Below, piece by piece: positions 1 to 32,000 of a DNA stretch of 32,000 nucleotides. Origin of the DNA: Methanothermobacter marburgensis str. Marburg. GTDB taxonomy: Archaea; Methanobacteriota; Methanobacteria; Methanobacteriales; Methanothermobacteraceae. The translations under genes and the position numbers were made by a program. Every line of letters begins with the position of its first letter. Position 1 is the first letter of the stretch. Location of the stretch: positions 1,602,696-1,634,695 of the forward strand of contig NC_014408.1 in assembly GCF_000145295.1 (NCBI RefSeq). Direction: 5' to 3'. The notes under the pieces are model-generated. The model saw only the letters and a program-made list of their open reading frames with translations. It had not been told where the DNA came from and ran no database searches.

Positions 1-1114
1 TCATTCCGCGCCTTGTTATCTCCTGTGTACCTATCCTTATTCCTGATGGGTCGTCTGACCTGTTAACATCGTCCCATGGGAGAAGGTTCTTGTTGAGTAT
101 TATGTTGTTGGCCTCGAGTTTTTTGGATATCTCGGCGGCCCTGCCAATGTCTGATACATCCATCACAACCTGATGGGATTCTGTGAAGTCGAGGTGCTCA
201 CAGAGTACGTTGAATCCAAGTTCATTGAGGTTTTCTGCGAGTTTCTTTGCGTTTCTGATTGTCTGTGCCGCGTATTCACTTCCAAACTCAAGCATCTCTG
301 CGGTTGCTATTCCAAGTCCTGCCACGTGGTGGAGGTGGTGGTTACTCACAAGTCCCGGGAAGACAGCCTCATCTATGTCATCTGCAAGTTCCTCCCTGCA
401 GAGGATTATGCCGCCCTGGGGTCCGGGGAATGTCTTGTGTGTGCTTCCCACCAGCATATCGGCGCCCTCCCTGAGGGGATCCTGGAAGTATCCGCCTGCA
501 ATTAGGCCAAGGACGTGGGCGCCGTCGTACATTATCCTTGCACCCACCTCCTCTGCGGCCTCAACTGCCTCCTCCACAGGGTGGGGGAAGAGGAAGAGGC
601 TTCCGCCGAAGAGTATTATCCTTGGTTTGACCTCAAGGATCTTCTTCTTCATTGCATCGGCGTCTATGTTCATGTTTTCAAAGTCAAAGGGGTGGGTGTA
701 TATTTTGAATCCCCTCACACCGGCTGCACTGACCTTGGCATGTGATATGTGGCCGCCGTATGGGACCTCCATGGCCATCATGGGGTCGCCAACATCTGCA
801 GTTGCAAAGAAGCAGGCGAGGTTGGCCACAACACCCGATGTTGGCTGGACATTTGCATGTTCTGCCCTGAAGAGTTTCTTTGAGAGTTCAATTGTGATCT
901 CTTCAATCTCATCTATGTACCTGCAGCCCTCATAGAGCCTCTCACCGGGAAGACCCTCTGCATAGCGGTGTGAAAGGTCAGAGATGAGGGCCTCCTTGAC
1001 CCTTGAACTGGTTATATTTTCACTTGCTATGAGGTTGATGCTTGACTCCATCCAGCTGTTATGATCCTTCATGAGATCTCTTATCCTCTCGGTATAATCC
1101 TGATTGCTGACCAT
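1..1114 (-). CDS. glyA: Serine hydroxymethyltransferase; N-terminal ~371 codons, C-terminus runs off the left edge of the window
   Basis: Not in the ORF track because it has no stop inside the window. My own minus-strand translation from ATG (complement of 1112-1114) gives [43 protein letters not shown]...[16 protein letters not shown]...[14 protein letters not shown]. These include the SHMT signatures and the PLP-lysine motif THK. GGAGATGA Shine-Dalgarno lies just upstream. Confidence 0.9.
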
Positions 1115-1267
1115 GAAAATCATCTCCATTAGGAAATAGTTAAAATTACAATATAAAATTGGTGCCGCTATTATACTTGCAGCCAATCATGAGCCAATCA
1201 GATGAAATCCTGCAAGATGATGCGAAACAGACGGCTACAGAATAGCATTGAAACAGAATCAAATCAG

Positions 1268-1307
1268 CAGAGATAAAAGAAAAGGTTTTGATGGGTCCCA
1301 GCCCATC
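1268..1307 (-). terminator. Putative hdrA terminator: hairpin plus U-tract
   Basis: On the minus strand the hdrA stop is followed directly by GATGGG-CTGGGA-CCCATC (6-bp stem, plus coordinates 1290-1307), then AAAACCTTTTCTTTTATC. Oligo-U tracts are the known archaeal termination signal. Confidence 0.4.
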
Positions 1308-3286
1308 TATTTTGAAGCGGGTTCGTTGAGTGCAGCTTCGATCTGAGCCATGATCTGCTCTGTTTTAAAGTGCTGCTGGTCCATTGCACCTGATGGGCAT
1401 GCTGCCACACAGGTACCGCAACCCTTACAGAGGGCCACGTTGACGTTGGCATGCCCTTCCTCTATGCTTATGGCACCGAATGGGCAGAGCTCAATGCAGA
1501 CCTCACAGCCACCGCAGACATCGGAATCTGTAACTGCGATTATTGGCTCAATTTCCACTTCACCCTTGACCATTGGTATTGCTGCACGTGCAGCTGCACC
1601 TGAAGCCTGCGCAACAGCGTCAGGAATGTCCTTTGGACCCTGAGCCACACCTGCAAGGTACACACCGTCTGTCAGTGTGTCAACAGGTCTGAGTTTTGGG
1701 TGTGCTTCCATGAGGAACCCGTCTGCAGATTTGGATAGACCGATTGTCTGCCTCAGTGTCTCTGCACCCTCTGGTGGCACGAGACCAACACCAAGGACAA
1801 CCATGTCGTAGTCGTACTCTGTGACCTTACCCAGGAGTGTGTCCTCTGATCTCACTGTGAGTGTGAGGTCAGGGTTCTCGATGACCTCAGCGGGTCGTCC
1901 CCTTATGAATTTGATTCCATATTTCTCCTGTGAGCGTTTGTAGAATTCCTCGAATCCTTTACCGAATGCCCTTATGTCCATGTAGTAGAGTGTGACCTCT
2001 GTGTCAGGCATTTTGTCCTTGATGAGCTGTGCGTTCTTCATGATGTACATACAGCAGACACGGGAACAGTAGGGTTTTCCAATCTGTTCGTCCCTTGAAC
2101 CCACACAGTGGATGAATGCAACCCTCTTTGGTTTTTCGCCGTCTGATGGTTTGAGGACCTTACCATCGGTTGGTCCTGAGGCGTTGATCATCCTTTCGAG
2201 TTCAAGACCTGTTATGACGTTGGTGTGTCGGCCGTAACCGTATTCGAGTTTCTCTGTTGGGTCATAGGCGTCGTATCCTGTTGCCACGATTATTGTACCA
2301 ACTTCGATTTCGATTTCCTCTGGTTCCTGGTCGTGTTTAACGGCTCCCCTTTCACAGACCTCATCACAGAGCATGCACTCTATACAGTAGTCCTTGTCAA
2401 TTGTTGCGCAGAGGGGGACAGCCTGTGGGAATGGTATGTAGACAGCCTTGGTCATACCGATTCCCTCGTCGAAGTAGTTTGGCATTTCAATTGGGCATAC
2501 CTCTACACAGGAACCGCATCCGGTACAGAGTTCCTCGTCTATGTACCTTGGTTTCTTCTCGATTTTGACCTTGAAATTACCTATGTAACCGTCAACTTCC
2601 TTAACCTCTGCGTAGGTTATGAGTTCAATGTTGTCGTGTTTACCGACATCCACCATTTTTGGTGCAAGGATACACATTGAACAGTCGAGGGTTGGGAAGG
2701 TTTTGTCCAGCTGCCCCATTCTTCCTGAGATACTTGGCCTCTTTTCGACCATGTAGGTCTTGAATCCCATGTCCGCCAGGTCAAGGGCGGCCTGTATACC
2801 TGCAACACCTCCACCGATGACAAGGGCCTTGTCATCCACACTAACCTTTGATGCCTCGAGGGGCTCCAGGAGCCTTGCCTTGGCAACCGCCATCCTCACA
2901 AGGTCCTTGGCCTTTTCTGTTGCACCCTCAGGGTTGTCCATGTGGACCCATGAGTCATGTTCCCTTATGTTTGCAAATTCGAATAGGAACTGGTTGAGTC
3001 CTGCCTCTTCAACACATCTCCTGAAGGTTGGTTCGTGGAGCCTTGGGGAACATGCAGCCACAACTACCCTGTTTATCCCGAGTTCCTTGATGTCCTTCTG
3101 TATCTCGAGCTGACCTGGGTCAGAACAGTAGTACTTGTAGTCCTTTGCAATCACAACGTTTGGTAGTTTCGCAGCGTAGTCCCTTACAGCCTCAACGTCG
3201 ACCACACCGCCGATGTTCACACCGCAGTGGCAGACGTAAACACCGATTTTTGGTTCTTCCATTGTTTCTTTTTTTTCTTCTGCCAT
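1307..3286 (-). CDS. hdrA: Heterodisulfide reductase subunit A (FAD plus multiple 4Fe-4S)
   Basis: FAD fold [19 protein letters not shown]. Four ferredoxin-type motifs [36 protein letters not shown] and [13 protein letters not shown]-terminal [10 protein letters not shown]. Start moved to MAEEKKE (3286) because GGTGATC lies 3 nt upstream; the ORF-track start at 3316 has no SD. Confidence 0.95.
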
Positions 3287-3468
3287 TAGATCACCTTGCA
3301 TAGGGATATCTAGCAATGATATTTATTTGATGTAAGGTATAGCACAGTGCTAAATAAACATTTCTATCAAAAACTTTAAGTAAGATTTATATAGTATTAC
3401 ATTTATTTTCATTCGGTGGCTAAAAATTAAAAATATTTTCATTATACTCTGGATTTAAAATAAACTTT

Positions 3469-4377
3469 TTAGAGTATAAGTGACCATGCTGGCAGTGACA
3501 CGAGACCCAGTATTGTGCTCATGAATATGCACGATGATACAAGGTCAACATCAAGGTCATTCTCAATTGCAAGTACCGCTGCAAGCATGGCCGAGGGCAT
3601 TGAGGCTTCAAGTACCGTTACAGAGAAGTCCAGACCCTTAAATGACAGCAGATAAACAATGAATGCTGCAATCAGAGGTGATACTATGAGCCTCAAGGCA
3701 CTCACAAATGTGGCATCAGCCAGTGAATCCCTCAGGAACCTGAAGTTCAGTGAAAGACCAAGTGAAATCATTATTAGGGGAACCGCTGCACCGGCCAGAT
3801 AACCAAGAACCGTGCCTGCAATTCCCACAGGTAATCCCATCAGGTTGAAGGTAACCCCCAGTATGAATGCCCAGAGGGGTGGAAAGGTGACTGCCCTTTT
3901 AACGACTGCAGTCCCCTCAGCCCCTGAAATAAATGATAGTATAAGCCCAAGGGATGTGAACATAACTGTTGTGCCTGTATCATAGAATATTGCCCTTAAA
4001 AGACCCTCAGATCCAAATATTCCTTCAGTTACAGGGTAACCCAGGAAACCTGAGTTCATCATTGCTGCAGCCACAATTATCCCCCAGGTTTTTCGGGAAT
4101 CCATACCCCTCCTTCTTGCCCACAGGGATGCTATGGTCCCAGATAATGCACCTGTGGTTATACAGACGAGTGGTATCAGGAACAGGTCCGCTATTCCACT
4201 TAAATCAGCCCTGTAGAGTGACGTGAATATCAGGGAAGGTATTGCAAGATTGATGACAATCCTGTTGAGGGATGATGCATCCTCCTCCCTCAGCATGCCA
4301 CTCAGTTTAAGTGCATGTCCTGTGAGGACAAGGATCAGTATGGATAGAACCGTTTCAAACGAGCCCATAAAAATCAA
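3469..4377 (-). CDS. AEC (auxin efflux carrier / Mem_trans) family permease
   Basis: 302 aa polytopic membrane protein. Family-typical blocks are LNRIVINLAIPSLIFTSL, NSGFLGYPV and EASMPSAMLAAVLA. It sits 18 nt downstream of radA on the same strand. Confidence 0.75.
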   Translation of the reverse strand: MIFMGSFETVLSILILVLTGHALKLSGMLREEDASSLNRIVINLAIPSLIFTSLYRADLSGIADLFLIPLVCITTGALSGTIASLWARRRGMDSRKTWGIIVAAAMMNSGFLGYPVTEGIFGSEGLLRAIFYDTGTTVMFTSLGLILSFISGAEGTAVVKRAVTFPPLWAFILGVTFNLMGLPVGIAGTVLGYLAGAAVPLIMISLGLSLNFRFLRDSLADATFVSALRLIVSPLIAAFIVYLLSFKGLDFSVTVLEASMPSAMLAAVLAIENDLDVDLVSSCIFMSTILGLVSLPAWSLIL

Positions 4378-4395
4378 ATAAAAATTAATTAGGGT

Positions 4396-5331
4396 TTAAT
4401 CAACAATACCTGCTTCTGTTATCTTGAAGACACACTCACCCTCTGGGAGGTGGGGGCTGTCAACAAGTCTCGCTATCCTCTTACCTGCAAGTCCCTTCTT
4501 GAGCCACAGGCGGTAGGTCGCTGCATGGCCCAGGACGTGTCCGCCTATAGCCTTTGTGGGGCTTCCAAAGAAGGCGTCGGGTCTTGCCTGAACCTGGTTT
4601 GTTACGAAGACAGCTGCATTGTAGGTGTTTGCTATGTTCTGGAGGGTGTGGAGGTGCTGGTTGAGCTTCTGCTGCCTTGTTGCCAGGGCCTCCCTCCCAA
4701 CATACTCCGCCCTGAAGTGGGCTGTGAGGGAGTCCACAATTACAAGGCGTATGTTCTTGCCCTCCTGTATGAGCTCATTCACCTTCTCTGCCATGAGTAT
4801 CTGGTGACTTGAGTTGAATGCCCTTGCAATATGTATCTTATTGAGAACCTCCTCAAGGTCCAGTTCAAAGGCGTTGGCTATCTGCTCTATCCTTTCAGGA
4901 CGGAATGTGTTCTCTGTATCTATGAATACAGCCTCAGCATCCAGGCCACCCCTTTCCTCTGGTAGCTGCACAGTCACTGCTAGTTCATGGGATAGCTGGC
5001 TCTTACCTGATCCAAACTCTCCGAAAACCTCAGTTATTGCCTGTGTTTCAATCCCGCCGCCTATGAGTTCATCCAAGGCCTTGCTCCCTGTTGTTATTCG
5101 GCCCACGTCCTTTCGACGTTCCATCACATCAAAGGCTGTTTCAAAGTCTATCTTCTCAGCCCTTCTGGCGGCCTCTATCACCTTTTCAGCCACGCCCTCA
5201 CCAATTTCAGCCTTCACAGAGAGTTCCTTGGCGGTGGCTGTGGCAAGACGCATCATGTCCCCGAATCCTGCGTCCCTTAATTTCTGTGCCGTTTTGGCCC
5301 CTACATTTGGTAGATCTTCCAGTTCAACCAT
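4396..5331 (-). CDS. radA: DNA repair and recombination protein RadA
   Basis: N-terminal HhH region ([20 protein letters not shown]), Walker [10 protein letters not shown] and Walker B LVIVDS. Length 311 aa, typical of archaeal RadA. Confidence 0.97.
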
Positions 5332-5352
5332 TTTAATCTCCCTTAGATCATT

Positions 5353-7731
5353 TTAAAGTTCAATATTCACAACTTTTCTGGGTATAAACCTCGGTTCCTC
5401 ATTGTATTCATCAAAATCCGCGTTTCCGATAACCTCCACAGTGACGCCATTAAGGTCCTCAACCCTCTCCTCAAGTGCTGATTCATCTGCAGACTGGTTT
5501 ATGATATCAACAACCTCCCTCGTGGACATCCCCAGGAGTTTCTCGGCCTCCCTTCCAAAGAAGGTTATGAGGACCTCGCCGGTATCATCCATGATCCTTC
5601 CAGGGATCATGAGGAGGTATCGTGGCTCATCCACAAGGGCGCCGCAGAAGTTACAGATGTTCTCGTCAGAGAGTTCAAGCCTCTCATTGCATGATGGGCA
5701 CTTTATGGATAGAATTCTCCTGCCTGACATTTCTGTAAGTTCACCCTTTATCATGACATTTCTTGAATCCTCCTGAAGGTCCTCAATGTTTACAAGAGGA
5801 TATAAGATCTCCTGGAGCTCCTCAAATGAGGGTAACCCGCTGATATCCCTTTCAGTTGCCGGTTCAATCCTTGAATTTCTCCCTATGCTGAGTTCAAGTC
5901 TCTCTCCACCCATATCATCCCTGTAGATTACGCGGGGGTTTTCTATTCTCACCGCATCTCCAATGCTCAGTGGTCTCTCAGCAGCATCATCCCAGAGGCT
6001 TGCCCTTATGGATCCTGTGTCATCAGCAAATTCAACGGTTCTCACAAGGCCGGGTGTCCCGTCACCCCTCTGGAACTCCCTGGGATCAAAGAGATCAACC
6101 ACCCTCGCAATTATCCTTATGTTCCTGTCGTCCTCCTCAAGTTCATCGATCTTCTTTGTGGTGTAGAGCATCTCCTCAAGCTCCTCAAAGGAGGGCAGGT
6201 TCTCAATATCCTCTGGGAGGGGCTCCACTATTCTGGTTGTTCTTCCTGTGTTGAGTTCCACGCTGTAAAGCCCTAGTCTTATTCGGGCATTCTCTATTCT
6301 CACCGCATCCCCCACATTCAGGGGTTTTTCTGCTTTCTCGTCCCAGAGACTGACCCTTATCCTGCCTGTCTCATCTGCAAGTTCCATTGACCTCACGATA
6401 CCGGTCCCATCCTGCCTCTCAAATTCCCTCGGGTCGCTGAGGCTGAATATCCTGCCTGCAACATCCACCTCCTCACCCTCATCCTCCATTTCAAGTATCT
6501 CGGCTATCTTGAGGGGCCTCAGATGTTCCCTGTACTCCTCAAGGACCTTAAGGAGCGAACCATCAGACTCGGGGTTGACGGTGATGCGGGTGTTGAAGTT
6601 AGTATTTATGCGGTATGACTGGTTGAACTCATCAAATTCAACCCTTGCACCGGATATCCTTACAATGTCCCCCTTGTTGATCTTTATGCGGGTGTCATCA
6701 TCCCAGAGTGTTACCCTTGCAGAGCCTGTATCATCTGTAATCTCAATGGATCTTACAGAGCCCGTTGTTCCATCGTTTCTTTCAAATTCCACAGGGTCAT
6801 GAACCCTTGTTACAAGGCCCATCACAGTTGCACTCTCCATCTCATGGAGGTCCCCTATCTTAACCACCTTCTCACTGTAATCGGGAACATCATATTCCCC
6901 TGGCACAATCCTTGTGAGGCTGGTGTGTGTGAGTGTTACACTATCATCCCTTCTCCTTGTCTGGGCCCCCAGTATTTTAACCGCATCTCCCTCCTTAAGA
7001 CCAAGCTCCTCCACAAGGCCTACGTCGTTGTTCCAGATGGTGTATGTGGTTGAACCTGTTTCATCCATTATGTCAAGGGAAATGAACCTTCCCTCACGGC
7101 CATCCCTCTCAAAGGTCCTCACTCGGGATATGCCTGTTATTCTTGCAATGACGTTGACCTCCTGGTCCTCGGCAAGGTCAGCGATGGGTGTTATATCCTC
7201 CCTGTATTCTGGAAAGTCCGGAAAATCAGCGGGGTCAAGGACCTCAACCCTTGACCTTGGCATGAGATGTGCCTCCTTTCTGCCCCCGAATCCACCCCTT
7301 ATTCTAACATCCCTTATCCTGATCACATCGCCCTCATTGAATTTCTTGAGGAGCTTCATGTTCTCTGTCCAGAAAACCGTTCGAAGTTCACCTGTATTAT
7401 CTGCGATGATAACATTGGCGAGTTTTCCCTCTCTCCCCTTCCTTGTTGTGAAGGTCCTGGGACTTGATATTTTCATGACCCTGCCTGTCACCGGTGCCTC
7501 TGCACCCTCCTCAAGTTTGGATATGGTGTCCATCCTGTGCTCTTCCTTCTCTGACAGCATCGTATTTTCATTTTCAAGGATCTCATCAACCACCGTAGTT
7601 GCAATTGCAAGGTCATCCAGAAATCCAACGTCCCCATATTCCTCTTTCCTTTTCTCTATTAGCTCCTGAAATTCCTCAAGGGACATTCTGTCCTTAATCC
7701 TTTCATATTCCCTCTTAAGTTCTTCCTTCAT
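5353..7731 (-). CDS. rpa: Replication protein A (single-stranded DNA-binding protein) with five tandem OB folds plus a zinc-ribbon OB fold
   Basis: Five repeats of the pattern xxPRxFxRxDGxxGxxxxxxxxDxTGxxRxxxW...GDxxRI. C-terminal zinc motif CPSCNERLELSDENICNFCG. Lies 21 nt upstream of radA on the same strand. Confidence 0.9.
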   Translation of the reverse strand: MKEELKREYERIKDRMSLEEFQELIEKRKEEYGDVGFLDDLAIATTVVDEILENENTMLSEKEEHRMDTISKLEEGAEAPVTGRVMKISSPRTFTTRKGREGKLANVIIADNTGELRTVFWTENMKLLKKFNEGDVIRIRDVRIRGGFGGRKEAHLMPRSRVEVLDPADFPDFPEYREDITPIADLAEDQEVNVIARITGISRVRTFERDGREGRFISLDIMDETGSTTYTIWNNDVGLVEELGLKEGDAVKILGAQTRRRDDSVTLTHTSLTRIVPGEYDVPDYSEKVVKIGDLHEMESATVMGLVTRVHDPVEFERNDGTTGSVRSIEITDDTGSARVTLWDDDTRIKINKGDIVRISGARVEFDEFNQSYRINTNFNTRITVNPESDGSLLKVLEEYREHLRPLKIAEILEMEDEGEEVDVAGRIFSLSDPREFERQDGTGIVRSMELADETGRIRVSLWDEKAEKPLNVGDAVRIENARIRLGLYSVELNTGRTTRIVEPLPEDIENLPSFEELEEMLYTTKKIDELEEDDRNIRIIARVVDLFDPREFQRGDGTPGLVRTVEFADDTGSIRASLWDDAAERPLSIGDAVRIENPRVIYRDDMGGERLELSIGRNSRIEPATERDISGLPSFEELQEILYPLVNIEDLQEDSRNVMIKGELTEMSGRRILSIKCPSCNERLELSDENICNFCGALVDEPRYLLMIPGRIMDDTGEVLITFFGREAEKLLGMSTREVVDIINQSADESALEERVEDLNGVTVEVIGNADFDEYNEEPRFIPRKVVNIEL

Positions 7732-7769
7732 TTGGGTCCCTCACTTGATTAATAATATTATGCACCGTC

Positions 7770-7777
7770 TATAAAAG
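7770..7777 (-). promoter_or_regulatory. Candidate TATA box for the rpa-radA operon
   Basis: Minus-strand CTTTTATA about 40 nt upstream of the rpa ATG, with SD GTGAGGGA between them. Based on position and sequence only. Confidence 0.35.
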
Positions 7778-8056
7778 ACTTGGTGAGGTCCTGGAAACTA
7801 ATATTCCTGGAACTGTTACTACCTTGTATTACTAAATATTTAAATTTTATTATCAAAGTATTTATTAATGGTGGGTGAAAATATAACTGTAAAATTCAGC
7901 CGAGTTTTTCAGTATGAAGGTGAAATGCAGATATCCAGTGAACATATGGGGAAATCTGAACTTTAAGGATGCTCTAATTTTCACAGCCAGCCCCATGGAC
8001 CCATTGCTGGAAATTTTATGATACCTTCAGTATATTCTGCTAAAGGAGGATAGAAG

Positions 8057-9313
8057 ATGTCTATGACTGTTTCTGAGAAAATACTTGCCAGGGCTTCAGG
8101 TAAAGATCGTGTGGAGGCCGGTGAAATAGTTATGGCCAGTATAGATGTCGCCATGACCCATGACCTCACAGGACCCCTGTCGGTTGAATCCTTTGAGAGG
8201 ATAGGAAGGGACAGGGTCTGGGACCCTGAAAAAATCGTTGTGATATTCGACCACCAGGTACCTGCAGATTCCCTTGATGCTGCCCAGAACCACATGATAA
8301 TGAGGGACTTTGTGAGGGAACAGGGCATAAAGAACTTCTATGATGTCAGGGAGGGTGTATGCCACCAGGTGCTACCTGAAAAGGGACACGTGGTGCCTGG
8401 AGAGGTTATTGTGGGGACAGACTCCCACACCTGCACCCACGGCGCTCTGGGGGCCTTTGCCACCGGTATAGGATCAACTGACATGGCAATGGTCTTTGCC
8501 ACCGGAAAACTGTGGTTCAGGGTACCTGAAACGATACGCTTCGAAATAAGCGGCTCACTCAGGAAACATGTGTATGCAAAGGACGTCATACTCAGCATCA
8601 TAGGAGAGGTTGGGGCAGACGGTGCCACCTACATGGCCTGTGAATTTGCAGGTGAAACCGTCGCAGATATGAGTGTGTCAGACCGTATGGTGCTCTCCAA
8701 CATGGCAATAGAGATGGGGGGTAAAACCGGAATAGTGGAACCCGATGAAAAAACCATAAGGTACGTGGAAAGGAGATCAGATAAACCCTACAGGGTCTTC
8801 AGGGCAGACCCCGATGCCCCCTCCCTCAATGTCATGGAGGTTGATGTCTCTGACCTTGAACCTCAGGTGGCATGTCCCCACAACGTTGACAATGTGAAGC
8901 CCGTCAGTGAGGTGGATGTTGAGATAGACCAGGTTTTCCTTGGTTCATGTACAAACGGCCGCCTCAGTGACCTCCGGGATGCCGCTGCAATACTGAAAAA
9001 CAGGGATGTTGCAGACAGCGTCAGGATGCTGGTGATACCCGCCTCAAGGGAGGTCTACCGCAGGGCCCTCTCAGAGGGTCTCATGGAGATATTCGTGGAC
9101 GCAGGCGCCCTGGTATGCAACCCCTGCTGCGGACCATGTCTCGGTGGTCATGTGGGACTTGTGGGCCCAGGAGAGGTCAGCCTTTCAACATCAAACAGAA
9201 ACTTCAGGGGTCGGCAGGGAAGCCCGGAGGCAGAGGTATACCTATCATCCGCAGCGGTTGCAGCCGCATCCGCAGTTACAGGCAGAATCACCCATCCTGC
9301 TGAACTTGAATAG
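8057..9313 (+). CDS. leuC: Aconitase-superfamily dehydratase large subunit (3-isopropylmalate / citramalate isomerase-type; homoaconitase paralog not excluded)
   Basis: Fe-S ligand and substrate motifs [16 protein letters not shown] and [20 protein letters not shown] upstream. Followed by the small subunit. Confidence 0.85.
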
Positions 9314-9328
9314 TGGAGGTGCTTAGAT

Positions 9329-9817
9329 ATGAAAGGAAGAGTCTGGAAATTCCCCGACGACGTGGACACCGACATAATCATACCCGGAAGGTACCTTGTG
9401 ATGCGTGACCCTGAAAAACTCAGGGAACACGTCATGGAGGGTCTCGACCCTGAATTCCCCTCAAAGGTCAGGCCAGGGGATTTCATAGTTGCCGGGAAGA
9501 ACTTTGGATGTGGATCATCAAGGGAACACGCCCCCCTTGCCCTCAAGGGTGCTGGAATAGCCGCTGTTATTGCAGAGTCCTTTGCCAGGATATTCTACAG
9601 AAACGCCATAAATGTGGGCATACCCCTCCTTGAGGCGCCAGGAATAACAGGTAAACTCAATGAGGGTGATGAGATAGAGGTGGACCTGGAAATGGGCGTT
9701 ATAATACGGGGAGACGAGGAATTCCCCTTCAAGAGACTCCCTGATTTCATGGTGGAGATACTTGAAAGTGGTGGTCTCATACCCTACCTCAGGAAAAAGG
9801 GAGAATTTGAAGGGTGA
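9329..9817 (+). CDS. leuD: Aconitase-superfamily dehydratase small subunit (LeuD-type)
   Basis: [13 protein letters not shown] motif, 162 aa. Specificity loop GRYLVM is hydrophobic; see finding. GGAGGTG SD. Confidence 0.85.
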
Positions 9818-9822
9818 ATACC

Positions 9823-10803
9823 ATGAAGATAGCCGTTATACCCGGGGATGGTATCGGTAAGGAGGTCATGGAGGCCGCCCTCCACGTTCTCAAAGGACTG
9901 GACCTCGACCCTGAATTTTTATATGCAGAGGCAGGGGATGAGTGCCTTGAGAGGACAGGGACAGCCCTTCCAGATGAAACAATTGAAATCATCGGTGAGG
10001 CGGACTCCACCCTCTTTGGTGCCGCGGGTGAAAGTGCAGCGGATGTTATAGTTAAATTAAGGCGTGAATTTGATCTTTTTGCGAATTTGAGGCCTGTGAA
10101 GTCCCTTCCGGGTGTCCCGTGCCTCTACCCGGACCTTGACTTTGTCATAGTGAGGGAGAACACTGAGGACCTCTATGTGGGTGATGAGGAGTTCACCGCT
10201 GATGGTGCGGTTGCAAGGAGGGTCATAACACGCTCTGCTTCTAGGAGGATAAGTCGATTTGCCTTTGAGTATGCTAAGAGGGAGGGCTGGAGTCGTGTGA
10301 CCGCGGTGCACAAGGCCAATGTCCTTAAAAAGACCGATGGAGTGTTCAGGGAGGAATTCTACCGGGTGGCATCAGACTACCCTGAGATGGAGGCAGAGGA
10401 CTACTACGTGGACGCCACAGCCATGTACCTCATAACACAGCCCCAGGAATTCCAGGTCCTGGTCACAACCAACCTCTTCGGGGACATACTCTCAGACGAA
10501 GCAGCAGGACTCATAGGAGGACTCGGACTCGCGCCATCAGCAAATATAGGAGAAAAAAACGCAATATTCGAACCAGTCCACGGATCAGCACCCCAGATAG
10601 CCGGAAAAAACATAGCAAACCCCACAGCCATGATACTAACAACAACACTCATGCTAAAACACCTAAACAAAACACAGGAAGCACAGAAAATACAGAAAGC
10701 ACTGGAAAAAACCCTTGAAGAGGGTCTGGTTACACCGGACCTGGGTGGAAGCCTCGGTACAATGGAAATGGCTGCTGAGATAGCAAAAAGAATTGAGGGG
10801 TGA
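9823..10803 (+). CDS. leuB: Isopropylmalate/homoisocitrate-family beta-decarboxylating dehydrogenase
   Basis: MKIAVIPGDGIG N-terminus and NLFGDILSDEAAGLIGGLGLAPSANIG signature. ATG at 9823 preferred (GGGTGA 5 nt upstream) over the GTG at 9814 used by the ORF track. Confidence 0.85.
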   Translation: MKIAVIPGDGIGKEVMEAALHVLKGLDLDPEFLYAEAGDECLERTGTALPDETIEIIGEADSTLFGAAGESAADVIVKLRREFDLFANLRPVKSLPGVPCLYPDLDFVIVRENTEDLYVGDEEFTADGAVARRVITRSASRRISRFAFEYAKREGWSRVTAVHKANVLKKTDGVFREEFYRVASDYPEMEAEDYYVDATAMYLITQPQEFQVLVTTNLFGDILSDEAAGLIGGLGLAPSANIGEKNAIFEPVHGSAPQIAGKNIANPTAMILTTTLMLKHLNKTQEAQKIQKALEKTLEEGLVTPDLGGSLGTMEMAAEIAKRIEG

Positions 10804-10807
10804 TGCT

Positions 10808-12001
10808 GTGCGTACAGAGGACGTGAGGGCCGACATACCACTCCTCAGGGAGAATGTGTACCTTGATGCCGCGAGCACAACCCCAACCCCCCTCCCCATT
10901 GTGAGGGCAATGACAGAGTACTTTGAAGGATACAACGCCAATACAGGACGAGGGGCGTATTCACTTGCAGTTGAAGCAACCATGAAACTTCAGGAAGCCC
11001 GGAGAAAGGTTGCAGGATTCATAAATGCCTCTGAGGACGAAATAGTATTCACAAAGAACACCTCCGAGGCCATAAACATTGTGGCGAGTGGCCTCAAATT
11101 CAGGAAGGGGGACTCGGTGGTTGTACCCAACATCGAGCACCACTCCAACTTCCTGCCCTGGCTCAGGCTCCGTGAAAGGGGTGTTGATGTAAGGATAGTG
11201 ATGGCAGATGAAAATGGCGTTGTGGGCCCTGCAATGGTTGAAGAGGCGGTCGATGAGACCACACGGCTTGTAACCATAACCCACATCTCCAATGCCCTTG
11301 GTACGGTGCAGGATGTGAAGGAGATTGAAAGGATCGCCCATGAAAACGGTGCCCTCTACATGATTGACGGGGCCCAGTCCATTGGACATATGAAGGTCGA
11401 TGTTAGGGAGCTGGGGGCAGATTTTGCAGCCTTCCCTGGCCACAAGGGGACCCTGGGTCCTGTGGGGACGGGTTTCCTCTACTGCAGGAGTGAGTGCCAG
11501 GATGAACTTGAACCATTCATGCTGGGTGGGGGTACCGTCATTGATGTCTCAGAGGATGACTACGTCCTGGAAGAGTTTCCCTCAAGGTTCGAGGCAGGGA
11601 CCCTCAACATAGCAGGCTTCATAGGTCTGGGGGCATCCATAGATTACATCAACAGGATAGGAATCCATAAAATCAGAAAGCATGGCCTGAAAATGACAGA
11701 AAAACTCTGCAGTGAGGTTTCATCCATTGACAAAATCCAGTGCTATGGTGACCCCCAAAATATTTATGGTATTCTTTCCTTCAACATAGATAATATGGAC
11801 CCCCATGACGTTGCAAAGCTGCTGGATGAAACCGCCGGTGTGTGTGTTAGAAGCGGCCACCACTGCGCGATACCAGCCATGAGGCACCTTGGAGTTCATG
11901 AATCCGGTGGCACCGTGAGGGCATCCATACACTACTACAATACAGATGAGGACATTGAGGTCCTTGCAGAAACCCTGAGGGAAATAGCAATGATGGGGTG
12001 A
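10808..12001 (+). CDS. Class V aminotransferase, cysteine desulfurase-like (SufS/Csd/NifS family)
   Basis: PLP-lysine region FPGHKGTLGPVGTGFLY, HHSNFLPW, and the active-site cysteine loop RSGHHCAIP. GTG at 10808 preferred (GAGGGGTGA upstream); the ORF-track TTG at 10793 overlaps leuB. Confidence 0.8.
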   Translation: MRTEDVRADIPLLRENVYLDAASTTPTPLPIVRAMTEYFEGYNANTGRGAYSLAVEATMKLQEARRKVAGFINASEDEIVFTKNTSEAINIVASGLKFRKGDSVVVPNIEHHSNFLPWLRLRERGVDVRIVMADENGVVGPAMVEEAVDETTRLVTITHISNALGTVQDVKEIERIAHENGALYMIDGAQSIGHMKVDVRELGADFAAFPGHKGTLGPVGTGFLYCRSECQDELEPFMLGGGTVIDVSEDDYVLEEFPSRFEAGTLNIAGFIGLGASIDYINRIGIHKIRKHGLKMTEKLCSEVSSIDKIQCYGDPQNIYGILSFNIDNMDPHDVAKLLDETAGVCVRSGHHCAIPAMRHLGVHESGGTVRASIHYYNTDEDIEVLAETLREIAMMG

Positions 12002-12005
12002 TGGG

Positions 12006-12086
12006 ATGAATAAGGCACAGATAATAGCACTGCTCATAGTAATCATAATGGTCTTAAGTACCATTGCAGGCGCACTTGTACTCTAA
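12006..12086 (+). CDS. Candidate 26-aa hydrophobic micro-protein (MNKAQIIALLIVIIMVLSTIAGALVL)
   Basis: Below the ORF-track size cutoff; found by reading the 97-nt gap. GGGGTGAT SD lies 3 nt before the ATG, the same spacing as neighbouring genes. Its stop TAA overlaps the ribH SD (TAAAGGAGG). Predicted single transmembrane helix. Confidence 0.35.
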   Translation: MNKAQIIALLIVIIMVLSTIAGALVL

Positions 12087-12098
12087 AGGAGGTATTAA

Positions 12099-12515
12099 AT
12101 GGCAGATGTCAGAATAGGGGCTGTGGTAGCCGAATTCAACTATGACATAACACATATGATGCTTGAACTTGCAAAAGAACATGCCAAATTTCTTGAATCC
12201 GAAATAACAAGGGTTATAGCTGTTCCAGGGGTATTCGATATGCCGCTCGCGGTTAAGAAGCTTCTCCTGGATGATGAAATCGACGCTGTTATCACACTGG
12301 GGGCTGTTATTGAGGGGGCAACGGACCATGACCAGATAGTGGTCCAGCACGCTTCACGTAAGATAGCGGACCTTTCACTTGAATACGATAAGCCCGTGGC
12401 CCTTGGAATATCCGGCCCCGGTATGACAAGGTTGGAAGCCCACCAGCGTGTTGACTATGCAAAGAGGGCCGTTGAGGCAGCCGTTAAAATGTACAGAAGA
12501 CTCAACGAAATTTGA
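12099..12515 (+). CDS. ribH: 6,7-dimethyl-8-ribityllumazine synthase (archaeal type)
   Basis: 138 aa. Contains [28 protein letters not shown] and [27 protein letters not shown], which closely resemble the archaeal lumazine synthase as I recall it. Strong AAGGAGGT SD. Confidence 0.88.
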
Positions 12516-12533
12516 TATTTCTGGAGAACCTCC

Positions 12534-13466
12534 ATGGAAATACTCAGACCATCAGACTTGAAGGAAAGGTTCAGGGACCCCTGGATATCACCCTACACCA
12601 AGGTCCTCACCATGGTGGACGGGGACCTCGTTGAGATCCTGGAATACCACCCCTGCATCTCAGGGTCAGAGTGGATGATATACCAGTACAGCAGGTCAAG
12701 CAAGCTGATAGAGAGGGCCCGGAGGGATGGTAACCGGCACACCTACCTTGCACATACCGGTAAGGTCCCAATAGAACTCAGGGCGAGTCTCAACGCCGCT
12801 GGAATAGAGGAGGTGGCTGTTGAGGGTGACGAGGTCCGCGTTGTGCATGCCGGCCTTGCAGGTGCCGGGGTCGGTGCTGCCATGTGCCGGGGCATGGCAG
12901 AGGGTGTGAAGAGAATCGAACTCTATGAGGTGGGAGGGGGCTCAAAGCCCGGGAGGGCAGCCGTGATAACACCCCGCCTCGAAAAGGTTGTCCTGGGTAT
13001 AGATGACACAGACACCCCTGAAAGCGGCGCGACCTGGACCCTTGCCAACAATATGGGTATGGAGATTTCCAGGAGGGGATTTGAGTACATTGACCATGTG
13101 ACGGTTCAGCTCTACCCGCACAACCCCCACAAAACACAGAACTGTGTTTCAGTTGCCCTTGCCTTCGCGGTGCAGCCCGGTAAGAGCACTGAACTTGTCG
13201 ATCTTGCTGCAGATTTTCTTGAAGAGAACACCCTTTCCGATAAAACTTCAATTGCAGTTTTCAGGGGAATAAAGGTTCCAGAAGAGCTTAAAGAGTATTC
13301 AATGATGGCCAAAAAGAGTTTTATGGAAGTTGAGGATGCCGAAGAAGTTGCAGAGTCCCTTGGAATAGACCTCATCGAGGTAACAGGTTCACAGGGTAAG
13401 ATAGGGGCCCTTGCAGCCATCGGCCTCTATGATGATCCAGAAGAAGCTGCAAGGGTATACTACTGA
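12534..13466 (+). CDS. Conserved archaeal protein with a TiaS-like GIDDTD domain (possibly the family called methanogenesis marker protein 11; unverified)
   Basis: C-terminal half has VVLGIDDTDTPESGATWTLANNMG...VQLYPHNPHKTQNCVSVALAF. This resembles the N-terminal ATP-binding domain of tRNA(Ile2) agmatidine synthetase TiaS (GIDDTDS...RLNPNIPYKTRGNGAV). The N-terminal ~150 aa are unrecognised. Confidence 0.5.
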   Translation: MEILRPSDLKERFRDPWISPYTKVLTMVDGDLVEILEYHPCISGSEWMIYQYSRSSKLIERARRDGNRHTYLAHTGKVPIELRASLNAAGIEEVAVEGDEVRVVHAGLAGAGVGAAMCRGMAEGVKRIELYEVGGGSKPGRAAVITPRLEKVVLGIDDTDTPESGATWTLANNMGMEISRRGFEYIDHVTVQLYPHNPHKTQNCVSVALAFAVQPGKSTELVDLAADFLEENTLSDKTSIAVFRGIKVPEELKEYSMMAKKSFMEVEDAEEVAESLGIDLIEVTGSQGKIGALAAIGLYDDPEEAARVYY

Positions 13467-15163
13467 CCTGAGAACCATATGTTAAGGAATTTCCCCTCAG
13501 ATGCAGATGCAAACCTCATGTCAGATGAACCCCCTCTTCTGATATCAATTTTTATTATATGGCCCCCATAGTAGATCCTGTAGCTGGAGTCCTCTCCCCT
13601 GAACCTTATATTCCTTATAACCTCACCATTAACAGATAAAGTGTATGAACCATTCTTCATGACCCCACTGGCCTCTGCAACCAGCCGATTGTCAACGTAA
13701 ACCATGACCTCCGACGCCTGGGACTCATCGTACTGAATTATGATACCGTTATATACCGTCATGTTTGAGCTGGATATGTTCCTAATTGCATAGACGTTGC
13801 TGAATATCTTTCGAAGATTTCCATCCTGGATCACGTCTCCCACGTTAACCCCGAGGGCCTCCCTTGCACTGGTTGGGATTCTCATTATGTTACCTTCACC
13901 CTCACGGGTCCTGTTGAGTGTATAGGCCTCACCATTCAGAACCGCCGTGTCACCATAATTGAGCCCAAGGGTATTTATCGCCTCCTCGGGAATTCTTATG
14001 GATTTATTCTCATTTTCAAGTGCGCTGTCAACCCTGTATGGTCCCCTGACATCAAATGTTCTGTTTTCATTGCTCTTCTTCCATATTATGAGGTTACCTG
14101 ATGTCGGTTCAATTGATATTTTACCATCGTCCACCTTGACTGCGCCCAGCAGTGTTGAGATCATTGCAAGAAGGATAAGGCCAGACACCAGAATGGGAAA
14201 GTGCATGTATATGAATGATCTAGCCGTCTGAAGCTTGCCCCGGGAGCGCCTGAAAACGTATATTGATCTTCTTATTAAGCTTATGAAGTAATAGAGAGCA
14301 ACTATGGATCCTAAAACCGCTATAATGATCCCCGCTGTTGCTGGTATTGCCCTTATAAAGAATATACTGAATATCCCAAGGGTTGTAAGTGAAAGACCCA
14401 GTATGCACATTCTTATGGACTTTCCCATGGTGTCCATCATGGTTATTCTGCCGTACTCGAGTGCCCTGTCAACTATGGTCCTTACAACCTCATTGGCCAC
14501 CAGATTAAGGTCCTTGAGGCTTGCCATGTCATGGTGTATTGTCCCTATATCCACCTCCTTAACTGTGAGGCCAAGGACATCCGCATCAAGGACTATGCCA
14601 ACATCGACCCCATAATCATCCTCGAATTTCATCTTCTCAAGGGCAGATCTCCTAGCTGCGAACTGTCCGCTTAGTGGCTGTTCAAATTTTATCTCAGGGA
14701 AGAAGAAATTCAGGAGTGGCTTTGCAGTTAACTCAGTAACCCTTCCAGCCTTTCTCCTGAAACGTGTTTTTGTGAGGTCCGCCCTCCCCCTCAAGATGGG
14801 CCTTATCATCCTCTCAATCTTTTCTGTTGTCATATTCTCAAGGTCAGCGTCAACAAAAACCACTATGTCCCCGCTGGAATGCTTGAATCCCGTCCTCAGT
14901 GCAGCGCCCTTGCCGCGGTTGCTGGCATGCCTTATAACCCTTGCACCTGCAGCCTCTGCCACGCCGGCGGTGTTATCTGTGGACCCATCATCCACCACTA
15001 TGACCTCACTCACTAGTTTAGAGCCTTTAGCTGCTTCTACAACCAGTGCGACGGTCTTTTCCTCATTGAAAGCTGGTATAACCACTGAAACTGTCTGGTC
15101 ATCTTCCTTCACTGTCCTGAGGGCACATAAAAAGAAGACCAGGATCAGAATAAGCCATGACAT
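13460..15163 (-). CDS. Membrane-bound family 2 glycosyltransferase with a large C-terminal non-catalytic domain
   Basis: N-terminal TM helix, then the GT-A motifs VVIPAFNEE, VVDDGSTDNT and FVDADL. Three TM helices follow (aa ~250-340), then a ~225 aa sequon-rich domain. GGAGAAGGTG SD. Confidence 0.8.
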   Translation of the reverse strand: MSWLILILVFFLCALRTVKEDDQTVSVVIPAFNEEKTVALVVEAAKGSKLVSEVIVVDDGSTDNTAGVAEAAGARVIRHASNRGKGAALRTGFKHSSGDIVVFVDADLENMTTEKIERMIRPILRGRADLTKTRFRRKAGRVTELTAKPLLNFFFPEIKFEQPLSGQFAARRSALEKMKFEDDYGVDVGIVLDADVLGLTVKEVDIGTIHHDMASLKDLNLVANEVVRTIVDRALEYGRITMMDTMGKSIRMCILGLSLTTLGIFSIFFIRAIPATAGIIIAVLGSIVALYYFISLIRRSIYVFRRSRGKLQTARSFIYMHFPILVSGLILLAMISTLLGAVKVDDGKISIEPTSGNLIIWKKSNENRTFDVRGPYRVDSALENENKSIRIPEEAINTLGLNYGDTAVLNGEAYTLNRTREGEGNIMRIPTSAREALGVNVGDVIQDGNLRKIFSNVYAIRNISSSNMTVYNGIIIQYDESQASEVMVYVDNRLVAEASGVMKNGSYTLSVNGEVIRNIRFRGEDSSYRIYYGGHIIKIDIRRGGSSDMRFASASEGKFLNIWFSGQ

Positions 15164-15300
15164 CCCTACACCTTCTCCTACCTATGAAGTTCTATTGGTT
15201 GAAAACCCTTAAATATTAAGCTATTAAGACGCTTCGGGAGATTCTATTAAATATGAATTGGAATAAATATCTATCCATAAATGTAAAGGTGAATCTCTAA

Positions 15301-16305
15301 ATGAAGCCCAGAGTTATGATACTCCTTGGAAGTGCATCAGACTTCAGGATAGCTGAAAAGGCCATGGAGATCTTTGAAGAACTCAGGATACCCTATGATC
15401 TCAGGGTTGCCTCGGCCCACAGGACCCATGAAAAGGTGAAGGCTATAGTCTCTGAGTCCATAAAGGAGGGTGTTGAAGTCTTCATAGGTATAGCAGGACT
15501 CTCTGCCCACCTTCCCGGCATGATATCGGCTAATACCCACCGCCCGGTGATAGGTGTCCCGGTCGATGTTAAACTCGGAGGACTTGACGCCCTTTTCGCA
15601 TGCTCACAGATGCCCTTCCCTGCCCCTGTTGCAACGGTTGGTGTTGACAGGGGAGAAAACGCCGCAATACTGGCTGCACAGATAATAGGGATAGGTGACC
15701 CGGAGGTGAGGGACCGGGTCTCTGAACTCAGAAGGGGTTTCTATGAGAAGGTCCGAAGGGATGAGTGCCAGGTACTCAACAGCATAGAGGGGTCATACTA
15801 CGCCCCCCTCGATGTTGAACTGCCAGAAATACAGGAAAAGGAAAAATCTGGTGAAGAAGACGCCCCGATGGTATCTGTGATTCCTGGCAGCTACTCGGAC
15901 ATGAAAATCGCCAAGAAGACAACAATGTTCCTTGAGAGGATGGGTATAAGCTATGACCTCAACGTCATATCACCCATAAGGTACCCCGACAGGTTCGAGA
16001 GGTACCTTGAGCGGATGGAGAATGTTAAGCTCTTCATAGCGATAAGCGGACTCTCTGCCCATGTTACAGGTGCCGTGGTCGCCCTCAGTGACAGGCCTGT
16101 GATCGGTGTTCCATGTCCCCTCAAAATGAACGGCTGGGATTCCCTCCTTTCAATGGTTAACATGCCGCCAGGTGTCCCTGTTGGGACCGTTGGAATCGGT
16201 AACGGTGGTAACGCGGCAATACTGGCGGCTGAAATGCTTGGAATATATGACAGTAAAATTGAGTCCAGGATAAAGAGGATAAAAAGCCGTTCAGTCAAGT
16301 TCTGA
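15301..16305 (+). CDS. purE: Phosphoribosylaminoimidazole carboxylase/mutase PurE, tandem-duplicated (two PurE domains in one chain)
   Basis: Domain 1 has [13 protein letters not shown] and GLSAHLPGM...PVIGVPV. Domain 2 has [13 protein letters not shown] and GLSAHVTGA...PVIGVPCP. Confidence 0.9.
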
Positions 16306-16315
16306 TGGTGATTCA

Positions 16316-17587
16316 ATGAGAGAGTTCCTTGATAGGCTTGACGAAGAACCCGTGATAATTGAGGATGAGGTTTCGACCCGATTTGAGGCGGCAGGTATAC
16401 TGAGGAGGCATCCAAGGGATGTTGTGATACTGAGGAATGTACGGGAATCAGATATCCCTGTCATATCTGGCCTCTGCAATACCAGGGAAAAGATCGCCCT
16501 CTCCCTGAACTGCCAGGTCAATGAGATAACCCAGCGCATTGTCCATGCAATGGAAAACCCGACACCCATCAGAAATGTGAGGGGCCTTGAGGGTTACAGT
16601 TCAGAGGATGCCGACCTCTCAAGGCTCCCGGTTCTAACCCACTACCAGAGGGATGGAGGCCCCTACATAACAGCAGGGGTCATATTTGCCAGGGACCCTG
16701 AAACCGGAATCAGGAACGCCTCCATCCACAGGATGATGGTCATATCCAGTGACAGGATGGCCGTCCGTATAGTTCCAAGGCACCTTTACACATACCACCA
16801 GCGGGCCGAGGAGATGGGTGAGGACCTTGAGATAGCAGTGGCCATAGGCATGGACCCCGCCACCCTCCTTGCTACAACCACATCCATACCGATAGATGCC
16901 GATGAAATGGAGGTTGCAAACACCTTCCACGACGGAAAACTGGAACTTGTGAGGTGCAGTGGAGTTGGCCTTGAGGTCCCCCCTGCAGAGATAATACTTG
17001 AGGGCCGGATACTCTGCGGTGAAAGGGAAAGTGAGGGTCCCTTTGTCGACCTCACAGACACCTATGACGTTGTAAGGGAGGAACCTGTCATAGCCCTTGA
17101 TAGAATGCATATAAAGGAAGATGCCATGTACCATGCGATTCTGCCAGCAGGATTTGAACACAGGTTACTTCAGGGGCTGCCCCAGGAGCCAAGGATATAC
17201 AGGGCAGCTAAGAATACGGTGCCCACGGTCAGGAATGTTGTTCTAACCGAGGGAGGATGCTGCTGGCTCCATGCAGCCATATCAATTAAAAAGCAGAGTC
17301 AGGGGGACGGCAAGAATGTGATAATGGCGGCCCTTGCAGCCCATCCATCCCTCAAACATGTGGTGGTTGTGGATGACGACATAGACGTTTTTGACCCTGA
17401 GGAAATCGAATATGCCGTGGCAACAAGGGTGAAGGGCGATGATGACATATTGATAGTCCCCGGGGCAAGGGGCTCATCCCTGGACCCTGCAGCACTTCCC
17501 GATGGTACAACAACCAAGGTTGGTGTTGATGCAACGGTGCCCCTCGCTGGCGCAGAAAAATTCCAGAGGGTCAGTCGGTCCGAGTGA
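16316..17587 (+). CDS. UbiD-family (prenylated-FMN dependent) decarboxylase
   Basis: 423 aa. [20 protein letters not shown]-terminus and [29 protein letters not shown] core are typical of UbiD. GGTGAT SD 3 nt upstream. Starts 10 nt after purE. Confidence 0.85.
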
Positions 17588-17588
17588 A

Positions 17589-17613
17589 AGGGTACCCTAA
17601 GAATTTATTTTTT
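17589..17613 (+). terminator. Putative terminator after the UbiD-family gene
   Basis: Palindrome AGGGTACCCT one nt after the stop, followed by TTTATTTTTT (17604-17613). Confidence 0.4.
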
Positions 17614-17721
17614 GGATAGTACTTCGTTTTCTTCCTATTTTATGGACACAAGTCTCAGCCAAAACACAGTTACAGAAATAAAACAGCACTTCTATTCTCC
17701 AATACCTTGAGACTCAGTTAA

Positions 17722-18729
17722 CTAATCTATTACAACGTCTACATCGGCTCTGCAGGAGCTGCACTTACCATCCCTGATCCCCACTGTTCTTGTGAGGTAG
17801 CCATCCCTCTTTATGATTAGCTCACCACAAACCGGACAGTAGGTGTTCTCAGCATCGGTTCCTGGAAGGTTCCCCACGTACACATACTTCATCCCCGCCT
17901 CAAGGGCAAGCTCCCTGGCCCTCATCAGTCTCTCAACCCCGGTTGGGGGCACATTCTGCATCCTGTAATGTGGAAAGAACCTCGTGAAATGGAGTGGAAC
18001 CTCAACCCCGACCTCAGATACCATGAAGTTCACAAGGGCCACTATATCATCATCAGAGTCATTGTAACCGGGTATGAGTAGGTTGGTGACCTCTATATGG
18101 ATACCCATCTCATGCATCCTTATGATGTTCTCGAGTACGGGTTCAGGCTTTGCATCACATAGCTCACGATAGAATCGCCCAGACATTCCCTTGAGATCAA
18201 CATTTGCAGCGTCCAGTAGGGGTCCAAGCAGGTTGAGGGCCTCCTCACTCATGTAGCCATTTGTAACATAAACCGTTTTGAGGCCCTCTGCCCTTGCACG
18301 TTCTGCAGAGTCCAGGGTGTACTCAAGCCACATGGTTGGCTCATTGTAGGTCCATGCTATGGAGGTGCAGTTACTTCTGAGGGCATTTTCAACCGCCTCC
18401 TCCGGTGAGATGTACTTGGTTGGGAAGCCATCTATGCGTGCCTGTGATATGCTCCAGTTCTGGCAGTACCTGCACCTGAAGTTACATCCAACACTGCCAA
18501 GGGAGTAGACGAGGCTGCCAGGGTGAAAGTGGAAGAGTGGCTTCTTCTCTATCGGGTCAACCGCCTCTGAGGATACCTCCCCATAGGTGAGAGAATAGAT
18601 TTTACCGTCGCTATTTTCACGCGTGAGACAGTACCCCCTTCCCCCTTCGGGTATCAAGCACTTTCTACTGCATACCAGGCACCTCAACCTATCATCGGCC
18701 TTCTCATAGAGTATGGATTCCTTCCTCAT
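17722..18729 (-). CDS. Radical SAM enzyme, PflA-like / AmmeMemoRadiSam-system type
   Basis: CNFRCRYCQNW (CxxxCxxC). N-terminal Cys cluster CLVCSRKC...GYC and C-terminal CPVCG...CSSC. 335 aa. Confidence 0.8.
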   Translation of the reverse strand: MRKESILYEKADDRLRCLVCSRKCLIPEGGRGYCLTRENSDGKIYSLTYGEVSSEAVDPIEKKPLFHFHPGSLVYSLGSVGCNFRCRYCQNWSISQARIDGFPTKYISPEEAVENALRSNCTSIAWTYNEPTMWLEYTLDSAERARAEGLKTVYVTNGYMSEEALNLLGPLLDAANVDLKGMSGRFYRELCDAKPEPVLENIIRMHEMGIHIEVTNLLIPGYNDSDDDIVALVNFMVSEVGVEVPLHFTRFFPHYRMQNVPPTGVERLMRARELALEAGMKYVYVGNLPGTDAENTYCPVCGELIIKRDGYLTRTVGIRDGKCSSCRADVDVVID

Positions 18730-18747
18730 GGTATCCCCCCACTGCAG

Positions 18748-19740
18748 TCAGGGGCGCAGATGTTCATAGCCCCTCACATGAAGTTTATATGTATCTCCAT
18801 GCTTATCAACCATTTCAATGGAGGGTGACTCTATGACCTCACCTATGATGTGTACTTCCATTATTCTGGAGAGTTCATCCATTGCATCAGGTGGTGCAGT
18901 GAAAACAAGTTCAAAATCCTCCCCATAGTACAGGGCAAGTTCCAGTGGATCCACTCCAAGGAGGGATGCTGCCTCTGATACCTGGGGAGGTACAGGTAAC
19001 TTCACCTCGTGGATCCTCATCCCCACGCCGCTGGCATCCCTCAGCTCACCAAGTTCACTTATGAGGCCATCGGTTATGTCTGTGGCCGAAGACACAAGCC
19101 CAGACTTCGCCATTCTGGATGCCTCTTCAACCCTTGCAATGGGTTTCAGGGATTTTTCAACCGCAGCCTCAAATCCAGCAGTATCTGTTCCCGATAGAAG
19201 AAGTTCTGTGCCTGCAGCTCCAAGTCCAAGGGGCCCCGTAACTGCAATGAGGTCCCCTGGCCTGGCACCGGACTTCATCATCACAAATTCCTTTCTGACT
19301 CTTCCAATGGCTGTGCCCCCCATTATTATCTCATCCCCCTCATTGGTATCTCCCCCAATGAGGGGTGCGCCGTAGTAACTGCAGGCCTCCAGGACGCCGC
19401 TTATGAGGGAGTCGAAGGATTCCAGCTCAAGGTCAGGAAGGGCCATGGAGAGTATGAAACCCTCCAGTGCAGCCCCCATTGCAGCCAGGTCGCTCATGTT
19501 CACTGTAACCGTCTTCCATCCCATATCTTGATAACTCATTGTAGGGGGAAAGTGCCTGCTTTCAATTAGAAGGTCTGAGGTCAGTGCAAGGTATTCCTCC
19601 CCCATATCAAGAAGTGCGGCATCATCTCCAAGACCAAGAAGCTCTGAGGGTTTGAAAAATGAGGCTGATCTTGATATTATCCTTGAGATGAGTTTCTTCT
19701 CGCCAAGGGATGATATTCTATCAGGGGGCATTTCTATCAA
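18748..19740 (-). CDS. thiL: Thiamine-monophosphate kinase (AIR synthase-related fold)
   Basis: [10 protein letters not shown]..., GLGDDAALL and [13 protein letters not shown], plus PurM-like N and C domains. Start uncertain: TTG at 19740 or ATG at 19731. Confidence 0.8.
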
Positions 19741-19759
19741 AATAAATTGGGGGTTACCC

Positions 19760-20185
19760 TTAAATTGCTGATTTAACCCTGTCCCGGATTATCTCAGCAA
19801 TTCGCGGATCTGCCCCTAGGGGCTCGGTGTAGACTATCTCACCGTCGAATTCAAATTCCTCATGCTCATGTTCATGGTGATGGTGATGTTCAGTGCCATT
19901 ATCAAGACCCAGAATGTGTGGTATGTCGTGTTTGGTGTGGACTCCATGGGCCAGGAAGACCGGTGTAACAATAATCTTTTCAACGCCCATTGCTGCGAGT
20001 TCATTTATTGCCTCTGGTATTGATGGCCTGGATATGTTCATGAACCCCACTGCAACAGGATGGTCAACCTCCTTCCTGTAGATATCTGCTATGCCATTTA
20101 TGACCTCCTCACCGTAGGGCAAGCGGCTTCCATGCCCCACAAGAAGAACACCTATCTTAGTTTTTTGGCCTGAATTTGAATCCAT
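19760..20185 (-). CDS. cfbA: Small class II chelatase CbiX(S)/CfbA (sirohydrochlorin cobalt/nickel chelatase)
   Basis: 141 aa. VLLVGHGSR and [10 protein letters not shown] catalytic-His motifs. His-rich insert [23 protein letters not shown] 3 nt upstream of the ATG. Confidence 0.85.
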
Positions 20186-20555
20186 ATGATATCACTCCAT
20201 CTTCACCCTCTTCTCTCACCTTGCGGAATACCATTTCGACCTCGTCGCCTATCTCTATTGAATCAGGGTCGCAGTCAACAATCTGGCTTGTTATCTTAGC
20301 ACCTTCCTCCAGTTCAACTATGGCCACCACGTAGGGAGCTATATCCTTGAACTCGTCGGTTGGGGTGTTTATCACGGAGTAACTGTGTATCTTTCCCCTC
20401 CCGCTGAACTTTAGGTCCTCAAGCTTACCTTTACGTCTGCATTCAGGGCATATTATTCTGCTTGGGAAGAAAACGTTCCCGCACTGGAGACATTTTGAAC
20501 CTGTAAGATTGTAGCGCTGGGGTATATGGCGCCATGTCCTAACGGTTTCTGTCAT
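20157..20555 (-). CDS. DUF35 family Zn-ribbon/OB-fold protein
   Basis: Zn ribbon CLQCGNVFFPSRIICPECRR followed by an OB fold. Start set at MTETVRTW (20555) because GGAGGTCAC precedes it; the ORF-track start at 20588 has no SD. Confidence 0.8.
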   Translation of the reverse strand: MTETVRTWRHIPQRYNLTGSKCLQCGNVFFPSRIICPECRRKGKLEDLKFSGRGKIHSYSVINTPTDEFKDIAPYVVAIVELEEGAKITSQIVDCDPDSIEIGDEVEMVFRKVREEGEDGVISYGFKFRPKN

Positions 20556-20820
20556 GATGTGACCTCCATAAATGTAATCAGTTTTCATTATCTATCTTGA
20601 TTCATTATAATTAAATCATATGGTCAGAGGATATTTAAATCCCTTGTGCTTCCAAGGGAGTAATAAAGATTCTTATTACCCCCTGAGTTGATCCATGGGA
20701 TAACCTGGCCTTTTTTCTATTTCTAATGGTTTAGATCGCCATTGAAGCCCCAGAACGGTTAATATATCATTTCAGTAATATTTTTATGTTGGTAATACTT
20801 AATTTTAATCTGGTGATACG

Positions 20821-21723
20821 ATGGATGATGGAGGCTATGTGATGGCAGGTTTCAGTCTTCTTCTCATGGTGCCGGCCATGATACTCGCCCTGATGATACT
20901 CAGCATCGATGATTCATCAGTGGAAAGAAGTGCTGATAGGTCCCTATCTGAGAGTATGACAGGGGCCCTGTGGGATATCAGGGACAGCATCCCGGTGATA
21001 ACAAGGGAAGTACTAAATGGAACTGCACAGGAGGCCATAAACGGTACACTTCCTCCAGACCTGGATGCCAGGGCCCGTGTAAGAGCAGGGGTACAGGGGC
21101 GTATTGACAGGTTATGCGCTGTCCACAGAAACATGAATCTAAGCTGCAGGGTGAATTCAGTTGAGGGGGCAACCGACGACCCCTTCTGTATTGAGGTTAA
21201 CTCCACTGTTGATATTAGGGCAGGAAAAATCCACCACACTGAGAACATTTCGGTAAGGGTACCTGTTGAGGATCTGCCTGATCCCCTGCCCTTCAGGGTT
21301 CTGGGAAGGTTGCAGCACAATGAAACGTCAATAGAGTATGGCAGGAGCCTCATGGACCACCTTTCTTCAGGGAACAGGGAAGCCTATGATGGGGCTTCCG
21401 GTCCTTTCCTGATAAGAAGGTGTCCCTATGAACCCTACACCATCCATGGATCCAGCGGAGTCCTCTACACCTGCCTCCTAAATGGATACTACCATGAGAG
21501 TCACGATGGGTCCTGCTACCTCTGTAGACTGGAGGGAAAAACCTCCTGTCCGCACCTGGGTCTTGAAACCTTCATAATACCCTCAGGAAATTTTGAGGAG
21601 GCCCCGGTATCTGTTGACCATGTTCTATTCACGACAGCGTACGCCGGGGAGCTCCACAACGTATCAGGATTCATCATATACCTTGACGGGGCCCACAGAA
21701 AAAAGTACGGTGTTATACAGTGA
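20821..21723 (+). CDS. Hypothetical membrane-anchored, probably extracellular Cys/His-rich protein
   Basis: GGTGAT SD 3 nt upstream. N-terminal hydrophobic helix GFSLLLMVPAMILALMIL. Seven N-x-S/T sequons. Cys/His cluster CPYEP...C...HESHDGSCYLCRLEGKTSCPH. I recognise no family. Confidence 0.6.
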   Translation: MDDGGYVMAGFSLLLMVPAMILALMILSIDDSSVERSADRSLSESMTGALWDIRDSIPVITREVLNGTAQEAINGTLPPDLDARARVRAGVQGRIDRLCAVHRNMNLSCRVNSVEGATDDPFCIEVNSTVDIRAGKIHHTENISVRVPVEDLPDPLPFRVLGRLQHNETSIEYGRSLMDHLSSGNREAYDGASGPFLIRRCPYEPYTIHGSSGVLYTCLLNGYYHESHDGSCYLCRLEGKTSCPHLGLETFIIPSGNFEEAPVSVDHVLFTTAYAGELHNVSGFIIYLDGAHRKKYGVIQ

Positions 21724-21956
21724 TATTCTCAACAGATTTTCTGCTCTCCCTCATAATCGTGGCCATTATCGTGGGCATATCTGCAGAACTGATGGAAATA
21801 CAGGAGACCCGAATGAATGAAAGATTCAGAGAAACATACACAAGGGCTAAAGGTGCCACAGCAACGGATGTTCTCATAAATACACCTGGAGATCCTGTTA
21901 ACTGGGAAAAGCTTCCTGTAGGCACCTGCAGGTATCCTGGACTTGCCGTCCCATGA
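21720..21956 (+). CDS. Hypothetical pilin-like N-terminal fragment / small membrane protein
   Basis: GTG start overlaps the upstream stop (GTGA). N-terminus MIFSTDFLLSLIIVAIIVGI. Ends at a TGA that is in frame with the next ORF. Confidence 0.45.
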   Translation: MIFSTDFLLSLIIVAIIVGISAELMEIQETRMNERFRETYTRAKGATATDVLINTPGDPVNWEKLPVGTCRYPGLAVP

Positions 21957-21986
21957 AAAAGAGGGGTCATATCCTATGAAAAAATC

Positions 21987-22511
21987 ATGAAAATTCGCTC
22001 AAGACCAGAATTACTTGAAAGGGCATTCCCGGGCATTCATGTGAGAATTGTGCTGAGTCCCCTCAACGACAGAATAAGCCCCATAATCATTGGCGGTGAA
22101 CTGAAGGGGAATGAAATACAGGTATTTAGAAAAACCGTCAACTGCAACTTCCTGTCTGATTATGTTATCAGGCGGGAGGAATGCCTGTGTCCCTCCGGTC
22201 ATGGCGAAAACTGGACCTGCATGAATTTTCGCGTTAATGACTCACTGGATTACTACCTCATATCAGATGGCTGCAGCGGATCATTCATCCTTGACACGGA
22301 CTGCAACAGAAGCCATGAAGAGATAAAAATCCGTTCAGGAAGTTTAAAACTGAATTTAACAGGGCAGGGCGTGGTATGGATCCATTTACATGGATGTGGA
22401 AGGGGGGTAATAATTGCCGGGCTTCCCCGCTCTGGAATGGATTGTCCGCTGAAACCTGATTACTTTGAGGTCCAGCCATGCTCCCTCCAGATCCTCATAT
22501 CCCCCTACTGA
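21987..22511 (+). CDS. Hypothetical Cys-rich protein, in frame with 21720-21956 (possibly its C-terminal part)
   Basis: 174 aa ORF in the same frame as the preceding ORF, with a single TGA between them. No convincing SD in front of its ATG. Eight Cys and three sequons. Confidence 0.4.
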   Translation: MKIRSRPELLERAFPGIHVRIVLSPLNDRISPIIIGGELKGNEIQVFRKTVNCNFLSDYVIRREECLCPSGHGENWTCMNFRVNDSLDYYLISDGCSGSFILDTDCNRSHEEIKIRSGSLKLNLTGQGVVWIHLHGCGRGVIIAGLPRSGMDCPLKPDYFEVQPCSLQILISPY

Positions 22512-22560
22512 CCCAGAGCCCCCCACCAGCATTACATGGTTCTGAGGTCTTAATGATGAT

Positions 22561-23892
22561 TCAGAGCCCTATAACTGCTATTATGGCTATTACAAGGCAC
22601 GTGTTTGCCACCGGGTCGGTCATGCTGGTCGACAGTGGGATAACTATGTTGTCAGGGTCCAGTTCAAGTCTGTAGGATGCTGAGCTCAGATAAAAGCCCA
22701 CCATAAGAAGGAATGGGGTCAGAAGGTACCCTGCAAGTGAACTTATAAGAACCATCCTCTCAAGTCCAAGGGACCCTATACCAAGGGAAACACTCACAAC
22801 ATGAGCCAGAAGCCCGATTGTTGGGTATATGATCAATGAAAGTACTGATATTATTCCAAAGTTTCTGAGGGCCTCTCCATGGGGTCTGAGGGTTGCAGGG
22901 ACTATACCAGAGTGGAGCCCAGAGGAAAGCCTTGCTCCGAGTATGCTCACAAGGTCTCCACTTTCACCTGAAAACAGCGGTACCAGTGCAAGGATTGCAG
23001 GGTTGTCAAGTATAAACGATAGTTTGCTGTTTAGGACCATACCCGCAGTGGTTCCCAGGGCTGAGCAGAGGAGAAGTACGGGCACGCTCTGTCTTATGAT
23101 CCTTCTAAGGTTATATCTGCCCTTAATTCCCATCGCAAGGCCCAGAACACCCATCAGAATAAACAGAAAAAAGAGCACCCATTCAAAAATGCCGTTCCTT
23201 ACAGCCTCAAGGATGGCCAGTGCCGCGAATATTGATGGGAGCGTGAAAAGGTCGCCTGAAGCTGCTATGAGGGGTGTTGTGACGTTATCAGGGTCCCAGC
23301 CATTCTCATAGCTCTTGAGGGATATGAGGACGGTTGCCGGGAGAAGGACGGCACCTGATATTATTCCGCCGGCCACAGAGATAACAATGAAATCCATTAT
23401 TCCCATGCTTCGAAATCCGAAGATATGGCAGAATATCCAGGCCATGAATCCAAGGAAAATTGACATAACCACGGTCAGTATTATGGTCGCCTCAATGTTC
23501 TCTGTAAGGACATCTGATTTTCGAAGTTCCGGTGAAAGGGTACCTATATGCAGACCTGAACCGAGGCGTGAACCCAGGGCCCCGAAGATATTACCCCTCA
23601 TCCCTATGGCACCGGGTATCAGTACAAGTAGGCCTGGATATGACTCAAGGAGGGGAGACATCTTACCCAGAAATATACCTGCCACAAGGTCCCCCAGGGC
23701 ACATATGAAGAGTGCGACGAAGCTTTCCCCTATAACCCTTTTAGAACCCCTGAAAAAGCTTCCAAAACTCTTGAATAGGTTAAAAGCCCTGACCCATCCC
23801 CTTGAGGCCGTTATGGATAAATTCACGGTAAATGTTAGCAGGGACTGTAGTATGAGCCGAGTCGTCCTCAGTAATCTTCCTGTTATCCTCAT
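22561..23892 (-). CDS. MgtE-like (SLC41-type) divalent cation transporter, internally duplicated membrane domain
   Basis: Two repeats of the MgtE membrane-domain signature: [25 protein letters not shown] and [25 protein letters not shown] at 23892 preferred (AGGTGAGG upstream) over the GTG at 23901. Confidence 0.7.
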
Positions 23893-23928
23893 TGACCTCA
23901 CCTGCTAACATTTACATCATCTCTGGGA

Positions 23929-24525
23929 CTATTCTATGCTGCACCCTATATCCTCAAGGGTCATCTCACCCTTTGCAAGTGCAAATAAGAGTTCTGAACC
24001 TGCTTCGTTTCCCTTGGCGATAAGAGTATCGTTCTCTGCAAGTACCGTGTTTCTATCGGGTCCGTAAATCCAGGATTCTCCTCTTCTGATGGCTATGATC
24101 CTCATACCTGTTCTGGTTGCAAGTAAAAGGTCTCCCAGTGATTTCCCTGCCAGCTCTGATCCCTCATCAATTGTCACCCTGACTATTATCTCATCGGACT
24201 CCTCCATGACCATCTTGAAGACAGGGTGGGGTTTGATGCCCTTCAGCACCAGGTCAGCGATATCCTTGGCAGAGTTTGCTATGCTTTCAGCTGCCTCACC
24301 CACCTCTAGGAGGGCTGTCAGTTTTTCGGCGTCCTCAACAGATCTTGCAGCAAGAAGTGACTCCTTTTTTATCTCATAGTTAAGCCTGTTGACCTTGTTT
24401 TCAAGTTTTATGACTTCCTCTGCCGCGTCCCTGCTGTTAAACAGGAGGGCAGAGTATGCAAGATCCACCATCAACTCCGAGAGGTTCTTCATTTCGATGA
24501 GAATATCCTTAACACTTTTGGACAA
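23929..24525 (-). CDS. PhoU-like plus TrkA-C (RCK_C) domain regulatory protein
   Basis: N-terminal helical PhoU-like repeat ([21 protein letters not shown]...). C-terminal TrkA-C pattern ([20 protein letters not shown]...[10 protein letters not shown]...DTLIAKG). TTG start with GGAGGA 6 nt upstream. Lies directly upstream of the transporter. Confidence 0.7.
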
Positions 24526-24596
24526 CTTTCATCCTCCTAGGCTGCTGAAATGATATTGGGTGATTTAAAATAAATATCTTGCTGCGGTGAAATCAG

Positions 24597-25670
24597 TTAT
24601 TTACTGGAGTTTCCTCCTGAAGCCATGAGGCACTCCCTTCGAAGCTTGAGAAGTTCCTTCTTCCTCTCGGTTAAATCATCCGGTTCTGAAATCAGCCGCT
24701 TAAGACCCCTCCTGACGCACTCAACAGCCTCATCGGTGTGTATCCATCTGCAGTCCTGGCAGCTCCATACGCCCTTATCCCGTATCCAGTAGCCCCCTGT
24801 GGACCCTTCACCGCATGGATAGAATGGGCAGTAACAGAATGCGCAGTTCTGACCCTCAAAGTGGCAGGGGTAGAATTCACACTTCTCATCAGGGCCTGAA
24901 TCTTTGCCGTAAGGATTCTCCTCATAGAACTTCCTTGCAAGTTCATGGAGTGGGGCCTCAACCGCGTATCCGCGGGGTGTGATCATGTATCCATCCCTTG
25001 TGTAGGTTGTAACGTTGCCGACTATGATGGTGGTGGACATGTCCACAAGGGATTCATTTAGGTCTCCAAGAGCCACAATACTCACCTGTGGACTTCCATT
25101 TTCGGTCCTCACCACACCCACGGGAGTTTCCGGTTCAAGTTCAGATCTTAGTATTTCAAGTGCCTCCCTGAAGGGTTTCTTCCTCCTCTTTCCCAGAGGG
25201 TTATAAAGGGCTATTACAAGTCCCGTCCCTGCAGCTGCCCTGATCTTTCTTCTTATCTCTGATAGGGGAGTGAGGATGTCGCTTAGACTTATAACCGCAA
25301 AGTCATGGAGAGGTGCCCCCAGGTGGGATGCTGCATAGTTGACCGCGGTCACGCCGGGTATAACCTCAAATTCAACCCCAGAATACTTATCAAATATCTG
25401 AAAGAATACATTGGCCATCCCATAGACACCCGGGTCTCCTGAACTAACCAGTGCGACGTTGAGACCTTCAAGGTGTTTCTCGATGGCCTTTTCCACTCTC
25501 TCAAGTTCAGACCCCATTCCGCTTTTTATTATCTCCTTGCCCTCCAGGAGGTCCTCTATCTGTTTTATGTACCTAACATATCCTATGACAACATCGGATT
25601 CTTCAAGAGCCCGGAGGGCCCTCACTGTTATATCATCCCTTGTGGGTCCAAGTCCTATTATCCTTATCAT
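24597..25670 (-). CDS. cbiH: Tetrapyrrole methylase, CbiH-like (cobalt-factor III / precorrin-3B C17-methyltransferase) fused to a Cys-rich small domain
   Basis: [32 protein letters not shown] and [11 protein letters not shown] (TP_methylase family, CbiH-like N-terminus). C-terminal 10-Cys domain [26 protein letters not shown]...CQDCRW...ECV. Confidence 0.65.
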
Positions 25671-25757
25671 GAGAACACCTTCAGGTGAATCAGGAGCTTA
25701 GTGATGTGAAGCCACTGCAGCGGATTTCCATGTATGAATTTACCTCCCAATTGATGC

Positions 25758-26255
25758 TCAGTAAATCCTGGTTACTGAAATGATTCTAAGGGTCCTGACA
25801 TCGACCCATACCCCTGATGACCTAGTTTCAGCCCTTGCAGCTGCAGTTACAGTGAACTGCTCGGTTGGCCTTATGACTATCTGACCGCTTCCTGTCTGGT
25901 TTTCACGGTACCCGGTCGCTGTTATGTTGATATTGATGTTCTCAAGTGATGTGTCCTCTGTTGTTGTCGCATTGAGGGAGCGGATGTTTATTCCATCAAG
26001 GCCAGTACGGGCTTTAAGGGCATCTGCAACATCTGCATTGTTTATTATCCGGATCTCCTCAGGCCCTCCAGTGATTGTGGAGGTTATATTCTTACCTGAA
26101 TCCAGAAATGAAGATACGGTGTCTATCTGCATTTCAATAAGTTTTTCCACATCCGGTGGTTTTGACGTTACAAGTGTGTATGAACTTATGAGCCCGGCCT
26201 CAAAGAAGGCCAGGAATATTATGAGGAACAGGAATAATTTAATGATCCTTGGCAA
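25758..26255 (-). CDS. Hypothetical N-terminally anchored, probably extracellular protein
   Basis: TTG start with GGTGAT 3 nt upstream. Hydrophobic N-terminus IIKLFLFLIIFLAFF. Several sequons (NITS, NATT, NINIT, NQT). No recognised family. Confidence 0.5.
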   Translation of the reverse strand: MPRIIKLFLFLIIFLAFFEAGLISSYTLVTSKPPDVEKLIEMQIDTVSSFLDSGKNITSTITGGPEEIRIINNADVADALKARTGLDGINIRSLNATTTEDTSLENININITATGYRENQTGSGQIVIRPTEQFTVTAAARAETRSSGVWVDVRTLRIISVTRIY

Positions 26256-26388
26256 TGCATCACCTTTTTTCTGTGAATGGACCCAAAGGGTAAACTACTA
26301 TTTCGATAAGAATATATGAACTCAATGAAATATTTAACCGTGAACCCATTTTAAAGATTTCTGAATTCCCCTAACCAGTTCATGCAGT

Positions 26389-27861
26389 ATGATTGAAATG
26401 AATGAAATAATAGGAAAATTTGCAAGGGAAGGAATTTTAATAGAGGATAACGCATATTTCAGGCTGAAAGAAATGGATGATCCTGCAACAGCCTCCTCGG
26501 AGATTATAGTTAAGATAAAAAAGAATGGTGGGGGTAAATTCACTCTTCTGACCTCGGAGATGCTTGATGACCTCTTTGAGTTGACTGAGGAAATAGATAA
26601 CCCCGCGGAAATAAAGGCGAGGGGTCCAATCAATGTTCCAAGGGAGAGGGAATTCGACTTCAGGGTCATCACAGATACCAGTAAGAGATCATACACCAGT
26701 GGGGAGATAGGTGACATGATCTCCTACTTCAACAGCAGATTCAGCTGCCTCAGGGATCTCCTCAAAAGACGCCCTGAACTTAAGAGCCATGTGCCCATTG
26801 CGGATCTTCGCGGCGGGGACGACGCTGTGAGCATCATAGGGATCATCAATGAGATACGAACCACCAAGAACAACCACAGAATGCTTGAACTGGAGGATGA
26901 TACAGGGGAAATAACAGTGGTGGTTCACAATGAAAACCATAAACTGTTTGAAAAGTCCGAGAAGCTTGTTAGGGATGAGGTCATAGGTGTTCAGGGTGCG
27001 AAAAAGGGGAGGTTTGTGGTGGCCTCCGAGATCTTCCATCCTGGTGTACCACGAATACAGGAGAAGGAAATGGACTTTTCAGTTGCCTTCATATCTGATG
27101 TCCACATAGGAAGCCAGACCTTCCTTGAAGATGCATTCACCAAGTTCGTTAAATGGATAAACGGGGACTTTGGGACGGAGGACCAGATGAATATCGCGGC
27201 TGACATTAAGTACTTGGTGGTTGCAGGTGACATCGTTGATGGTATCGGGATATACCCTGGACAGGAAAAGGAACTCATCATAAGGGATATCAATGAGCAG
27301 TATGAGGAGGCTGCAAGGCTTTTTGGAGAGATAAGGGATGACATAAAGATTGTGATGATCCCTGGAAACCACGATGCATCGAGGATCGCTGAGCCCCAGC
27401 CCGCAATACCCGAGGAATATGCGAAGCCGCTTTACAGCCTAAAAAATGTTGAATTTTTGAGTAACCCGTCCATGGTGAGTCTTGACGGTATAAAAACCCT
27501 CATATATCATGGCAGAAGTTTTGACGATATGGCCATGAGCGTGAACGGGCTTTCCCATGAAAGGTCCGATCTCATAATGGAGGAACTCCTTGAGAAGAGA
27601 CACCTTGCACCTATATACGGTGAAAGGACCCCCCTTGCATCTGAAATAGAGGACCACCTTGTGATTGATGATGTCCCCCATATCCTTCATACGGGACATG
27701 TCCATATAAACGCATACAAAAAATACAAGGGTATTCACCTTATAAATTCAGGTACATTCCAGTCGCAGACGGAGTTTCAGAAGATATACAACATTGTCCC
27801 AACATGTGGCCAGGTCCCGGTGCTCAACAGAGGGGTAATGAAGCTTCTGGAGTTCAATTAG
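26389..27861 (+). CDS. DNA polymerase II (PolD) small subunit DP1, 3'-5' exonuclease
   Basis: OB region followed by calcineurin-like phosphoesterase motifs [26 protein letters not shown] and HTGHVH. 490 aa. Confidence 0.92.
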
Positions 27862-27878
27862 TCCAGGCAGGTGATTAC

Positions 27879-28442
27879 TTGAATCCATTGAGGGATGTTG
27901 TTGATGTTTCGGTCCACCTCTACAGGAGGGGTCTTGTATCTGGCATTGGAGGAAACGTGAGTGCAAGGGTGGATGATAGGGTTTTCATAACACCCACAAT
28001 GGTCCCCCTTGACCAGGTGACACTTAAGAATGTTGCAATGGTTGACCTTGAAGGGAATATCCTCAGGGGCGGAAGACCATCCTCGGAACTGGAACTCCAT
28101 CTTGAGGTCTACAGGAGGAGGCCTGATGTCAATGGTGTGGTGCACACCCACTCACCATATGCCAGGGCATTTTTAGTTGCCGGGATTGAGATTGAGAAAA
28201 TGGAGGGCTTCAGGGGACTCGGACAGGGAAATCTTCCTGTAGTATCATATTATCCCCCTGGAAGCAGGGACCTTGCATCAGCCTGTGCAGAGACGATGGT
28301 GAATGAAAATGCGGCTGTCCTTGAAAACCACGGTGTGGTATGTGCAGGTGAAACTGTTAAGGAAGCCCTCCTGCTTGCAGAGTTCATTGAGGAGCTGGCA
28401 AAAACCCGGTTCATTGCTGAGGTCCTGAAATTCATGAAATAG
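27879..28442 (+). CDS. Class II aldolase/adducin family protein (L-fuculose-1-phosphate aldolase-like)
   Basis: GNVSARV and HTHSPYA (zinc-His) motifs. TTG at 27879 preferred (AGGTGA 6 nt upstream). The ORF-track start at 27804 would overlap PolD DP1 by 58 nt. Confidence 0.78.
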   Translation: MNPLRDVVDVSVHLYRRGLVSGIGGNVSARVDDRVFITPTMVPLDQVTLKNVAMVDLEGNILRGGRPSSELELHLEVYRRRPDVNGVVHTHSPYARAFLVAGIEIEKMEGFRGLGQGNLPVVSYYPPGSRDLASACAETMVNENAAVLENHGVVCAGETVKEALLLAEFIEELAKTRFIAEVLKFMK

Positions 28443-28530
28443 TTAAATTAATTGTTTAAATAGTTATGGAAGAGATTTATTCCCTAGGAACCGTTTAAAC
28501 CAGACAAAATAGGATATAAAAAACAGAGAT

Positions 28531-28785
28531 TTATTCCCTTATGGATTCAAGTTCACTGAGTATTTCCCATACCAGTGTCCTTGCATGTATCGGGATGTTG
28601 GGGTCGTTGCTTATCTCATCCAGAATTGATATGACCGTGCTCGCCCTCACTGTGCTGTCCTCATCAGGGTTGTTGAGGATCTCCTTTGATTCCTCGGCAG
28701 CCCTTCTGATGTTCCTTGGGACACTATTATCTTCCATAATATGCTTTAAAATTTCAGAAACGCGATCAAATGTTTCGTTACTCAT
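28531..28785 (-). CDS. UPF0147 family small helical protein
   Basis: [32 protein letters not shown]...[17 protein letters not shown] matches my memory of the archaeal UPF0147 family. GGAGGA SD precedes the ATG at 28785; the upstream extension to 28839 is unsupported. Confidence 0.75.
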
Positions 28786-28859
28786 GTTGGGTCCTCCCTG
28801 CTGAATTCCTGAAGAATGCAGAATAATGTTTATATTCAATTTGGTTTATATCATTTGGG

Positions 28860-29849
28860 TTAAAAAGTTTTTGGTGTCCCTGAAACCGCCACTGCAACCG
28901 CAACTCCTGATGACGTTGTTTTTCTTATAACAAGTCTTGATCCGGTTCCTGCACTTTTAAGAGCCGCGGCTTCGCATACACTTCCAACACCAAATTTTTC
29001 GTTGACAAAATCTGAAAATGAGTGTGTATCCTGTGCTTTGAGCTCCTGCAGAGGTATGATTTCCAGGGGGACCCCCAGATCCTCTGCTGCATCAATTATT
29101 CCCCTTTCATTTTTCTTCATGTAACCTGTTGCCAGTGCATCGATCCTCTCGGGGGGTAGCTTCAAGAGTCCAAGTGCTTCCACAATTGCACCGGTTACCC
29201 GGCTGGACTCAACTCCCCTCCTTGTCCCTATACCCACTGAAACCTTGAGGGGAGCCAGTCTCATGACCTCAGAGTTACACTGGGCCCTTACAATCTCATC
29301 TCCATCCATCATGTACCTGTAGGTTCTGGACAGTTCACCATCAATGAGGGGCCCCAGGTTCCTTGATGAGTGCAGTTCCACAGTGTGCCCCTCCACAATT
29401 GAGGAATTGAAGTGCTTCACGAGGTGCCTGTCAAGTATCACGTAGAAGTATCTTGCTGCAAAGCTGTCAATTCCCACAAGACCATTAACATCAGTTGCTG
29501 TTGTTATAACGGGGTTTGCGTTGAGTATGTCTGCAATTTTGACTGCAAAATCGTTTGCACCTCCTGCATGTCCCGAAAGGAGACTTATGACATTCCTTCC
29601 CATTTCGTCGATGACAATAACTCCTGGATCAGAGAATTTGTTTTCAAGAAGCGGGGCGATCTTTCTCACCATTATACCTGCTGCCATTATACCAATTATC
29701 ATGTCGCTTCTGGAAAACACCTCCCTGAAATCTATATCCCTGTGCAGGGTTTCAACTGAGAGAATGGTGGGATCGTCCTTAAGACCTGTCTTCAGGCTCT
29801 CACCAAGTTTCCTGCCATTTTCTGTGAGTGTCAGTATACTCACTCTCAT
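28860..29849 (-). CDS. cbiG: Cobalamin biosynthesis protein CbiG (cobalt-precorrin-5A hydrolase)
   Basis: 329 aa. C-terminal CbiG block VGIGTRRGVESSRVTGAIVEALGLL...IDALATGYMKKNERGIIDAAEDLGVPLEIIPLQEL. ATGA start/stop overlap with cbiB. Confidence 0.82.
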   Translation of the reverse strand: MRVSILTLTENGRKLGESLKTGLKDDPTILSVETLHRDIDFREVFSRSDMIIGIMAAGIMVRKIAPLLENKFSDPGVIVIDEMGRNVISLLSGHAGGANDFAVKIADILNANPVITTATDVNGLVGIDSFAARYFYVILDRHLVKHFNSSIVEGHTVELHSSRNLGPLIDGELSRTYRYMMDGDEIVRAQCNSEVMRLAPLKVSVGIGTRRGVESSRVTGAIVEALGLLKLPPERIDALATGYMKKNERGIIDAAEDLGVPLEIIPLQELKAQDTHSFSDFVNEKFGVGSVCEAAALKSAGTGSRLVIRKTTSSGVAVAVAVSGTPKTF

Positions 29850-30739
29850 GGTATCACCAGCATTATTCCTGTTGCAGACACGATGAACAGGACAAGAGAT
29901 ATTGAACTCAGTTTCAGTGCATCTTTAAGCTTTTCAGTTGAAAGGAACTCTCTGGGATCCCCAAGAACATATACTCCTGGTTTTTCCAGCTGAACGGATA
30001 GTGCTCCAGCCGCTGCAGCCATTGTGAATCCTGAGTTTGGACTGGGGGTGCGTCTGGCGTCCCTGAGGAGTACTCTCAGCGAATTTTTCCAGTTCATGGA
30101 CAGGAAAAACGCTGCAAGAACAATCATAAAACCTGTCACTCTGGATGGTATGTAGTTCAGTATGTCATCAAGTCTGGCAGGGAACCATCCCAGATCCCTG
30201 TTTTCGTCATCAAGGTATCCCACCATTGCATCAAGTGTATTAACGACCCTGTAAAGGAATGCTCCAGGAAGTCCAAGTAGGATGAAGTAAAAAAGAGGCG
30301 CTGTAACAGAGTCTGTAAGGTTTTCTGTGAGTGTTTCAATGGTTGCTGAGAGTATCTGCTCATCTGTGAGTGTGGTGGTATCTCTGCTTACAAGATAGGA
30401 AAGTTTCTCCCTTGCCTCATCAATGCTGTCATCCAGTGATCTTCCAACATCCAGGGCAGATGTAAAGAGCATCCTTATGGATATTACCGTTGACAGGAGC
30501 ACTGCAGCTATCAGAGTGTATAGGGGTTCATTCAAGTACCCTATGAGTAGGGTTGGTGCTGTGAATACCGAGACAACCACTAGAGTCATTATTATTCCTG
30601 ATAGACGCGTTTTACTGAGTATTCCTTTCATCCATGCAACGATTGACCCCATGTGTACAACAGGGTGAAGTATGGTTGGGGGTTCTCCGATTATAATATC
30701 AATTGAAACTGCAAGTAACAGGACAGGGATTTCATTCAT
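29846..30739 (-). CDS. cbiB: Adenosylcobinamide-phosphate synthase CbiB/CobD
   Basis: Polytopic membrane protein with IIGEPPTILHPVVHMGSIV, MVGY and PSPNSG..MAAAAGAL motifs typical of CbiB. Confidence 0.88.
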   Translation of the reverse strand: MNEIPVLLLAVSIDIIIGEPPTILHPVVHMGSIVAWMKGILSKTRLSGIIMTLVVVSVFTAPTLLIGYLNEPLYTLIAAVLLSTVISIRMLFTSALDVGRSLDDSIDEAREKLSYLVSRDTTTLTDEQILSATIETLTENLTDSVTAPLFYFILLGLPGAFLYRVVNTLDAMVGYLDDENRDLGWFPARLDDILNYIPSRVTGFMIVLAAFFLSMNWKNSLRVLLRDARRTPSPNSGFTMAAAAGALSVQLEKPGVYVLGDPREFLSTEKLKDALKLSSISLVLFIVSATGIMLVIP

Positions 30740-30837
30740 GTTTTCCCTTTTTGTTGCGATTCATTATATACCAGTGACATGTAATAATTTCACCATGTTA
30801 TATATTCATGGATGGATATAATTAGTTGTGTGATACC

Positions 30838-31305
30838 ATGCCAGAGAAGAAGATAAAAAAATGGCTTGAGGAGGAGGGTTTTCTGAGGATGGAGGTCCCT
30901 GACGAAAACGCCTTGTTCCATTATGTGATAAACTATCCAGAGGATCATGTCATTGATATCATTCAGCCCGCTGGAAAGAACGACATGATTCTTATAGCCT
31001 GTGCAACCAGTGTTAGTCCCGAGCACCAGTCAGGGATACGTGCGCTCAGCATGGAGAAAAGGACTGAATTCATATGGAAGGTTCGTTTTACCCTGAACAG
31101 TTTTGGAGTTGATTTCCAGCTCGATCATCCAGAGAACGTTCTGAACAGTTATCTTGTAACCTCTGAAATATTTTCCGATGGCCTCTCAAAGGACAGATTG
31201 ATTTCAAGTATAAAAAATGTTTTCAGGGCTAAACTTCATGTCATGTGGATGATACAGGAACGTTTCGGCGATGATAAACCTGAACACGACAGCATGTATG
31301 TGTGA
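30838..31305 (+). CDS. Conserved archaeal hypothetical protein (DUF2299-like by recollection)
   Basis: 155-159 aa soluble protein. ATG at 30838 or TTG at 30826; no clear SD. Family assignment is from memory only. Confidence 0.45.
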   Translation: MPEKKIKKWLEEEGFLRMEVPDENALFHYVINYPEDHVIDIIQPAGKNDMILIACATSVSPEHQSGIRALSMEKRTEFIWKVRFTLNSFGVDFQLDHPENVLNSYLVTSEIFSDGLSKDRLISSIKNVFRAKLHVMWMIQERFGDDKPEHDSMYV

Positions 31306-31325
31306 GGTTCATTTCCAGTGAAAAC
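31302..31325 (-). repeat. ORB-like repeat L0 (degenerate)
   Basis: gtgaggttcATTTCCAGTGAAAAC. The G-rich flank overlaps the stop codon of the upstream gene. Lies 51 bp before L1. Confidence 0.5.
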
Positions 31326-31350
31326 ATCTATGAAGTGCTTCTGAGCATCT

Positions 31351-31376
31351 GGGAGAGATGGATTTCAACTGTAAAT
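31351..31376 (-). repeat. ORB repeat L1
   Basis: gggagagatggATTTCAACTGTAAAT (G-string plus core). Confidence 0.8.
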
Positions 31377-31402
31377 TGTTTTTTGTGTCATGAATCTGGT
31401 TT

Positions 31403-31428
31403 GAGGGACGTCTATTTCAAGTGTAAAT
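31403..31428 (-). repeat. ORB repeat L2
   Basis: gagggacgtctATTTCAAGTGTAAAT; core starts 52 bp after L1. Confidence 0.8.
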
Positions 31429-31452
31429 CTGTTCCAGTACATTATGGGGCAT

Positions 31453-31480
31453 GGGTGAGAGGTGCATTTCAACTGTAATT
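31453..31480 (-). repeat. ORB repeat L3
   Basis: gggtgagaggtgcATTTCAACTGTAATT; core starts 52 bp after L2. Confidence 0.75.
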
Positions 31481-31504
31481 TGTGTACAATACTGAGGGAG
31501 AGGT

Positions 31505-31531
31505 GAGGGAGAGGTATATTTCAAGTGAAAT
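31505..31531 (-). repeat. ORB repeat L4
   Basis: gagggagaggtatATTTCAAGTGAAAT; core starts 52 bp after L3; one base shorter. Confidence 0.7.
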
Positions 31532-31562
31532 CTTTATTACAATATTAAACTTTGAAATTAAA

Positions 31563-31588
31563 ATGCGACATTGATTTCAACTGTAAAT
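31563..31588 (-). repeat. ORB repeat L5 (no G-string)
   Basis: atgcgacattgATTTCAACTGTAAAT; core starts 56 bp after L4. Confidence 0.75.
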
Positions 31589-31641
31589 GTATTAGATGTT
31601 TCCTGGTCAGATTCGCTTGGGAGATCCTATCTTCACATTTA

Positions 31642-31665
31642 ATTACATTCGAAATGCATGTCCCC
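31642..31665 (+). repeat. ORB repeat R1 (degenerate core)
   Basis: ATTACATTCGAAATgcatgtcccc. Confidence 0.65.
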
Positions 31666-31689
31666 AACATAACAGCAGCCAAATCCTGG

Positions 31690-31715
31690 ATTTACACTTG
31701 AAATGCATGTCTCCC
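31690..31715 (+). repeat. ORB repeat R2
   Basis: ATTTACACTTGAAATgcatgtctccc. Confidence 0.85.
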
Positions 31716-31741
31716 TTACAATATCCAACATTTCAGGAATC

Positions 31742-31766
31742 ATTACACTTGAAATGCATGTCTCCC
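31742..31766 (+). repeat. ORB repeat R3
   Basis: ATTACACTTGAAATgcatgtctccc; 51 bp after R2. Confidence 0.85.
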
Positions 31767-31792
31767 ATTCACGACTGAGTGGACAAATAAGT

Positions 31793-31818
31793 GTTACACT
31801 TGAAACGCATGTCCCTCC
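31793..31818 (+). repeat. ORB repeat R4
   Basis: GTTACACTTGAAACgcatgtccctcc; 51 bp after R3. Confidence 0.8.
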
Positions 31819-31845
31819 TTCACATCCAGCAGACTGCCGGGGAAA

Positions 31846-31871
31846 ATTTACACTTGAAATGCATGTCTCAC
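31846..31871 (+). repeat. ORB repeat R5
   Basis: ATTTACACTTGAAATgcatgtctcac; 54 bp after R4. Confidence 0.85.
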
Positions 31872-31934
31872 TGTCATTATTATGAAACGGATTGATATTA
31901 ATAAAAACTTTTATCTAAGAGTTAGAATAAGAAA

Positions 31935-31958
31935 ATTTACACTTGAAACTTATCACCC
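31935..31958 (+). repeat. ORB repeat R6
   Basis: ATTTACACTTGAAACttatcaccc; 89 bp after R5, across an AT-rich gap. Confidence 0.75.
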
Positions 31959-32000
31959 TGTTTATAGGGTGATCTAAAGGGGCACTGCCAGTATTAAAAG

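Follow-up and report, generated by a model that had tools for sequence, protein, structure and literature searches.

Twelve phased ORB elements upstream of cdc6-1 as the very probable chromosomal replication origin of Methanothermobacter

The last 700 bases of the DNA analysed here from Methanothermobacter marburgensis str. Marburg (a stretch of 32,000 nucleotides, hereafter the window) are rich in repeats and free of genes, and the question they raise is whether such a region marks the place where the chromosome begins to replicate or an array of some other kind. Very probably, it is the Methanothermobacter chromosomal replication origin (oriC), of the conserved oriC1 type located beside orc1/cdc6, and no observation made at the locus speaks against this reading. 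The G+C minimum of the window falls in its last kb (0.388). The interval between the gene encoding a DUF2299 protein and cdc6-1 measures 795 bp and contains all 12 ORB elements; across the five contigs in which both genes occur, the space between them is free of gene calls, in line with the claim of the initial annotation that the last ~700 bp hold no credible ORF. Two 60-aa ORFs (31596-31778 and 31703-31885) are treated as spurious, since they overlap ORBs and are uncalled in every covering contig. DUF2299 itself appears among the gene calls of six contigs, and 30 of 62 related loci have a homologue upstream of cdc6-1 and co-directional with it, which makes DUF2299 a recurrent flanking gene.

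The presence of an initiator gene just past the right edge of the window had been set beforehand as a test, and cdc6-1 (382 aa) indeed begins 101 bp beyond that edge, as read from the near-identical genome CP042937.1 (L001, 11264-12412), with its ATG at window-equivalent position 32101. L001 covers 852,366-872,833 of that record in reverse, which puts the origin there at ~862,000. The product has Cdc6_lid, Cdc6_C winged-helix and AAA domains, keeps both Walker A (GKTGTGKT) and Walker B (VVLDEID) intact, and is named Cdc6-1 [Methanothermobacter] by NCBI (WP_147671328.1, assigned to unclassified Methanothermobacter strains). Among solved structures, the protein comes closest to the ORB-bound Orc1-1 of S. 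solfataricus (2qby_A, E 1e-78) and to A. pernix ORC1 (2v1u_A). Other replication genes lie nearby, as had also been proposed, namely those encoding the PolD small subunit (26389-27861), RPA (5353-7731) and RadA (4396-5331). Local GC skew in the window tracks gene orientation, presents no interpretable inflection at the DUF2299-cdc6-1 locus and is uninformative.

The repeats are far more frequent than expected by chance. The core TTACASTTGAAA, allowing up to 2 mismatches, has 27 matches in the 32-kb window versus 4.7 +/- 2.1 expected, a count that none of 100 shuffles reaches, and with up to 1 mismatch it has 13 matches in L001 versus 0.23 expected; exact matches to the 12-mer core number nine in the 32-kb window, all of them inside 31363-31948. 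Exactly 12 sites of the form TTACA(C/G)TTGAAAT are found in 31302-32000 (the whole elements span 31300-31960), the number that the initial annotation had given. The minus-strand cores (n=6) start at 31312, 31363, 31415, 31467, 31519 and 31575, and the plus-strand cores (n=6) at 31643, 31692, 31743, 31794, 31848 and 31937, with two degenerate copies among them (31312 and 31643, 2 mismatches each). They are thus not a one-way array but two oppositely oriented clusters, in which the dyad ends point to the centre and the extensions away from it. This opposite orientation was absent from the earlier account of the locus. Neighbouring copies are mostly 49-56 bp apart, with a centre-to-centre distance of ~52 bp, or roughly five helical turns, which places the ORB sites on one face of the DNA. 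Tandem Repeats Finder reports here only an 11-bp duplication of GAGGGAGAGGT (31493-31515); the ORB array escapes it, since unique sequence separates the units.

Each ORB element (also written TTACASTTGAAAT) consists of the 13-bp dyad TTACA(C/G)TTGAAAT and a pyrimidine-rich 3' extension of ~11 nt. In the common orientation, a pyrimidine- or C-rich run starts 5-6 nt past the core in 11 of the 12 copies (e.g., GCATGTCTCCC), so that the run formerly described for the repeat ~6 nt after the core holds for all of them except the copy at 31575, which is devoid of it. According to Majernik and Chong, stable binding reportedly depends on a conserved stretch located 3' of the 13-mer, and the extension described above agrees with this. 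The coordinates of all elements are given in Table 1.

Table 1. Features of the DUF2299-cdc6-1 locus (window coordinates; "kept" refers to positions identical in the sister species L007)
Feature	Position	Strand	Remarks
DUF2299 gene	30838-31305	+	Left neighbour, outside the origin proper; Pfam PF10061, E 9e-47
Outlying ORB-like site, core TTATACTTGAAA	31190-31213 (core 31202)	-	1 mismatch; inside 3' part of DUF2299 CDS; same place in L007
Degenerate ORB, core TTTCACTGGAAA	31300-31323	-	2 mismatches; extension overlaps DUF2299 stop codon
Left-arm ORB, TTACAGTTGAAAT + tccatCTCTCCC	31351-31374	-	Exact core; 21/24 kept
Left-arm ORB, TTACACTTGAAAT + agacGTCCCTC	31403-31426	-	21/24 kept
Left-arm ORB, TTACAGTTGAAAT + gcacCTCTCAC	31455-31478	-	21/24 kept
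Left-arm ORB, TTTCACTTGAAAT + atacCTCTCCC	31507-31530	-	21/24 kept
AT-rich tract 1	31531-31574	.	Between 4th and innermost left-arm ORB; up to 87% A+T in 30-bp windows
Innermost left-arm ORB, TTACAGTTGAAAT	31563-31586	-	Exact core; no C-rich extension; 21/24 kept
Polarity-switch region between opposed clusters	31587-31642	.	56 bp; 50-67% A+T over most of its length
Degenerate lineage-specific ORB, TTACATTCGAAAT + gcatGTCCCC	31643-31666	+	2 mismatches; 8/24 kept
Right-arm ORB, TTACACTTGAAATGCATGTCTCCC	31692-31715	+	22/24 kept
Right-arm ORB, TTACACTTGAAATGCATGTCTCCC	31743-31766	+	22/24 kept
Right-arm ORB, TTACACTTGAAACGCATGTCCCTC	31794-31817	+	21/24 kept
Right-arm ORB, TTACACTTGAAATGCATGTCTCAC	31848-31871	+	22/24 kept
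AT-rich tract 2	31872-31936	.	Between 5th and last right-arm ORB; 83% A+T
Last ORB, TTACACTTGAAACTTATCACCCT	31937-31960	+	Exact core; 23/24 kept; ~164 bp before cdc6-1 ATG
Palindrome ATCACCCT-N6-AGGGTGAT	31952-31973	.	Overlaps extension of last ORB; DNA fold -7.2 kcal/mol, z -4.5
Start of conserved cdc6-1 upstream region	31961-32000	+	Runs 100 bp past window edge to ATG

The 13-mer core coincides with the Methanobacteriaceae ORB motif published through DoriC and Ori-Finder 2 (TT[TA]CACTTGAAAT...; PMC4164010), which supports its recognition as the known Methanothermobacter Cdc6-1 repeat. In the literature on the M. thermautotrophicus origin, Cdc6-1 is described as binding multiple 13-bp mini-ORBs in a specific and cooperative manner (PMC1904270), and one single origin, with function in vivo, is reported (PMC4010727). 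The present locus is therefore a known system, since this origin has been well characterised in that species: both share the genus, the site directly upstream of cdc6-1, the multiple 13-bp mini-ORBs (PMC1904270) and the nearby genes for the PolD small subunit, RPA and RadA. The strain differs, and the likeness to the Delta H origin (upstream of MTH1412, AE000666) rests on the motif and on the published descriptions.

From the perspective of origin architecture, close parallels are found in the oriC1 of Sulfolobus (ORB3-DUE-ORB2, with Orc1-1) and of Aeropyrum pernix, where the origin also adjoins the homologous initiator gene and the ORBs are likewise of opposite polarity, with their dyad sides toward the centre. 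This polarity rule, in which the dyad (winged-helix) side faces the centre, has been discussed elsewhere (PMC6742236; also PMC12141716). These origins have 3-4 sites, in contrast to the 12 phased sites found here, the dyad reads TTACACTTGAA here versus TCCAGTGGAA there, and their GGGGT G-string is absent from the present elements. On this last point the initial annotation, which had recognised a layout of core plus G-string, is not upheld: the C-rich run is no canonical G-string, since the strand that carries G's in other archaea is C-rich here, and the distal extension of the element reads CTCTCC, versus GGGGT or G6 elsewhere. The run instead aligns in register with the ...GAAAT-GAAACTCT- ("A-CTCT") linker of the Pyrococcus/Thermococcales ORBs, and not with their G6 tract (TTCCAGTGGAAAT-GAAACTCT-GGGGGG in Pyrococcus versus TTACACTTGAAAT-GCATGTCT-CCC here). 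The oriC of these organisms (ORB1/ORB2) also has many 13-bp mini-ORBs beside cdc6, and the Methanobacteriaceae consensus ...GAAATnnA(C/T)CTCTC parallels the Pyrococcus ORB, with the terminal G6 replaced by C or A. Since the G-string is not universal (Ori-Finder 2 notes it for some lineages only; PMC4164010), its lack is not decisive for membership of the oriC1 type.

Array-like repeats separated by short unique sequences are also the signature of CRISPR loci, and the locus could be read as a short-spacer CRISPR array, with direct repeats of ~24 bp and spacers of ~27 bp, transcribed and processed into crRNAs. The right arm alone has 4-5 copies of a 23-24-nt unit, with 83-100% identity and a spacing of 49-54 bp, so a length-based CRISPR caller might accept it; mimicry of a CRISPR by the ORB array, judged from repeat and spacer lengths alone, is plausible. 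The resemblance, in which short repeats alternate regularly with unique stretches of about their own length, stands against degenerate repeats that run in two directions and hold a fixed position beside cdc6-1. Half of the ORB copies are oppositely oriented, and repeat identity over 35 nt is only 60-89%. Rfam at gathering thresholds gives no match to CRISPR-DR or any other RNA family in the whole window, and no cas domains are found among the genes up to 10 kb to the left and 9 kb to the right. The supposed spacers are identical in three other covering contigs and, when orthologous positions are compared, 60% conserved in a second species, the same 12-mer occurs upstream of cdc6-1 family-wide, and the core is the published ORB motif (PMC4164010). 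The CRISPR reading, whose probability is negligible, is thus rejected on the basis of the two orientations, the conserved spacers, the synteny and the lack of cas genes. For annotation, the origin reading fixes oriC and the boundary of cdc6-1 in this genome and flags possible false CRISPR calls by length-based callers.

The DUF2299-cdc6-1 interval matches four other contigs either exactly or with 1 base changed. Its identity to the sister species L007 is 92% for the cores, 76% for the extensions and 60% for the spacers. The region upstream of cdc6-1 (31961-32100) reaches 91%. A wider comparison covers 80 loci with Cdc6-1 orthologues across Methanobacteriaceae (77-99% identical proteins), nearly all of which, where enough upstream DNA is available, present a distal minus-strand and a proximal plus-strand ORB cluster, with a modal spacing of 52-53 bp. 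The extended family consensus drawn from 543 elements is TTTTACACTTGAAATnnA(C/T)CTCTC. These comparative data leave the accepted picture of archaeal origin recognition unchanged and add modest detail to it, in the form of a family-wide extended ORB consensus without G-string and a strict phasing of ~52 bp.

The same synteny bears on the possibility that the locus is an iteron-type origin, or a remnant of an integrated plasmid or virus, instead of a chromosomal origin. Phased repeats beside an initiator gene are also a hallmark of captured archaeal extrachromosomal replicons, but the locus is flanked here by housekeeping genes of the core set (cobD/cbiG, PolD small subunit, OTCase and a Hef-like helicase), none of the flanking genes encodes an integrase or viral protein, no att sites are seen nearby, and the locus is not missing from close relatives. 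The locus is syntenic across Methanobacteriaceae, with Cdc6-1 proteins 77-99% identical, and the initiator belongs to the slowly evolving Orc1-1/Cdc6-1 type, which makes an origin of this kind extremely improbable.

A cluster that binds Orc1/Cdc6 and does not fire is a more serious alternative to a chromosomal origin, either as a set of operators through which cdc6-1 regulates itself or as an accessory or dormant ORB cluster such as that in the Pyrococcus dp1 gene. The last ORB keeps a constant position relative to the cdc6-1 ATG (~-164 bp), and across 78 related loci no other block within the proximal 250 bp upstream of the gene is as well conserved; the region from this ORB to the ATG is 91% conserved between species. 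Furthermore, Pyrococcus has ORB clusters outside its origin to which Cdc6 binds (PMC1904270), and haloarchaea have known dormant origins. In the PolD small-subunit gene of the window (26389-27861), no Pyrococcus-like ORB cluster is found, as the core has no match there with up to 2 mismatches. Against a non-firing cluster, two opposed clusters are the architecture of an origin, sister genera have a long AT-rich tract between them, and the homologous M. thermautotrophicus cluster is reported as the single functional origin (PMC4010727). Autoregulation and origin function can also coexist, and a purely non-firing role is considered very unlikely.

Regarding how the origin would work, published studies of M. 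thermautotrophicus, Sulfolobus and Aeropyrum suggest the following sequence of events. Each ORB would be bound directionally by a Cdc6-1 monomer, with the winged helix on the dyad and the initiator-specific motif of the AAA+ domain on the extension, and binding would be cooperative along each phased arm. The bound initiator would bend and underwind the DNA, and the opposed polarity of the arms would turn the winged-helix and lid sides to the centre. MCM might then be loaded between the arms, leading to bidirectional replication.

The site of unwinding is less evident. In related genera, a non-coding tract of 250-850 bp with 84-98% A+T separates the two clusters, which gives the textbook ORB(-)/DUE/ORB(+) layout. 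Unlike Sulfolobus oriC1, Methanothermobacter appears to have no AT-rich DUE strictly between the innermost opposed sites: the 56 bp of the polarity-switch region have 50-67% A+T for the most part and are 32% identical to L007, with an indel, which makes them the fast-evolving and least conserved part of the origin, and the AT-rich tracts (83-87%) sit within the arms. With a central segment that lacks both AT-richness and conservation, the genus does not obviously fill the canonical DUE position. AT-rich tract 1 is 84% identical to L007, versus 60% for ordinary spacers, and tract 2 is 85% identical, including an invariant run of ~60 bp. Each of these conserved tracts lies between ORBs that point the same way. 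As duplex-unwinding element, tract 1, beside the polarity switch, would be the best candidate, followed by tract 2, which may also hold upstream promoter elements of cdc6-1. The compact centre of this thermophilic genus, versus DUEs of several hundred bp in Methanobacterium, adds another modest detail to the known picture. A rather unlikely extension of the origin reading is that the Methanothermobacter origin has been compacted, with the long AT-rich DUE of sister genera reduced to 56 bp, and that unwinding and MCM loading start at an off-centre tract within an arm. If true, the geometry would be unlike that of the Sulfolobus ORB3-DUE-ORB2 model, where opposed initiators load the helicase between them, and the pyrimidine extension in place of the G-string would then mark a lineage-specific reading of the DNA by the AAA+ domain.

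The palindrome that overlaps the extension of the last ORB differs from that of L007 at one position in each 8-bp arm; family-wide conservation of palindromes near cdc6-1 was looked for and not found, and they are genus-specific only. The degenerate ORB at 31300-31323 keeps 16 of 18 aligned positions in L007, whose core is nearer to the consensus, and the copy at 31643 is lineage-specific, given its low conservation in that species. Finally, ORB copy number varies among close strains, which represents a polymorphism of whole ORB units: contig L006 has one unit fewer, as it lacks the 51 bp formed by the ORB at 31692-31715 and its spacer.

The repeat region that closes the window, between 31302 and 32000, is the Methanothermobacter chromosomal origin, as the initial annotation had identified it. 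The element is already known: experiments have characterised the origin in M. thermautotrophicus, and origin-prediction tools incorporate the family motif. For this species PMC4010727, citing Capaldi and Berger 2004 and Majernik and Chong 2008, describes a single functional origin, and PMC1904270 sums up earlier work in which Cdc6-1 binding to multiple 13-bp mini-ORBs at that origin was specific and cooperative. The 13-mer core of the window repeats is identical to that of the Ori-Finder 2 motif for Methanobacteriaceae ORBs (Orc1/Cdc6-binding repeats, a 13-bp dyad core with a pyrimidine-rich 3' extension), TT[TA]CACTTGAAAT[GTA]T[CT][CG]TC (PMC4164010).

A repeat finder and a reading of 30800-32000 delineate two mutually reverse-complementary families of ~25-35 nt, at 31345-31591 and 31641-31959. 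Allowing up to 2 mismatches, the core TTACASTTGAAA has 27 matches across the 32 kb of the window, where 4.7 are expected; no shuffle reaches 27, and all of its exact matches (n = 9) fall within 31363-31948. The core scan returns exactly 12 sites between 31302 and 32000, the number first reported, and the element is as then described: in common orientation it reads (a/t)TTACA(C/G)TTGAAAT, ~5 variable nt and, in 11 of the 12 copies, a pyrimidine-rich run (e.g. GTCTCCC, CTCTCCC or GTCCCTC). That account does not mention that the copies fall into two opposed clusters, a minus-strand left arm and a plus-strand right arm. Start-to-start spacing inside each arm is 49-56 bp, except for an 89-bp step ahead of the last copy, and the step over the polarity switch is 68 bp. 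At 0.388, the G+C of the last kb is the lowest in the window. None of the five contigs carrying both flanking genes has a gene call in the repeat interval, in keeping with the gene-free reading. The extension of one ORB covers the DUF2299 stop codon, and that of ORB 31519 contains a perfect tandem duplication, which looks like a local doubling of the G-rich extension (C-rich on the element strand).

Features of the origin region and its neighbourhood (window positions unless L001, the near-identical genome, is named; L007, sister species)
Feature	Position	Strand	Identity to L007	Details
RadA	4396-5331	-		311 aa
RPA	5353-7731	-		multi-OB-fold, 792 aa
PolD small subunit	26389-27861			3.5 kb from origin
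DUF2299 gene	30838-31305	+		domain match; last gene of window, left neighbour of origin
13th ORB-like site	31202	-		in DUF2299 coding sequence; 1 mismatch to core
Left-arm ORBs (n = 6)	core starts 31312, 31363, 31415, 31467, 31519, 31575	-		core scan
Right-arm ORBs (n = 6)	core starts 31643, 31692, 31743, 31794, 31848, 31937	+		core scan
ORB cores			92%	
ORB extensions			76%	
Ordinary spacers			60%	
Tandem duplication	31493-31515			11-bp unit TGAGGGAGAGG x2.1
AT-rich tract 1	31531-31574		84%	
Polarity-switch region	31587-31642		32%	
AT-rich tract 2	31872-31936		85%	
Palindrome 1	31952-31973			ATCACCCT-N6-AGGGTGAT; DNA-fold z -4.5
Palindrome 2	L001 11169-11207 (5-43 bp beyond window edge)			39 bp, near-perfect; CCTCAAAAACCTGAAATGAT-T-ATCATTCCAGTTTTGAGG; DNA-fold z -4.6
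Last 140 bp ahead of cdc6-1 ATG			91%	
cdc6-1	from L001 11264, 101 bp beyond window 32000			382 aa

The right arm alone, with a unit of ~24 nt, spacers of ~27-30 nt and 4-5 copies, could pass CRISPR length filters, so the initial warning of a miscall was reasonable. A CRISPR array is excluded: the copies occur in two orientations and are degenerate, the 'spacers' are conserved, between species too, there is no cas domain within ~10 kb to the left or right, nor any Rfam match, and the position beside cdc6-1 is fixed across a family.

The orc1/cdc6 gene predicted past the right edge is indeed there. It was reached through 9 kb of rightward extension in L001 (CP042937.1, 1.74 Mb), which matches window 20838-32000 with 2 mismatches. 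Its product, named 'ORC1-type DNA replication protein Cdc6-1 [Methanothermobacter]' by NCBI, carries AAA, Cdc6_lid and Cdc6_C winged-helix domains with intact Walker A and B motifs, and among solved structures its closest relatives are S. solfataricus Orc1-1 bound to an ORB (2qby_A, E 1e-78) and A. pernix ORC1 (2v1u_A). The PolD small subunit and the rpa-radA pair also lie where they had been placed, RadA and RPA being adjacent ~24-27 kb from the origin; replication/repair genes are loosely grouped on one side of oriC. Capture of an extrachromosomal origin is unlikely, since the neighbours are housekeeping genes and synteny holds family-wide. The DUF2299 protein has exact-sequence matches in several Methanothermobacter assemblies, and a homologue (48-95% identity) lies on the same strand upstream of cdc6-1 in 30 of the 62 Methanobacteriaceae loci whose upstream DNA spans 2.5 kb or more, which makes DUF2299 a recurrent origin-flanking gene.

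A Cdc6-1 protein scan, with one genome per species, gave 80 Methanobacteriaceae loci (Methanothermobacter, Methanobacterium, Methanobrevibacter and relatives) at 77-99% identity to the query. Nearly all loci with enough upstream DNA have a distal minus cluster and a cdc6-proximal plus cluster of the same 12-mer core. Same-strand spacing between successive copies peaks sharply at 52-53 bp, about five helical turns, which places the sites on one face of the duplex. Some Methanobacterium genomes (L053, L066 and L069) have 19-29 cores over 2.5-4 kb upstream of cdc6-1, much larger origin regions than the ~800-bp one at the present locus. The consensus from 543 upstream elements is TTTTACACTTGAAATnnA(C/T)CTCTC, and 99% of these elements have the G of TTGAAA. 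Majernik and Chong, in 2008, reportedly found that stable binding requires conserved bases on the 3' side of the 13-mer and an invariant guanine, requirements that fit the observed extension and this G.

The reading of the C-rich run as an ORB G-string did not hold, at least in canonical form: the G tract is absent and the run matches the Thermococcales linker. Among the published motifs, the 'common' archaeal one is TCCA[CG]T[TG]GAAA[TC][GA]AAGGGGT and that of Thermococcaceae [TC]TCCAGTGGAAA[TC][GA]AA[AG]CTC (PMC4164010). Against the P. furiosus ORB1 oligonucleotide (complementary strand), TTCCAGTGGAAAT-GAAACTCT-GGGGGG (PMC1904270), the window element TTACACTTGAAAT-GCATGTCT-CCC stays in register through TCT, beyond which C's take the place of the Pyrococcus G's, so the family's conserved extension (A.CTCT) corresponds to the Thermococcales linker.

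In the general model, opposed ORBs point the winged-helix and lid sides at the duplex-unwinding element (DUE), with MCM loaded between them (PMC6742236; PMC12141716), and the polarity in the window agrees, with dyad ends facing the centre and extensions outward. Given this architecture and the in vivo results published on the sister strain, the region is unlikely to be a Cdc6 binding cluster that does not fire or an operator serving autoregulation only. Methanobacterium-like genomes have a textbook DUE between the clusters, a non-coding stretch of 250-850 bp with 84-98% A+T, whereas the intervening 56 bp of Methanothermobacter are of ordinary composition, fast-evolving and not a typical DUE. 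The two AT-rich tracts are both conserved and each lies between ORBs of the same polarity; tract 1, adjoining the polarity switch, is favoured as the site where unwinding would start.

In 78 loci the last plus-strand ORB (31937-31948) lies at a nearly constant distance, ~-164, from the cdc6-1 ATG, and no other block of the cdc6-1-proximal 250 bp is as well conserved among them, which suggests a second role, e.g. autoregulation of cdc6-1. The ~165 bp between this ORB and cdc6-1 are conserved and hold two palindromes, of which the 39-bp one is invariant in L007 and the other differs there at one position in each arm. Neither is kept family-wide; their role could be that of a regulator site or of a 5'-UTR structure in cdc6-1.

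The identities to L007 in the table amount to a clear footprint; they come from an alignment of the interval to this sister species, whose Cdc6-1 is 99% identical. Degenerate copy 31643 is not common to L007. L006 (667-1410), an ENA metagenome contig whose DUF2299 protein is identical, lacks exactly one 51-bp ORB-plus-spacer unit, equivalent to window 31692-31742, which shows that copy number changes by recombination between units. ORB copy number is thus polymorphic among close strains.
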